DNA of 64,000 nucleotides. Source: an uncultured Planctomycetota bacterium (lineage in GTDB: Bacteria > Planctomycetota > Planctomycetia > Gemmatales > Gemmataceae). The first letter of the stretch is position 1; every line of letters starts with the position of its first letter. The stretch spans positions 224,001 to 288,000 of the forward strand of contig CAWKHF010000005.1 of NCBI GenBank assembly GCA_963849325.1. Reading direction: 5' to 3'. The notes beneath the pieces are model-generated. The model did not search any database, had not been told where the DNA came from, and saw only the letters and a program-made list of their open reading frames with translations. The translations under genes and the position numbers were made by a program. Positions 1-64,000 of this stretch are shown here, piece after piece.

Positions 1-690
1 ATGGCCACCACCATCTCGATCGTCTGTCCGGAGTGCGGCAAGCAGGTCAAGGCTCCGGAGAACGTGCTGGGCAAGAAGGTCCGCTGCAAGTTTTGCCAGG
101 CCGCTTTCGTCGCCAGCTCCGGAGCGTCCAAGCCACCCGCCGGCAAGTCCGGCAAGCCGGCGGCCGGCAAGTCCGGCAAGGTTACCCCACCGCCCAAGGC
201 CGTTGCCAAGCCCGCCGACACCAAGCCGGCCAAGAAGCCGGTCATGGACGACGACGACGACGACCCCAACCCCTACGTCATGACCAACGTCAACCTGGCG
301 CCGCGCTGCCCCAACTGCGCCAACGAGATGGAGAGCGAGGACGCCATCATCTGCCTGATTTGCGGCTACAACACCTCGACGCGCGAGCAGTTTCAGACGC
401 GCAAGGTCCACGCCCTCACGTTCGGCGAACACTTTATGTGGCTGTTGCCGGGCATCGGCTGCGCCCTGGCCGTCTTGTCGGCGCTCGGCTTCGATGTCTG
501 GTATCTGCTCAAAATCGACGATCTGGTAGGTCCTGTCGAAAAGGAGTTCTTCTGGGGGATATTGTCCCACGGAGGCATCAAGCTGTGGGTCGTCATCATG
601 TCGTTGTTCGTCACCTACTTCGCGGGCAAATTCGCCATCAAACGTCTGATCCTCCATCCCAAGCCGCCCGAGGTCGAGAAGAAGAAGTGA
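1..690 (+). CDS. Double zinc-ribbon membrane protein (planctomycete-type hypothetical)
   Basis: CPEC..CKFC and CPNC..CLIC pairs, Lys/Pro-rich linker, two C-terminal hydrophobic helices. Confidence 0.75.
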   Translation: MATTISIVCPECGKQVKAPENVLGKKVRCKFCQAAFVASSGASKPPAGKSGKPAAGKSGKVTPPPKAVAKPADTKPAKKPVMDDDDDDPNPYVMTNVNLAPRCPNCANEMESEDAIICLICGYNTSTREQFQTRKVHALTFGEHFMWLLPGIGCALAVLSALGFDVWYLLKIDDLVGPVEKEFFWGILSHGGIKLWVVIMSLFVTYFAGKFAIKRLILHPKPPEVEKKK

Positions 691-695
691 TCGCT

Positions 696-762
696 CTTCG
701 TTTAGCCGCGACGCGCAGCGGAGCGCGACACGCGCTCCGCTGCGCGTCGCGGCTAAACGAAG
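696..762. repeat. REP-like palindrome, family A (GTTTAGCCGCGACGCGCAGCGGAGCGCG)
   Basis: Perfect inverted repeat with a 3-nt loop between convergent genes; related copies at 33133, 36579, 56262. Confidence 0.9.
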
Positions 763-784
763 TTGGGCTCGAACAAGCGCTTGT

Positions 785-2320
785 CTACCGCGCCCACAGC
801 TTGCGGTCGAGACTGCGATAGTTGATGGCCTCGGTCAGATGACCGGCCCGGATCGGTTCGCTTCCTTCGAGGTCGGCAATGGTTCGAGCCACGCGCAGGA
901 TGCGGTCGTGGGCTCGCGCCGACAGGCCCAGTTCGTCCATGGCCGTCTGCAACAGACCGCGGCTATCGGCGTCCAGAAGACAGTAACGCCGCAGTTGCCG
1001 GCTGCTCATGCGGCTGTTGAGACGATGGCCGTCGCCGCCAAACCTCCGCGCCTGGACCGCCCGGGCCCGCAAGACCTGTTCGCGCATGTCGGCGCTGGAG
1101 GTGCCGTCGCGCGGAGCGGCCAGCTCCTGGTAGGGCACGGCCGGGACTTCGATGTGCATGTCAATGCGGTCCAGCAGCGGGCCGCTGATGCGGCCCATGT
1201 AGCGATCGATCTGCAGGGGGTTGCACTTGCAAGCATGTTTGGCGTCGCCCAGGTAGCCGCACGGGCACGGGTTCATGGCGGCGATGAGGACGAAGCGCGC
1301 CGGGAACGTGGTCGAGTGCAGCGCCCGCGCGATCGTCACCTTGCCCTCTTCGAGCGGCTGCCGCAGCACTTCCAGACTGCGACGATTGAACTCCGGTAAC
1401 TCGTCGAGAAAGAGGACGCCATGATGGGCGAGCGAGATTTCGCCGGGCGCCGGCGTGCTGCCGCCGCCGACCATGCCGGCGTCGCTGATGGTGTGGTGCG
1501 GCGAGCGGAACGGCCGCGTCGCCAGCAGCGCTTCGCCGGGACTGAGCCGGCCGGTGGCGCTGTAGATGCGCGTCGTCTCCAGGCTCTCGCCGGGCGTCAG
1601 CGGCGGCAGAATGCTGGGCAGACGACGCGACAGCATCGTCTTTCCCGATCCCGGACTGCCGATCATGAGGACGTTATGACCGCCGCTGGCGGCGACGACT
1701 AGCGCCCGCTTGGCGAACTCCTGGCCGCGCACGTCGGCGAAGTCGATGTCGTAGCTGTTGAGCCGGGCTGCCAGATCTTCCAGGCGAACCGCGACCGGCT
1801 CGGCGGCGAGCTGTCCGGACAGGATGCCGACCGCTTCGCTGAGGCTGTTGGCGCCGAAGACCTGCACCTCGGTGACGACGGCCGCCTCCCGAGCGTTGAC
1901 CGCCGGCACCAGCAGTTTGCGGAGGCCGCGATCGCGCGCCGCCATCGCCATCGACAACGCGCCCTTGATGGGTCTGACATTGCCGTCCAGGGCCAGTTCG
2001 CCGACCAGGGCGAAGTCGCGCAGCGGCTCCGGCCGCAGTTGGCCGGTGGCGACCAACATGCCCAGGGCGATGGGCAGGTCGAAGGCGCCGGCGTCTTTCT
2101 TCAGGTCCGCCGGCGCCAAATTGACGATGGTTCGTCCGGCCGGGCGCTGGTAGCCGAGGTTGGCCAAGGCCCGTTCGATGCGATGAACGCTCTCGCGCAC
2201 GGCCAACTCGGGCAGCCCGACCAGGATGGTCTTGGGCAGGCCCGCGGCCACGTCCACCTCGACTTCGACGGGCATCGCCTCGATGCCGACGAGCGCGAAG
2301 GCGCTCAGTTTTGCCAGCAT
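785..2320 (-). CDS. comM: YifB/ComM family Mg-chelatase-like AAA+ ATPase
   Basis: VGLPELAVRES, NLAPADLKKD, Walker A GSPGSGKT, PFRSPHHT, LFLDELPEF, NPCPCG, LSARAHDRILRVARTIADL; start taken at MLAKLS. Confidence 0.93.
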   Translation of the reverse strand: MLAKLSAFALVGIEAMPVEVEVDVAAGLPKTILVGLPELAVRESVHRIERALANLGYQRPAGRTIVNLAPADLKKDAGAFDLPIALGMLVATGQLRPEPLRDFALVGELALDGNVRPIKGALSMAMAARDRGLRKLLVPAVNAREAAVVTEVQVFGANSLSEAVGILSGQLAAEPVAVRLEDLAARLNSYDIDFADVRGQEFAKRALVVAASGGHNVLMIGSPGSGKTMLSRRLPSILPPLTPGESLETTRIYSATGRLSPGEALLATRPFRSPHHTISDAGMVGGGSTPAPGEISLAHHGVLFLDELPEFNRRSLEVLRQPLEEGKVTIARALHSTTFPARFVLIAAMNPCPCGYLGDAKHACKCNPLQIDRYMGRISGPLLDRIDMHIEVPAVPYQELAAPRDGTSSADMREQVLRARAVQARRFGGDGHRLNSRMSSRQLRRYCLLDADSRGLLQTAMDELGLSARAHDRILRVARTIADLEGSEPIRAGHLTEAINYRSLDRKLWAR

Positions 2321-2520
2321 GATCGGACCACTCCGCGACGAACAGGCTTTTTCGAGCGCTGAGAAAGAGAACGTCCTCCCGTTGTATCCTCGATTTCGCG
2401 CCGCCGCAATTGTCTTCTTCTCGGAAGGACGTTCCTCCGGCGCAGGCGCGAGTCGAAGCGATTTGTTACACTCGTCGTTGTGCCCCGCCGCCATCCCTTC
2501 GTTCGCGTGAGGCTTCCGCC

Positions 2521-2847
2521 ATGAGCGCATCCATCGATGTCCCGGTGACGATCTCCCCCGAGGCCGCCGCTCGCATCGCCGAGTTGGGCATGCACCGGGA
2601 ACTGCAACAGATGATCGAGCACGTCCGCCAGGTCGTGCCGGAACTGGCGGCGATTGAGGTGGCGCGCGAGCCGGCGTATGACATGGATTGGGAGCCGGTC
2701 TGCATCACCGCCTACAGCGACCGGCCCTTTCAGGTCGGTGATGACACCTCGGCGAACTTGATCCGATGGCGAGTTGAGATGTTTCCGCCGCAAGTGCTCG
2801 ACAATCTATGCCTCCTGCTCAGCCCCGGGAGACCCCATGCAGGGTAG
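2521..2847 (+). CDS. Small hypothetical protein, possible antitoxin partner of the downstream HEPN protein
   Basis: 108 aa ORF whose end overlaps the start of the next gene by 11 nt. Confidence 0.65.
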   Translation: MSASIDVPVTISPEAAARIAELGMHRELQQMIEHVRQVVPELAAIEVAREPAYDMDWEPVCITAYSDRPFQVGDDTSANLIRWRVEMFPPQVLDNLCLLLSPGRPHAG

Positions 2848-3247
2848 GGACTTTTTGGACGTGGCTCGCAAGGTGGTCCTCGGCTCCGATGAAGCCCACT
2901 GGCGGGCAACGGTGATCCACGCCTCTTATGCCCTCTTCCTCGAATGTCGCGACGCCCTGACGCACTGGGGCATCGTCATCCCGCCGCGCCACAATGTACA
3001 CTCCGCGGTTCGGCTGCGTTTCCTCTACGCGACCGATCCGGACCTGAAGATCATCGGCGACTTTCTGGACGCCTGGGGACCACGCCGTAATCGCGCCAGT
3101 TACAACCTGGGAACGCTGATGGACTTCGCTTCCGACCACCTAGCCCGACTGGCGATCCAGGACACAACCGCGGCGCTGGCTCGCCTCGATTCCATCAAGG
3201 CCAACCCCGTCCGACGTGCCGCCGCCATCGCCTCGTTTCCCCCGTGA
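2837..3247 (+). CDS. HEPN-domain-like protein
   Basis: FLDVA..EAHWRATVIHASYALF..H..V..RNRASY matches the HEPN pattern (R.A.SRAYYA.F ... R..ADY). Confidence 0.7.
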   Translation: MQGRDFLDVARKVVLGSDEAHWRATVIHASYALFLECRDALTHWGIVIPPRHNVHSAVRLRFLYATDPDLKIIGDFLDAWGPRRNRASYNLGTLMDFASDHLARLAIQDTTAALARLDSIKANPVRRAAAIASFPP

Positions 3248-3326
3248 CCCTCCGAGGGAGAACCAAACCGGGGACGCCGCTCGATTCCGCGGATCGAGCG
3301 GCGTCCCCGAGTCCCATCACACAGGC

Positions 3327-4541
3327 TCAATAGACAATCGTAAATCCGCCCTCCGCTCGGGAGAAGACGGCCACCAAGCTCCAAATCGGGACGCCGTTGG
3401 CTCGGCCCTTTTCGGCCGTCGGTTTGCCGCTGGCGTCAAAGACCTGCCAGGCCACGGAACCGCCCCGCTCCCAACCCACTCCTTCCGTCCAGGCCAGGAT
3501 CGTCTGACCGCGCTTGTCGCAGGCGACGACGGAGTGTTTGCGATCGCCGGTCGCGCCGGGAGCGGCGACCGGGTCCGACCTCGTTCCGGTCGTCGGGTCG
3601 ATGCGGGCGTAGTAGACCTGTCCCTTGGTTTCCCAGGCGGCCCGAACGTCCGTGGCTCCCTCGGCAAAGGCGAAGCTGCTCATCGGACACGCTTCCACCT
3701 TCCACGGATGGATGTCGGCCCCTCGGAAGCTCGCTCCGTGGTCCCGCGACGTCAGCAAGTACGTGTCCCGGTTGACGCGATCCGTCGCCGAGCGGTACAG
3801 CAGGTAGACGGTCCCCTTGTGGTCTGCGAAGGCCCGCAGACCGCAGCAGCCGCACGCCCCGGTGGGCTGCTCGTAGGCGGCCTTCTCGGGGGCGAACGTC
3901 GCGCCCTCGTCCGTCGAGCGGGCCAGCCACACACGCCGGTTCGCCTCGCCCTTTTCACCCGGTTGCGGCGCGTGCCAGGCCACGTAAACGTTTCCCGAAT
4001 CGTCGGCGGCCACGGAACCGCCGCCGTCGAGTCCGGCGGCGGCGCGAATCACGTTTCGCTGGGCTTCAAAAGCCGTACCGTCGTCCTGGAGGCGCGTGTA
4101 GAGCATCCCCTCGATGCCGGGAGCTTTCTTGCCGGAGGCATTCCAGGCCACGTGAACGCGGCCGTTCTTGCCCACGGCCACCTGAGCGCCGCGGATGTTG
4201 CCAATGGCGATGGCGCTGTCGCGCACGCTGTTGACGCGGAGGGGGCGGGAGAACGTGGCCCCCTCGTCCGCGGAGTGGACGTAGAAGAGATCACCGTGCC
4301 GCGGGTCACCGCGGAAGTAAACCAGGTGAAGGACGCCTTTGCCGTCCACGGCGACCTGCGGCTGGATGCCGCGATCGGGCACTCGCAATCGTTTCACCGG
4401 GCCGGATGGGCCCTCTTTTGGGGCGTCCGACCTGTCTGCCCTAGCCAGCGAGGACGCCGCCGGCTCGGAACAGGCAAGCAGCCCTCCGCCGGCAGCGATC
4501 AGCAACGCCGCCGTTACGATTTTGCGCTTGGTAAGTCTCAT
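3327..4541 (-). CDS. BNR/Asp-box (sialidase-like) beta-propeller lipoprotein with CGCC motif
   Basis: Lipobox LLAC; Asp boxes SADEGATF, STDEGATF, SRDHGASF; ACGCC and WKVEACP motifs; AAGGAG upstream. Confidence 0.75.
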   Translation of the reverse strand: MRLTKRKIVTAALLIAAGGGLLACSEPAASSLARADRSDAPKEGPSGPVKRLRVPDRGIQPQVAVDGKGVLHLVYFRGDPRHGDLFYVHSADEGATFSRPLRVNSVRDSAIAIGNIRGAQVAVGKNGRVHVAWNASGKKAPGIEGMLYTRLQDDGTAFEAQRNVIRAAAGLDGGGSVAADDSGNVYVAWHAPQPGEKGEANRRVWLARSTDEGATFAPEKAAYEQPTGACGCCGLRAFADHKGTVYLLYRSATDRVNRDTYLLTSRDHGASFRGADIHPWKVEACPMSSFAFAEGATDVRAAWETKGQVYYARIDPTTGTRSDPVAAPGATGDRKHSVVACDKRGQTILAWTEGVGWERGGSVAWQVFDASGKPTAEKGRANGVPIWSLVAVFSRAEGGFTIVY

Positions 4542-4584
4542 GTCTTTCCGCACTCCTTCTCTTGGTGCCCAAACCGATGAACTC

Positions 4585-4639
4585 CTCTCCGAGCCTGAAG
4601 CGTAAGCGAAGCGCTTCGCTTACGCTTCAGCTCGGAGAG
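4585..4639. repeat. REP-like palindrome, family B (GAGCCTGAAGCGTAAGCGAAG)
   Basis: Inverted repeat overlapping the ileS stop; copies at 31411 and 61176. Confidence 0.85.
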
Positions 4640-7600
4640 TTCGGCGCAATTCGATCGTCAGCGGCTGACCGTCCACCTTGACGCTGGCGCGATGGGTCTC
4701 GCCGCTGAGTGGCTGGGCGGACCACTCGACCGTCAGCGTTTCGCCGGCAATGTATTCGCGGTGCGCCGCGATGGCCTGACGCAGCTTATCGGATTCCGTG
4801 CCGAGGTACAGGGCGATGCGGTCCTCCATCTCCAGGCCGGCCTCCTTGCGCTGCTCCTGAACGTGGCGCACCACGTCGCGGGCCATGCCCTCGCCGGCCA
4901 GCTCCTCGGTGATGCGCGTGTCGAGGGCGAGCTGCGTGTCGCGGTCCACGATGCCGGCCCAGCCCTCGGGCGCCTTCTCCTGCACGATCACATCGTCCGG
5001 GCCGAGCGTGACCGTCTCGCCGCCGCAGGCAAGCTCGATCGGTTCGCCCGCCCGCACCTTCTGGGCCAGATCGAACGGGTCCGCCGCGGCCGATGGCGGC
5101 GGCGACCTCCTTCAAGCGTGGGCCGAACTTCGGACCCAGCGTCTTCATGTTCGGCTTCACTTCCGGCGTCAGCAGCGGTCCCCACTCCAGTTCGTGCAGG
5201 GACACCGCCTTGACATTCAACTCCTCGCGGATCTGATCGCCGAAGCGCTCGACGGCGCGCTCGTCGTCCTCGCCCGCCGGCTGCACCTTCAGCTCGGCCA
5301 GCGGCTGGCGCACCTTGATCTTGACGCGTTCCGCACCGCCAAGCCCAGCGACACCAGTTCCAGCAGCCGTCCATGTCGGTCGAGAGGTCCTCGTCGATCA
5401 GCGCCTCGTCCACCTCGGGGAAGTCGCACAGGTGGACGCTCTCAGGCTGGTCCGCCGTCTTGAGGTTGTGGTACATCGTCTCGGTCAAGAACGGCATGAC
5501 CGGCGCGAACAGCTTCGTCAGCGTCAGCAGCACCGTGTACAGCGTCTGGTAGGCGGCCAGCTTGTCCGGCCCTTGCTCGCTCTTCCAGAAGCGGCGGCGG
5601 TTGCGGCGGACGTACCAGTTGCTCAGCTTGTCATCGACGAACTTCTCCGCCTCCAGGCAGAAGGCCATGAGGTTGTAACTCTCGAACGCCGTCGCGGGCC
5701 GTGCCGATCAGGTGCTGCAAGTCCGACAGAATCCAGCGGTCGATGTCCGGCCGCTCCGGCAGCGGCACCGGCGGCGCGGCCGGGTCGAAGCCGTCGAGCC
5801 GGGCGTAGTTGCAGAAGAAGGCGTAGGTGTTCCACAGCTTCAGCGTGAACTTGCTGCGCAGCTCGTCGGCGGGCCGGGGCCGAAATTGAGGTTCGCGGCC
5901 GGGTTGTGCCGGCAGAACATCCAGCGGATCAGGTCGGCGCTCATCGGCGGATGATGTTCGACTTTGCCCTTGGGGTCTGTCAGGTCGTAACCCTCATCGG
6001 CCGCCCCCTCGAACGGGATGGAGTTGCCGGCCGACTTGTGCATCGGCCGGTCCCACTGGTCGCGCACCAGGCCGTGGCCGAGCAGCACCTTGAACGGCGG
6101 CCGGTTCTCCATCATCGTGCTCATGGCCAGGATGGCGTAGAACCAGTTGCGGAACTGGCCGGGGAAGCTCTCGGTGATGAAGTCGGCCGGGAACCACTTC
6201 TCCCACTCGGCGCGGTCCGTGTTGTAGCCCATCGTCGAGTACGGCACGATGCCGGCGTCGAGCCAGGGATTGCCGACGTCGGGGATACGCGACATCAGGT
6301 TGCCGGTCTTCGGATTGCGGATCTTCACCAGGTCGATCCACGGCCGATGCGGCGTGTGGCCGTCGAACTCGGTCCCAGCCCTCGACGGCGCGCTCCTTCA
6401 GCTCCTCGCGCGAGCCGATCACCTCGAAATCGCCGGTCTGCTCATCGACCCAGATCGGCAGGGCCAGGCCCCAGAAGCGTTTCTTCGAGATCATCCAGTC
6501 GCCCATGTTCGTCAGCCAGTCCAGCTCGCGGGCCTTGCCGTTGATCGACTCCGGCAGGAACGTCACCTGCTCGACGACGCGCATGATCTCGTCGCGCCAC
6601 TCCATGTTGATGAACCACTCGTCCACCAGGCGGAACAGCAGCTCCGTCTTGCAGCGCCAGCAGTGCGGATAGCTGTGCGGATACTTCTCCGACCGCCAGC
6701 AGCACGCCCTTCTGCTGCAGGTTGTCGAGGATCCAGTCGGTCGTGGCGGGATCGACGGCGGACTTGCCCGTCCAGCGGGCCGAAGCCGGGACAGAAAGAT
6801 GCCGTACTCGTCGAGCGGCGCGACCGGCGGCAGGCCCTCCTCCTTGCCGAGGTGGAAGTCCTCCTTGCCGCAGCCCGGCGCGATGTGGACGATGCCGGTG
6901 CCCTCGGTCTCGCCGACGTCCTTCCAGGCGATGACGCGATGAACGTCGCGGGCCGACGTCTCCGGCCGCCCACTTCTGCTGGCGAGCGATGCGCGGCCGT
7001 CTCCGCCGGATAGCCCGCCGGCGTGCTGCTGCGCCGGCAGCTCGTCGAACGGGCCGTCGTACTGCCAGCCGACCATGTCGGCGCCCGGTCACCTCGCCGA
7101 CGATCTCGTAGCCGCCCTTCTCCTTGAAGATCTGCTCCAGCGTCTTGAGCTTCGGCACGCCCGTCGACCCACTCCTTTCTCTTCAACTGCTCTTCGAGCC
7201 GCTGCGCCGTGAAGGCGCCCTTGGCGAGGTAGTAGACCTGCTCCTTGTGCCGCACCTTGAGGTAGGTCAGCTCCGGATTGACGGCGGCGGCGACGTTGCT
7301 GGTCAGCGTCCAGGGCGTCGTGGTCCAGACGAGCAGGTTTTCGCCGGGCCGGCCGCGCAGCGGGAAGCGGACGAAGACGGCGCGGTGGGCGACGAGCTGG
7401 TAGCCCTCGTGCCATCTCCATCTGGCTGAGGCCGACCCGCAGCGGCGGACACCACGGCATGGCGTCGTAGCCGCGGTAGACCAGGCCGCGGTCGTGGCAC
7501 TTCTTGAGGAAGCTCCAGATGGTGTAGTTGTTCTCCTCCGACATGGTGAAGTAGCTGCGCCGCTGGTCCGGCGGCTTGCTCCAGTCCTCGTCGCGGTCCC

Positions 7601-8057
7601 AGTCCATCCAGTAGCCCAGGCGGATCGACTGCTCGGTCTGCACGCGGGCGAACTTATCGACGCGCTCCTTGCACTGCTGGACGAAGCGGTCGATGCTGGC
7701 GAAGGGTCGCCGGGCACGAGGTTCTCGATGTCGCGCTTCGACTTGCAGTTTCAGCTCCTTCTCGACCTCGACCTCGACCCACAGACCCTGGCAGTCGAAG
7801 CCGTTCTGGTAGCGCAGCTCGCGGCCGGTCATGGCGTGGTAGCGCTGGAAGGCGTCCTTGTAGGTGCGGCCCCAGGCGTGATGGACGCCCATCGGGTTGT
7901 TGGCGGTGATCGGGCCGTCGAGGAAGGACCAGCGCGGCCCGCCGCGGTTCTTGGCCCGCAGTTTCTCGAACGCCTCGATGCGCTCCCAGAACTCCAGGAC
8001 GGCTCGCTCCTGGGCCGGGAAATCTACCTGCTGCGTCTCCACTTTCTCGAACGGCAT
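4620..8057 (-). CDS. ileS: Isoleucine--tRNA ligase, type 2 (many apparent sequencing frameshifts)
   Basis: Fragments in different frames: [89 protein letters not shown]. Confidence 0.93.
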
Positions 8058-8132
8058 GACGACTCCTCGTGTAACGATGAATCTCCTTATCTTATCAGTT
8101 GACACGCGGGATCGGCAGGCGTTCGCGTCGGA

Positions 8133-8189
8133 CAAGCCCGGAGCGCCAGCGACGGGTTGCTTCAACCCATCGCGGACGCTCCGGGCTTG
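8133..8189. repeat. REP-like imperfect palindrome (AAGCCCGGAGCGCCAGCGACGGG); single arms near 17875-17900 and 27102-27129
   Basis: Inverted repeat seen directly; the arm sequence recurs. Confidence 0.75.
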
Positions 8190-8397
8190 CAGAGGGGAAA
8201 TCGATTTTACCTACCGACCTGGGACCACATCCTTCTTTTGGGCAAAATATGCTTGCCCTCGCATTCGGAGGAATCGATAATCTCGACATCTCCGGTGGAG
8301 GCGAAGCAAGCGATCCACTCATGTCCAAACGTGGAATGGCGGATGCGTTATCCGCATGGGCAACGATCTCGTTTCCGACAACCTAGCGAGACTTGTC

Positions 8398-11013
8398 ATG
8401 GCACGCCAACGCGCATCGTCCGGCAGCGGCAAACAGACTACCCAGACTCCGGCTCGGGCCAAAACCAGCCGCCCCCCGACCAGGAACAAGGAAGGTGCTC
8501 CCGGCGGCGGCTCGCCGCAAACCCTGCCGGCCGGCCTGCGCACCGACACGCGCTCCAAGTTCGTCCTCTACAACCTGCTCGGCAACGAACGCGCCTTCTA
8601 CCAGGTCGATCGCGTCGAGGTGGAGAAGCCGGCCAAGCCACCCAAGCAGAAAACGCTCGCTCACAGTGTCATCATCATCGATCGCTCCGGCTCGATGTAC
8701 TCCTACCTCGAAGACTTGAAGGACACCCTCATCAAGCTGCTGACCCTCGATGAGTACGGCCAATATGACTTGCTGGTGACGCTGATCTCCTACTCGTCGC
8801 AGGGCGATTGCCGCGTCCACTTCCAGCGCCGGCCGATCCAGGAGATTATGAAGCGCGACTCCAAGGAGTTAAAGGAGATCAAGCAAATCCACGTTACCGG
8901 CTTGACGTGCATCTCGCAGGCGGTGCAGCTGGCCGGCTCGCTGTGCAAGGACGAGGAGCTGACCTGCGTCACCCTGCACAGCGACGGCTACGCCAACCAC
9001 CCCAGTCCCAACATGGAGGCCAAGACGCTCGAAGCGCTGTGCGCCGAAATGCAGAAGCGGCCCATCTTCGTCAACACCATCGCCTATACCGATTACTCCG
9101 ACTTCCGCTTGCTGTCGAAGGTGGCTAACAGCGTGTCCGGCTCGTGCCTGAAGGCCGGCAACATCAAGCAGGTTTACGACGCGCTGTACAGCACCGAAAA
9201 GCTGCTGGGCAGCTCGGTGACGCCGCCCCTGGAAGTGCCGCTGGAGAAGGGCTACGACTATCAGGTGTTCGTGTCGCACCAGGGCGGCAAGGTCAACGGC
9301 GCGGCCGGCACGCTGATGATCCGCGGCCTCAAGGAAGACCACGACGCCGTCGTCTACAAGTACAAGAAACTGAGCGAGGCGGAATACAAAAAGCTCAAGG
9401 ACGTGCCGCAGGTGCAGACGAGCGAGGCGGTGCTGGCTTTCGCGCGGACGCAGCTGTCCGAAGGCGGCATCAACACCGCGAAATATGCTCTCGCCAGCAC
9501 CTATGACGCCACCCTGGTCGAGCGGCACGGCAAGGCGCTGACTAACCTGCAAGTGGCGGCGATGGCCCAGGATCTCGACACCGTGCTGTTCCAGCCCGGC
9601 ATCCTGCAAGAACATGACGTACTCGACCACGTCCCGGTCAACACGCGCATCAGCGTGCTGGCCCTAGCCCACCTGCTCGGCCAACACAAGGACGAGTTCG
9701 TCGTCAACCTCGAACATTTGAAGGCGAACTATGTTCGCCGCGGTCTGCGCCGCGTCCAGGGCACGCGCGGCGACGACGGTAAGCTGATCGAGCCGACCCT
9801 GAAAACGGAGTTCACCGACAAGGGCGATTACGCTCCGGTATCGTCGTTCGACATCAATCGCAACACGGCCAACCTGAACATGCTCATCGCTCGGCCGGTG
9901 CGGCTGGTGCCGCGCGGCGGTGGCAAGCCGATCCAGGAAGTGGCTGGCATCAAGCTCGACCAGCTGAGCACGTTCAATAATTACACCCTGATCGGCGACG
10001 GTGAACTGAACGTCCCGACCCTGCAAATCAAGATTCGCTCCAGGAAGCTGTTCGACCTGTTGAAAAACGAAGGCGCGTTGGAAGCGGACGGCCAGGCGGC
10101 GACGAAGTACGACGCCGACGCGGAGTACACGCTGCGGCTGGACGCGCTGCCCCTGGTGCCGCCCTTCGAGGGGGCCATCGATCTCGACGGCGTGTTCGAG
10201 GACCTCGCCGACAGCAAGGTGCTGTCGAGCATCCTCGCCGCCCACCTCAAAGAGGAGTCCGACCAGTTCACGCCGGAGCAGCTCGACGAGTTGAAAAAGC
10301 ACTACTTGTCCAAGAGCCTGTATCTCAACTTTCCGACCACCACGGAGTATACGGATCTGCAACAGGCTTTGGCCGAGGGCAGCGTCGATTCGCGCGTCAG
10401 CTACAAGATTGACATCGGCAACCGCCACATCCTCAACCTGGGCAAGCTGATGTCGGCCAACAAATTCCTCGACCGCCTCTATGAAGTGATCGGCAAGGAC
10501 GGCCAGAAGATCGACAAGCCGACCTTCGAGAACTTCCTCGACGGCGACGTGACAGTGCGGCACAAGCAGCTGTCGGCACGGACGAAGATCACCGCCGTCG
10601 ATGAATTCATGCGCCGCGTCTTCGACGACTTCCTCGGCCTGACGAACAACGGCGTGGTCAACGGCATCCTCAAGCGGGTCGGCGTGACGGACCTCCTCAA
10701 GGTGCTGCAAGAGAAGCACAAGGGCAAGAAGGTCACGCGCGCGGATTACGTCGCCGCCCTGACCGACGCCCGCCGCAAGCTGGATGCGTATGCGGAAGAC
10801 ATCTATCAGGAGAAGGTGTCGCCGCTGGTGTTTTACATCGGCTCGACCGGCGTGCTGCCCGACGAGATGGATACCAAGGCGCTGACGACCGAGCAGCTGA
10901 CGGCCAAGTATCCCGAGCTGGCGCTGTCCAAGGACGAACAGGAAGGCATGTTCTTCGAGATCGGCGAGACGATCCTGACGGTATATGCCAAGAACGAATA
11001 TTTCTCGCGGTGA
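8398..11013 (+). CDS. Large VWA-domain protein with long uncharacterised C-terminal region (alternative start 8356)
   Basis: MIDAS motif IIIDRSGSM, followed by GLTCISQA and LHSDG; intact ~870 aa ORF. Confidence 0.8.
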   Translation: MARQRASSGSGKQTTQTPARAKTSRPPTRNKEGAPGGGSPQTLPAGLRTDTRSKFVLYNLLGNERAFYQVDRVEVEKPAKPPKQKTLAHSVIIIDRSGSMYSYLEDLKDTLIKLLTLDEYGQYDLLVTLISYSSQGDCRVHFQRRPIQEIMKRDSKELKEIKQIHVTGLTCISQAVQLAGSLCKDEELTCVTLHSDGYANHPSPNMEAKTLEALCAEMQKRPIFVNTIAYTDYSDFRLLSKVANSVSGSCLKAGNIKQVYDALYSTEKLLGSSVTPPLEVPLEKGYDYQVFVSHQGGKVNGAAGTLMIRGLKEDHDAVVYKYKKLSEAEYKKLKDVPQVQTSEAVLAFARTQLSEGGINTAKYALASTYDATLVERHGKALTNLQVAAMAQDLDTVLFQPGILQEHDVLDHVPVNTRISVLALAHLLGQHKDEFVVNLEHLKANYVRRGLRRVQGTRGDDGKLIEPTLKTEFTDKGDYAPVSSFDINRNTANLNMLIARPVRLVPRGGGKPIQEVAGIKLDQLSTFNNYTLIGDGELNVPTLQIKIRSRKLFDLLKNEGALEADGQAATKYDADAEYTLRLDALPLVPPFEGAIDLDGVFEDLADSKVLSSILAAHLKEESDQFTPEQLDELKKHYLSKSLYLNFPTTTEYTDLQQALAEGSVDSRVSYKIDIGNRHILNLGKLMSANKFLDRLYEVIGKDGQKIDKPTFENFLDGDVTVRHKQLSARTKITAVDEFMRRVFDDFLGLTNNGVVNGILKRVGVTDLLKVLQEKHKGKKVTRADYVAALTDARRKLDAYAEDIYQEKVSPLVFYIGSTGVLPDEMDTKALTTEQLTAKYPELALSKDEQEGMFFEIGETILTVYAKNEYFSR

Positions 11014-11035
11014 GTGGGATAAGAAGCTCTAACAA

Positions 11036-11151
11036 AAAGAGCCTCACGCAAAGACGCAAAGGACGCAAAGAAAGACAAAAAATAGGCGTGAGTCGCTTGG
11101 ATCTTCTTCTCTTTTCCTTTGCGTCCTTTGCGCCTTTGCGTGAGGCTCTTT
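11036..11151. repeat. Inverted repeat built from CGCAAAG(G)A units
   Basis: 35-bp arms AAAGAGCCTCACGCAAAGACGCAAAGGACGCAAAG / CTTTGCGTCCTTTGCGCCTTTGCGTGAGGCTCTTT. Confidence 0.85.
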
Positions 11152-11160
11152 ATAACTTGT

Positions 11161-11292
11161 AAAAAATGAACCACGGATGAACACGTATAAAAGATAAAAA
11201 GATGTAAATACACCGAAATGCGCGTTCCTCGCGATTGTCTTTCATTTTGTTTTGATCCGTGTTTATCTGTGTTCATCTGTGGTTCATTTTTT
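11161..11292. repeat. AT-rich inverted repeat (AACCACGGATGAACAC type)
   Basis: AAAAAATGAACCACGGATGAACAC ... GTGTTCATCTGTGGTTCATTTTTT. Confidence 0.8.
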
Positions 11293-11338
11293 GTGGTGTT
11301 ATAAGCTCGGTCCTTCCCGCCGAGGGGAGAGCATTCGC

Positions 11339-11923
11339 ATGTCAGCCACGTCGGCGACGCTTCTGGAGCGGCTGCGCGATCGGGCGGACGCCGAAGCGTG
11401 GCAGCGCCTCGTCGAACTGTACACGCCGCTGTTGACCGGCTGGCTGCGCCGTCACGCCCTGCAACCCTCCGACGTGGACGATCTCGTGCAGGAAGTGCTC
11501 GCCGCCGTGGCGCGGGACATTGGACGGTTCGAGCACAATCGCCGGGTCGGAGCGTTTCGGCACTGGCTGCGCACCATTCTCGCCAACCGCCTGCGCGAGT
11601 TCTGGCGTGCGCAACGAGCCAGGCCGACGGCCACCGGCGAGAGCGATTTCGCCGACATTCTCGCTCAGCTCGAAGACTCCGGCAGCGGTCTCAGCCGGCT
11701 GTGGGACCGCGAACACGACGAACACGTCGTCCGCCGTCTGCTGGCGATGATCGAGCCGCAGTTCACGCCGTCCACCTGGCAGGCGTTCCGCCGTCTCGTC
11801 CTTGACGGAGAGCGGCCGGACGCTGTCGCCGCGGAACTCGGTCTGTCGGTCAACGCTGTCTTCATCGCCAAGTCGCGCGTGCTCCAGCGCCTCCGCCAGG
11901 AGGGACGCGACCTGCTCGACTGA
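11339..11923 (+). CDS. ECF-type RNA polymerase sigma-70 factor
   Basis: TSATLLERLR, AWQRLVELYTP, DDLVQEV, FRHWLRTI, region 4 VAAELGLSVNAVFIAKSRVLQRLR. Confidence 0.9.
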   Translation: MSATSATLLERLRDRADAEAWQRLVELYTPLLTGWLRRHALQPSDVDDLVQEVLAAVARDIGRFEHNRRVGAFRHWLRTILANRLREFWRAQRARPTATGESDFADILAQLEDSGSGLSRLWDREHDEHVVRRLLAMIEPQFTPSTWQAFRRLVLDGERPDAVAAELGLSVNAVFIAKSRVLQRLRQEGRDLLD

Positions 11924-12017
11924 CATTTTTCTGAAAGAACCTCCGCACGTCTGTCCTTCTACAGAAGAGGGTCGGCGTTCGTCCGCCGCTTCTCTCATCG
12001 CGGAGGAGGAAGACGAT

Positions 12018-12359
12018 ATGATCGAACCGTGGTTTGATCCCAATCATTGGGCGTGGCTGCCGGGGACCGCTCTGGGATGTCTCGGCGGTCTGTGGGGAGG
12101 GCTGGCCGGTGTCCTCGTGCCGCTGCGGAGAGGACGGGTGTTGGTTTTCGGGCTGGGCCTGCTGCTGGTCGTGCTGGCGGCGGCGTCGGTGGTCGTGGGA
12201 TTGACGGCGTTGGTGAGCGGGCAGCCCTTTGGCGTGTGGTTCTTCCTGGTCGTGCCGATCCTGCCGTGCGCTGTGCTCCTCCTCGTCTTTCTTTGCCTGC
12301 TCCCGAAGCTCTATCGAAGGGCGGAAGAGGATCGTGCGGGGAACAGAGGTATATCTTAA
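12018..12359 (+). CDS. Small three-helix membrane protein
   Basis: GGAGGAGG RBS; hydrophobic 113 aa ORF between the sigma factor and the kinase. Confidence 0.65.
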   Translation: MIEPWFDPNHWAWLPGTALGCLGGLWGGLAGVLVPLRRGRVLVFGLGLLLVVLAAASVVVGLTALVSGQPFGVWFFLVVPILPCAVLLLVFLCLLPKLYRRAEEDRAGNRGIS

Positions 12360-12383
12360 TTTTCCTTGCGAGGAGACGGTCCC

Positions 12384-14258
12384 ATGAGTAACGGCAAGCT
12401 CGATCATCCCGACGCCGCGCGGTTGAACGCCTTCGGCCTGGGTCAGCTTGACCCCGCCGAGGCGGGCGAGGTCGAACGCCACGTGTCGGCCTGCACGGTT
12501 TGCTGCCAGACGCTCTGGTCGCTGCCCGACGATCAACTGGTGGAGCTGCTGCGACAATCCTTCCGTCGTCTGCCCGACGACGTGCATCCGCCGGACTCCG
12601 GAGCGACGGTCCTGCTGCCGGCCGAGTTGGCCGATCACTCGCGCTACCGCATCGTCGCGGTGCTGGGGCGCGGCGGTATGGGCGTCGTCTACAAGGCGGA
12701 GCATCGCCTCATGGAGCGGCCGGTCGCCTTGAAGGTGATCGACCGCGGCCTGACCGACAAGCCGGAGGTGGTCGAGCGCTTTCGCCGCGAGGTCAAGGCG
12801 GCAGCCCAGCTGACGCACCCCAACATCGTCCACGCCTACGACGCCGAGCAAGCCGGCGACAGTCATTTCCTGGTCATGGAGTTCGTGGAGGGAACGACAT
12901 TGGCCCGGCGGGTCGAGGAGAACGGGCCGCTGCCGATCCAGGAAGCCTGCGATTCCATCCGGCAGGCGGCCCTGGGTCTGCAACGCGCCTGGGAGCACGG
13001 CCTGGTCCACCGCGACATCAAACCGCACAATTTGATGCTCACTCCGCAAGGCGTGGTCAAGGTGCTCGATTTCGGCCTGGCCCGGTTGGCGGGAGAGTCC
13101 CGGCCGTCCCTTCCCTCGCCGGCAGATGCGGCCGCTCCCGCCGGGCACCTGCTGACGCAGATGGGCATGGTCATGGGCACGGCCGATTACATGGCCCCGG
13201 AACAGGCGACCGACCCGCACGCCGCCGACATCCGCGCCGATGTCTACAGTCTCGGCTGCACGCTGTACTATCTGCTGACCGGCCGACCGCCGTTCCCGGA
13301 GGGCACCATCCTCGACAAACTGCTGGCGCACGGTCAACGTACTCCCGCGCCGCCGTCCGGCGTTCCCGCCGCCCTGGTCCGCGTCCTCGAACGGATGATG
13401 GCCAAGGAGCCGGCCCACCGCTATCAGACGCCGGCGGAAGTGGCCGAGGCGCTGCGGCCCTTCACCGCCGCCGCGCCGCGCCGTCGCTGGGCCTGGCCGT
13501 GGCGCTGGGCGGCCGCGCTGCTGGTCGCCGGCGTCGTGGCCATCGCCGCTGCCGTCATTACCGTGCAGATCGACAAGGGAGAATTCGTCATCGAAACCGA
13601 CAGCAACGACGTTGCCGTCCGGATCGACAAGGAAGGCGTGAAGGTCCACGATCGCGGCTCCAACCGCGAATATCTGCTGAAGCATGGCAGGCATCGTCTG
13701 CCGTCGGGCGAATACGAGATCGACGTTTCCGAACTGCCCGCCGGGATCGAGATGAGCGGCACCACCTTCCGGCTGAAGCGCGGCGAGACCACGATTGTCA
13801 CCGCGCGCGTCCGAGCGCCGGCGCGCATTCTCAAACGATTTGGCCCCGACGAGAAACTTATCAGCATGGACGACGTCACGGCGGAGGAGGGCGGGTGGCG
13901 CATCAAGGCCATTGCACCCCGCAGCGTCGGTCTCTACGAATTTGTCGTTCCCGAGGGGAACCTGGACGATTGCCGCGTGTTTTTCGAGGCGAAGATGAAG
14001 TCGGAGAAGCTCAAGGGGAAAGCGTACCTGGAGATGTGGTGCCACTTCCCGGAGCAGGGCGAGTCCTTCTCGAAAGGGATCGAGAACCCGGTGAGCGGAA
14101 CGACAAACTGGGCGTCCTACGAAACGCCGTTCTTCCTCCAGAAAGGGGAGCGGCCGGATCGGATCAAACTGAGGGTGATGATCGAGGGCACCGGCACGCT
14201 CTGGATCAAGGACATCGCCTTGCTCAAAGGCCCCTTCCCTGCCGAGATGCGGAAGTAG
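12384..14258 (+). CDS. Membrane Ser/Thr protein kinase with N-terminal zinc-binding anti-sigma-like motif
   Basis: HVSACTVC; GRGGMGVV, VALK, HRDIKPHN, DFG, GTADYMAPE; one TM helix, then a beta-rich extracytoplasmic domain. Confidence 0.92.
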   Translation: MSNGKLDHPDAARLNAFGLGQLDPAEAGEVERHVSACTVCCQTLWSLPDDQLVELLRQSFRRLPDDVHPPDSGATVLLPAELADHSRYRIVAVLGRGGMGVVYKAEHRLMERPVALKVIDRGLTDKPEVVERFRREVKAAAQLTHPNIVHAYDAEQAGDSHFLVMEFVEGTTLARRVEENGPLPIQEACDSIRQAALGLQRAWEHGLVHRDIKPHNLMLTPQGVVKVLDFGLARLAGESRPSLPSPADAAAPAGHLLTQMGMVMGTADYMAPEQATDPHAADIRADVYSLGCTLYYLLTGRPPFPEGTILDKLLAHGQRTPAPPSGVPAALVRVLERMMAKEPAHRYQTPAEVAEALRPFTAAAPRRRWAWPWRWAAALLVAGVVAIAAAVITVQIDKGEFVIETDSNDVAVRIDKEGVKVHDRGSNREYLLKHGRHRLPSGEYEIDVSELPAGIEMSGTTFRLKRGETTIVTARVRAPARILKRFGPDEKLISMDDVTAEEGGWRIKAIAPRSVGLYEFVVPEGNLDDCRVFFEAKMKSEKLKGKAYLEMWCHFPEQGESFSKGIENPVSGTTNWASYETPFFLQKGERPDRIKLRVMIEGTGTLWIKDIALLKGPFPAEMRK

Positions 14259-14389
14259 CGAGCGCCTTGAGTTCCGCCAAGGGTTGGAGCGTGCCGGACG
14301 CACCGAGGACAGCGGCGTCGGTCGCTCCTTCCGCCGCCGGCGCGGGACGCCGGATGGACAGGGCGAAGCGGTGGGGTACAGTCCAAGCA

Positions 14390-14444
14390 GAGCCGCGACC
14401 GTAAGGGAGCGGGAGAACGCACCGCTCCCTTACGGTCGCGGCTC
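14390..14444. repeat. REP-like palindrome, family C (GAGCCGCGACCGTAAGGGAGCGG)
   Basis: Inverted repeat; copies at 35447, 53220, 63870, 63930. Confidence 0.9.
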
Positions 14445-14459
14445 CGACAAGGAGTTTGG

Positions 14460-15378
14460 ATGTCGCCGTCCGCCGTTCTGCTGCGCGCCCTCACCCTGGT
14501 CGCCGGTGCGTCGCTCCTCGGTTGCGCCTCCACTCACCCCCGGCCGACCGACCGCACTTCTCCCCCCGCACCAATCCCCGTCCGCGAAAAGCTCGACGTG
14601 GTCTACGGCAAGGGCGGACTCGGAAACATGATGCTCGACCTGTACGCGCCAAAGGATCCGCCCGGCCCACTGCCGGCGATCGTCCTGCTCCACGGCGGCG
14701 GCTGGTGTCAAGGCTCCCGGCAGGGTCTGCGCAATACCGCTCACACCTTCGCGGAACACGGCTACGTCGCCGTCACGGTCGATTATCGGCTGGCCCCCAG
14801 CCACAAGTTCCCGGCCCAGATCGAAGACGCCAAGTGCGCCGTGCGCTGGCTGCGCGCGCAACGCGCGCCGCTATCACGTCGATCCCGAGCGCATCGGGGC
14901 CGTCGGTGTCTCGGCTGGAGCACACCTGGCCCTCCTTCTGGGCCTGACGGAGGCGAAGGACGGCTTGGAGGGACAGGGCGGCCACGCCGAGCAGTCCAGC
15001 AGGGTACAGGCCGTGGTCAACGTGATGGGTCCGACCGACCTGGCTCGTCCCGGTTGGCCGGCGGAGACGGAGAAACTGATCGCCGATGTGCTGGGCGGCG
15101 GCCGGGACAAGTTCCCCGCCGCTTATGTGGCGGCCTCGCCGCTGACCTACGTTCGCCCCGGAGCGCCGCCGGTGCTGACCATCCACGGCACGGCGGACCA
15201 CCTGGTCCCTTACGAGCAGGCCCAACTGCTGGACGCAGCGCTGCGCCAGGCGGGTTCGATTTCATTGCTGGAGACGATGACGAACAAGGGACACGGCCTC
15301 GGCTGGACCCCCGACGATCTGCAACACACCACCTCGATCATCTTCGAGTTCACGGATCGGCAGCTCAAGCAGCGCTGA
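14460..15378 (+). CDS. Alpha/beta hydrolase (HSL-like esterase) lipoprotein; frameshift near 14860
   Basis: LLGC lipobox, HGGGW, DYRLAP, GVSAG nucleophile, HGTAD, GHG. Confidence 0.85.
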
Positions 15379-15393
15379 CGCTGCACCAGGGCT

Positions 15394-17877
15394 TTAGCCC
15401 TTGGCTCCGCAAGTGTGGAGAAGAGAGATCGAGAAAGACGCCGCATAGAGCATCAAGGCGATCCAGTACAGCGACGACAAGCCGAAGTACATGGAATTGT
15501 ATTCCAGCAGCCCGCCGCAAATGGCGCCGACCAGGTTGGCCGCCATCGCCCCGGAGACGTCCTGGCTCCGTTGGAGCAAGGACGAGAAGACCAGGCCCGA
15601 AAAAAACAGGGGACAGGTCAGCACGGCCACGGCGCCGAGCCGGCCCGCTGGCGTCGGCGCGAAGCCGGCCTTGGTGACGAACAGCCCCAGGAGCAGGCTG
15701 GCCGACAGCAGCAGGTAGGTCGGGACGAGGCTGTTCCAGCGCATCCATCCCACCAGCGCATTGGCGAGGAACGCCATGACCAGAATGCTGGCCAGGACGA
15801 TGCTGAGGACCTGCCAGGTGTTGCCGAACGTCAAGCCCAGCTCGGTGATGCCCTTGGTCTCGACGAGCATGAAGCCGGCGCCCAGGAAGAAAAAATCGCC
15901 TCGGCCCCACGGCGTTTGGCCCTGGAAAAAGGGCCAGACCAGGACGACGGAAACGACAAGGAGGATGCCGAGGACGAGGACATACGAGGTCGGATAGACG
16001 CGGCGGGGCATGTAAAAGAACGGCCAATCGTCGGTCGAGACGTCGGCGTGCAGAGTGGGGTCGGCGAAGGACGCGGCCGCGTCCTCCAGCTCGCCGCCGC
16101 CGAGAAGACCGGCCGGCAACTCGACGGCCCCACCCTGGCGCTGGAGGAAGACGACGGCGCCATCGTAGTGGCCGCGCACGCACGCCGGCGCTTGGCCGTC
16201 GAAGGCTTCCTGAAGCATCCGGTAGATCTTACGGCCCTGCTCCGGCGCCAGCACGGTAAAGGCCAGGCTCAACGTCCCGTCCGGGGCCAATCGCCGCCGC
16301 GCCTCGCGGAACGCCTCCACCGTGTAGACGAAGGAATCGAGGCGCACGTTCGTCCCCGGCCCGAGCAGCGTGTGCGAATCGAGCAGGCCATACACTATCA
16401 GGTCGTAACTATCGCGGCCGCGGCGCAGGAACGAGCGGGCATCCTCGACGATGGCCCGAACGCGCGGGTCCTGGTACGGCCGGTGCGGGTGATAAGCGAT
16501 GCCGATGTCCAGGATGGCCGGGTCGATCTCGATGGCGTCCACCTGGCTCGCCCCCATTCGCAGGGCCATCGCCGCGTCGTTGCCGGTGCCCGCCCCGACG
16601 ACGGCCACCCGGCCGGGATGACCGTGGACCTGGTACGGCAGCGCATAATAGGCGACGCTGGCGTGCAGGGCCGGGTCGCGCAGGGCGGCGTCGAAATCGA
16701 GGATGCGCTGATAGTAGTGGCCGGCCGCCCGGATGGTGCATAGTCCGCGCTCGCCCGGGCCGCGCTCGATCAGCTGATAAGGCGAGTACACCTGCTCCCA
16801 CAGAAACGTCGTCGGCCAGGCCAGGGCCAGTAGTCCGAGCAGGCAGCCGGCGCCGCCAAAGAGCAGCAGGCGGCGATGGAACGCCTGGAAGGCGAGCATG
16901 GCCGCGAAACACAGGCCGAGCCAGATCAGCGGCGGCGTCCGCGCGGCACTCAGGCCGTGCATCAGTACGACGCCGCCGAGACTGCCGAGCAAGTTCAGCC
17001 CATAAGCCCGCAGCTTGGGACGCCGATTCATCAGGCAGCCGCACAGCTGCCCGATGGGAACAAAAGCCAGGGCGGTGAGGACGAACACGACGACCAGCAG
17101 CAGCATCACCGAGGCATACTGGGAGCTGCGGACGTGCCCCAGTCCCATGTGGAACTGCTCCGCGAACGGCGTGGCCCGCAGCAGGCCGGTGTTCCAGCCC
17201 GGCGGCCCGTAGCGCGTTATCGTGAGCAGCACGATTTGCCACGATAGCAGCGGCACGGACATCAACAGGGGGATGTGCGAACGATTCGCCAGGGCGTAGC
17301 CGAGGCCGAGACCGAGGAAGCAGGCGAGCAGAGTGAAGTTCTTGTAGAAGGCGAACAGCTCAAAGATGGCGCCCTGCCAGCGGATGACGGCCAGCTCCAG
17401 GACCAGGCTCAGTCCGGCGGAGAGCACAATGCAGCCGTCGATCCAGCGCGGAGAGAACGTGTCCAGGTAATTGCGCTGTCGGGCCGACAAGCCGTCAATC
17501 GTTCGAGCGAACCGTCGCGGCAGGTAAATGGCGGCGACGACGGCGAGTCCCACGAGGGCCGTGACGCTGACAAACTTCAGGGCCAGCACGCCCCATCCAC
17601 CCGCCGCGTAAGGAGAGTGTTTTCGGGTGCAGTTGGAAACCAACAGGAGAAGGGGAATCAGACTGCTGAGCGCGACACTGCGCGGAGGAAAAAAAGATAC
17701 GGCCCGAGTACGCCCCCGCCGGCGCCTCGGGCGTCTTCGTCGATCCTGCCCTTCACGAGAACATCCTCCCTGACGTTTCACCGACCCTCCAAACGGCGAG
17801 CGGCTTGGCGTAGTGTCGCAAATCGGGCCAGAGTGTGCCAGAGCAGAGAGAAAGCGACGAGCGCTATCTCGAAGCAA
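15394..17877 (-). CDS. Multi-TM protein fused to a spermidine-synthase-like SAM-dependent domain (true start uncertain, probably ~17600-17700)
   Basis: VVGAGTGND, EIDP, EDARSFL, YDLIV, STDDWPF; LELAVIRW and YGLNLLGSLGG TM motifs. Confidence 0.8.
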   Translation of the reverse strand: MLRDSARRFLSALAHSGPICDTTPSRSPFGGSVKRQGGCSREGQDRRRRPRRRRGRTRAVSFFPPRSVALSSLIPLLLLVSNCTRKHSPYAAGGWGVLALKFVSVTALVGLAVVAAIYLPRRFARTIDGLSARQRNYLDTFSPRWIDGCIVLSAGLSLVLELAVIRWQGAIFELFAFYKNFTLLACFLGLGLGYALANRSHIPLLMSVPLLSWQIVLLTITRYGPPGWNTGLLRATPFAEQFHMGLGHVRSSQYASVMLLLVVVFVLTALAFVPIGQLCGCLMNRRPKLRAYGLNLLGSLGGVVLMHGLSAARTPPLIWLGLCFAAMLAFQAFHRRLLLFGGAGCLLGLLALAWPTTFLWEQVYSPYQLIERGPGERGLCTIRAAGHYYQRILDFDAALRDPALHASVAYYALPYQVHGHPGRVAVVGAGTGNDAAMALRMGASQVDAIEIDPAILDIGIAYHPHRPYQDPRVRAIVEDARSFLRRGRDSYDLIVYGLLDSHTLLGPGTNVRLDSFVYTVEAFREARRRLAPDGTLSLAFTVLAPEQGRKIYRMLQEAFDGQAPACVRGHYDGAVVFLQRQGGAVELPAGLLGGGELEDAAASFADPTLHADVSTDDWPFFYMPRRVYPTSYVLVLGILLVVSVVLVWPFFQGQTPWGRGDFFFLGAGFMLVETKGITELGLTFGNTWQVLSIVLASILVMAFLANALVGWMRWNSLVPTYLLLSASLLLGLFVTKAGFAPTPAGRLGAVAVLTCPLFFSGLVFSSLLQRSQDVSGAMAANLVGAICGGLLEYNSMYFGLSSLYWIALMLYAASFSISLLHTCGAKG

Positions 17878-17940
17878 GCCCGGAGCGCTAGCGACGGGTT
17901 AGGGTTAGGTAGATTAGAGATACTTAGGAAGGGACATCAG

Positions 17941-18014
17941 TGGACAGGGTCGGATTCGAACCGACGACCTACGCCTTTTCAGGGCGCCGCTCATACCAGC
18001 TGAGCTACCTGTCC
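17941..18014 (-). tRNA. tRNA-Phe(GAA), CCA not encoded
   Basis: Cloverleaf: GGACAGG/CCTGTCC acceptor, GCTC/GAGC D stem, GCGCC-CTGAAAA-GGCGT anticodon arm, GTCGG-TTCGAAT-CCGAC T arm. Confidence 0.93.
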
Positions 18015-18026
18015 TCGCCAACACAT

Positions 18027-18055
18027 AGAATAGGCAAATTCACTGGAGTCGTCAA
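18027..18055 (-). promoter_or_regulatory. Sigma-70 type promoter for tRNA-Phe
   Basis: TTGACG-17 nt-TATTCT on the minus strand, 12 nt upstream of the tRNA. Confidence 0.7.
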
Positions 18056-18111
18056 CGCTCTCGACCGGGACGTTCCGCGCGGGAGCGTGGATTGTGGAAG
18101 TGCGTTGTCTT

Positions 18112-18274
18112 TTTCGTTAGCCCAGCCCTTCAGGGCTGGGAAAGTCGGCGAATGAGGAGGGGTTTTGGGGCTTTAGCCCCTCCGCCGCCTCGGACAGGCA
18201 TGGGGAGGGCCTAAAGGCCCGACGCTCCTCCCAATCCGCGCCCTTCCCAGCCCTGAAGGGCTGGGCTAACGAAA
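18112..18274. repeat. REPIN/MITE-like element with self-palindromic arms (CCCAGCCCTTCAGGGCTGGG)
   Basis: 31-bp perfect inverted arms around a ~100-bp spacer. Confidence 0.85.
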
Positions 18275-18313
18275 CAACACCAGAAACGATTCACGCACCC
18301 CCGCACGCGAGAC

Positions 18314-20162
<1,849 letters not shown>

Positions 20163-20373
20163 GCCTGTTCCTCCGTGAACGGCGACGATCGAGGTCTTCC
20201 GTGACGGACGCCGAAGTTCCCGAGTTTACCGGGACGCCCCCCGTCTCACAAGACCACCTCCCGCATGAGGTCGTTCCCTCTCGACGAAGCCGGGATGAAC
20301 TTTTGTCCGTAGCCGCCGGCTCGCTAAAATACGTGCTGGAGTGCGAATAGGCCCCTTTCTCGGAGTTCCCCTC

Positions 20374-22033
20374 ATGCGCCGCATCCGTTGCCCCGCTTGC
20401 GAGCGGACCCTGAAGGTGTCCGAAGACAACGACCGCGCCACCGTCTGTTGCGCCGCGTGCGGTCACCAGATTGTCCTCGACGAGCCAGACGAAGAAGCCG
20501 AGCAAGAGCGGCGCCGCTCTTCCTCGAAGAAGGGCCCTTCCCCGCGTGCCGCGCAGGACTGGGTCGGGAGGTCTTTTCGGAAAGATTTATGGCCAGATCG
20601 TCGAGGTCGAAACGGGGACCGTTATTCCCCGCTCCACGGGGAAAATCGCGCTGGTGATGGCGTCGTTGGGGATCGCGGTCGTGACCGGCTTGTTCAGTGC
20701 CGTCGGCGGCGGCTGGGCCGTGCTCGCCGGCCTGGGGTTTTTCAAGAACAACCAGAACCCGGTCCTGGTCGTGGCGGCGGGGGTCGTTGTTTTTCTGCTG
20801 GGCCTGTTCCTGCTGCTTCTGGGAGGGTACTACTTCACCTTTTACATCGTGCGGCTGCGCCACAAGGAGCGCGTCATCATTGGCCGAAAATACCTGCAAA
20901 GCCTTTTCGACGAGGCCAAGGCCAACATGCAGCTCCCCTTCGACAACATCGCGGCCATTCGCCTGGGCACGAAAGTGGAGGGCGACAACAAGTATCAATA
21001 CATCGGCATCGATCTGCTCGACCTCCAGCGCGAAGACACGATTCTCAGCCCGGCCGGTCACCAGTCGTTTCGCAAAGATTTCGACGCGGATGCGGTCCTC
21101 TTCGATGAGTACGTGTTGCCCATCGAGACGTTCTACCACAAGCTCGTGGCGCGCTGGCGAAAGGTTGCCGGGGTGGACGCCGAGGCCGCGGCCGGGACGG
21201 CGCGGCGGCGCCGACAATCCCGCGACGAGGACGAGGACGATCGAGACGTGGATTATACGGGTTATCGTCCGCCCCTGAAGCGATCCACGCGGATCGTGCT
21301 CGGTCTGATGGCCGGGGGGATGGTGCTTCTGACCGTGCTGGTCGGCCTGGCCTGGGTGGCGAAGCAGAGGAACATGGTCCCGCCGCGGGCGAACGTCAAC
21401 GGAAACCCCGTGCCCCCGAACCCGAACGAACCGCAGACGACCCTTCCTCCCCGGATTACCGGCGACGCCGCCCTGGACAAAACGCTTGCGGACATCAACA
21501 GCAACAACCCGTTTGTCCGTCAGACCGCCCTCACCAGCCTGGCCCAGATGCCGCCCAACGAACACCGGCCGCTGGTCGCGGCGAAATTGGCCGTTTTGGC
21601 CGACAGTCCGGACGCCAACACGCGCCAGGCCGTCCTGCCGGCGCTGGGCACGTGGGCAACGCCGGCGGAGGTGCCGATCCTGATCAAGACCCTCAACGAC
21701 CCCAACCCGTTCGTGCGCGAGGAAGCGCTCAAAGTTGTCGGCCCATTCAAGGACGAGCGTGCCTTGGCGCCGGTGATGCGTTGTTTTCGCAACCTTTCCA
21801 CGCGCGATCCGGCCAGCAAGGCCTTGCGGGAGATGGGGCCGATGGCGGAGAAAGATGTGCTGGCGCTGCTGCGCGACCGGGACGTGCTACTGCGGCAGGC
21901 CGCCATCAAGGTCCTCAAGGACGTTGGCACCCCGCGAAGCGTGCCGGCCCTGGAACAGGCGGCGGCCGACGCCTTCCTGCGGCCATCGGCCCGCGAAGCG
22001 CTGGCGGCCATCGCTGCCCGGAACAAGCCGTAA
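20374..22033 (+). CDS. Zinc-ribbon + transmembrane + HEAT-repeat protein (frameshift near 20500-20570)
   Basis: CPAC..CAAC N-terminus in one frame; TM helices and HEAT repeats (NPFVRQTAL, NPFVREEAL) in the next. Confidence 0.7.
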
Positions 22034-22172
22034 GGATGCGCCGCGGGCGGCGGTACGGCAGAGAATGGGTTGGCGCCGCGAATTCTCCTCAAGTCCCTCG
22101 GCGGAAAATCCGAAAGAATCGTTAGGTCTTCACCAGGTCTCCCTTTCGGAAAAGTTCGCAGGAGGACACGGC

Positions 22173-22763
22173 GTGTCATCCCCCGGGACCATCCCGATCG
22201 CGGGCCATCCCTTGTCCCGCTGGCTGATAAACGCCGGAGCAGGAGTGGGTGCGCTGCTGCTGGGATTGCTCACGGGAGAGGTGATGGCTTCGGTTTCCTT
22301 GCGGGCCTTGCGCTCGCCGGCGGTCGTGCGGGTCTGGTCGGCCGTGCCGCGATGGGCCGAGTCCGTGGATTTCGGGACGATGGAACAGAAGTTGGCGGGT
22401 GGGACCGTCATCCTCGTCGCTGGCAATTCCGTCATCGTCCTGGGATTCGCCATCCTTTTGTTCCGCCGCCGTCGCGCGAAACCAGGAGGGACCGACAAGG
22501 GGGGCGAACGCGCTCGGCCGATGGAAGTCGGCCCCCAACAACCTTGTGCTCCTCCGGCTCGGGCCGTCGTGTTGACCGGCCGGGAGTGGAGTCCGCCCTT
22601 GGAGGCCGCCGAGCGTCCGCCCGAGCCGGTTCGCCCCCAAGAGAAAAACGATGCGATGCTTCGACAGATTTTCGAGCAGAATCGGTTGCTGAGGGAACAA
22701 TTCGTCCGCCGAAACCCCCAGCCCACGGGAGCCCGTAAGTCGGGTGTGGCGGTCAGACCGTGA
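22173..22763 (+). CDS. Two-TM membrane protein with Pro-rich linker and short C-terminal helix, upstream of the MamK-like actin
   Basis: GGAGGA RBS then GTG; two hydrophobic segments followed by RRRR; ends 20 nt before the actin start. Confidence 0.65.
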   Translation: MSSPGTIPIAGHPLSRWLINAGAGVGALLLGLLTGEVMASVSLRALRSPAVVRVWSAVPRWAESVDFGTMEQKLAGGTVILVAGNSVIVLGFAILLFRRRRAKPGGTDKGGERARPMEVGPQQPCAPPARAVVLTGREWSPPLEAAERPPEPVRPQEKNDAMLRQIFEQNRLLREQFVRRNPQPTGARKSGVAVRP

Positions 22764-22783
22764 ATGCCAGGGGAGGACGTGAA

Positions 22784-23866
22784 ATGAGCAAGGAAATCGT
22801 GTTTGTCGGCATGGACCTGGGGGCGTTCAAAACGTCCATCACCTCCTCGAACGGGGCGCGCGAAGTCGTCTATACCGCCGTCGGCTGGCCGCGCGATCAG
22901 GTGGCCCGCAACCTGCTGGGCCGCGACGTGGTTTTCGGCGCGGAGATCGTCGAGCATCGCTTGGCCTTGAACGTGGTCCGTCCCTTCCAGAAGGGGCTGC
23001 TGAAGTACCTCGGCCACGTCGAGGCGGGCGTGCCCGAGGCGGAAGTGGAGAGACACCGGGAGGCGGCGCGGCTGATCGTGTCGCACGCTATGTCGCTGGC
23101 CAATCCGCCGGCCGGCGCCGCCATCTACGGCGTCATCGGCGCTCCCGCTCGGGCCAGTACGGCCAACAAGCAGTACCTCGTCGAGGCGGCGCGAGGGGCC
23201 TTCAACGCCGTCGCGGTCGTGTCCGAACCGTTCGCGGTGGCCTACGGCATGAACAGCCTCACCGATACGCTGGTGGTGGACATCGGGGCCGGCACCGTGG
23301 ATCTGTGCCCGATGTGCGGCGCCTACCCCGCCGACGAGGACCAGCTCACCCTGCCGGTGGGCGGCGACTACATCGACGAGGAGTTCCTGGATCGTCTGCA
23401 ACAGGTCTATCCCGATGTCCAGCTCAACGCCAAAATGGCCCGCGAGATCAAGGAGAAGTACGGCTTCGTTCACAACGTCGCCGACAAGGTGATGGTCGCC
23501 CTTCCGGTCAACGGCAAGATGAAAGAGCTGAACATCACTACGCCGCTGAAGGAGGCGTGTCAGAAGATGGCCCGCCCCGTGGTAACGGGCATTCAAACGC
23601 TGATCGCCCGCTACGACCCGGAGTACCAGGAGCGCTTGCTCAAGAACATTTTGCTCTGCGGCGGCGGCAGCCAGTTGAGGGGCTTCGACCTCTATCTGGA
23701 AGAGGGCTTGAAGGAATACGGAAGGGTCCGCGTCCATCGGGCTCCGGACTGCGTCTTCGCCGGGGCCTTCGGCGCCCTCAAGCTGGCGCGAAGCATGCGC
23801 AAGGAATACTGGGACGAGATGCGCAGCCGCGACACGCCTCGGGAGACGATGCGGGCCGCTGCCTGA
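22784..23866 (+). CDS. MamK-like bacterial actin (actin/MreB superfamily)
   Basis: GMDLG, AVGWPRD, VIGAPARASTANK, VVSEPFAVAYG, VDIGAGTVDLC, EDQLTL, PEYQ..LKNILLCGGGS, GALKLA..EYW; GGAGG RBS. Confidence 0.88.
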   Translation: MSKEIVFVGMDLGAFKTSITSSNGAREVVYTAVGWPRDQVARNLLGRDVVFGAEIVEHRLALNVVRPFQKGLLKYLGHVEAGVPEAEVERHREAARLIVSHAMSLANPPAGAAIYGVIGAPARASTANKQYLVEAARGAFNAVAVVSEPFAVAYGMNSLTDTLVVDIGAGTVDLCPMCGAYPADEDQLTLPVGGDYIDEEFLDRLQQVYPDVQLNAKMAREIKEKYGFVHNVADKVMVALPVNGKMKELNITTPLKEACQKMARPVVTGIQTLIARYDPEYQERLLKNILLCGGGSQLRGFDLYLEEGLKEYGRVRVHRAPDCVFAGAFGALKLARSMRKEYWDEMRSRDTPRETMRAAA

Positions 23867-23891
23867 GACCGCATCCACGCGGAGTAGAGAG

Positions 23892-23962
23892 CTACCCCGC
23901 CTGGACTCGAACCAGGAAATGCAGAGCCAAAATCTGCTGTGTTACCATTACACCACGGGGTA
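23892..23962 (-). tRNA. tRNA-Gln(TTG), CCA not encoded
   Basis: TACCCCG/CGGGGTA acceptor, GCAGA-TTTTGGC-TCTGC anticodon arm, CCTGG-TTCGAGT-CCAGG T arm. Confidence 0.93.
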
Positions 23963-24114
23963 GTGGTTGAGATCGGTCCAAACATTTTATCACAGGGCCG
24001 CTCGGCGGGATACGGTGCAAGCGTTCATGTGATGGCGGACGTCGGTCTTCACCGGCGCGGACGCCTTCGAGTCGCTTCTCCCCTTGTCTGCGGAGGCTCG
24101 AATCCGGTCGCTGC

Positions 24115-24144
24115 TTGACGAAATAACCCCCTTGGGTGTAGTAT
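24115..24144 (+). promoter_or_regulatory. Sigma-70 type promoter of the metal-efflux locus, probably giving a leaderless mRNA
   Basis: TTGACG-18 nt-TAGTAT; ATG 6 nt after the -10 box, no SD. Confidence 0.55.
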
Positions 24145-24150
24145 TTGGTC

Positions 24151-24678
24151 ATGGGGCTCTTCAGGCACGCCGTCTATACCGGGACCATCTGGCTGACAGC
24201 GGTCATGACGTTGATCGCCGGCGCCCCTCATTTTGATTGCCGCTGCGCGAACGGCCACGTCAAACCGTACTGCCTGGGTCTTGCCGCCAAAAAGGGTTGC
24301 TGTTGCGCCGGCTCGTGCTGCTCTTCGCCGCCGCGCGCGGAGGAAGAGAACGCCACGTCTCCGGATCCCTCTTCAGCCCCCGCAGGCGAGAAAAGCTGCT
24401 GCTGCCATGAGCAACGACAGTCCGACGCCGGGAGGAACCCAGCGGAGAGCACGTTCGAGAAGACGGGTTGCCAGAAGACCTTCGTGGAGGCGGCCGACGC
24501 CGTGCCTAGTGCCGCCAAGGTCGTCGTGCCGGATCTGCTAACTCCGCTGTTCCTTCTTTTCCCCGCATCCGTTTTCCCTCCTTTCGAGATCCGCCTCTAC
24601 GCTGATTCGTTTGCCTCCAATCAAGGCCTCTCCCCCCCTACGGACCTCGTCATCGTTCTTCAGCGCTTCCTCATTTAA
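24151..24678 (+). CDS. Cys-rich small protein upstream of cusBA
   Basis: Hydrophobic N-terminus, CRC, CCCAGSCC, CCC, C-terminal SPP..LQRFLI. Confidence 0.7.
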   Translation: MGLFRHAVYTGTIWLTAVMTLIAGAPHFDCRCANGHVKPYCLGLAAKKGCCCAGSCCSSPPRAEEENATSPDPSSAPAGEKSCCCHEQRQSDAGRNPAESTFEKTGCQKTFVEAADAVPSAAKVVVPDLLTPLFLLFPASVFPPFEIRLYADSFASNQGLSPPTDLVIVLQRFLI

Positions 24679-24769
24679 TCGGCTCCATTCTCTTTCGCCG
24701 CCAATCGTCGAACGCAACCTTCCGGCCGGCCGAGGTCCTACCTACCCGGTTCGGCCCCAGGACCATTTG

Positions 24770-24824
24770 TCGGAGCCCGCAGCGTCAGCGAGGAGAGTTT
24801 CCTCGCTGACGCTGCGGGCTCCGA
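24770..24824. repeat. REP-like palindrome, family B variant (GAGCCCGCAGCGTCAGCGAGG)
   Basis: Perfect inverted repeat. Confidence 0.85.
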
Positions 24825-24848
24825 GAAGGCCTTGCTGGAGATGATCTC

Positions 24849-27006
24849 ATGTCCGAACGAAATGATTCTCACCGCCTTGGAGCCATCGAGAACGGAGACC
24901 TGCGGAACGACGAGGGCGGCTTGCACGCGCCGCCGGGGTTGGGGCCGCTGGGCAAGGCGTGGTGGTGGTTCCACTTCGTCATTCTGGTCAAGTTGGCCCG
25001 GCTGCGCTTCCTCGCCGTCCTCGCGGCCATCGGCGGCGTCATCGCCTACTGGGACACGCTCAACGCCTATTACGAGAAGTGGACGCGGCCTCTCTTGGGT
25101 GCCGAAACCGCCGTCAGCTCTGGCACCGAATACTGGTGTCCCATGCACCCCACCGTCGTCCGCGATCACCCGGACAAGTGCCCTATCTGCGCCATGCCGC
25201 TGTCGCAGCGCAAGAAGGGCGACAAGGACGAGGGCGAAGCGCTGCCGCCGGGAGTCCGCCAGCGCGTGCAGATCACGCCGTACAAGGTCGCCGTCGCCGG
25301 CATCGAGACGGCCGAGGTCGGCTATCGACCGCTGACCCGGGACATCGCCGCCGTCGGCTTTGTGGAGTTTGACGAGCGCAAATTGGCTCGCATCTCGGTC
25401 CGCGTCACCGGCAAGACGCGGATCGACAAGCTCTACGTCAACGTCACCGGCCAACACGTCAAGAAGGGCGAGCCGCTGGCGGAACTGTATAGCCCCGATT
25501 TGGTTGTCGCCGTGCAGAACCTGCTTGATGCGCGCCAGGACCGCAACCGCCGATTGGAGGAGATGACCCGAGAGAAGCTGCGGCGATGGGGCATCGAGGA
25601 CGATCAGATCGACCGCATCGTCAAGAGCCGGCCAGCCGATCACCCACTTAATCATCCGTTCGCCGATCCACGGCCACATCATCAAGAAATATCCGGTCGA
25701 GGGCGAGTACGTCGAGGAGGGCACCCGCCTGTACGACGTGGCCGACCTGTCCACCGTGTGGATCGAGGCGCAGGTCTACGAGGACGAGCTGGCCTTCCTC
25801 AAGCTGGACCTACCCGTCGCCGCCACGACCAAGTCCTTCCCCAACCGCGAATTCAAAGGCAAGATCGCCTTCATCCACCCGCACCTGGACGCGGCAACGC
25901 GGACGCTGAAGGTGCGCTTCGACATGGACAATCCGGAACACGAACTGCGTCCGGGTATGTACGCCACCGTTCGCTTCCAGTCGTCCATCGCTCGCCTGGC
26001 GATGCTGCGCGAGCAGCGCCAACGGATGTGGAGTGAGCAGACGGCGTCGGAGCTGACGATGGCGGCGCTGTGGTCTCCGGGACTGCCGGCGGCGGGCGGC
26101 GGTCTGGCCTCGTTGCTGACAGCGGCGACGCGCGAAGCCATCGCCGAGCGCGACCTGGTGCTGGCCGTGCCCGAGTCAGCGGTGATCGACACCGGCAGCC
26201 GGCAGTTCGTCTACCGCGAGGCCGAGCCGGACGTTTACGACCAACTGGAAGTACAGCTGGGGCCGCGCAGCGGCGCGTTCTATCCCGTGATGGGCGGCCT
26301 GCGGCCCGGCGACCGCGTGGCGACGACCGGCTCGTTCCTCATCGACGCCGAGACGCGACTGACCGCCGGGGCCGCCTCCACCTACTTCGGCGCCAGCGGT
26401 GGGCCGCAGAGCGATCACCACGCCTCCACGACTGCCGCCCGCCCGTCGATGACGCGCGACGAGGACGCCAAGTATCAGGCGATGCTGGCCAAGCTCGGCC
26501 CGGAAGATCGGCCGCTCGTCGAGTCGCAGGGATATTGCCCGGTGCTGGGCAACCGGCTCGGCTCGATGGGTCCGCCGGTGCCGGTCGTGCTCCAGGGGCA
26601 AAAGGTCTTCCTGTGCTGCAAATTGTGCGTCAAGAAGGCGAAGGCCAACGCGAAAAAGACACTCGCCAAGGCGGCGGACCTGACGGCTCGGGCCAAGACC
26701 GGCGCGCCACGTCCCGCCCCAAGTCCGTCGCCCGCGCCGGGTCCGGGCGGAAAGTTGGAGGCCAAGGTGAGGGCCAACCTCGCCAAGCTCAGTGCCGAAG
26801 ACCGCCGTCTCGCCGAGGAGCAGAAATACTGCCCGATTGAGCCGGACAATCTCCTCGGTTCGATGGGAGTGCCGATCATCCTCGACATCAAGGGACAGAA
26901 GGTTTTCCTCTGCTGCTCCGGCTGTAAGGACGACGCCCTGGAGAAGCCGGACCAGACGTTGGCCAAGGTGAAGGAGCTGAAGGCCAAGGCGAAGAAACAC
27001 GAATAG
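24849..27006 (+). CDS. cusB: CusB-like RND periplasmic adaptor with heavy-metal-binding domain and two C-terminal YHS-like domains (frameshift near 25630)
   Basis: YWCPMHP..CPICAM, ADLSTVWIEAQVYE, LRPGMYA, VPESAVIDTG, FLIDAE; two CP..LGSMG..FLCC..C repeats. Confidence 0.85.
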
Positions 27007-27143
27007 GCGCGGCAGAGACGGGGGCGGCGGCCGGCTTGGCGGAGAAGCAATCGGGTCGCGCTGATGCTTCGAGTTGAGTCCGGCCGTCCGCTCCCACCCG
27101 CGGCAACCCGTCGCTGGCGCTCCGGGCTGGTTGGAGGTAAACC

Positions 27144-30100
27144 ATGATCGAAAAACTCATCGAATACTCGATCCGCAATCGCTTTCTGGTCCTGATCGTG
27201 GCGGCCGCCCTGGCGATGTTCGCCGTCTACGCGGTGCTCAACACGCCCATGGACGCCGTGCCCGACCTGAGCGAGAACCAGGTCATCGTCTTCACCGACT
27301 GGATGGGCCGCAGTCCGCGCGAGATCGAGGATCAAATAACCTATCCTCTTTCTCTGAAGTTGCAAGGATTGGCTGGCGTCAAGACGGTGCGTTCGTCCTC
27401 GGAGTTCAACTTCTCGATGATTACGCTGATCTTCGAGGACAACATCGATTTCTACTTCGCCCGCCAGCGCGTGCTGGAACGCCTCACGCTGGCGAGCACG
27501 TTCCTGCCCGAAGGGGTGGTGCCCTACCTCGCCGCCGACACCACGGCGGTCGGACAAATCTTCTGGTACACGCTGGAGGGCGGCGAACTGGAGCCGGGCC
27601 GGCGCTGGGCCTTGCAGAAGTATTACGTCGGGCCGGAGATCAATTCGGTGCCCGGCGTGGCCGAGGTCGGCACCGTCGGCGGCGCGCCGCTGGAATATCA
27701 GATCGACGTCGATCCCAACGCCCTGCGCGCCTACAACATCACGCTCGGCGAACTGTATGAAGCGGTGGCCCGCAGCAACTCGGCCGTCGGCGGCCGCGTC
27801 GTGCAGAAGAACAACGCCGAGTACCTCATCCGCGGCGTCGGCTGGATCGAGAACACACGCGACATCGAAAACACGGTCATCACGCAGCGCGGCGGGACGC
27901 CGATCTACGTCAAGAACGTTGCGGTCGTGCAGAGGGGCACGCAGTTTCGCCGCAGTGTCTTCATCAAGGGCGGCAACGAAGTGGTCGGCGCCGCCGTCAT
28001 GATGCGCCACGGTGAGAACCCGTTGGCCGTCACCAATCGCATCAAGCAAAAGATCCAGGAGCTGCAATCGGCCCTGCCGCCCGGCGTTCACATCGTCCCC
28101 GCCTACGACCGCACGCGCCTGATTCACGGGGCGATTCACAACGTCACCGAAGTGATGGGACATGAAATGCTCATCGCCAGTGTCGCCATTTTGCTTATCC
28201 TCATGCACTTCCGCAGCGTCTTCGTCATCTGCGTGACGCTGCCGTTGGCGGTGCTGTTCTCGTTCCTGATGATGTGGGTGCTGCGCGTCCTGCACATTCT
28301 CGACGTACAGGCCAACATCATGTCGCTGGCCGGCATCACCATCTCCATCGGCATTCTCGTCGATCAGGCCATCGTCATGGTCGAGAACGCCACGCATCAT
28401 CTCAAGGAGCACTTCGGCGACAAGCCGGTGCGGGGCAATAACACGGAGATCATCGTCCGTGCCTGCCGCACGGTCGGCCGGCCGATCTTCTTCTCGGTGA
28501 TGATTATCTTGATCTCTTTTATCCCCGTTTTCGCCATGAGCGGCCGCGAGGGCAAGTACTTTCACCCGATGGCCTTCACGAAAAGTTTGGCGATGGTCGG
28601 TGTCGCCCTCATCTCGGTGACGGTGGTGCCGGCCTTGATTCCGATGTTCATTCGAGGACGCATCCGCGGCGAGGAGGAAAACCCGATCGTCCGCAGTTTC
28701 ATCCACATCTACAAACCGCTTTTGACTTGGGCGCTGCCGCGACGCAACCTCGTCATGGGAATGTTCGCCGTCCTGCTGATCCTGGCCGCCGGCATGTTCC
28801 CCTTGCAGGCCGTGCTCGGCCTAGGGGCGGCGCATCACGACTGGGAGATGTGCTTTTTCGCCACCGTGGCCGTGGTGACGTTCCTGACCGTGATCTTCAT
28901 TCGCGGCTGGCACTGGCAGCTTTTGAGCTTCGCCACCCTGGTGGCGATCAGTTTGGCGGCCTATCACTTTCCGAAGATCGGCGTCGAGTTCATGCCGGCG
29001 CTCAACGAACAGACCGCGATGTACATGCCCATCACGGTGCCGCGCGCCAGCGTGACGCAGGTGGCCGACGATCTCAAAATCCAGGACGCACTGTTGCGTC
29101 AGTTTCCCGAGGTCGAGTCGGCGGTCAACAAGGCGGGCCGGGCGGACACGCCGACCGACCCGGCGCCGCTGGAAATGGTCGAGACGTTCGTGAACTTCCG
29201 GCCCGAGGAACTGTGGCCGCGGCGAGCGATGGCCTTCGACGATGCCGCCCGACAGACTCGGCTCCTTCTGGCCGCCCTGGAGCAGCGCGGCTACGTCCAG
29301 CCGGCCGCCGCCGACGAGCGCGACGCGCTCGTCAACGACGCCACGATGGGCGCCCTGACCAAGTTCGACGAAGTGATGCGCGATCTGGCCCTCGAACGCT
29401 ACCGCGCCTTCGAGCGCGAACTGATGCCGATGATGACGCGCTTCGTCGTCGAAGACACGGTGCGGCGTTTCCGCGCCGCCGACCTGCTGCGCTGGCCTGT
29501 CGGCACGAGTGAGCAAACGGAGATCGACCAGCTGGTCGAGGATTTGACGCCGCTGTACGGCGCCTGGTTGTCGCGCCATCCCGCTCTGGAGGACGTGACC
29601 GGGGTGACGCAGGCCGTCGCGCAGCGGTTGTCCGAGCGCCAGGCGTTAACGGTGACGCCTGCCAACGCCTTGGAACTGCGCGAAGCGGTGCCGCTGCGCG
29701 TCTTCGAACGCCGTCGCCGAATCGCTGGGGGTCGAGAGGAAGACGTTCGCCGGCGAGATACGGAAAGCGATGGAGAAACGCCGCCACGAATGGTGGATCG
29801 AGCGTATCCATAAAAAGATCAATTGGGAACTGTTCGACCGGGGCGTCGAGGCGTTCACCTGGTCGGCGTTGGAGGAAATTGGCAATTCCGCCAAGCAGCG
29901 CGACCTGCTCGGCGCCGCGCCACACGGCGAGGAATATGGCCGCTTCGTCGAGGAATCCAATCGCGCCCGCAACGGCAAGGAACACGACACGGACGCCCTG
30001 ACGCCCTTCATCGCCTTGCGGGAGGAGTTGGAGAAACCTTTCGCCAAGAAGCTGATTCTCTGGCAGCGCAAGGGCGGCCCCAAGGGCGACCTGGCCCAGG

Positions 30101-31428
30101 AGATGAACGACGTGGTGCAGATGCCCGGTTGGAGCAACATCTGGACCATGCCCATTCAGAATCGCGTGGACATGCTGTCCACCGGCGTGCGCACGCAAAT
30201 CGGCGTCAAGGTGTTCGGCCCCGACCTGGATACGATCAACGACGTGTGCAAGCGGGTCGAGCAGGTCATCAAGCCCATCCCCGGCGCGATGTATGTAACT
30301 GCCGAGGAGTTCATGGGCAAGGGCTATATCGAGATCAAGATAGACCGGGAAAAGGCGGCGCGCTACGGCGTGCGCGTCGGCGACATCCAGGACACCATCG
30401 AGGTGGCCCTGGGCGGCAAGGTCATCACGCAGACGGTCGAGGGCCGTGATCGCTTCCCGGTGCGCGTCCGCTATGCCCGCGATTTCCGAGAGGACGAGCA
30501 GGCCGTCAAGCGTCTGCTCGTCAGTCGCGGCAGCATGGCCCGCTCCTCCGCGATGGGTGGCGCGGATACGCACGAGGTCGCCCCGTGGCACGCCGCCGAC
30601 GGCAATGTTCCGCTGCAAATTCCCCTCGCCGAGTTGGCCGAGGTGCGCGTCGTCGAGGGGCCGGCCATGATTAAAAGCGAGAATGGGCGGTTGCGCAACT
30701 ACGTCACCCTGAACGTGCGCGGCGACCGCGACATCGTTGGTTTCGTCGAGGAGGCCCAGCGCGTCGTGGCCGAGAAGGTCCAGCTGCCGGAGGGCGTTCA
30801 TCTGGAATGGTCCGGCGAGTTCGAGCATCAGGTTCGCGCCGCCAAGACGCTGCGCATCATCCTGCCGATGGTGCTGGTGCTGATCTTCGTCATCCTGTAT
30901 CTGACGTACAAGGACTGGATGGACGCCTGTTTGATGATGCTGGCGGTGCCGGAGGCGTTGGCTGGCGGCGTCTTCTTCCAGTTCTTCTTCCCCAAGCTGA
31001 CGCACGGCTGGTCCAGTCCGCCCGAGCCGTTCACCTTGGCGATGTGGGTCGGCTACATCGCCGCCTTCGGCATGGCCACCGAGACCGGCATCATCATGCT
31101 CGTTTATCTCCGCGAGGCCATCGACAAGCGCGGCGGCCTGGAGAAGATCGAGTCGCTGGAGGAGCTGCGTCAGGCGGTGATCGAGGGGGCGGTGCATCGA
31201 CTGCGGCCAAAGTTGTTGACCGAGGGCGTGGCCATCGTCGCCATCGCGCCGATGCTCTTTTCCACCGGCGTCGGCAGCGAGATCATCTCGGCGATGGCCC
31301 TGCCGGTGCTGGGCGGTTTGCTCATCGCCGATGAGGTGGTCGATGTGTTTCTGCCGGTGCGTTTCTACTGGGTGCGGCGGGCGCGCTGGCTGAAGATCCA
31401 CCAGCAGCGCTCCGAGCCTGAAGCGTAA
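27144..31428 (+). CDS. cusA: CusA-family heavy-metal RND permease (frameshift near 29720)
   Basis: DAVPDLSENQVIV, MVENA, Met triad equivalents MYMP / PLEMVET / NRVDMLSTG, RLRPKLLT. Confidence 0.92.
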
Positions 31429-31485
31429 GCGAAGAGAACGACAACCGAAGGTTGCCGCGCTCTTCGCTTACGCTTCAGGCTCGGA
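31411..31485. repeat. REP-like palindrome, family B; supplies the cusA stop codon
   Basis: TCCGAGCCTGAAGCGTAAGCGAAGAG ... CTCTTCGCTTACGCTTCAGGCTCGGA. Confidence 0.9.
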
Positions 31486-31493
31486 AAGAAGCG

Positions 31494-33020
31494 TCAGCGC
31501 GCTCCGATCCCCATCCCGGTGGGATAGCCGGGTTGTCCAGGACCAGGCCGTTCCGCCGGCATGGGGATGGGCGTTGTCGCGGGCGTTCCGGTGAGGGAGC
31601 GTTGCAGCGCGGTTCGACGGCGGAAGAACTCGGCCGTGGCCTGGTAATAACGATCTTGCAAGTTCACCAGGTTGCGCTGCACCTCGATCAGAGTCGAGAG
31701 CGGGATGTTCCCGTTCACATAGGCCGGTTGCGCCGCCTTCACGTTCTGCCGGGCCGCGGGCAATACATCCTTCTCCAGTAGCCGAATGGTCCGCAAGCTC
31801 TCGCGCCACTGTTCGTAAGCTTGCTGCACCTCAAAGCCGGCTTGGCTGGTCTGGCGAGCATACTGCGCCTGGAGTTCCGCAAGCCGAGACTCGGCCTCGA
31901 CGACGGCACCGTGGCGCTTCCCCAGGCGAACCGGCAGGTTGACGCGCATGGCGAGCTGCGCCCGCTGCAACGGGTTGTCCCAGAAGGAATCGTAGGCCGC
32001 CATCGCGTCGATGTCGGGATAATACTCCTTGTAGGCGAGCTTGACGGCGGCCTTGGCGGCCTTGATCTGGTCCGCCAACTTCAGCAGGTCGAGGCGCTGG
32101 CTCAAGGCCTGGGCCAGCAGAGCCTGCGGATCGGGCAGCTCATCCTCCACCTGAATCTCCTTGGGAGGCGGCGGCAGAGCGAGGGAGGGAGGGAGCTGCA
32201 AGAGCGTGTTGATGCGGGCGATGGCTACCTGTCGCTGCCGTTCCAGGATGATCTCGGCCTCGCGCAGACGGCCGATCTCCACTTCGGCTTGCAGGGGATC
32301 CTGCGCGGAGACCTGGCCGTTGGTGAAGCGGGCCTCCGCGTCGCGCTTGAAGCGCCGCACGAGCCGCAGGGCTTCCGCGTTGACCTCCCGCGCCCGATCG
32401 ATCAAGTAGTAATCGTAGAACGCATCCCGAGCGCTTTCGAGCAACTGTTGACGCACATTGTCCACGTCGCGGCCGGCGGCGTTGGCCTCGTTCCGGGCGA
32501 CCTCGCCGCGCAGCCGCAGCTTTCCGGGCCATTGATACCTCTGGAAGATTTCCAGACGGTAGCCGTTTCCCACTTGCGAGAAGGCCGCCGGCGACAGGTT
32601 CGTGCCGAACAGGGGATCGTCCAGCGAAGTTACCTGCGGATAGCGCGCCTGGGCTGCCCTCCAGGCAGCGGCCATCTCGGGCAGCGATGGATTGCGGGCC
32701 AGGACGGCCTCGACCAGGGCATCGACCGATAGCTCCGTCCTGTTCTCAAACGGCGGTGCGGTGGAGGAGGGAGTCGAGGCAAGGGGCGGGACGGGGGTAG
32801 GCGGAGGTAGATTGGCTTCCGGCGGCGTCGCTTCCTGGTAGGCGACCTGCTGGATTCGCTCCGGTTCCGGGGGAGAGGGATCGCGCTCGGCAACCGCCGT
32901 GGCCGGGACGACGGGAGACGTCGCGGGTCTGGGGGAAGAAACAAGCGAGCAGCCCGTCACCAAGGAGAGCAGCAGCACCAGCCAGCACTCCGGCCGCGTT
33001 CCTCGGTGTCGTCGCATCAC
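31494..33020 (-). CDS. TolC-family outer membrane efflux lipoprotein
   Basis: LVTGC lipobox, ARNPSL, WPGKLRLRG, helical OEP repeats; convergent with cusBA. Confidence 0.88.
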   Translation of the reverse strand: MMRRHRGTRPECWLVLLLSLVTGCSLVSSPRPATSPVVPATAVAERDPSPPEPERIQQVAYQEATPPEANLPPPTPVPPLASTPSSTAPPFENRTELSVDALVEAVLARNPSLPEMAAAWRAAQARYPQVTSLDDPLFGTNLSPAAFSQVGNGYRLEIFQRYQWPGKLRLRGEVARNEANAAGRDVDNVRQQLLESARDAFYDYYLIDRAREVNAEALRLVRRFKRDAEARFTNGQVSAQDPLQAEVEIGRLREAEIILERQRQVAIARINTLLQLPPSLALPPPPKEIQVEDELPDPQALLAQALSQRLDLLKLADQIKAAKAAVKLAYKEYYPDIDAMAAYDSFWDNPLQRAQLAMRVNLPVRLGKRHGAVVEAESRLAELQAQYARQTSQAGFEVQQAYEQWRESLRTIRLLEKDVLPAARQNVKAAQPAYVNGNIPLSTLIEVQRNLVNLQDRYYQATAEFFRRRTALQRSLTGTPATTPIPMPAERPGPGQPGYPTGMGIGAR

Positions 33021-33132
33021 GAACCCCCTCCTTCAGCGGAACGTGCCGTCGGTTCGGGCCGTGAGCAATCGGGTTCGCGCTGCTGTCCTTATCGGCATGG
33101 TACAATCGGAACTATCGGGAAAAACGGTCTTC

Positions 33133-33199
33133 TCGTTTAGCCGCGACGCGCAGCGGAGCGCGGGAGTGTCGCGCTCCGCTGCGCGTCGCGGCTAAACGA
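33133..33199. repeat. REP-like palindrome, family A
   Basis: Same arms as 696-762. Confidence 0.9.
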
Positions 33200-33367
33200 C
33201 ACACCATCGCGGTGAAACGGGGCGCCCTTGCAACGGGAGCGTCCCTGTCCGACAATACCCTTCACCGACTCGCCCGTGCGCGAACCGCGGAGGCCGTGAC
33301 TGCGTAACAGCAGCGTGGCGTCCGTGGCGGAGCGCCCGATCCGCAACCCCCCAACCGTGCGAATGCC

Positions 33368-34416
33368 GTGGACAACCCCAACATCCTGAAGGTCCAAAAC
33401 TTCATCCTCACCTTCAGCAGCATCCTCTACGAGGCGCTGCCGTTCATCATTCTCGGCGCCGTCATCGCCGGCATTCTCGAAGAAATGCTGCCGCAACGGC
33501 TCATCACGCGCTTCTGCCGCGCAGCCGTACCCTGGCCATCGTCCTGGGCGCTCTGCTCGGCCTGATCTTCCCCATGTGCGAGTGCGGCATCATCCCCGTC
33601 ATGCGCCGCCTCATCCGCAAGGGGCTGCCGTTGAGCTGCTGCGTCGCTTACCTGTTGGCCGGGCCGATCATCAATGTCGTCGTCCTGCTCAGCACCTTCG
33701 TCGCCTTCTCGGGCATGGAGAACGCCGTCGAACCGGGCGGCGCTAAGTCGAACCAGATGGGCGGCTGGTGGATGATGGGCTTTCGCGCTGGCCTGGGCTT
33801 CCTCGTCGCCGTCGGCACCGCGCACGTCGTCGAATGGCAGCATCGCAAGTACGGCAGCAAGCTGCTCATGCCCCTGGCCATCCCCAGTTCGCTGCCCTTG
33901 ACCGAGGAAGAGGACGTTGCGGAGGAGAAGCGCTCGGCGTGGCAGCGCCTCAGCAACATCTCCGACACGGCCCTGCACGACTTCATCGACATCACCGTCT
34001 TTCTCATCCTCGGCGCCCTGCTGGCCGCCAGCACGCGGCAACTGGTGACGCAGGAGATGATCGCCGACCTGTCGCGCAATCACACCGTCCTGGCCATCGG
34101 CCTGATGATGCTGCTGGCCATTCTCTTGTGTTTGTGCAGTGAGGCCGACGCCTTCGTGGCCGCCAGTTTCGTGACGCTGCGGCCGTCGGCCAAGCTGGCC
34201 TTCCTGGTGCTCGGCCCCATGCTCGATCTCAAATTGTACCTGATGTACACGCGCGTCTTCCGCCCGCGCTTGATTTACACCATCTTTCTGTCGGTCATCG
34301 TCCAGGTGTTCGCTTGGTCTTACGTCACGCACCTGTTCTGGGAGCAGCTACGCTTCGCAACTCCTGTCGGCGCACGCTCTCGGCACCGCGACCGCAATCG
34401 CTCGGCGCCCCCGTAA
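33368..34416 (+). CDS. DUF318/YcgR-like permease (frameshift near 33520)
   Basis: EALPF, FPMCECGIIP, LLAGPIIN, LCSEADAFVA, FLVLGPMLDLK. Confidence 0.85.
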
Positions 34417-34509
34417 GTCGAGGAGGTCCGTCTTATGGTCCACGAGCACTCGTGTCTTGACTGGAAGGAACTTCGACAAATCATTCGTCGCGTAGAGGAG
34501 GTTTCTCTC

Positions 34510-35423
34510 ATGGCCAGATCACGATCACGCGCACGGCGACCGCAACGCCTATTACCTCAACCAACTCTTCACCATCGCCGTGTGCGGCGCGCTCGGCGGC
34601 GTCGCCGTCATGCTGTGGTATAGCGGCAATCTGAGGTTCATGCTGGCCTCGAAATTCTTTATCTGGGTGTTCCTCGGCGGCGTCACCCTGCTGGCGCTGG
34701 TGCTGGTCCGCGCCGTCGCCGTCTGGCACTCCGTCGATGCAAACCCGTCCCCGGACACGAGCACATTGCGATCACGATCACGAACATTCGACGGACGCAC
34801 GATCACGGCCACGGCGATCTGCTGACCACGATCACGACCACGATCACGGACATGGCCACGGAGACGACCACGGCCACGATCACGGCTGGGCGCCGTGGCG
34901 TTACGTCGTCTTGCTCTTGCCGGTGGTGCTGTATTTCCTGAACCTGCCCAACCAGGGCTTCACGGCCGACGTCGGCGACAATCCGCTGCTGAACCTGGAT
35001 TTGAAGACGCCGACGGCCGTTCGTTCGACGGGGATGGCGACGGTCGGTTTCGCGGAATTGCAGCAAGCGTCGCTGACGCTGGAAAGCCGCGATTACTACG
35101 AGGGCAAAACCATCACACTGACCGGCCAATATGCCGGCGACGATCCGAAACGCTTCACCCTGGTGCGTTACAAGATCGCCTGTTGCGCCGCCGACGCCGT
35201 GCGGCTCAACGCCGTCATCATGATCGATCCCGACTCGTCGGAGAAAATCGACCCGGACAAGTATCGCAATCAGTGGGTCGAGGTGAAGGGCCGCGTCCAC
35301 TTCTTCCCGAAGCCGGGCGGCAACGAATACATCACGGCGTTGATCCTGTACCCGACCAAGGACGAGCCGCTCGACCAGTTTGCCAAGATCATCCCGCCGC
35401 CGGCGACGCCGTGGGTGAACTGA
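34510..35423 (+). CDS. His-rich TIGR03943/YcgQ-like membrane protein (frameshifts)
   Basis: DHDHDHGHGH tract, YEGKTITLTG, RYKIACCAADA, QWVEVKG; usual partner of the DUF318 permease. Confidence 0.75.
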
Positions 35424-35446
35424 TCGTGGGGCTTAGCGAGGAATCC

Positions 35447-35501
35447 GAGCCGCGACCGTTAGGGAGCGGGGGCGTTTCCCGCTCCCTAACGGTCGCGGCT
35501 C
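35447..35501. repeat. REP-like palindrome, family C
   Basis: Inverted repeat overlapping the ltaE stop. Confidence 0.88.
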
Positions 35502-36546
35502 AGCGCGTCGTGAGCCGCAAACGGCGAATCGTCTCGGCGGCGCGTTCGGCCTGCGCCGCCGACACGTCCAGATGCGTGCAGGCGCGCAAGCGTTGAGGAC
35601 CGGCTGCGTGGACCAGTACGCCGCGCTCGCGCAGTGCCGCCGCCACGTCTTTCGCCGTGCCCAGGCCGCGATCCACCCGGAACCAGATCAGGTTCGTCTC
35701 CACCTCCGGCGGCGTCAGCTCCAGCCCCGGCGTGTCGGCGATGGCGCGGGCGATCAGTTGCGCATGGCGATGGTCCTCGGCCAGGCGCTCGACGTGGTGA
35801 TCGAGGGCGTACAGCGCCGCCGCGGCCAGCACGCCGGCCTGCCTCATGCCGCCGCCGAACAATTTGCGGATGCGCCGCGCTCGCGCCACGAACTCTCTCG
35901 GTCCCGCCAGCGCCGAGCCGACCGGCGCTCCCAGTCCCTTGCTGAAGCACACCGACACCGTGTCGAACATTTCGGCCCACTCGTTGGCGGCGATGCCGGT
36001 GGCGACGACGGCGTTCCACAGCCGCGCCCCGTCGAGATGCAGGATCAAGCCATGCTTGCGCGTCCAGGCGTGGATGGCCTGGATTTTCTCGAAGGGGTAG
36101 ACGCGGCCGCCGCCGCGGTTGTGCGTGTTCTCCAGGCACACCAGCCGCGTCCGGACCTGGTGAGCGTCGTCGGGCCGGACCTGATCTTCCAGCTGGCTGA
36201 CGTCGAGGATACCGTCGTCGCCAGCGAGCGTGTGGCAGGTGACGCCGCTGAGTACGGCCGGGCCGCCGGCCTCATAGTTGTAAATGTGACAATTGACATC
36301 GCACAAGAGCTCGTCGCCCGGCTGCGTATGGACCTTGACGGCGATCTGGTTGGACATGGTGCCCGACGGCACGAACAGGGCGGCTTCCTTGCCGAGCCGC
36401 TGGGCGACGTGCTCTTCCAGGCGGTTGACGGTGGGGTCTTCGTGGAAGACGTCGTCGCCGACCTCGGCGGCGTGCATGGCGGCGCGCATGGCCGGCGTCG
36501 GCCGGGTCACGGTGTCGCTGCGCAGGTCGATCATCGGTTCCGGCAT
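35500..36546 (-). CDS. ltaE: Low-specificity L-threonine aldolase
   Basis: [56 protein letters not shown]. Confidence 0.95.
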
Positions 36547-36578
36547 GAGCGTGCTCCATCCTTCTGAAGTGTGCGGAA

Positions 36579-36640
36579 GTTTAGCCGCGACCGCGCAGCG
36601 GCAGTGCGCGTTACTGCCGCTGCGCCGTTCGCGGCTAAAC
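36579..36640. repeat. REP-like palindrome, family A variant
   Basis: GTTTAGCCGCGA..GCGCAGCGGCAGT / ACTGCCGCTGCGC..TCGCGGCTAAAC. Confidence 0.8.
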
Positions 36641-36642
36641 GA

Positions 36643-37077
36643 TTACTTTGACTTACTACGATGTTCCATGAACCAGCGGCCGTTGTCCTTGTGGAAACAC
36701 AGGCGGCGGTCGTTGTCCTTCAGACGCACGGCGACGCGGTCCTTGTCCTCCTGCCAGTCGCCGTCCTTGAGGAAGCGCTGCAAGAGCTTGACCGTGAGCG
36801 AATCGAGCCGGGCGCGCGTGTCCTCGACCTGTCCCTCGAAGCGGCCGCCGTACAGCCGCTTGACGCGATCGTCCACGAAGGCCGGCTCGGCGAGTTGGGC
36901 GACGACGTAATCGACGCGCCGGGCCTCGACCGCCTTGAGGACGGAGTCCAGCGTTTCCTTGGCCGTGCTCTGCGGATAGGTCCGCAAGTCCGGGGCGATG
37001 CCGTAGCGCGTGGCGCTCTCGGCCCCACTACTCAGCACGACCAGCGATCCCAGCAACACGCCGACATACGTATTCAT
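36643..37077 (-). CDS. Secreted hypothetical protein
   Basis: Signal-peptide-like N-terminus, GGAG RBS, typical codon usage. Confidence 0.65.
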   Translation of the reverse strand: MNTYVGVLLGSLVVLSSGAESATRYGIAPDLRTYPQSTAKETLDSVLKAVEARRVDYVVAQLAEPAFVDDRVKRLYGGRFEGQVEDTRARLDSLTVKLLQRFLKDGDWQEDKDRVAVRLKDNDRRLCFHKDNGRWFMEHRSKSK

Positions 37078-37223
37078 GCTCATCCACTCCGTTTTCGTCG
37101 CGGCGACACCACTCTTCTGCTTGTAACAGGAACCGGCCGGCGCGGCAACCGTGCGAACGAAACTTCGCCGTGTCCTGGCCCTCCCGCGCCCGGAGGAAAA
37201 TACCAACGATCTCTCTTTTGTCA

Positions 37224-37252
37224 TTGACAGCCCCATCCACGAGACCTACAGT
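37224..37252 (+). promoter_or_regulatory. Sigma-70 type promoter of the DUF1559 gene
   Basis: TTGACA-17 nt-TACAGT. Confidence 0.65.
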
Positions 37253-37297
37253 CAAGCCGTTCCGACACATCACCTGTCTTGGATAAGGGAGAGGGCC

Positions 37298-38298
37298 ATG
37301 GTCGCCAAGCGTGCCGCTTTCACCTTGATCGAGTTGCTGGTGGTGATCGCCATTATCGCCATCCTCATCGGCCTGCTCTTGCCGGCCGTGCAGAAAGTGC
37401 GCGAGGCGGCCGCCCGTGTCCAGTGCGGCAACAATCTCAAACAACTGGCCCTCGCCATTCACAACTGCCACGACACCAACGGCAAAATGCCCCCCGCCGT
37501 CGGCTTCTTCCCGGGGACGTCCCTTCAACCCGGAGCGGCCTTCGGCGTCGGCCTCTTCCACCTGCTGCCCTACGTCGAGCAGGGCAACCTGTACGCCAGC
37601 TCTCAGGGGACGCTCTTCGGCGTGCCCGGCGTGTATTGTCCCGACAACAATGGCGTGTATTCTCGGCCGGTCAAGACGTTCGTCTGTCCGGCCGACCCCA
37701 GCGTCGGCGGCAACGGCACGGTGCAGGATCCCGGCGGCAGCGGCGTCGTTTGGGGTGTCTCCAATTACGCCTTCAATTCGCTGCTTTTCTGTGCCCAGAA
37801 CGGCATCAACTACACCACGCCGCCGACGGCTAACGGCCAAAGCGTCGATCCGCAGGGGATGGCGACCATTCCCGCTTCCATCCCCGACGGCCTGTCGAAC
37901 ACGATCTTGGCGGCCGAGAAGTACGCTCTCTGCACCAATGGCGCCAGCAGTGGCACCTTTGGACCCTACGGCGGGAGTTACTGGGCCTTCAGCGCCGTGC
38001 CTTCGCCGTCCCTGGCGCAGCCGATGGCGACTCCCCTGCCGGTTTATCCGGGCTTCGAGATCTCGTTCTTCGCGCCTATTCGGGGACCGTCATCGGGCCG
38101 GCGTCCAAGTTCCAGGTGCAGCCCAATCCGTACAAGGGCAACTGCGATCCTTTCCGCGCCTCCTCGCCGCATACGAACGTGATGGTTACCGCCCTGTGCG
38201 ATGCCAGCGTTCGCAACCTGTCGTCGGCGATCAGTCCGAATACCTGGTGGTGGGCCTGCACGCCTTCCGGCGGCGAAGCGCTCCCGTCCGACTGGTAA
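37298..38298 (+). CDS. DUF1559 prepilin-type N-terminal cleavage protein (frameshift near 38080)
   Basis: [62 protein letters not shown]. Confidence 0.92.
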
Positions 38299-38307
38299 GG
38301 AGGTGGC

Positions 38308-38703
38308 ATGACTTCTCGACTCGTGGCGGCGTTCGTTCTGTTGGATCTGCTGTCGCTGCTGGCGGGTTGCGGACGCGGCTGGGGGCAGGTCTCTGGCACG
38401 GTGCGCTACAAAGGCCAGGCGCTGCCCAATGGCACCATCACCTTCTACGATGAGGCCAACCAGCCCGTCTCCAGTCCCATTGACGCCGACGGCAAGTACG
38501 CGGTGGACAAGGTCGCTGCCGGCAAGGTCAAGATCACCGTTACCGCTCCCATGCCCATCTACCTGCCGGGCGACCCGAAGCGTTTCGAGAAGCCGCCGGC
38601 CAACATGCCGAACTTGCCCGCCCGCTACGCCGATGCCGAACAATCGGGACTAAATCGGACGGTGAAAGCGGGCAGCCAAACTCTCATCCTCGACCTCGAT
38701 TGA
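38308..38703 (+). CDS. Carboxypeptidase-regulatory-like lipoprotein (usual DUF1559 partner)
   Basis: LAGC lipobox, VSGTVRYKGQAL..GTITF, LPARY..SGL. Confidence 0.85.
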   Translation: MTSRLVAAFVLLDLLSLLAGCGRGWGQVSGTVRYKGQALPNGTITFYDEANQPVSSPIDADGKYAVDKVAAGKVKITVTAPMPIYLPGDPKRFEKPPANMPNLPARYADAEQSGLNRTVKAGSQTLILDLD

Positions 38704-39094
38704 ATCAACGGAGCCGTTTTTCGTCGTGGGAGCCATCGCCGGTGGGTAGCCGGGCCCGTGAGACCGTGGGGCAAAGAAGGGAGAGCGGTACGATTAGTGC
38801 TACCTCTACCCGCCACTCCTTTTCGATTCTCGAATGGCTTCAAGGCGCGTGATATGCTTCCGAAGAGCCTGCTTGAGTGCGAAGCAGAATGGCTCTAACT
38901 GTCCGCCCGCATTCTCGGCCTCTTCCAGACTTGCCAATCGTCTGCGAGCCGCGGCTAAATCGAGTAGAGGCGGATTTCTTCCGGGCCATTGCAGTGTCGC
39001 GTTGATGGCTTCCTTACGAAGCTGGACTGCTCCCCAAAAAGTGGTCCAGGTGCTATGAGAGTCTCTGAGGCTCTTCGCGGGCAGGAGACGAACC

Positions 39095-39367
39095 ATGAAA
39101 CGACACACGGCCGAAGAGATCATCCCCAAGCTGCGACAAGCCGAGGCCGACCTCGCCCAAGGCTTGACCCTCGCCCAGGTCTGCCAACGCCTGGCCATTA
39201 GCGAGCAGACCCTGCATCGCTGGCGCAACCAGTACGGCGGACTCAAGCAAGACGAGGCCAAACGCCTCAAGGAACTGGAAGCCGAGAACGCACGCCTCAA
39301 GCGTCTGGTCGCGGAACTGGCCCTGGACAAGCAGATGCTCCAGGAGGTCGCCCAAAAAAAGTGCTGA
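39095..39367 (+). CDS. IS3 transposase OrfA
   Basis: HTH (ISEQTLHRWRNQYGG) and leucine zipper (RLKELEAENARLKRLVA); A7G slippery site at 39354-39361. Confidence 0.92.
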   Translation: MKRHTAEEIIPKLRQAEADLAQGLTLAQVCQRLAISEQTLHRWRNQYGGLKQDEAKRLKELEAENARLKRLVAELALDKQMLQEVAQKKC

Positions 39368-40272
39368 GCGCCGACCAGCGTCGTCAGGTCGTGCGTCAAC
39401 TCCAAGAGACCTTCGGCGTGTCGCAACGTCGCGCCTGCCGTGTGCTGGGGCAACCACGCTCCACGCAGCGGCAGACGCCCCAAACCTCCGAGGAGGAGGG
39501 ACGATTGGTGCAGCGGATGTTGGCGATGGTGCGGCAGCATCCGCGTTGGGGCTACCGCCGCATCACGGTGTTGCTGCGGCGGGAAGGCTGGCGTGTCAAC
39601 CGCAAGCGGGTGTACCGACTGTGGCGGCAGCAAGGGCTGAAAGTACCCCGAAAGCAGCGAAAAAAACGGCGGCTGGGTCACAGCGGCAACAGTTGCGTGC
39701 GGCGGCCGGCAGAGCACAAGGACCACGTGTGGACGTGGGATTTCTTGCACGATCGGACGAGCGATGGCCGGCCTTTGAAATGGTTCACGCTGATCGACGA
39801 GTACAGCCGCGAGTGCTTGGCGTTGGAGGTGGATCGGGGCATGACGGCCCAGGCGGTGAAGACGGTGCTGGCGAGCGTGGTGCAGCAGCGTGGCGTACCG
39901 ATGCACGTCCGCAGCGACAACGGCTCGGAGTTTATCGCCGCCGCCATCCGGACGTGGATGACGGCTGCGGGGTTGGAGACGTTGTACATTGCTCCGGGCG
40001 CGCCGTGGGAAAATGGCTACGCCGAGTCGTTCAACAGCAAGGTGCGGGACGAGCTGTTGAACACGGAGGAGTTTGGCAGCGTGGCAGAAGCGAAGGTGCT
40101 AGCCAAGGAGTGGCGTCAGGAATACAACCATGTCCGTCCTCACAGTTCGTTGGGGTATCGGACGCCAGCGGAGTTCGGGGAGATGTGTCCTCGTCCCGAC
40201 TCCGCTGCGCTACGCCGGGACGAGGACACATCTGTAACGGTTGATCCGACTCTCACAGCGCCTGGTACATAA
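39361..40272 (+). CDS. IS3 transposase OrfB (DDE), -1 programmed frameshift
   Basis: WTWDF, SDNGSEF, PWENGYAESFN, YNHVRPHSSLGY. Confidence 0.93.
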   Translation: MLSADQRRQVVRQLQETFGVSQRRACRVLGQPRSTQRQTPQTSEEEGRLVQRMLAMVRQHPRWGYRRITVLLRREGWRVNRKRVYRLWRQQGLKVPRKQRKKRRLGHSGNSCVRRPAEHKDHVWTWDFLHDRTSDGRPLKWFTLIDEYSRECLALEVDRGMTAQAVKTVLASVVQQRGVPMHVRSDNGSEFIAAAIRTWMTAAGLETLYIAPGAPWENGYAESFNSKVRDELLNTEEFGSVAEAKVLAKEWRQEYNHVRPHSSLGYRTPAEFGEMCPRPDSAALRRDEDTSVTVDPTLTAPGT

Positions 40273-40762
40273 AATGGGGGCAAGCCAAAGTTCCTCAAGT
40301 CGCTTATTGTCCAGTCCGAGTAGCGTGACGGTTACTCTCGCTGCTTCGTCACCCGCTGCCACGGAGATTATGCCGCGAATGCTAAATCGGAAGCGGGCCT
40401 CGCAACCCGCCGAGCGCGGAGAGACAAAAAGGTGTTGCTCCGCAGGTGGGGGCCAGTTCGCCTTGAAAACAGCACCGAACGGAACATAAGCACCGTCAGG
40501 AGCCGGATAGCATGCCACCATGTTACGATAGGCAACATCCCCTTCTCCTCGCACGCAATGTGCCTGGGGGATCATATGCTCGATATGCGAGCGATCCATG
40601 TTAATTCCGATACCGGTGTAGGCGCAAAGCCCTTGTTGTTCAGCGATGAGGGCAGCTTTCACCTCATTGCGCAAGGCTCCCGGTATGAGATCATATCCGT
40701 AGTTGATGTCAGCTTGTGATGCGGCACGCCATTGGGCATATGTCGTTGGCTCGGGCCGCGGA

Positions 40763-42097
40763 TTAATTGTCCTCATCAGTGAGAATCTCAAGGTTGTTGA
40801 TCGTGGCTTCGAGCCGCGCTGTATCCCGAGTAGTCCCATGCTGTAACCGCTTCAATACCTCGAGTCGTTCACGAGCCGCAGCAAGATCGCCTTCTTCTAA
40901 AGCAGCCTCAACGTCTTCGATGGCCTCCAGCCCTGGCAAGGTTCTTGATTGGACCTTCATGACATCTTCCAAGATCGCATTCGAGTCCAGCCCATACGAT
41001 TGATCGGGCGCTCTCCCGTCAGCCGGTTCGTCAAGCACGCGGACTTCTTCCGGGGCCACCTCTCCGATCACTTGGGGTGAGTGCGACGTACACACGAACT
41101 GGATTTTCGGAAAGATCCTTTTGAGATCGGCCGCGATCCGACGTTGCCAGCTTGGGTGCAGATGCACGTCAAGCTCATCGATCAGTACCACGCCAGGGGT
41201 CTGAGCCAGCACGTCAGGCAATGCACCGGCAGCTGGGGCGGGTCCATCATCTGGAACTAGGTAGTTATTCTGCGTTACCGCCTTGATAGCGATATCTGCC
41301 ACAAGTGCCAGCATCATTCGCTGTCCAGCGCTCAAATTGCTGAACGGTTGAGCGTAACTCTCGATGGACAGCACAATCTCGCTGCGGTCGCCGTCAAACC
41401 ACATCTCGTCCGCGCCAGGAACGCACTGCAGGACCGCTGTGCGAACCACCTCGTATCCCGCACGAAACCTCCCACCCCGGTTCACGGCCGCAAGAGCTTC
41501 CCGATGGAACCAGTCGCCGAGATCGGCAATCCGAATGCGTTCATTCAGGCAGTCGTAGAACGCCGCCCATCGACGGGCGCGTCCATTTGCAGCGCTGCGG
41601 GACCTGGGCCGCTCGTGGTGGGGCAGCCATGCCCGGCCCGCGCCGTAGTATGCGATCACCGGAAGAAGCACCTGTTCATCCCTGTTCGCTCGCTCATAAG
41701 TCGCTGCGACCACCTCTAACGCCGTCCTGGCTCCTGCGTTGCTTGCCTTCCTCTTGCCGGGCTTGATCTGGTGTTCCCAAATCAGATTATCTCGATCTTC
41801 AATTTGCCCTGTAGCTTTGATCGACACGCCACCACCCGCCTCGCGAAACTGCACGCGGTCGCCTGCCTGGTTACTTTCCAGCCGGATCTCGGAAGGAGAG
41901 ATTCCCCGTCGGCTGTTCAGCAAGGTGGAGTCAGGCGGCTCAACCAGCCAAACGCCGAGAGCTACCGCAAGTGCATCCAGCAGGCTCGTCTTGCCCGCAC
42001 CGTTGCCTCCGATCAGCAAGGTGAATTGCCGGTGCAGTCGCAAGTCGAATGCGTTGAACTTCTTGAAGTTCCGTAGCTCCAACCGGTCAATTCTCAT
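40763..42097 (-). CDS. PtuA-like ABC/AAA ATPase
   Basis: LIGGNGAGKTSLLDA, PVIAYYGAGR, LSAGQR, PGVVLIDELDVHLHPSWQR, FPKIQFVCTSHSP; overlaps the HNH start. Confidence 0.88.
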   Translation of the reverse strand: MRIDRLELRNFKKFNAFDLRLHRQFTLLIGGNGAGKTSLLDALAVALGVWLVEPPDSTLLNSRRGISPSEIRLESNQAGDRVQFREAGGGVSIKATGQIEDRDNLIWEHQIKPGKRKASNAGARTALEVVAATYERANRDEQVLLPVIAYYGAGRAWLPHHERPRSRSAANGRARRWAAFYDCLNERIRIADLGDWFHREALAAVNRGGRFRAGYEVVRTAVLQCVPGADEMWFDGDRSEIVLSIESYAQPFSNLSAGQRMMLALVADIAIKAVTQNNYLVPDDGPAPAAGALPDVLAQTPGVVLIDELDVHLHPSWQRRIAADLKRIFPKIQFVCTSHSPQVIGEVAPEEVRVLDEPADGRAPDQSYGLDSNAILEDVMKVQSRTLPGLEAIEDVEAALEEGDLAAARERLEVLKRLQHGTTRDTARLEATINNLEILTDEDN

Positions 42098-42428
42098 GAC
42101 GATCCCCTTGGGCCATTGTCCGGGGTATGTGCGGCCTTCACTCGCTCCGTGTTGCCGATGCTCTTTGTAGCCGCCGGGTTCCCCGAAAGGAATGCCTGGG
42201 CTCGTCGCGAGACGCGCCGCTTTCGTCACCGTGGCTCGGGCGGCGTTGAACCGCCGGCACGTGCTCGAGGAACTACTCGTGCTCGCGTCCGTTGCGTGGG
42301 AGCGGTGCCGCGCGCTCAAACTCCAGGCGGGCCTCATGGCGTTGCCGGCATGGTTCCAAAGTCCGGATATTCGGGTGACACCGGATCTGCATTTGCCGGG
42401 AGCTATTTAGGGACGATAGAATGATGGC

Positions 42429-43601
42429 ATGCCAGGCAATACGTTTGGACACCTGTTCCGCGTGACGACCGGCGGCGTCAGCCACGGTCCCGGTTACGCC
42501 GTCATCATCGATGGCTGTCCGCCGGGACTGCCGCTGAGCGGCGACGACCTGCTGCCGGACCTGCGTCGTCGCCGGCCGGGCCAGTCGAAGCTGGTCACGC
42601 AGCGCGACGAGGAGGACGCGCCGGAGATCTGGTCCGGCGTCTTCGACGGGCGGACCGACGGCACGCCCATCACCATCCTGTTCCGCAACACCGATCAGCG
42701 CAGCCACGATTACGGCGATATCAAGGACAAGTATCGTCCCGGCCACGCCGACTTCACCTTCGACGCCAAGTACGGCCTGCGCGACTACCGCGGCGGCGGT
42801 CGATCGAGCGCCCGCGAGACCATTTGCCGCGTCGCCGCCGGCGCCGTCGCCAAGAAACTGCTCGCCGGCCACGGCGTTCGCGTCCTCGGCTACGTCAAGC
42901 AGGTCGGCGACGTGATCGCTAACGTCCCCGAGCCGTCGGCGGTCACGCTGGAGCAGGTCGAGGCGACGCCGGTGCGCTGTCCCGACCCGGAAGCGGCGGC
43001 GCGGATGATCGCGCTGATCGACGAGGTGCGCAAGGACCAGGACTCAATCGGCGGCGTCTGCGAGTTGGTGGCGGTCGGCGTGCCGCCGGGGCTGGGCGAA
43101 CCCGTCTTCGACAAGCTCAAGGCCGACCTCGCCAAGGCGCTATTGTCGCTGCCGGCGGTGATGGCGTTCGAGTACGGCGCCGGCTTCGGCGTGGCGACGG
43201 CGCGCGGCAGCGCCAATAATGACATTTTCATCCGCAAGGAGGAACATATCGGCACAGTAACGAATCGACATGGCGGTATGCTTGGCGGCATCAGCAGCGG
43301 CGAGCCGATCGTCTGTCGCGTCGCCATCAAGCCGACCAGCAGTCTGTCGCGGCCGCAGCCGACCGTGACGCGCAGCGGCGAGCCGACCGAGATCGCCACG
43401 CGCGGCCGACATGATCCGTGTCTGCTGCCGCGCTTCGTGCCGATGGGCGAGGCCATGATCGCGCTGGTGCTCGTCGATCACTGGCTGCGCTGGCGAGCCA
43501 GTGCGGTTGCGGGAACGGTTATGCTGCGGATCGGCCACGCGAATAACGGAGTACCGAGCTTCCCTGCCCTGCGTGAGGCGGCTGCCGAGTTGTGTCGTTA
43601 G
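42429..43601 (+). CDS. aroC: Chorismate synthase
   Basis: [49 protein letters not shown]. Confidence 0.95.
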
Positions 43602-43620
43602 TCGAAGAAAAGGTGGTCGG

Positions 43621-44190
43621 ATGGCGGAGATCTATGTTAGTACCGATGTCGAGGCGGACGGCCCTATCCCCGGCCCGCATTCGATGCTCAGCTTCGCCTC
43701 GGCCGCGTACCGAGAGGACAAGACACTCGTCGCAACGTTCGCGGCCAACTTGATGGTGTTGCCAGGCGCCAGAGGCGATCCGAAGACGATGGCGTGGTGG
43801 CAAAACCAGCCCGAAGCGTGGGCCATGTGCCGCATCAATCTCCGAGAACCCGCTGTCGTCATGCCCGAATATGTAGCGTGGCTGAAGTCGCTGCCGGGCA
43901 AGCCCGTGTTCGTGGCGTATCCGGCGGCCTATGATTTTATGTTCGTGTATTGGTACTTGATGCGATTTGCTGGCGAGAGTCCGTTCTCGCATTCGGCCTT
44001 GGACATCAAGAGCTACGCTATGGCTCTCTTAGGCACGGAATACCGCGAGTCGGTCAAGCGTAACATGCCGGCCAAGTGGTTCGACGACCTGCCCCACACG
44101 CACGTTGCTCTTGACGATGCCAAGGGACAAGGGGCATTGTTCTGCAACATGCTGGCTGCGCACTCTCGCTCAATTATCCCCGCCGAATAA
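43621..44190 (+). CDS. DEDDh 3'-5' exonuclease
   Basis: [22 protein letters not shown]. Confidence 0.85.
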
Positions 44191-44273
44191 GCGGAGACCC
44201 CTCGGAGGACGAAGCCAAGACGCGGCAAGCCAACTCCGCGGCAGATCGGTGACGTTAGCGCGAGAGGGATCCC

Positions 44274-46583
44274 ATGCTCCGCGAGGAACAGATCGATATC
44301 CGCCGGCGGCGCGCGGCCGAGGAGCATTTCCGTATTCAGAACCTCGGCCGCAATCGCGTCTTCAGCGACTACCAGATCAGCAATCCGACGAGCGGCGGAC
44401 AGTATCGCGTCAGCATTCGCGGCTTCAACGTCGGCGACAATACCTGCGAATGTCCGGATTTCCGCACCAACACGCTGGGCACCTGCAAACACATCGAGGC
44501 CGTGCTGGCCTCGCTGCGCGAGGAGACGCCGCCGCAGCTGCGCCGCCGCAAGGCCGCCGTCACCCATCCGGAAATTTATCTCCACTACGGCGAGCAGCTC
44601 CGCATCGGTCTGCACCTGCCGCCGCGCCACTCCGACCAGCTTCGCGCCCTGGCCGAGGCGTTCTTCGATCCGCGCGGCCTGTGGAAGGGCGGCGACGCCT
44701 ACCAAAAACTGATCGAACTGGCCGAGCAGGTGCCGGAGCAGGTGACGATCTTCTCCGATGCCATGGACTTCATGGAACGCGAGATCGAGCGCTGCGACAT
44801 GGCCCAGCGCGAACACGACCTACTCGAACAACTCCAGCGAAGCGAGAAAGAAGGCGGCGAGCTACCGGAGGCGCTGCGCGACCTGCTGGCGGTGCCGTTG
44901 TATCCCTACCAGATGCGGGGAGCGTTGTTCCTGGCCTGCCGCGGCCGCAGCATTCTCGGCGACGACATGGGATTGGGAAAGACCGTCCAGACCCTGGCGG
45001 CGGTCGAACTGCTGGTGCGCGAGCGCGGTATCGAGCGTGTGCTGGTGGTGGCGCCGGCGTCGGTGAAATACCAGTGGGAGACGGAGATCCGCAAATACAC
45101 CGGGCGCGGCGTGCAGGTCATTGACGGTACGGGGCAGGAGCGACGCGCCCTGTACCGCCGGCCGACGTTTTATCGTCTCATCAACTACGAGATCGCCATG
45201 CGCGATCTCGACGAGCTGAACGCCTGGCAGCCGGACCTGATCGTGCTCGACGAGGCGCAGCGCATCAAGAACTGGGAGGCGAAAACGACGCGGGCCGTCA
45301 AGCGTCTGCGCAGCCGTTACGCCGTCGTCCTGACCGGCACGCCGCTGGAGAACAAGCTGGAAGAGCTGTACAGCATCGTGCAGTTCGTCGATGATCGGCG
45401 GCTCGGACCCGCCTTCCAGTTTTTGCACGACCACCGCCTGTTGGACGCCGACGGCAGGCTGATCGGCTATCGCAATCTCGATAAGGTCCGCGACAAGCTG
45501 GCGCCGATCCTGTTGCGGCGGACACGGGCGGAAGTGCTGTCGCAGTTGCCGGCCCGCACCGACACGACTGTCTACGTCGAGATGGCCGACGCCCAGCGCG
45601 GCCCCTACGCCGAGCATGGCCATACCCTGGCGCGGCTGCTGCAAAAGAAGTATCTCAGCGAGGTCGATCGCCGCCGCATTCTCGCTTGCGTCACCAACCT
45701 ACGTATGTTGTGCGACAGCACCTTCCTGCTCGATAAGCAGACGCAGGTGTCGCCGAAGCTGGAGGAGCTGGAGGAACTGCTTCGCCAATTGCTCGGTTCA
45801 GGACCGCACAAGGTTGTCATTTTCAGTCAATGGGAGCTGATGCTGCGGCAGGCGGTGCAAGTGGTGGAGAAGCTAGGCGTCGGTTACGCCGTGCTGCACG
45901 GCGGCATCCCCGGCAAGGAGCGGCGCGGCCTGCTCGAGCGCTTCCGCGACGACCCGGACTGCCGCGTGTTCCTGAGCACCGACGCCGGCGGCACCGGACT
46001 GAACTTGCAGGCGGCGGACACGGTCGTCAACCTGGAAGTGCCGTGGAACCCGGCCGTGTTGGAGCAGCGCATTGCGCGGGTGCATCGCATGGGCCAGCAT
46101 CGGCCGGTGCAGGTGTTCAACCTGGTGATGCGCGACAGCATCGAGGAGCGCGTCTTGCGGACGCTGGCCGTCAAACGCTCGCTGTTCGCCGAGATTTTCA
46201 CGGGCAGCAACGAGGAGGTGATCTTCGCCACGCTGGGCCAGCAGGCGTTTCTGGAGACGGTGCGCGGACTGGTCGGCGAGGCCAAGCCGGCGGAGACGGC
46301 CGCTCCGGTGCCGGTGCCGGTCGAGCCGGCGAACGATCCGCGCCAGGCCGTGGTCCAGGCCGGCGTGCAACTGCTGGAAGCGCTGGCGGCACTGGTTGGC
46401 GGTGCGTCACCTCCGTCGGCGGAGGCGAACGGTAACGGAGTGTCACCGCTGACATCATGGCTGACGACGGATGCGCAAGGTCGTCCGGTGCTGCAACTGC
46501 CCGTGCCGTCGTCGGAGGTCGTGCAGCGCGGGGCGGCGGCGCTGCGGACCATTCTGCAAAAGTTTATCCCTCCGGCCGGTTAA
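44274..46583 (+). CDS. SWIM zinc-finger SNF2-family helicase
   Basis: CECPDF..CKH; DDMGLGKT, LDEAQRIKN, LTGTPLEN, GLNLQAA, QRIARVHRMGQ. Confidence 0.92.
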   Translation: MLREEQIDIRRRRAAEEHFRIQNLGRNRVFSDYQISNPTSGGQYRVSIRGFNVGDNTCECPDFRTNTLGTCKHIEAVLASLREETPPQLRRRKAAVTHPEIYLHYGEQLRIGLHLPPRHSDQLRALAEAFFDPRGLWKGGDAYQKLIELAEQVPEQVTIFSDAMDFMEREIERCDMAQREHDLLEQLQRSEKEGGELPEALRDLLAVPLYPYQMRGALFLACRGRSILGDDMGLGKTVQTLAAVELLVRERGIERVLVVAPASVKYQWETEIRKYTGRGVQVIDGTGQERRALYRRPTFYRLINYEIAMRDLDELNAWQPDLIVLDEAQRIKNWEAKTTRAVKRLRSRYAVVLTGTPLENKLEELYSIVQFVDDRRLGPAFQFLHDHRLLDADGRLIGYRNLDKVRDKLAPILLRRTRAEVLSQLPARTDTTVYVEMADAQRGPYAEHGHTLARLLQKKYLSEVDRRRILACVTNLRMLCDSTFLLDKQTQVSPKLEELEELLRQLLGSGPHKVVIFSQWELMLRQAVQVVEKLGVGYAVLHGGIPGKERRGLLERFRDDPDCRVFLSTDAGGTGLNLQAADTVVNLEVPWNPAVLEQRIARVHRMGQHRPVQVFNLVMRDSIEERVLRTLAVKRSLFAEIFTGSNEEVIFATLGQQAFLETVRGLVGEAKPAETAAPVPVPVEPANDPRQAVVQAGVQLLEALAALVGGASPPSAEANGNGVSPLTSWLTTDAQGRPVLQLPVPSSEVVQRGAAALRTILQKFIPPAG

Positions 46584-46654
46584 TTGCCTTTTGCAGCGGA
46601 GCGACGAGAACAAGCCAAGCCAGTCCGATGTTGAAGGAGGCGAAAGGATGAGCG

Positions 46655-47014
46655 ATGACGACCGAATCTCCCTCCGGTAGTCCCACTCCCGCCACGCCCA
46701 TCCCGACGATCCACGAGGCCGAGTTGGCCTTCGGGCCATCCGGCGGGGTGTGGGCCGGTGCCGAGATCGACTTCGATACCGCCGTGGCACGCCGGCGTGC
46801 CGGGCTGGACGTGGTGATTGCGGGAGAGGACACCGGTGCCAACCGAGGGCTCGCCTACCGGATCGAGGCGGCCGTCGGGCCGCCGAGCCGGCCCCAGCCG
46901 CCTGAACGGCGCGCAGGGCCGCTGGCTTTGCCGCACTTCCACCAGCAGAGCCGGAACCCGAAGGGCCACCTGTTCTACGAAACCGAACACCGCAAGGCGA
47001 GGAAAGGACCATGA
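46655..47014 (+). CDS. Hypothetical protein with PHFH..GHLFY His motif (toxin-like)
   Basis: 119 aa ORF, ATGA overlap with the next gene. Confidence 0.6.
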   Translation: MTTESPSGSPTPATPIPTIHEAELAFGPSGGVWAGAEIDFDTAVARRRAGLDVVIAGEDTGANRGLAYRIEAAVGPPSRPQPPERRAGPLALPHFHQQSRNPKGHLFYETEHRKARKGP

Positions 47015-47550
47015 AGTACTTCACGCCCGAATTAATTGTCGCCTATGGCTCGGCCGATCCCACGACCTGGAAGGAAGCCGAGGTGCGTTGGGATACCGCC
47101 TGCGAACAGTACAATACTTCGCTCGCATCCCTCAAGCCAGCCTTTCCCGTTGGTTTACGCTCTATTGAGGACAGTTATTCTCTGCATGATGCCGTTATCC
47201 GGGGCATGGGTCAACGTGAGGGAACATTCGTTATTGTGCTCCAGCTCGATACGCCGCCCCAACCGCTGCTGACGTTTACCTATGACCTGGTGGAAGGACC
47301 GATCATCCAGAAGGAGGTATTACCGACCGAGTGTTGCAGCACCTACGGACATATCGACTGGCAGTACGACGAGATCGAGAAGGCGTCCGAGCAGCCGCCG
47401 ACCTGGCGACAGTCGATCCTCCTGAGTAACGGCTGGGAGATCGTCCTGCATTTCCGCGATGTCCACGTCGAGGAGGTCCAAGCCCTGATTCCAGCGCCGC
47501 GCGAAAGTACCACTCTACTGCCGGCCGCCGACATGCCCCAAACGGCCTGA
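47011..47550 (+). CDS. Hypothetical acidic protein (MKYFT..LHDA; DUF4085-like by recall)
   Basis: AAGGA RBS, 4-nt overlap, lower GC than neighbours. Confidence 0.65.
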   Translation: MKYFTPELIVAYGSADPTTWKEAEVRWDTACEQYNTSLASLKPAFPVGLRSIEDSYSLHDAVIRGMGQREGTFVIVLQLDTPPQPLLTFTYDLVEGPIIQKEVLPTECCSTYGHIDWQYDEIEKASEQPPTWRQSILLSNGWEIVLHFRDVHVEEVQALIPAPRESTTLLPAADMPQTA

Positions 47551-47598
47551 GCCGCGAGGGATTGGTGGGATAGGAGCGCTTCTCGCAAGCGTACTCAT

Positions 47599-48489
47599 GT
47601 GCCGCGTCGGAACCTCGTCTCGCAAACCCTGGATCCCTGGCAACTCGTGTGGGGACAGCCCCACATCGACAGCGGCACCCTCGCGGCCGCCCTCGAAGAC
47701 GATTTGCAGCGAAATCCCTGTCCGGATTACCGGACCCGTCTGCTCGTCCGCGATGCCGCCCGAGCCATCCGCTCCTTCTGGGGGGCCAAACGCTTCGCCC
47801 ACTGGTTGTCCACAAGCCCCGCGGCGGAACAGATACGTGCTATCCTCAACGAGTCCTTCGACGAGACGGGGTTTCCTCACATTCGGAGAAGGTTGGTGGA
47901 CAGCATCGGGGCCATGCAGGTCCAGCAGATATTCACGCTGCTGGGACAGAACATCCATCACCGCATCGAGGTCTACGTGGCCGGTTCGATCCCCACGCTG
48001 ATCGAGGGATTGACGGCGCGACCGACGGAAGCCATCGACCTCGTGAACGAGGTGCCGGCGGAGATCCGCAAACAACGCGCGATCCTGCGGAAGATCCAGA
48101 CCGATTACGGCTTGCGCCTGGCACACGTTCAGTCGCATTACCTTCCGGCCGGCTGGGAGGACCGTCGTCGCTTCCTGGGAGATTTCGGCGGGCTGCGTGT
48201 CTACCTGGTGGACGCCTACGACATCTTCGTCAGCAAGCTCTCCAGCAAGCAAGAAAAGCACAAGGACGATTTGCGCGTGCTGGCCCCGAAGCTCGACCGG
48301 GAAACGGCCAAACAACGTCTGCTCGGCGCGGGGCGGGCATTTCTCGATGACCCGCGGCAACGGCCGCAGATCGAGGCGAACTGGCAGTTCATCTATCAGG
48401 AACCCCTTGCGGCCGAGAGCGCGAGCGAGGGCGAGGAGCGTCCGGCCGCGTCGAAGCGGAAAAAGCCGCGACGGAAGCATCCGGGTTAG
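47599..48489 (+). CDS. DUF6036-like nucleotidyltransferase-fold protein
   Basis: [34 protein letters not shown]. Confidence 0.7.
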
Positions 48490-49109
48490 CCCTTCGCCCC
48501 GCGCACCAGCCGCGCCGTGATCTCGGCGACGTGGCGGCCCTGAAAGCGGGCGATGGTCAGCTCATTTTCACTGGGCTGTCGTTTGCCATCGGTGCCGGCC
48601 AAGGTCGTGGCGCCGTAGGGGGTGCCGCCGGTGATCTCGTTCATGTTGGTCAAGCCGGCCTCGGAATAGGGCACGCCGACGATAATCATGCCGTGATGCA
48701 AGAGCGTCGTGTGGAAACTGGTGATGGTCGTTTCCTGACCGCCGTGCTGCGAGGCGGTGCTGGCGAAGACGCTGCCGACCTTGCCGATCAGCGATCCCTT
48801 GACCCACAGACCGCCGGTCTGATCGAGGAAATTGCGCATCTGCGCCGCCATGTTGCCGAAGCGCGTCGGGGTGCCGAACAGGATGGCGTCGGCGTCGGGC
48901 AGCTGTTCCGTCTTGGCCAACGGCACGTGCGCGAATGCCTGCCGCGCTGCCTTGGCCCCGCTCTTTTCCAGGGCGGCGTCGGGCACCAGTTCCGCCACCT
49001 GGTACAGCGACACCTCCGCTCCCGGCACCTGGCGGGCGCCCTCGGCCACCGCTTCCGCCATCCGGTAGACGTGGCCGTACATGCTGTAGAAGATCACCTG
49101 GATTTTCAT
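48486..49109 (-). CDS. wrbA: NAD(P)H:quinone oxidoreductase WrbA
   Basis: [30 protein letters not shown]. Confidence 0.95.
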
Positions 49110-49250
49110 GGGAGTGAACCTCGATGGGACAGACCGTGCCTCCAGGACGGAGATCCCGTCCGGGGTCTCCGTGGAGAGGGTAGGCAAAATTGTATCGCGG
49201 CGGCTCGGAAGAGAAAGGGCGGACGTTTCTCCCCAGTCGGAAGGCAGCAT

Positions 49251-50904
49251 TTAGCCACCCTGGGCGATCAGGTAGCGGTCCAGGTATTCGCGCAGCGCCT
49301 CCCACGATGCCGGCTGGCTGCGAAAGCCCAGGTAGCCGTCCGGACGCACCAGCGCCAGCGCCGTCTCGCGGACACCAAGAAGGGAGCGAACCGAACCGCC
49401 GGAGTCCCACCACACCGACGCGAAGCCATCGCGCTTGTCGGCCGGGATGTCGCCGGGCGCGAGCAGATGGACGCGGAGCAGCCCCGGATACGCCGCCTCC
49501 ACGCGCCGCTGAATGTCGCCCAGCGCCGCGGTGCCGGCGGCGTCGGTCGCGGCCGGCAACAACAGGAGATGGTGCTGGGGACCACGCAGCACGGCGAGCA
49601 AGCGATGCTCCCGGCCCGTTCCCGGCTCGCGCAGCCGGGTGTCCGGCACGCGGTCGCCGGGATGGATGCTGCCGGATGTCCAGTTCGCGCCGGATTCGCC
49701 GTTGAGCGGACTGTGCGGATAATGCACCGCCATCTCGGACAGGCCGCGGACGAAGGCGCGCTGGAAGGGTGGCAGACGTCCCAGCAAGCCGACCAGGCGA
49801 TTGCGGAAGAACTGGCCGACCGGGTTGCGCAGAATGGCCACCCGCGTCAAGCGGGCGGCGTTGCGCAGCACCATCTCGCCGACTTCGCCGCGCTCTTGAC
49901 TGTAACTATCGAGCAGCGGCGACGGCCGAGCGCGACCGGCCTGGACCAAGGCGAGTTTCCAGGCGAGGTTCCAGGCATCCTGCATGCCGGTATTCATGCC
50001 CTGGCCGCCGGCCGGACTGTGAATGTGGGCCGCGTCACCGGCCAGGAAGGCCCGGCCTCGCCGATAGTCGGCCACCTTGCGCCTCGTGGATGCGGAAGCC
50101 CGACAACCAGTGCGGCTCGGACAGGCGCACCCCGGCGGGACCACGTCTGTCCACGATCGCCTGTACCTCGGCCAGCGACGGGTTGGGCGGATGTTCGGCA
50201 CTGCTGGCCAACCCCATGTCGGCGATGATGCGGAAACGGTCGGCGAATGGGAAGAACGCCAGCACTCCCTTGGCGTGCCAGAACAAGCTCAGCTCGTCGC
50301 GCGGGATCGGACCCTCGACGTGGCAGTCGGCCAAGATCCAATCGTTCGGCTCCGCTTCGCCGGTGAACGCCAGTCCCAGCTTCTTGCGGACGGTGCTGTG
50401 CGCTCCATCGCAGCCGAGCAGCCAGTCGCAGCGGACGGATTCCTCGCGGCCGTCCGCGTGTCGCAGCACGGCGACGACGTGATCGCCGTGGTCACTGAAG
50501 TCCGTCAGTTCCACGGGACGTTCGACGTGTACGCCCACGCGCTGCAAGTGCTCGGTGAGCAGCCGCTCGGTTTCGTTCTGGGCGAGCATGAGCGGCCGGG
50601 CATACTCGGTGCCGGCCGGGGCGGGCGTAATGCGGACCAGCAGACGCCCTCCGCCGTGGAGCCGGACGGCATTGAGCAACATGCCGGTGTTCAAAAAGTC
50701 GCCGACGATGCCGAGATCGTCGAGCATCTCCAGGGAGCGGCCCCACAGCACCAGCGCCTTGGACTTGTCCGAAGGCGCCGGGTTGCGGTCGATGAGGCGG
50801 CAGGGCAAGCCGTGATGGTGCAGGTGCGCGGCCAGGGTCAGTCCCACCGGGCCGGCCCCGACCACGAGCGCAGTGCAAGCAGCGGTCGGCGGAGGAGCAG
50901 TCAT
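49251..50904 (-). CDS. FAD-dependent monooxygenase (frameshift near 50085)
   Basis: VVGAGPVGL, GCDGAHSTVR, LAGDAAHIHSPAGGQGMNTG, LVRPDGY. Confidence 0.9.
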
Positions 50905-50982
50905 GCGGTTCCGTCCGTAAAGGCGGGCGACAGGGATGGTGTCCCGACCGGACACCTCTCGCCATTATGACGAGGAGGCGTC

Positions 50983-51947
50983 TCAGGTGAAAGGCGACGA
51001 GCCGGCGACGAGAATGCAGCCAGCCAGGCGGGCACCGTGGGCGGGGATGAGCTGCAACAGCGCGTCGGTCTGCGGCGTCTCGGCTTCCTGCTCGGGCACC
51101 ACCAGATACACCGCATCACAGGCGGCCCCAAGCGCCGTGCCATCGGCTCGGCCGTCCCAGCGCGGCCCATCCACGAGCACCAGCGCCGAGCGTTGACGCA
51201 GCTGGCGCAGCAGCGATCGCATGGTCTCGGCCACAAAACGCACACCGCCGCCGGCGTCTCGACCGCCGGCGGTCAGCGCGAACAGGTTCGCCTGTTCGGT
51301 CGGCCGCACAATTTCGTCCAGCGTTCCGGCGCCGGCCAGCGCCTCGCGCAGTCCGGCGCGGCCGGCAGTCCCAGGCGCTCCGCCACGGCGGGCTGGCGCA
51401 GGTTGGCGTCCACGACGACGACGCGCCGTTCCTGCCGGGCGGCGGCGATCGCCAGGTTGAGCAAGGTCGTCGTGGTCCCGCAGCGAGTCAGCGCCGAGGT
51501 GAACAGCAAGACCGCCGCTCGTTCGCCTGAGGGGGGGGCGTTCCGCATGGCGTCCAGCACGGCGCCGTACTGGCGGGCGGCGGGCTGGTCGGGATCGTGA
51601 TACGCCACCAGTTCCGGAGCGAAGCGTGAGCGCGCCTCCGCTCGGCCGGGCAGGGCACGGAAATGCACGCTTCGCGGTGCCGGCAGGGATGCGCGCGGCT
51701 CATCGACGCGGATCGTGCGCGGCTCCGGGCGCGGCGAAGTCGGCGCGGCGGGCAAACTGGCCAGCACGCTCGCCGACGCTTCCATGCTCTTGTGCGGCCC
51801 CACTTCGATGTAGGGGATCTCTTCGCCGGCGGTGGACGTTGTCTCGGTTTCCGTCGCCGCGACGGCTGGTGCAGGTGCGGTCGCTCGCCCCTCCACCTCG
51901 TCGCGTGTGTTGTCGGCCCGCTTCAAGGCGTCCAGCATTCGGCCCAT
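50983..51947 (-). CDS. CpsD/CapB-like P-loop protein with degenerate Walker A (frameshift near 51355)
   Basis: MGRMLDALKR, FTSALTRCGTTT, VVDANLRQP, LVLVDGP, CDAVYLV. Confidence 0.72.
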
Positions 51948-51986
51948 TCTCATTCCCTCCCCGCGACACCACCCCCCGAGCAACTC

Positions 51987-52969
51987 TCAACCCGATCGAC
52001 TCGCCGACAGGATCAGACGGCAGGAACTCTCCTCCGTCTCGGCCGTCGCGGAGTCCTCGCCGCTGCTCGATCCCTCCAGGCTTTCTGGTGGCCCCGGACT
52101 CGACTCGTGCTCCGCGAGGACGCCGTTGAGTACGGCGACCGGGCCGTTGTCCTCGATCTCTTCCGCCAGGCCGAGAAGGGCGAGCGCTTCCAGGGCGGCC
52201 TCGGCATCGACCTGGGCGGTGCCGGCCTCGGCGGCCAGGCTGAGCGCCTGGTGGGCCGCCTGGTTGAGCAGCCGAGGCAGGCCGCGCGTCTGCCGCGATA
52301 ACAGCTCCAGGGCTTCGTCGGCGAAGAGTCGTTCCGGCCGGCCGCCCGCCACGCGCACGTGATGCAGCAGATAGTCGGCCGCCTCTTGCGGAGCCAACGG
52401 CTCCACCTCGGCGCGGACGGCCAAACGCTGGGCAAACGACGCTAGCTCCGGCCGTCGCAGCGTCTCCAGCAAGGCCGGCTGGCCGACCAGGACCACCTGG
52501 ACCGCCTTGCCCGAAGGGGCTTCCAGGTTGCCCAGAAGACGCAACTCCTCCAGCAAGTCCGGCGTCAAGTGCTGGGCCTCATCAAGGACCAGGATGGTGC
52601 TCCGCCCCTTCTCGTAACCGCGGAGCAGATGGTCCGTCAGGGCCAAACGCATCTCCTGTTCGCCGCGCTGCTGGTAAGGCAGCGACAGGTCGTAGAGAAG
52701 GGCTTGCAGCAAGCCGGCGCGGTCGCCGACGTGGCTGTTGGTCAGGAAGGCGGCGCTCGCCTCCGAACCGAGCCGTTCGAGCAGGCAGTGACACAGCAGG
52801 GTCTTGCCGGTGCCCGGCGCGCGGTGAGGACGACCACGCCTTCGCCGTCGCCCAGGCCGTGCAGCAGACGAGCGAGGGCGCGTTCGTGGCTGGTGGCGGG
52901 ATAGTAGCGGGCCGGGTCCGGCGTGGCCGGGAATGGCCGCTGCCGAAGACCGAAATGCGTCGGATACAT
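51987..52969 (-). CDS. ExeA-family AAA ATPase (frameshift near 52820)
   Basis: HFGLRQRPF..TPDP, GTGKT, LDEAQHL..LEELRLL, LVGQP, GLPRLLNQ. Confidence 0.88.
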
Positions 52970-53103
52970 CGTGCGAATCCCTCGGTCGGCGCTCGATACG
53001 GCGCTGTTATCGAAATCATCGTCGGCTACAGACGCGAACTTGAACGCGACCGCCGGATTCGGCGACGCCGCGGCAACCTTGCGGAGAAGTAACGGAAGGA
53101 CGA

Positions 53104-53132
53104 TTGAAGAGAAGGCGGAAGAGAGGTATCTT
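53104..53132 (+). promoter_or_regulatory. Sigma-70 type promoter of the candidate sRNA
   Basis: TTGAAG-17 nt-TATCTT. Confidence 0.5.
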
Positions 53133-53138
53133 TACGTT

Positions 53139-53204
53139 TGTCGCACTGATTGGGCGACAGTGCGATGAATCGGCCGGCCCCCGTATGGGGCCGGCCCTTT
53201 TTTT
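53139..53204 (+). ncRNA. Candidate ~65-nt small RNA with two hairpins
   Basis: Promoter upstream, TCGCACTG/CAGTGCGA stem, then an intrinsic terminator; both flanking genes are on the minus strand. Confidence 0.5.
53172..53204 (+). terminator. Rho-independent terminator
   Basis: 10-bp GC stem GGCCGGCCCC/GGGGCCGGCC, 5-nt loop, T7 tail. Confidence 0.8.
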
Positions 53205-53219
53205 GCGCCGATCATCGTA

Positions 53220-53381
53220 CCGAGCCGCGACCGTAAGGGAGCGGTTTGGAAACAACCGCTCCCTTAGAGCTGTAGCTTTTTGGCGAGCGGGGGGCGTAAG
53301 CCCCCTGTTTTTCGCCGTCAACAGGGGGCTTACGCCCCCCGCTCGCCTATTTGGTTAGTGCCTCTTACGGTCGCGGCTCGG
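53220..53381. repeat. Family C REP interrupted by a 98-bp insert carrying a family D hairpin (53282-53347)
   Basis: TTA duplicated at 53264-53266 and 53365-53367; removal restores CCGCTCCCTTACGGTCGCGGCTC. Confidence 0.85.
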
Positions 53382-53395
53382 TTTTTCCGTTAGCT

Positions 53396-54019
53396 CTAAC
53401 GGCTCGACTTGTCCGGCACGACCAGGCTGACCTTCTCCATGCCGGCGCCCTTGGCGGCGTCCAGCACTTCGACCACGGCGCGCTGCGGCACGTCGTCCTC
53501 GTGCTCCAGCAACAGCTGCGTTTTGTGCGTCGAGCCGACGAAGCGGCGCAGCTCGCTCTCCAGTCGGGCCGGATCAACCACCTCGTCTTCCAGCCGCGTC
53601 ACGGCCTTGCCGTTGTCCATCCGCACGGTGACGCGGATCATCTGCTGCGCCACCTTTTCCTTGGTGACGACGGCGGGTCCGGCGCGGTCGCCGGTCACGC
53701 CGGGCGCCTCCAGGCGCTTTTGCAGCACGGCGTAACTGGTGGTCAGGATGAAGAAGATGAGCAGCACCAGGCAGACGTCGATCAGGGCGTTCATGTCCAG
53801 GCGCGTTTCGTCGTCGTAGACGCGCGGCGGCGGCGGCTCCAGGTCGGCGGCGATCTCGGCCAACTGCGGATGCTCCTCGATGGCCACCCACGTCGCATCG
53901 CCCGGACCCATGACCTCGTCGGTCGGCTCCCAGTGGCCGTCCACCAGTCCTTGCGCGATCTGGGCCAGCGTCAGATCGCCCCGCGCCGCCGGCGAACCCT
54001 GGTGTCGTATCTTCCACAT
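53396..54019 (-). CDS. exbD: ExbD/TolR-family protein with N-terminal GYF-like domain
   Basis: MNALIDVCLVLLIFFIL TM with the conserved Asp; VVEVLDAAKGAG. Confidence 0.85.
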   Translation of the reverse strand: MWKIRHQGSPAARGDLTLAQIAQGLVDGHWEPTDEVMGPGDATWVAIEEHPQLAEIAADLEPPPPRVYDDETRLDMNALIDVCLVLLIFFILTTSYAVLQKRLEAPGVTGDRAGPAVVTKEKVAQQMIRVTVRMDNGKAVTRLEDEVVDPARLESELRRFVGSTHKTQLLLEHEDDVPQRAVVEVLDAAKGAGMEKVSLVVPDKSSR

Positions 54020-54020
54020 G

Positions 54021-54740
54021 TTACTTCTCCGACACGCCGAGGTATTTCTGCGCGATCCGACCGCGGAACGGCTCGGACTCCAACTTCGCCGTCAACTCGC
54101 GCACCCGTCCCGACTTGACGTCGGGGTGGGCGTTGATCGTGACCTCGACGCGATTCGACGTCCGTTCGAGATGCTCTCGAAGGCGGGCCAGAAGTTCGTC
54201 CATCGAGGCCAGTTTGCTGTCCTTCTCGTCGAGGAACTTGTTGCCGACCGACAGCGAGAAGACGGGCACGCGGTTGTCGCCGTCGCCTTCGAGGTTGATG
54301 TTGAGTTGGATCTCTTCGGGATTGACGGACAGGGTGCCGTACTCGGCGGGCGGCGTGGGAATGAAGGCGGCGGCGCCGACGCCGCTGGCGGTCAGCATGA
54401 AGAAGATCAGCAGCACCAGGCTGACGTCGATGAGGGGAATCATATCGACGTCGTCGTCCTCGTCGGGGTGCGGTTTCTTCCAGCGGAAGTCCAGCTCGAC
54501 CGGCTCCAGGGCTTCGGCCTGATCGTCCACGCGATCCGGCTCGGAGCGCGGCAGATAGGGGGAGAACTCCGGCGAGCCGCCGACGCGCAGCCATTCGGCC
54601 GTGCCGGACGGCCGCAGTCGGTCGTCCTCCAGCAGCCGGCCCTGCTGCACCCAGTCGGCGACGACCGTGAAGGGCACCTCTCGATAGACCGTGTTCGACT
54701 CGATGATCCAAACGTCGAGGAAACGCCGTTTGTCGGCCAT
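54021..54740 (-). CDS. exbD: ExbD/TolR-family protein with N-terminal GYF-like domain
   Basis: MIPLIDVSLVLLIFFML; N-terminal WVQQGRL..W. Confidence 0.85.
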   Translation of the reverse strand: MADKRRFLDVWIIESNTVYREVPFTVVADWVQQGRLLEDDRLRPSGTAEWLRVGGSPEFSPYLPRSEPDRVDDQAEALEPVELDFRWKKPHPDEDDDVDMIPLIDVSLVLLIFFMLTASGVGAAAFIPTPPAEYGTLSVNPEEIQLNINLEGDGDNRVPVFSLSVGNKFLDEKDSKLASMDELLARLREHLERTSNRVEVTINAHPDVKSGRVRELTAKLESEPFRGRIAQKYLGVSEK

Positions 54741-54744
54741 GAGA

Positions 54745-55437
54745 TCACCTCCGCGGTACGGCCCCCGCCTCGGGTCCGGGCTTGATGTTGGCGGCCGAGG
54801 GGACGGCGCCCTTGGTTTGCTGCTTGGCCTGCAACAGCAGCAACAATTTCTGGGCGGCGCTCTTCATGCGCACCTCGAAGTGGGCCAGCCATGCCTTGAA
54901 CAAGACGTGCGTGAATACCAACGGGATGGCCGTTACCAGACCCAGGGCCGTGGCGAACAGGGCCAGGCCGATGGCCCCGGCCTGCGAGCCGACGTCGCCG
55001 CCCTTGGACTTCTGGATCTCGTTGAAGGTGCCGATCATGCTAATGACCGTGCCGAGCAGGCCGACCATGGTGGCGACCTTGGCGATGGCGAGGATGGTCG
55101 GCAGCAGGAAGTTCAAGTCGGGCACGATCTCCAGCTCGATGACGTTGGCCATCGCTCGCCGCACCGCCGCCAGACCCTGCTTGGACGTTTCCAGGCCGGC
55201 GGCGAAGAGGCGACGGGGGATGATGTCGCTGCGGCCGCGACAGAAACGCAGGGCCGCGTCCACGCCGTCGCGCTCCAGCTTCTGCTGGAACTCCGGCAGA
55301 AACACGTTCATGTTGGTGTTGCCGTTGATGTTCAGCAGCAAACGCCAGATCACCAACGTCAGCCCCGTCAGCGACATCAGGAACATCGGCCAGAAGAAGT
55401 ACCAGTCGTGGGTGATGAAGGTCCACAGGGCTTGCAT
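54745..55437 (-). CDS. exbB: MotA/TolQ/ExbB proton-channel protein
   Basis: MVGLLGTVISMIGTF, IGLALFATALGLVTAIP. Confidence 0.9.
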   Translation of the reverse strand: MQALWTFITHDWYFFWPMFLMSLTGLTLVIWRLLLNINGNTNMNVFLPEFQQKLERDGVDAALRFCRGRSDIIPRRLFAAGLETSKQGLAAVRRAMANVIELEIVPDLNFLLPTILAIAKVATMVGLLGTVISMIGTFNEIQKSKGGDVGSQAGAIGLALFATALGLVTAIPLVFTHVLFKAWLAHFEVRMKSAAQKLLLLLQAKQQTKGAVPSAANIKPGPEAGAVPRR

Positions 55438-55557
55438 GTCTGTCCCCCGTTGAAACGATGGGCCGGGTGGTCGTCCCGAGGATGGGAGGCCGCGCGGGCC
55501 GCGCGACGTCCCTGTCACTGTACAGGGGCGCGCGAGCGAGTTCCAGAGAAAACGCCG

Positions 55558-55619
55558 GGCGAGCGGGGGCGTCAGCCCCCTGTTTCGGAGCAACAGGGGG
55601 CTGACGCCCCCCGCTCGCC
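55558..55619. repeat. REP-like palindrome, family D (GGCGAGCGGGGGCGTCAGCCCCCTG)
   Basis: Inverted repeat nearly identical to 53282-53347. Confidence 0.88.
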
Positions 55620-55673
55620 GAGGGCGCGCAACTCCCCTGTCCTTTGTGGGTTCGGGCGAGTACCATCGAGGAC

Positions 55674-56253
55674 ATGGACGAAACGCGCGGCCCTTCCCTG
55701 TCGGACGACCTGGCCAACAAGATCGCGCGCCTGGTCCAGGAGCGCGGCTGGAACCAGGAAGAGTTCGCGCGCATCACGCGCCTGAATCGCCACACCGTCC
55801 GCCAAATCCTCTTGCGGGGCGAGCATCGCCGCCTGCGCAACGCCACTATCGGCGCCTGCGCCGCGCCCTGGGTCTGACTGTCAACGAGCTGCGCACGCTG
55901 CCGTTGGAGCGGCTGCTGCCGCGCATGAACGAGTCGCACCCGGCCAATGGCATCGCTCCGCTGCGCCGCCTGTACGAGCGGGCCACACAGCCGGAACTGG
56001 TTGCCTGGATGGAACGCAACGGCGAGCGCGCCCGCCAGTTGGCCGACGATGAGGTCGATGAGCTGCTGGCGCTGCAAGACGTCGAGGAGCGCTGACCGCG
56101 TTCGGCGTCGAGGGTTTCGTGGAGCGCCTCGAGCGCCGCCGTCGCCTCCTTCACCAGGTCCACACCGTCGCCGGTACCGAGTACCTCGATTTGCTCGAAC
56201 AGCTGATCGGCCTGTTGTACGAGAAAGTGCAACCGTCGCGCGATCGCACGTAA
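55674..56253 (+). CDS. XRE-type HTH protein (two frameshifts)
   Basis: RGWNQEEFARITRLNRHTVRQIL..ALGLTVNEL; continues to LLEQLIGLLYEKVQ. Confidence 0.7.
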
Positions 56254-56261
56254 GGAGGTCT

Positions 56262-56332
56262 TCGTTTCGCCGCGACGCGCAGCGGAGCGCGGGCGTCTCG
56301 CCCGCGCTCCGCTGCGCGTCGCGGCGAAACGA
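56262..56332. repeat. REP-like palindrome, family A
   Basis: Inverted repeat with a compensatory TTTCG/CGAAA change. Confidence 0.88.
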
Positions 56333-56373
56333 GATGGCCTTGACCCACCCATGCGGCCGGGTAGTGTAGGAAT

Positions 56374-57758
56374 ATGTCTCCGCACGTCCCGCCAACCGCG
56401 CCTCTTCCTGCTGTCTCTCGTTCCTCGCTCTCCCGGCCACCGCGACGCTGGCGCGTGGACACCTTCCGCGCCCTGCGGCACCGCAACTATCGGTTGTATT
56501 TCGGGGGGCAGTTCATTTCCGTGACCGGCTCGTGGGCGCAGAGCGCGGCGCTGACCTGGCTGGCCTACGAGCTGACGCGCGAGTCGATCTGGCCGTCGCT
56601 GGTCGGCGCCATGCAGGTGCTGCCGACGTTCGTACTCGGCGCCTGGGGCGGCAGTCTCGCCGACCGCTGGCCCAAGCGTGTACTGATCTTTCTCTCGCAG
56701 GCCACGTTGCTGGTGCTGGCCGTGCTGCTGGGCGTATGGGTGCTGCTGGGCCAGGTCACGCCCTGGCACCTGCTGGCCGTGGCGACCGCCGCCGGCATCG
56801 TCAACGCCATCGACCTGCCGGCCCGGCTGGCCTTCGTCATCGACATGGTCGGACGCGAGGATTTGCCCAACGCCATCGCCCTGAACTCGCTGTTGTTCAA
56901 TACGGCGCGGATGATGGGTCCGGCCATCAGCGCCGTGTTGTTCGCCGTGGCCGGCGCGGGACAGACGGGACAGACGGCGGCGGGCGTGTGCTTCCTGCTC
57001 AACGGCCTGAGCTTCGTCGCCGTGCTGGCGGCCCTGGCCTGGATGGATCTGCCTCCATCCACGGCGCGCACGGACAAGCGCCATGCGGCCGATTCCACGG
57101 CGGGTGGTTTCCGCTACCTGGCCGGACACCCGCGCCTGATCCTTCTGCTGGTCTTGACCTGTTCGATGTCGCTGTTCGGTTGGCCGATCCTGTCGCTGTT
57201 GCCGGCCGTGGCCGACCAGCGTCTCGGCGAACGGACGACCGGCTACGCCTGGATGCTCAGCGCCATCGGCAGCGGGGCGCTGGTCGCGTCGCTGTTGGTC
57301 GCCTCGTTCGGCTCGCGTGTGCGGCGGCGCTGGTTCCTGGCCGGCGGCGTCGTCCTGGCGGCGTCGTCGCTCTTGTGCCTGGCTTTCGCGCGCTCGCTGC
57401 CCTTGGCCGTGGCCTGCTGCACCGTGCTGGGCTGCGGCCAGATCCTGTTCTTTCCCACCAGCCAGTCGATCATGCAGCTCAGCTCCGACGATCGCGTTCG
57501 CGGCCGCGTCATGGGCATCTGGTCGATGGTGCTCAGCGGCGCGCATCCGCTGGGCCACCTGCTCGCCGGCCGCGCCGCCGACCGCTGGCTCGATGTACGC
57601 ATGGACGGCGGAGCGCCGCGCACCTGTTCGCCGTGCGGCCCGGCGAGCATGGCGGCGTGCCGTTGGTGCTGGCCCTCATGGGGCTGGGCATCGCCGCCGC
57701 CGCGACGGTCGTGCTCGTGCTGGCGCTGACCTGGCAAGGACGGCGACGAAGCGGATAA
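56374..57758 (+). CDS. MFS transporter (frameshift near the C-terminus)
   Basis: ALRHRNYRLYFGGQ, GSLADRWPKR, DLPARLA, RGRVMG. Confidence 0.9.
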
Positions 57759-57803
57759 GATAGGGGAACGGTGGATTTCTTCATACCAACCAAGGGGTAA
57801 GTC

Positions 57804-58571
57804 ATGCCTTCGCCGTTCCCCGGAATGAATCCGTATTTGGAGCAAGAGGACGCCTGGCACGATTTTCACGACAGCTATTTGCCGCGGGTGCGGGACGTTC
57901 TCGCGGCTCAGGTTGGCGAGCAATACATCGTCAAGATTGACGAGCACATCTACATCCACGACTTGGTGGCGGAACAACGCGCCTTCCTCGGACGGGGCGA
58001 TGTCACGGTAGCCGGCGTTTCCCCTTCGACCGGCTCCGTTCCCACCGTCGGACTGATCGAAGCACCGGTGCGGGTGGAGTTGCCCATGCTCGACGACGAG
58101 CACGAGTGCTACCTTGAGATCCGTGACCGCCGTAGCCGGGTACTCATTACCGTGATGGAGTTGCTCAGCCCGGCCAACAAGAAACCCGGATCGGATCGAG
58201 ACCAGTACATCAACAAACGCCATCAGCTGCTGAAAAGGGGCGTGAATTTGGTGGAACTCGATCTGCTGCGCGGCGGGCCGCGCATGCCGATCGCCAACTT
58301 GCCCCCCTGCGATTATTACGCAATGGTCTATCGAAATTGGCAGGGGCCGCACGCCGACCTCTGGCCTTTACGTCTCCGCGATCCGCTGCCGGAAATCCCC
58401 GTTCCCCTGCGCGAGTCGGACCCCGACCTGCGTCTGGATTTGCAACAGGTCCTGCATCGCGTTTACGATGCCGCCGGATACGCCAAGTACATCTACGGCA
58501 GTACCCCCGTGCCGCCCCTCACCGCCGAGGATGCCGCCTGGGCGCAGTCGCTCCTCTCCGCTCGCGCCTAA
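57804..58571 (+). CDS. DUF4058 family protein
   Basis: MPSPFPGMNPYLE, WHDFH, ELLSPANK, LVELDLLRGG. Confidence 0.9.
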   Translation: MPSPFPGMNPYLEQEDAWHDFHDSYLPRVRDVLAAQVGEQYIVKIDEHIYIHDLVAEQRAFLGRGDVTVAGVSPSTGSVPTVGLIEAPVRVELPMLDDEHECYLEIRDRRSRVLITVMELLSPANKKPGSDRDQYINKRHQLLKRGVNLVELDLLRGGPRMPIANLPPCDYYAMVYRNWQGPHADLWPLRLRDPLPEIPVPLRESDPDLRLDLQQVLHRVYDAAGYAKYIYGSTPVPPLTAEDAAWAQSLLSARA

Positions 58572-58583
58572 ATCGCCTCGTCC

Positions 58584-60071
58584 TCACTTCGCTAGCAGTC
58601 CCAGGCTCCGGCGGTAATCCGCCGTGTGCGTCTCCACCCCCTGCTCGCGGTCCAATTTCGCCCATGCCTCGGCCACGTCCCGTAGCGTTTGGCCGGCGTC
58701 GGTCCCCTTGAGCAGCGCGTCGCGGACGGCTTGGACGAGGACGGCGCGGTGCGCCGCTTGTCGGGGTGTGCGCAGACACAGCGCCGGGTTCTTCAGGCCG
58801 CGATGCAACAGCGTCTCTTGCAGCGCCTCGCGCAGCTTCAGCGTCCGCGCCGTGTCCAGGTCGAACGAGTCCCAGCGCTCGCGGTACAGCTGCTCGGCAC
58901 GAATCGGCCCCCCGTGTTCTTTGGACCCTAAAAAGATCTGTGTACTCGTCTTCGGCCCGCTCAGGTCGGCCAGCAGGTCGAAGGCGGCCTCCGTGTGCGC
59001 TCCGCCGCGCGGCACCACCGCCAACCAGCCGGAGCCGCCCAGGTACGGCACGCGGTTGCCCTCCGGCGTCGGCTGCGGCTGACCTTGGTCGAAGTCGAAA
59101 TAACGGTCGCCGCCCGGCACCCGGCAGACGCCGACCTTGTCGTGCAGGGCCGGCGTCTTCTGGAACGGTTTCAGCCAGGGCGCATCGGTCACACACAGCA
59201 CGGCCCGGCCGTCGCGGAACGCTTTCTCAGGGTGCTCGGCTGGCGCGGCGGGCCGGCATGCTTGCAGGCGCTGCAGCAATTTCAGGGCGTGGACGAAGCC
59301 GGGCGCGTCCAGGCGCGGCCGGCCGGTCTTCACGTCGTAATGGAACGAGAACACGTCGTCCGGCCGATCGTTGCGGCGCACCTCGTCGGCCGGCACGGCG
59401 CGGCGGGCGAAGCCGGCGGCGACGGTGTAAAACAGACGATCGAGGGCGTCGTCGTCGCGCGGCAGCGGCGGCAAGCTCGGCCCTTTCGGCTCGCGGTCGC
59501 GGAAATATTCGGCGACCCGGGCGAACTGCTCCCAGGTGGCTGGCGCTTCCGGTACACGGCCGAATCGCCGGCGAAAGGCCGCCTCGTGGGCCGGATCGGC
59601 CAGCAGATCGGCGCGATAACAGCACAAGGGCGATTCGCCAATCAGGGGCCAGCCGTAGGGGGTGCCCTCCCACTGGACGAGTTGCTCGCGGTAGGCCGGC
59701 AGAAGGTCGGTCCACTTGGAAGGACTGTCGCGCGCGGTGTAGTCGGTGGGTACGGGGGCGAGTTGGCCGACGGCGGCCCAGCGCGGCAAGTCGGCCGGGG
59801 CGATAATCCAGACGTCGGCCAGGCCCGCGGTTTGCGGTTCCTTCCTCGGGTCGTAGACGAGGATCTGGAGGGTCGCGCCCTGCCGCCGCGCCCACGACTG
59901 TCCGGGTCCACGCATCAGGTCCGCCGTCGCCTCGGTTGGGCAGGCGATGCGCAGCTCCATCCGCGCATGGGGGACCGGCGCGGAATCGATCGCGGAAGTC
60001 GTCGGCCGACAGCCGGCGACGCCCAGCAGTCCGCAAAAAAGAAGACAGCCGTATCCGCTTTTCCGTTGCAT
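58584..60071 (-). CDS. Extracellular solute-binding lipoprotein (sugar ABC type), no permease in the locus
   Basis: VAGC lipobox, YRADLL, PATWEQF. Confidence 0.82.
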   Translation of the reverse strand: MQRKSGYGCLLFCGLLGVAGCRPTTSAIDSAPVPHARMELRIACPTEATADLMRGPGQSWARRQGATLQILVYDPRKEPQTAGLADVWIIAPADLPRWAAVGQLAPVPTDYTARDSPSKWTDLLPAYREQLVQWEGTPYGWPLIGESPLCCYRADLLADPAHEAAFRRRFGRVPEAPATWEQFARVAEYFRDREPKGPSLPPLPRDDDALDRLFYTVAAGFARRAVPADEVRRNDRPDDVFSFHYDVKTGRPRLDAPGFVHALKLLQRLQACRPAAPAEHPEKAFRDGRAVLCVTDAPWLKPFQKTPALHDKVGVCRVPGGDRYFDFDQGQPQPTPEGNRVPYLGGSGWLAVVPRGGAHTEAAFDLLADLSGPKTSTQIFLGSKEHGGPIRAEQLYRERWDSFDLDTARTLKLREALQETLLHRGLKNPALCLRTPRQAAHRAVLVQAVRDALLKGTDAGQTLRDVAEAWAKLDREQGVETHTADYRRSLGLLAK

Positions 60072-60455
60072 GGACCCTGCCTTCCTCCTTACAATAAGGG
60101 CTACTCGCTCCTCTGTCTTCTCATTGTAGGTGTGTCGGGTCAGGGATCGACATCCGAATGGGTGGCGAGAGGAGAGGGTGTATCGAGGGTTGACGCTCGC
60201 GTGCCAACGGCGCCGGCCTCGATCGATCAGCCTGAGTTTCCATCGGCACGATGCGCGGTCCCTCCGGTTAGGCCCTCATTCTCCGAACCCGGATTGACTC
60301 GACCGGCATCGACGCCGTGGATTCGCCCGATCTCCGGTTAGAGGAGGGCGGAACCGCGTTTGGCCGCCCCTTCCGTGCCGCTAACCACTCGCCCGGCGCT
60401 CTTCGACCCCCCAAGGAACGAGGGCGGGTCTCGCCACGAGAAACGAGGTCGTTTC

Positions 60456-61168
60456 ATGAAGTTGAGCCTGGTTGTTCTGACTCCTGGCCCCAACGAAGGC
60501 AAGGTTCTGGAGATCAAGTTGTCCCAGTTCGTCGTGGGACGCGATCCGCAGTGCCACCTCCGTCCGGCCAGTCCGATGATTAGCAAGCGACATTGTGCGG
60601 TGCTGCAGCGCGAGGGCAAGGCCTTCATCCGCGATTTCGGCAGCACCAACGGCACCTTCGTCAACGACGAGCCGGTCAAGGGGGAGCTGGAACTGCACCC
60701 CGGCGACCATCTCAAGATAGGCCCGCTGCTGTTCGAGGTGCGCATCGAGGCGTCTGCGCCGGTGAACCGGCCGACGCCGCCGCCGCCGACCAAGCCGGCG
60801 ACGCAAGACGGCCATCCCGACAACCAGTCGCCGACACCGGTGCCGGCCGCCAAGGCGAAGGCCCCGGTCGAGCCAGCGGTGGCCGACCGAGCCGGCGGCC
60901 GTGGCCGCCGACTCCTCCGAAGATTCCTCCGACGACGACATCGCGGCCATGCTGCTGTCGCTGCACGACGACGGACCCAGCGGCCCGTCGGGATTCCTCC
61001 CCGAGGTGCCCGAAGGCAGCACCGTTCACGAAATGACCGCTGCCGCCGGACGTCGCCGCCCAGATGGACAAGAACGACAAGGAAAAACCCAAACCCAAAT
61101 CGCCCGGCAATACCTCCAATGCGGCCAAGAACATCCTGGAGAAGTACATGAAACGGCCCCGCGGCTGA
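60456..61168 (+). CDS. FHA-domain protein (frameshifts in the low-complexity tail)
   Basis: VGRDPQC, ISKRHC, DFGSTNGTFVN. Confidence 0.85.
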
Positions 61169-61175
61169 GAAGCTC

Positions 61176-61236
61176 CTTTCGGAGCCTGAAGCGTAAGCGA
61201 AGGGTATCTCTTCGCTTACGCTTCAGGCTCCGAAAG
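61176..61236. repeat. REP-like palindrome, family B
   Basis: CTTTCGGAGCCTGAAGCGTAAGCGAAG / CTTCGCTTACGCTTCAGGCTCCGAAAG. Confidence 0.9.
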
Positions 61237-61290
61237 ATCGTCCCTGGATTTTGCATTCGCGCTCCGATACCGGAACTTCGAGGCTAATTC

Positions 61291-62478
61291 GTGGCGCCGC
61301 GACGCCGTCCGCTTCCACCCCCTTCGCTTGACGAACCCGCCGCGCTGCGTCCCTGGCTGGCCCGCCGTCTGCGTCCGTGGTTCCTCCGCCATCAGCGCGA
61401 TTTGCCCTGGCGCCGCGACCGCGATCCGTACCGCATCTGGGTCAGCGAGGTCATGCTCCAGCAGACCCAGGTCGGCCACGGTCATCCCCTACTTCGAGCG
61501 CTTCGTCCGCGCCTTCCCGACGCCGGCCGGTCCTGGCCGCGGCCGACGAGCAGGACGTGCTGCGCCTGTGGGAGGGACTGGGTTACTATCGCCGTGCCCG
61601 CGATCTGCACCGTGCCGCTCGCCAACTCGTCGCGCGGCACGCCGGCCAATTTCCCGACGATCCCGTTGCGCTGGCCGATCTGCCCGGCCTGGGCCGATAC
61701 ACTCGCAACGCCGTCCTGTCGCAAGCCTTCGACCGCCGACTGCCGATCCTCGAGGCCAACAGCCAGCGCGTGCTGAGCCGGCTGTTCGGCCGGGCCGACG
61801 ATCCGCGTCAGGGTGCGGCGCGGCGCTGGCTGTGGCAGGCCGCCGAGGACATCCTGCCGCGCCGCGACGTCGGCACCTTCAATCAAGCAGTCATGGAGCT
61901 TGGCGCTCTTGTTTGTACGCCATCGGCGCCGCGCTGTTCCGACTGTCCGTTGGCGGCGCGCTGTGTCGCTCGGCAACTCGGCCAGCAAGAGTCGATTCCC
62001 GCCCGGACGCCCGCTCCCGAGACCACGCGCCTCGCGCGAAGTCGCCGTGGTCGTCTGTCGCGGTTCGAGCGTGCTGCTGGCGCAGCGGCCCGGCGGCGGC
62101 CGCTGGGCCGGATTGTGGGAGTTCCCGCACGGCGCCTTGCTCGACGGCGAAGTACACGAGGACGCCGCCGGCCGACTGGTCCGCGACCTGACCGGGCTGC
62201 ACGCGCGTCCCGGACCCGAGTTGTTGACCATCCGCCACGGCATCACGCGCTATCACATCACCATGACCTGCTTCGAGGCCGCGTACCTCGCCGGCGATTT
62301 CCGCTCGGATTTTTACGTCGAGGGCCGCTGGCTGGCCGCCGCCGACCTCGCCGCTTACCCCGTCAGTTCTCCCCAGCGCCGCCTGGCCCGCTTCCTTCTT
62401 TCTCCCAGCCGCCAACGCTGCCTGTTCGGATCGACGCTGACAGCGGACGGCCGAGACGGTAGCATGAGAGAAGGATAA
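61291..62478 (+). CDS. mutY: A/G-specific adenine glycosylase (frameshifts)
   Basis: [64 protein letters not shown]. Confidence 0.93.
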
Positions 62479-62512
62479 GGGGAAATAAAGACCTGTAGCG
62501 GGGGAGAGAGTT

Positions 62513-63047
62513 ATGCGGACCCTGTTCGCGCGCGACGGCGCTGCTCGTGGTGGGAGCGGTGCTGGCCGGCTGCATTTCCACCAGCACCAATACGGGGCTG
62601 AGCAAGGGCAAGCCGGCCGCCAACATCCGCGGCCGCGATGCCGACGGCGAAGCGTTCCAGCTCGACGACTATCGCGGCAAGGTCGTGCTGCTGGACTTCT
62701 GGGCCTCGTACTGAGGGCCGTGCCGGAGCATGTTTGCTCACGAGCGGTCGCTCGTGGAGAAGTTCCAGAACAAGCCCTTCGTGCTGCTCGGCGTCAACGT
62801 CGATGAAACCCGTGACGAACTTCAGCTCATACAGCGGAAAGAGAAGCTGAACTGGCGCTCGTGGTGGGATGGGGCAGGTGGACCGATCGCGCTGCAATGG
62901 AAGCTGCAAAGTCTGCCAACGCTCTTTCTACTCGATCACAAGGGCGAGATTCGCTGGCGGAGCGCCGGCGTCCCCGACCCCAAGCGCATGGATGAACTGA
63001 TCGAGCAGCTCGTCCAGGAGGCGGAGGCGTCCGGCAAGTCCACCTAG
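62513..63047 (+). CDS. TlpA/thioredoxin-like lipoprotein, probable selenoprotein (UGA at 62712; 1-nt indel near the start)
   Basis: VLAGC lipobox; YRGKVVLLDFWASY-TGA-GPCR; LLGVNVD; LPTLFLLDHKGEIR in the same frame. Confidence 0.8.
62715..62759 (+). promoter_or_regulatory. Putative bacterial SECIS element
   Basis: CACGAGC-GGTC-GCTCGTG hairpin; loop lies 31 nt after the UGA. Confidence 0.6.
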
Positions 63048-63061
63048 GGCGCGTCGAGGAT

Positions 63062-63127
63062 GGCGAACGGCCGGCGTTAGCCGGCTGGTACAGGCTCCAA
63101 CCAGCCGGCTAACGCCGGCCGTTCGCC
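63062..63127. repeat. REP-like palindrome, family D variant (GGCGAACGGCCGGCGTTAGCCGGCTGG)
   Basis: Perfect inverted arms between convergent genes. Confidence 0.88.
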
Positions 63128-63143
63128 CAAAGAGTTAGGGTTC

Positions 63144-63999
63144 CTACGGGCTGATTTCCGTCGCCAGGCGAATGTTCGGCGAGGCCATCATGGGGATGGA
63201 CAGGACCTTGCCGAGTACCTGCTTCTCGGCGGCGGGGCTTGTCACTTTCACCTTGACCAGCGTACCGCCGTCGCCCTGCATCTCCACAACCACATCACGG
63301 GCCTGTCTTCCGCAGGCATCCTGGACCTGTCGTTTCAGGTCCGCCACGCCAGGCGGCGGGAGCGCGGCGAGGGGCGGATTATGCGGCGCGGCCGCCGGTT
63401 CCTCGTCGAAGATGATGACACCGGGGTGTCCCGCGTTCGTCTCGGGCGGTCGCACGTCATACGCCGGCTTCCACCGACGCGGCGAATGGATCGGCGGCGC
63501 GTCAGCTGGTGTCGTCGGGCGCCATCACCTGGCGCGGCGGAGTGGGCGCGGCGAATGCGGAGTTGGTGGGCGGGACCGCGGGCTGCGGGTCCGGCGGCGG
63601 CGGAGTAAGCGAGGCCATCGGCGGCAGCGCTCTCGACGGGCCGGGCGTGGTTGCGGTCTCCGGAGCGTCCATGCTTCGGACAGTGGACGGCGGAGCAACC
63701 GTCGGCTTCGCCGCGACGGGGATTGCCGGAGGAGGTATCGGGGCCGGTCGCGGAACATCCGGCGCCTTCACCACGGGTTTCGTCTCCATCGGCGGCGTTG
63801 CCGCGGGTGCTGTCACGGGTTTCGTTCGCATCTGCGATTCCCAGGTCATCGCGGGTCGGTCCCCCGTCGGAGCCGCGACCGTTAGGGAGCGGTTGTGCCC
63901 GCTCCCTAACGGTCGCGGCTCGGTAGTCGGAGCCGCGACCGTTAGGGAGCGGGGGTTGCCTCCGCTCCCTGACGGTCGCGGCTCGGTAGTTTTCTCCCA
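63144..63999 (-). CDS. C-terminal part of a Pro-rich protein with a small terminal alpha/beta domain; probably runs off the window (frameshifts near 63460-63500)
   Basis: Frame is open from 63999 through two REPs into MTWESQ...; C-terminal LKRQVQDACG..VKVKV. Confidence 0.6.
63870..63984. repeat. Two tandem family C REP palindromes (63870-63921 and 63930-63984)
   Basis: GAGCCGCGACCGTTAGGGAGCGG ... CCGCTCCCT(A/G)ACGGTCGCGGCTC twice. Confidence 0.9.
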
Positions 64000-64000
64000 G

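Follow-up and report, generated by a model that had tools for sequence, protein, structure and literature searches.

To our knowledge, planctomycetes divide without FtsZ, and the machinery that organizes budding, membrane invaginations, and surface pits in these bacteria is still being sought. A 2025 review further describes mreB as absent from most Planctomycetia (PMC12673574). A locus in the genome of an uncultured member of the Gemmataceae gives this search a concrete form: it places a gene for a MamK-like actin directly behind a gene for a membrane protein, outside any recognizable magnetosome cluster. What could such a pair do in a planctomycete? Because the actin is conserved and intact and has a membrane adaptor of its own, we regard it as a concrete candidate, open to testing, for a cytoskeletal system of planctomycetes. 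We analyzed the pair within a 64,000-nucleotide stretch of DNA (hereafter, the window; assembly GCA_963849325.1, contig CAWKHF010000005.1, positions 224,001 to 288,000), in the remainder of the genome, and across the phylum.

Organization of the locus

The pair and its immediate surroundings comprise the following features, given in window positions.

22160..22165, + strand: Shine-Dalgarno-like AGGAGG, read in the sequence, 7 nt ahead of the adaptor GTG
22173..22763, + strand: adaptor gene, 196 aa, with a GTG start and its stop codon at 22761-22763
22221..22289, + strand: first hydrophobic segment, adaptor residues 17-39, WLINAGAGVGALLLGLLTGEVMA, from a hydropathy scan of the translation
22392..22463, + strand: transmembrane (TM) segment, adaptor residues 74-97, then RRRR, from a hydropathy scan of the translation
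22644..22712, + strand: C-terminal amphipathic helix, adaptor residues 158-180, KNDAMLRQIFEQNRLLREQFVRR, from alignment, motif HMM, and complex model; predicted actin-binding element
22770..22777, + strand: Shine-Dalgarno-like GGGGAGGA, read in the sequence, 6 nt ahead of the actin ATG
22784..23866, + strand: gene for a MamK-like actin-fold ATPase, 360 aa, intact, its ATG at 22784 lying inside ORF 22760-23866
23891-23962, - strand: tRNA-Gln, 25 nt downstream of the actin gene

This agrees with a preliminary description of the window, which had placed the actin gene 20 nt behind the membrane-protein gene and next to tRNA-Gln. The 20-nt gap suggests that the adaptor and actin genes are co-transcribed; no terminator-like site was found between them.

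From its N to its C terminus, the adaptor consists of a hydrophobic segment, a loop of ~34 aa, the TM segment, RRRR, a Pro/Glu-rich tail, and a helix, which reads AMLRQIFEQNRLLREQF / MLRQIFEQNRLLREQ in the translation. The preliminary description had termed it a two-TM protein. Both hydrophobic segments, the Pro/Glu-rich tail, and the terminal helix are indeed present; the first segment, residues 17-39, may be a signal peptide, a signal anchor, or a first TM segment. The RRRR that follows the TM segment, interpreted by the positive-inside rule, would place the C-terminal tail in the cytoplasm. No Pfam family matched the window adaptor, and five of six longer homologous adaptors were likewise without one; the gpUL132 match in the sixth was sub-threshold (22 bits vs 24.4) and was taken as chance. 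The best score of the window adaptor against the ESM Atlas (0.76) was uninformative.

Placement of the actin

Each motif from which the preliminary description had recognized an actin fold occurs in the translation of the 360-aa ORF: GWPRD, IGAPARASTANK, VSEPFAVAYG, DIGAGTVDLC, EDQLTL, PEYQ...NILLCGGGS, and GALKLA...EYW. GMDLG is the phosphate-1 motif, DIGAGT the phosphate-2 motif, and GGGS the adenosine motif, while Glu148 lies in VSEPF; all four are invariant in a 19-row family alignment and align to MamK.

The same description held these motifs to be closer to MamK than to MreB, a judgment borne out by profile and structure-database searches. The NCBIfam MamK model (NF040964) gave the window actin 379.1 bits (378.8 in the genome scan), below its cut-off of 400, whereas MreB models gave 44-53 bits against cut-offs of 293-515, including TIGR00904 (49.8 vs 365.75) and PRK13927 (52.8 vs 293). 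Pfam MreB_Mbl (PF06723) scored 60 bits over residues 125-346 only, and the NCBIfam BeeR model (NF053558) reached 215.7 bits, far under its cut-off of 530. Among PDB entries, MamK 5ljw matched residues 3-346 at an E-value of 2.3e-72, compared with 7.9e-43 for BeeR 8r2n and ~1e-10 for MreB.

We placed the actin in an 86-row tree with BeeR-like rows as its outgroup, obtained by a quick search without bootstraps. The window actin falls in a 25-row clade with an SH-aLRT support of 99. Eighteen rows of the tree pass the MamK cut-off, and none of these is in that clade; the rows named for magnetosomes, P0164 ("Magnetosome protein MamK") and P0209 (AMB-1 MamK-like cluster), lie in a separate clade of 13 rows. 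MamK-like proteins also occur in Nitrospirota, Gemmatimonadota, and Nitrospinota (P0138, P0139, P0157). On sequence grounds, then, the window actin is a member of the MamK superfamily rather than an MreB, and belongs to a planctomycete clade separate from magnetosome MamK. This shows magnetosome MamK to be a single branch within a broader family, the remaining branches being those of non-magnetotactic bacteria.

Among characterized families, MamK (PDB 5ljw, 5jyg, 5ljv) is the closest and matches end to end. It has the nucleotide-binding motifs and a C-terminal YW helix in common with the window actin, which differs in an 11-aa insertion at residues 77-87, in its sub-cut-off score and separate clade, and in its lack of a magnetosome gene context, as judged from MamI, MamP, and MamQ. 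Saltatorellin of the Saltatorellota, compared here by its description rather than its sequence, is likewise a MamK-like actin from a non-magnetotactic relative of the planctomycetes. A fluorescent fusion of saltatorellin formed filaments in E. coli and in M. gryphiswaldense, and the accessible part of that report mentions no partner protein (bioRxiv 10.1101/817700). BeeR, the tubular actin of Verrucomicrobiota, is related to MamK and comes from the PVC group, as does the window actin; its disordered N-terminal extension of 30-50 aa (PMC11929497) has no counterpart in the window actin, which starts 7 residues before GMDLG, and the BeeR-like rows form the outgroup clade of our tree. The window actin is predicted to form filaments.

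Conservation and distribution of the pair

The adaptor is a regular companion of these actins. A motif HMM of the C-terminal helix matched the ORF ending just upstream of the actin gene in 77 of 81 loci (E<0.01) from several Planctomycetota orders; its remaining matches among 3074 ORFs were one extra tandem copy (L058) and three at E>=0.9. Farther out, among 20 planctomycete loci at 40-55% identity, 19 also have an upstream ORF whose end is an LLxxIFxxNxELR-like helix; for nine of these the HMM gave a score at E<=3.4, and in the other ten the helix was recognized by eye. The helix Asn is invariant in 47 aligned adaptor tails, and a hydrophobic TM segment is present in 75 of 78 adaptors, at a median of 75 aa ahead of the helix.

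The window copy conforms to this pattern, with a same-strand upstream ORF, a TM segment, and an Asn-bearing C-terminal helix, and it is the weakest member of the set (motif HMM E 8.9e-5 among 3074 ORFs). Its helix Asn is followed by Arg where other adaptors have Leu, Val, or Ile; a GP[ST][YF] motif that is common, by eye, in homologous adaptors is missing from it; and its ectodomain, a part that varies across homologues, is only ~34 aa long. Nonetheless, over the 75,582 ORFs of the genome, the window adaptor is the top match of the motif HMM (E 0.0022; runner-up 0.66).

Actins of this type occur in 141 of 401 sampled Planctomycetota genomes, about one third, and we found the pair in the genomes of 191 species. 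It is thus not confined to the source organism and is widespread in Planctomycetota. Its distribution is uneven at closer range: none of 20 genomes of one well-assembled family carries such an actin, and a clear orthologue exists in only 2 of 40 relatives' genomes, one of the two being broken. Given this patchy presence among near relatives, the pair is evidently dispensable. Beyond saltatorellin and BeeR, the literature searched yielded only an abstract that mentions planctobacterial "MamK actin-ancestors" (PMC7203096); no published description of the actin-adaptor pair was found there, supplements excluded.

A predicted complex between the adaptor helix and the actin

The preliminary description had proposed modeling the C-terminal helix with the actin. 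The model of the adaptor tail with the actin scored an ipSAE of 0.76 (0.78, 0.76, and 0.76 in individual runs), compared with 0.01 for the best of three controls. Of 157 solved complexes, 116 attain this mark, as do 2 of 215 mismatched pairs; these counts are rough here, our own alignments having been used. At least 70% of contacts agree between runs, and the partner pLDDT is 63-64. Part of the score may be owed to the structure predictor's memory of solved groove complexes such as ParM:ParR, crenactin:arcadin-2, and actin:WH2.

On the adaptor side, the modeled interface comprises residues 10-32 of the tail; on the actin side, it comprises residues 126-134, 144-146, 154, 159, 179-181, and 334-350. 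Within the family alignment, K129, G179, and L334 of this surface are invariant, and V146, Y154, and L159 are kept in 18 of 19 rows. Co-variation between helix and groove is weak, with 20 of 160 top-20 slots falling in the interface vs ~9.8 expected, in a count uncontrolled for phylogeny. Taken as modeled, the conserved face of the helix probably docks in the hydrophobic groove that lies between subdomains IA and IIA of the actin, at the site that ParR and arcadin-2 occupy on their own actins.

That site has precedents. In ParR and arcadin-2 it is likewise a C-terminal helix that enters the IA/IIA groove, a place filled within filaments by the D-loop of the next subunit (PMC5173319); on this general actin principle, the groove would also be buried in MamK filaments. 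The arrangement predicted here, in which the C-terminal helix of a neighboring gene's product enters the groove, is thus that of ParM/ParR and crenactin/arcadin-2, to which the window pair has no sequence relation. ParR and arcadin-2 are DNA-binding or soluble, whereas the window partner is membrane-anchored and has no centromere or plasmid link. If the prediction is right, this would add one more to the independent cases in which a C-terminal helix occupies the groove, known from ParR, arcadin-2, and the eukaryotic WH2-type binders, with the helix here carried by a membrane protein.

A probable membrane-anchored actin system

Our preferred account, which we consider probable though well short of assured, is that of a chromosomal two-gene operon in which an inner-membrane adaptor binds the groove of a MamK-like actin through its tail helix and thereby anchors a filament. 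It builds on the observed homology and clade placement of the actin, the conservation of the pair and of the helix, and searches of the assembly that did not find the magnetosome, MreC, and GvpA markers sought. In this account, the hydrophobic face of the helix (L15, I18, F19, N22, and L25 of the 48-aa tail) would dock in the IA/IIA groove, which in actin-type filaments is the place of the next subunit; since the next subunit occupies the groove, the adaptor should retain either monomers or a single end of the filament at the cytoplasmic membrane. Binding at an end and anchored in the membrane, the adaptor would tether the actin as ParR does for ParM, and polymerization would thereby be coupled to membrane-embedded cargo. 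The preliminary description had arrived at a two-gene module of filament and membrane anchor, a proposal now supported by the conservation of the pair and by a complex model that passes its controls. Its further suggestion of a MamJ-like adaptor stands only as a functional analogy, for MamJ is acidic and not membrane-spanning, while the window partner is a membrane protein without a Pfam family and unrelated to MamJ. In gene order the two are alike, mamJ lying directly upstream of mamK.

The preliminary description had envisaged that the module could position internal membranes or an organelle; the sole gene context that recurs around the pair is an outer-membrane secretin together with a TPR protein. 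Related loci thereby offer a candidate for the cargo. A Tad-type secretin is encoded near the pair in 22 of 80 related loci and a TPR protein in 16 of 80; in relatives with those genes adjacent, an envelope complex of Tad-type secretin and TPR protein is a possible cargo. Limnoglobus roseus PX52 (L039), a culturable carrier of the pair, has both genes adjacent. No CpaE/CpaF/TadB-type genes were detected by Pfam among 32 neighboring ORFs beside the secretin and TPR genes at six loci, and no secretin or TPR gene lies beside the pair in the genome studied here. Extended to the whole phylum, this idea would have a cytomotive actin linked, via the periplasmic domain of the adaptor, to an outer-membrane Tad-type secretin and TPR protein, a trans-envelope connection that positions or moves pili or crateriform pits or shapes membrane invaginations; on this view the window copy would be a pared-down form, its ectodomain lost. 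We regard this extension as speculative and rather unlikely.

Alternative roles

The helix could instead belong to a membrane-bound regulator that, in the manner of arcadin-2 or thymosin, sequesters or depolymerizes the actin, keeping it monomeric near the membrane or capping filaments and so tuning where polymerization occurs. The predicted binding site is the same IA/IIA groove, yet it fits both readings, given that ParR promotes end-tracking through it. Such a regulator has no evident need for a long, variable ectodomain or for the TM segment present in nearly all adaptors, and we consider it an unlikely explanation.

A second alternative, that the pair replaces MreB and RodZ, would make the actin a wall- or shape-directing protein, connected through its partner with envelope synthesis in the periplasm, in planctomycetes that have lost MreB. 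The best MreB_Mbl match in the genome is the window actin itself, and neither a canonical MreB nor MreC was found in this 84.7%-complete genome, in which a marker's absence means "not found", and mreB is reported missing from most Planctomycetia (PMC12673574). As with MreB and RodZ, a putative actin-fold filament is paired with a bitopic membrane protein extending into the periplasm, and public sources name these actins "rod shape-determining protein". Those names, however, are automatic annotations, the MreB models score the window actin well below their cut-offs as detailed above, and no peptidoglycan gene recurs among the neighbor clusters of related loci. RodZ, moreover, binds via an N-terminal HTH domain and has a membrane orientation opposite to that of the window adaptor. 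A spread as patchy as that of the pair (141/401 genomes, 0/20 in one family, 2/40 relatives) is also ill-suited to a core shape determinant, and the replacement is in our estimate improbable.

We give very little credence to a DNA segregation system of the ParMRC or Alp type, brought in by a mobile element integrated at tRNA-Gln. In its favor are the pairing of an actin-like ATPase with a small protein that uses a C-terminal helix, a tRNA gene 25 nt downstream, and patchiness among relatives. Against it, the partner is a membrane protein without a DNA-binding family, the locus has no iterated centromere-like repeats, no plasmid or phage homologues were found at E<=1e-10, and neither integrase nor mobile-element genes recur among the neighbor clusters.

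The remaining alternative concerns the magnetosome itself, and was addressed by a search of the 84.7%-complete genome for the markers MamI, MamP, and MamQ. MamQ had no match, MamI had none in a search that was positive in no control genome either, and MamP had only weak PDZ-like matches (best 34 bits vs a cut-off of 300). GvpA was not found either, again by a search positive in no control genome. These results are in line with the preliminary description, which had noted no mam, mreCD, or gvp genes in the window and had placed the actin outside any magnetosome island. An ordinary mamK displaced from such a cluster, or a cluster remnant, is hardly credible: although MamK is the best-scoring family, at 21 bits short of its cut-off, and Planctomycetota are reported to include carriers of magnetosome clusters, as reflected in the MamK sampling of PMC10653835, the marker results, a clade that holds no cut-off-passing MamK, and the same pair in 191 species genomes speak against it.

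Frame breaks are seen in genes neighboring the pair, and for this reason the assembly may carry indel errors. One flanking gene encodes a HEAT-repeat protein, whose matches, at 33-42% identity and in four of ten congeneric genomes, are confined to its repeats.

A conserved operon pairs a MamK-superfamily ATPase with a membrane protein bearing a C-terminal helix

The window encodes a MamK-like ATPase with intact nucleotide motifs (the actin) immediately downstream of a gene for a membrane protein (the adaptor), and comparison across related genomes shows that the two form a conserved operon in which the adaptor carries a conserved C-terminal helix. The preliminary description reported a 360-aa actin-fold ORF with a set of diagnostic motifs, a membrane protein with a Pro/Glu linker and C-terminal helix 20 nt upstream, and a nearby tRNA-Gln. 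Reading of the ORFs confirmed this arrangement, and every quoted motif is present in the translation from the ATG at 22784.

Features of the gene pair (window positions)
22173-22763, +: adaptor ORF, GTG start at 22173, stop ending at 22763; 196 aa; AGGAGG precedes the start
22760-23866, +: actin open frame, ATG at 22784; 360 aa from the ATG
before 22784, +: Shine-Dalgarno-like GGGGAGGA preceding the actin ATG (sequence read)
23891-23962, -: tRNA-Gln

The adaptor stop and actin ATG are separated by 20 nt, and no terminator-like site was found between the two genes. Hydrophobic stretches cover residues ~17-39 and ~74-97 of the adaptor, which also has a stop-transfer sequence (RRRR) and a Pro/Glu-rich tail with the helix AMLRQIFEQNRLLREQF. 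The actin aligns with its family over its full length and is unaffected by frame breaks in neighboring genes. These breaks, either assembly indel errors or pseudogenes, split a glmS-like gene (18291-20162, -) over two reading frames, with its GATase and SIS domains in different frames, and a cusB/HlyD-like efflux adaptor gene (24849-27006, +) over two frames matching HlyD_D23 profile positions 2-105 and 140-214. Directly 5' of the pair, the product of a gene at 20471-22033 (+) is 520 aa long and has hydrophobic segments close to its N-terminus and mid-protein, together with C-terminal HEAT repeats (HEAT_2, 78 bits); this gene does not recur beside the pair at other loci.

At 80 loci of related genomes, as in the window, a same-strand ORF ending just before the actin gene carries the helix, described by the pattern A-[ILMV]-[LM]-x-x-[IVL]-[FL]-[ED]-x-N-[LVI]-x-[LM]-[RQ]. 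An HMM built from 57 helix segments of these loci matched the upstream ORF in 77/81 loci at E<0.01, a count that is partly circular because model and test share the same loci; of the four exceptions, L095 reached E 0.08, L019 and L038 gave weak matches recognizable on inspection, and L035 was recognized by inspection alone. At L020 the upstream DNA is missing. Across 3074 six-frame ORFs of the loci, the only other matches were a tandem copy at L058 and three at E>=0.9. The L058 copies (2326-3075 and 3079-3966), both ending in the helix motif, precede a single actin gene.

Two independent checks agreed with this result. Applied to 75,582 ORFs of the window's genome, the HMM ranked the adaptor first (E 0.0022; next 0.66). 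A second set of 20 loci came from other families of planctomycetes, and their actins share 40-55% identity with the window actin. The upstream ORF ends in the helix in 19 of them (e.g., LLKDIFQQNKEIRTQI, LLGEIFKLNVELRQML, LLADLVSENRQLRQQI; nine gave HMM matches at E<=3.4 and the other ten were read by eye), L102 being the only one without it.

Asparagine is the sole invariant residue in an alignment of 47 adaptor tails. A hydrophobic segment precedes the helix by 29-307 aa (median 75) in 75/78 adaptors, and many have an N-terminal hydrophobic segment too, with a variable, Pfam-less stretch of 150-600 aa between both; the window adaptor is a minimal form with ~34 aa at this position. Given the basic residues that follow the transmembrane segment (RRRR in the window copy), the positive-inside rule would place the tail in the cytoplasm and the variable part outside it.

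The actin belongs to a clade distinct from magnetosome MamK

Profile and structure matches of the actin
Pfam MreB_Mbl: 60 bits, only residues 125-346 (cut-off 27)
Pfam Actin: 44 bits (cut-off 27)
NCBIfam MamK: 379.1 bits, whole length (cut-off 400)
NCBIfam BeeR: 215.7 bits (cut-off 530)
NCBIfam MreB models: 44-53 bits (cut-offs 293-515)
PDB MamK 5ljw: E 2.3e-72, residues 3-346
PDB BeeR 8r2n: E 7.9e-43
PDB MreB chains: E ~1e-10

The proposal that the actin is closer to MamK than to MreB is borne out by both the NCBIfam scores (379.1 versus 44-53 bits) and the PDB comparison (E 2.3e-72 versus ~1e-10). An 11-residue stretch of the actin (77-87) is inserted relative to MamK. Searched against 1.84 billion cluster representatives, the actin matched 987 proteins at E<=1e-3, 168 of them at E<=1e-30. 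NCBIfam scoring covered 76 of 150 listed rows, chosen by eye as near full length (the 74 dropped were mostly fragments < ~330 aa); 18 exceeded the MamK cut-off and nine had BeeR as their best match.

We combined these 76 rows with nine family members from a word-indexed protein search and the window actin in a quick IQ-TREE phylogeny (n=86; LG+C20+F+G4, SH-aLRT only, rooted on BeeR-like rows). The window actin falls in a 25-row clade (support 99) that contains 0 of the 18 rows passing the MamK cut-off, and rows publicly named as magnetosome proteins (P0164 and P0209, the latter the cluster of a Paramagnetospirillum magneticum MamK-like protein) occupy a separate 13-row clade (support 92). Because seven rows are long-branched and deep forks lack resolution, our claim is limited to a clade inside the MamK superfamily, distinct from magnetosome MamK, with no branching order.

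Several other cluster representatives have unusual architectures or labels. P0164 (768 aa; source name 'Magnetosome protein MamK', uncultured bacterium) fuses a complete FtsZ domain (TIGR00065, 351 bits) to a MamK domain (446 bits). P0127, P0132, P0133, P0135-P0137, P0140, P0142-P0144, P0146, P0150, P0151, and P0174 form a tight MamK-like clade of 520-1230 aa proteins, 6/14 above the MamK cut-off, with a long, acidic, repeat-rich N-terminal extension of conserved start (…KQKKDRFREWTKSLGES…) before the actin domain. Three further proteins above the cut-off, P0138, P0139, and P0157, come from MAGs bearing the names Nitrospira, Gemmatimonadota, and Nitrospinota; their annotation in most sources is MreB or hypothetical.

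The actin is widespread but patchy in Planctomycetota

A clear ortholog was present in only 2/40 relatives' genomes: G003, of the same genus (59% identity), and G014, of the same family (61% over the first 186 residues). Beyond these residues the latter (C33:8334-9233; L013, L017, L018) is broken: it lies in three pieces, the middle one interrupted by two in-frame TGA codons, and represents either a copy in decay or a mistake in the assembly. The word-indexed search yielded 4116 matches among 8000 scored candidates; the best 120 of these share 56-68% identity with the window actin, and the named ones among them are from Gemmataceae, Pirellulales, or Planctomycetota and labeled 'rod shape-determining protein'. 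Scanning a single genome per species with a sequence pattern gave 191 confirmed loci, 80 of which were retained for locus comparison. Their titles are nearly all Planctomycetota, a few seemingly mislabeled, and carriers include Limnoglobus roseus PX52 and MAGs titled Gemmata, Fimbriiglobus, Urbifossiella, Rhodopirellula, Blastopirellula, and Planctomyces. An even Planctomycetota sample contained an actin match at E<=1e-60 in 141/401 genomes (81/243 high-quality genomes; 103/288 genera), with some families near-complete (12/12, 19/23, 10/11, 8/8) and one well-assembled family at 0/20.

Published MamK-like actins from bacteria that are not magnetotactic include saltatorellin (10.1101/817700, preprint) and BeeR (PMC11929497), and one abstract speaks of 'planctobacterial MamK actin-ancestors' (PMC7203096). 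The available text of a 2025 Planctomycetota review mentions actin once, MreB once, and the planctomycete MamK-like family not at all (PMC12673574). Our literature search, which reached few subscription journals, found no description of this conserved membrane adaptor or its helix. We class the actin superfamily and binding principle as known, and the type of partner and the wide, unremarked distribution as new.

The adaptor helix is predicted to occupy a groove of the actin

We modeled a complex of the actin (19-row alignment) and the adaptor's C-terminal 48 aa (47-row alignment). The preliminary description had suggested an adaptor role for the upstream protein, and the prediction supports binding of its helix: ipSAE was 0.76 (runs 0.78, 0.76, 0.76) against 0.01 for the best of three controls, with contact agreement between runs >=70% and partner pLDDT of 63-64. 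The ipSAE mark is met by 116/157 solved complexes and 2/215 mismatched pairs, rates that are approximate as our own alignments were used. The modeled interface spans K10-R32 of the tail, tightest at L15, I18, F19, N22, and L25, its conserved face, and T126, K129, Q130, V133, E134, A144-V146, Y154, L159, G179-Y181, and L334-D350 of the actin. K129, G179, and L334 are invariant in the family, and V146, Y154, and L159 are conserved in 18/19. A crude mutual-information scan of helix versus groove gave only ~2-fold enrichment of interface positions.

Following the canonical actin-fold layout, we take residues 126-159 and the C-terminal helix of the actin to be subdomain IA and 179-181 to be IIA, and we equate Glu148 with actin Gln137, making Tyr154 actin Tyr143. 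With these equivalences, the modeled site would be the IA/IIA 'hydrophobic groove'. Actin binders converge on this groove, where the C-terminal helix of ParR docks on ParM and that of arcadin-2 on crenactin; within filaments, the D-loop of the next subunit fills it (PMC5173319). Because such complexes are solved, the model's score may owe something to memory, and it shows likeness, not binding.

The pair may anchor actin at the membrane or sequester it

Binding and function of the pair are predictions. We infer that the actin polymerizes, like its close relatives MamK, the BeeR family (PMC11929497), and the saltatorellin fusion (10.1101/817700). Since the groove is buried inside the strand, the adaptor would tether actin monomers, or a single end of the filament, to the cytoplasmic membrane, and filament growth or shrinkage could be coupled, ParR-like, to whatever its ectodomain touches. 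An arcadin-2-like sequestering role fits equally well, as the same groove site would permit it.

Three other readings, a displaced mamK, an MreB substitute, and a plasmid or phage segregation system, are each weakened by the family and tree analyses, the genome's gene context, and the distribution. The genome (8.16 Mb, 14 contigs) is 84.7% complete, and failed searches are read as 'not found', not 'absent'. It holds one MamK-like gene. MamQ was not found; nor was MamI, for which control genomes were silent too, and the best MamP match, at 34 bits, fell short of the 300-bit cut-off, in keeping with the earlier view that the gene lies outside any magnetosome cluster. Canonical MreB and MreC were likewise not found; the best MreB_Mbl match is the window actin (59 bits), and further matches are ORFs of 275-970 aa. 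GvpA was not found in the genome, and the same search had no match in control genomes either. Segregation is further disfavored by a lack of plasmid or phage homologs at E<=1e-10 and of detectable iterons.

Secretin and TPR genes recur beside the pair

Clustering of all ORFs from the 81 loci revealed only two further recurrent neighbors, a Tad-type secretin (Secretin and T2SS-T3SS_pil_N domains) and a TPR protein. The secretin lies <4 kb from the pair in 22/80 loci (17/42 of those with >=3.5 kb on both sides), the TPR protein occurs in 16, and one or both in 27; these loci are mutually related, and the counts are not independent events. Secretin-near loci include L071, L074-L077, L033, L039, L053, L059, L026, L041, L084, L086, L088, L092, and L093. 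Several lineages (L071, L074-L077, L033) share the one-strand order secretin, TPR, adaptor, actin; elsewhere the secretin gene is divergent or lies downstream. Inspection of six loci revealed no further pilus genes, and a secretin-like ORF lies within 3 kb in 3/20 distant loci. As a pointer to the possible cargo of the pair, this recurrence is a lead, not a finding. Both genes are absent near the pair in the window; the orthologous secretin and TPR genes of its genome lie on another contig (C2:563684-567786), the secretin sharing 38% identity with that of L071.
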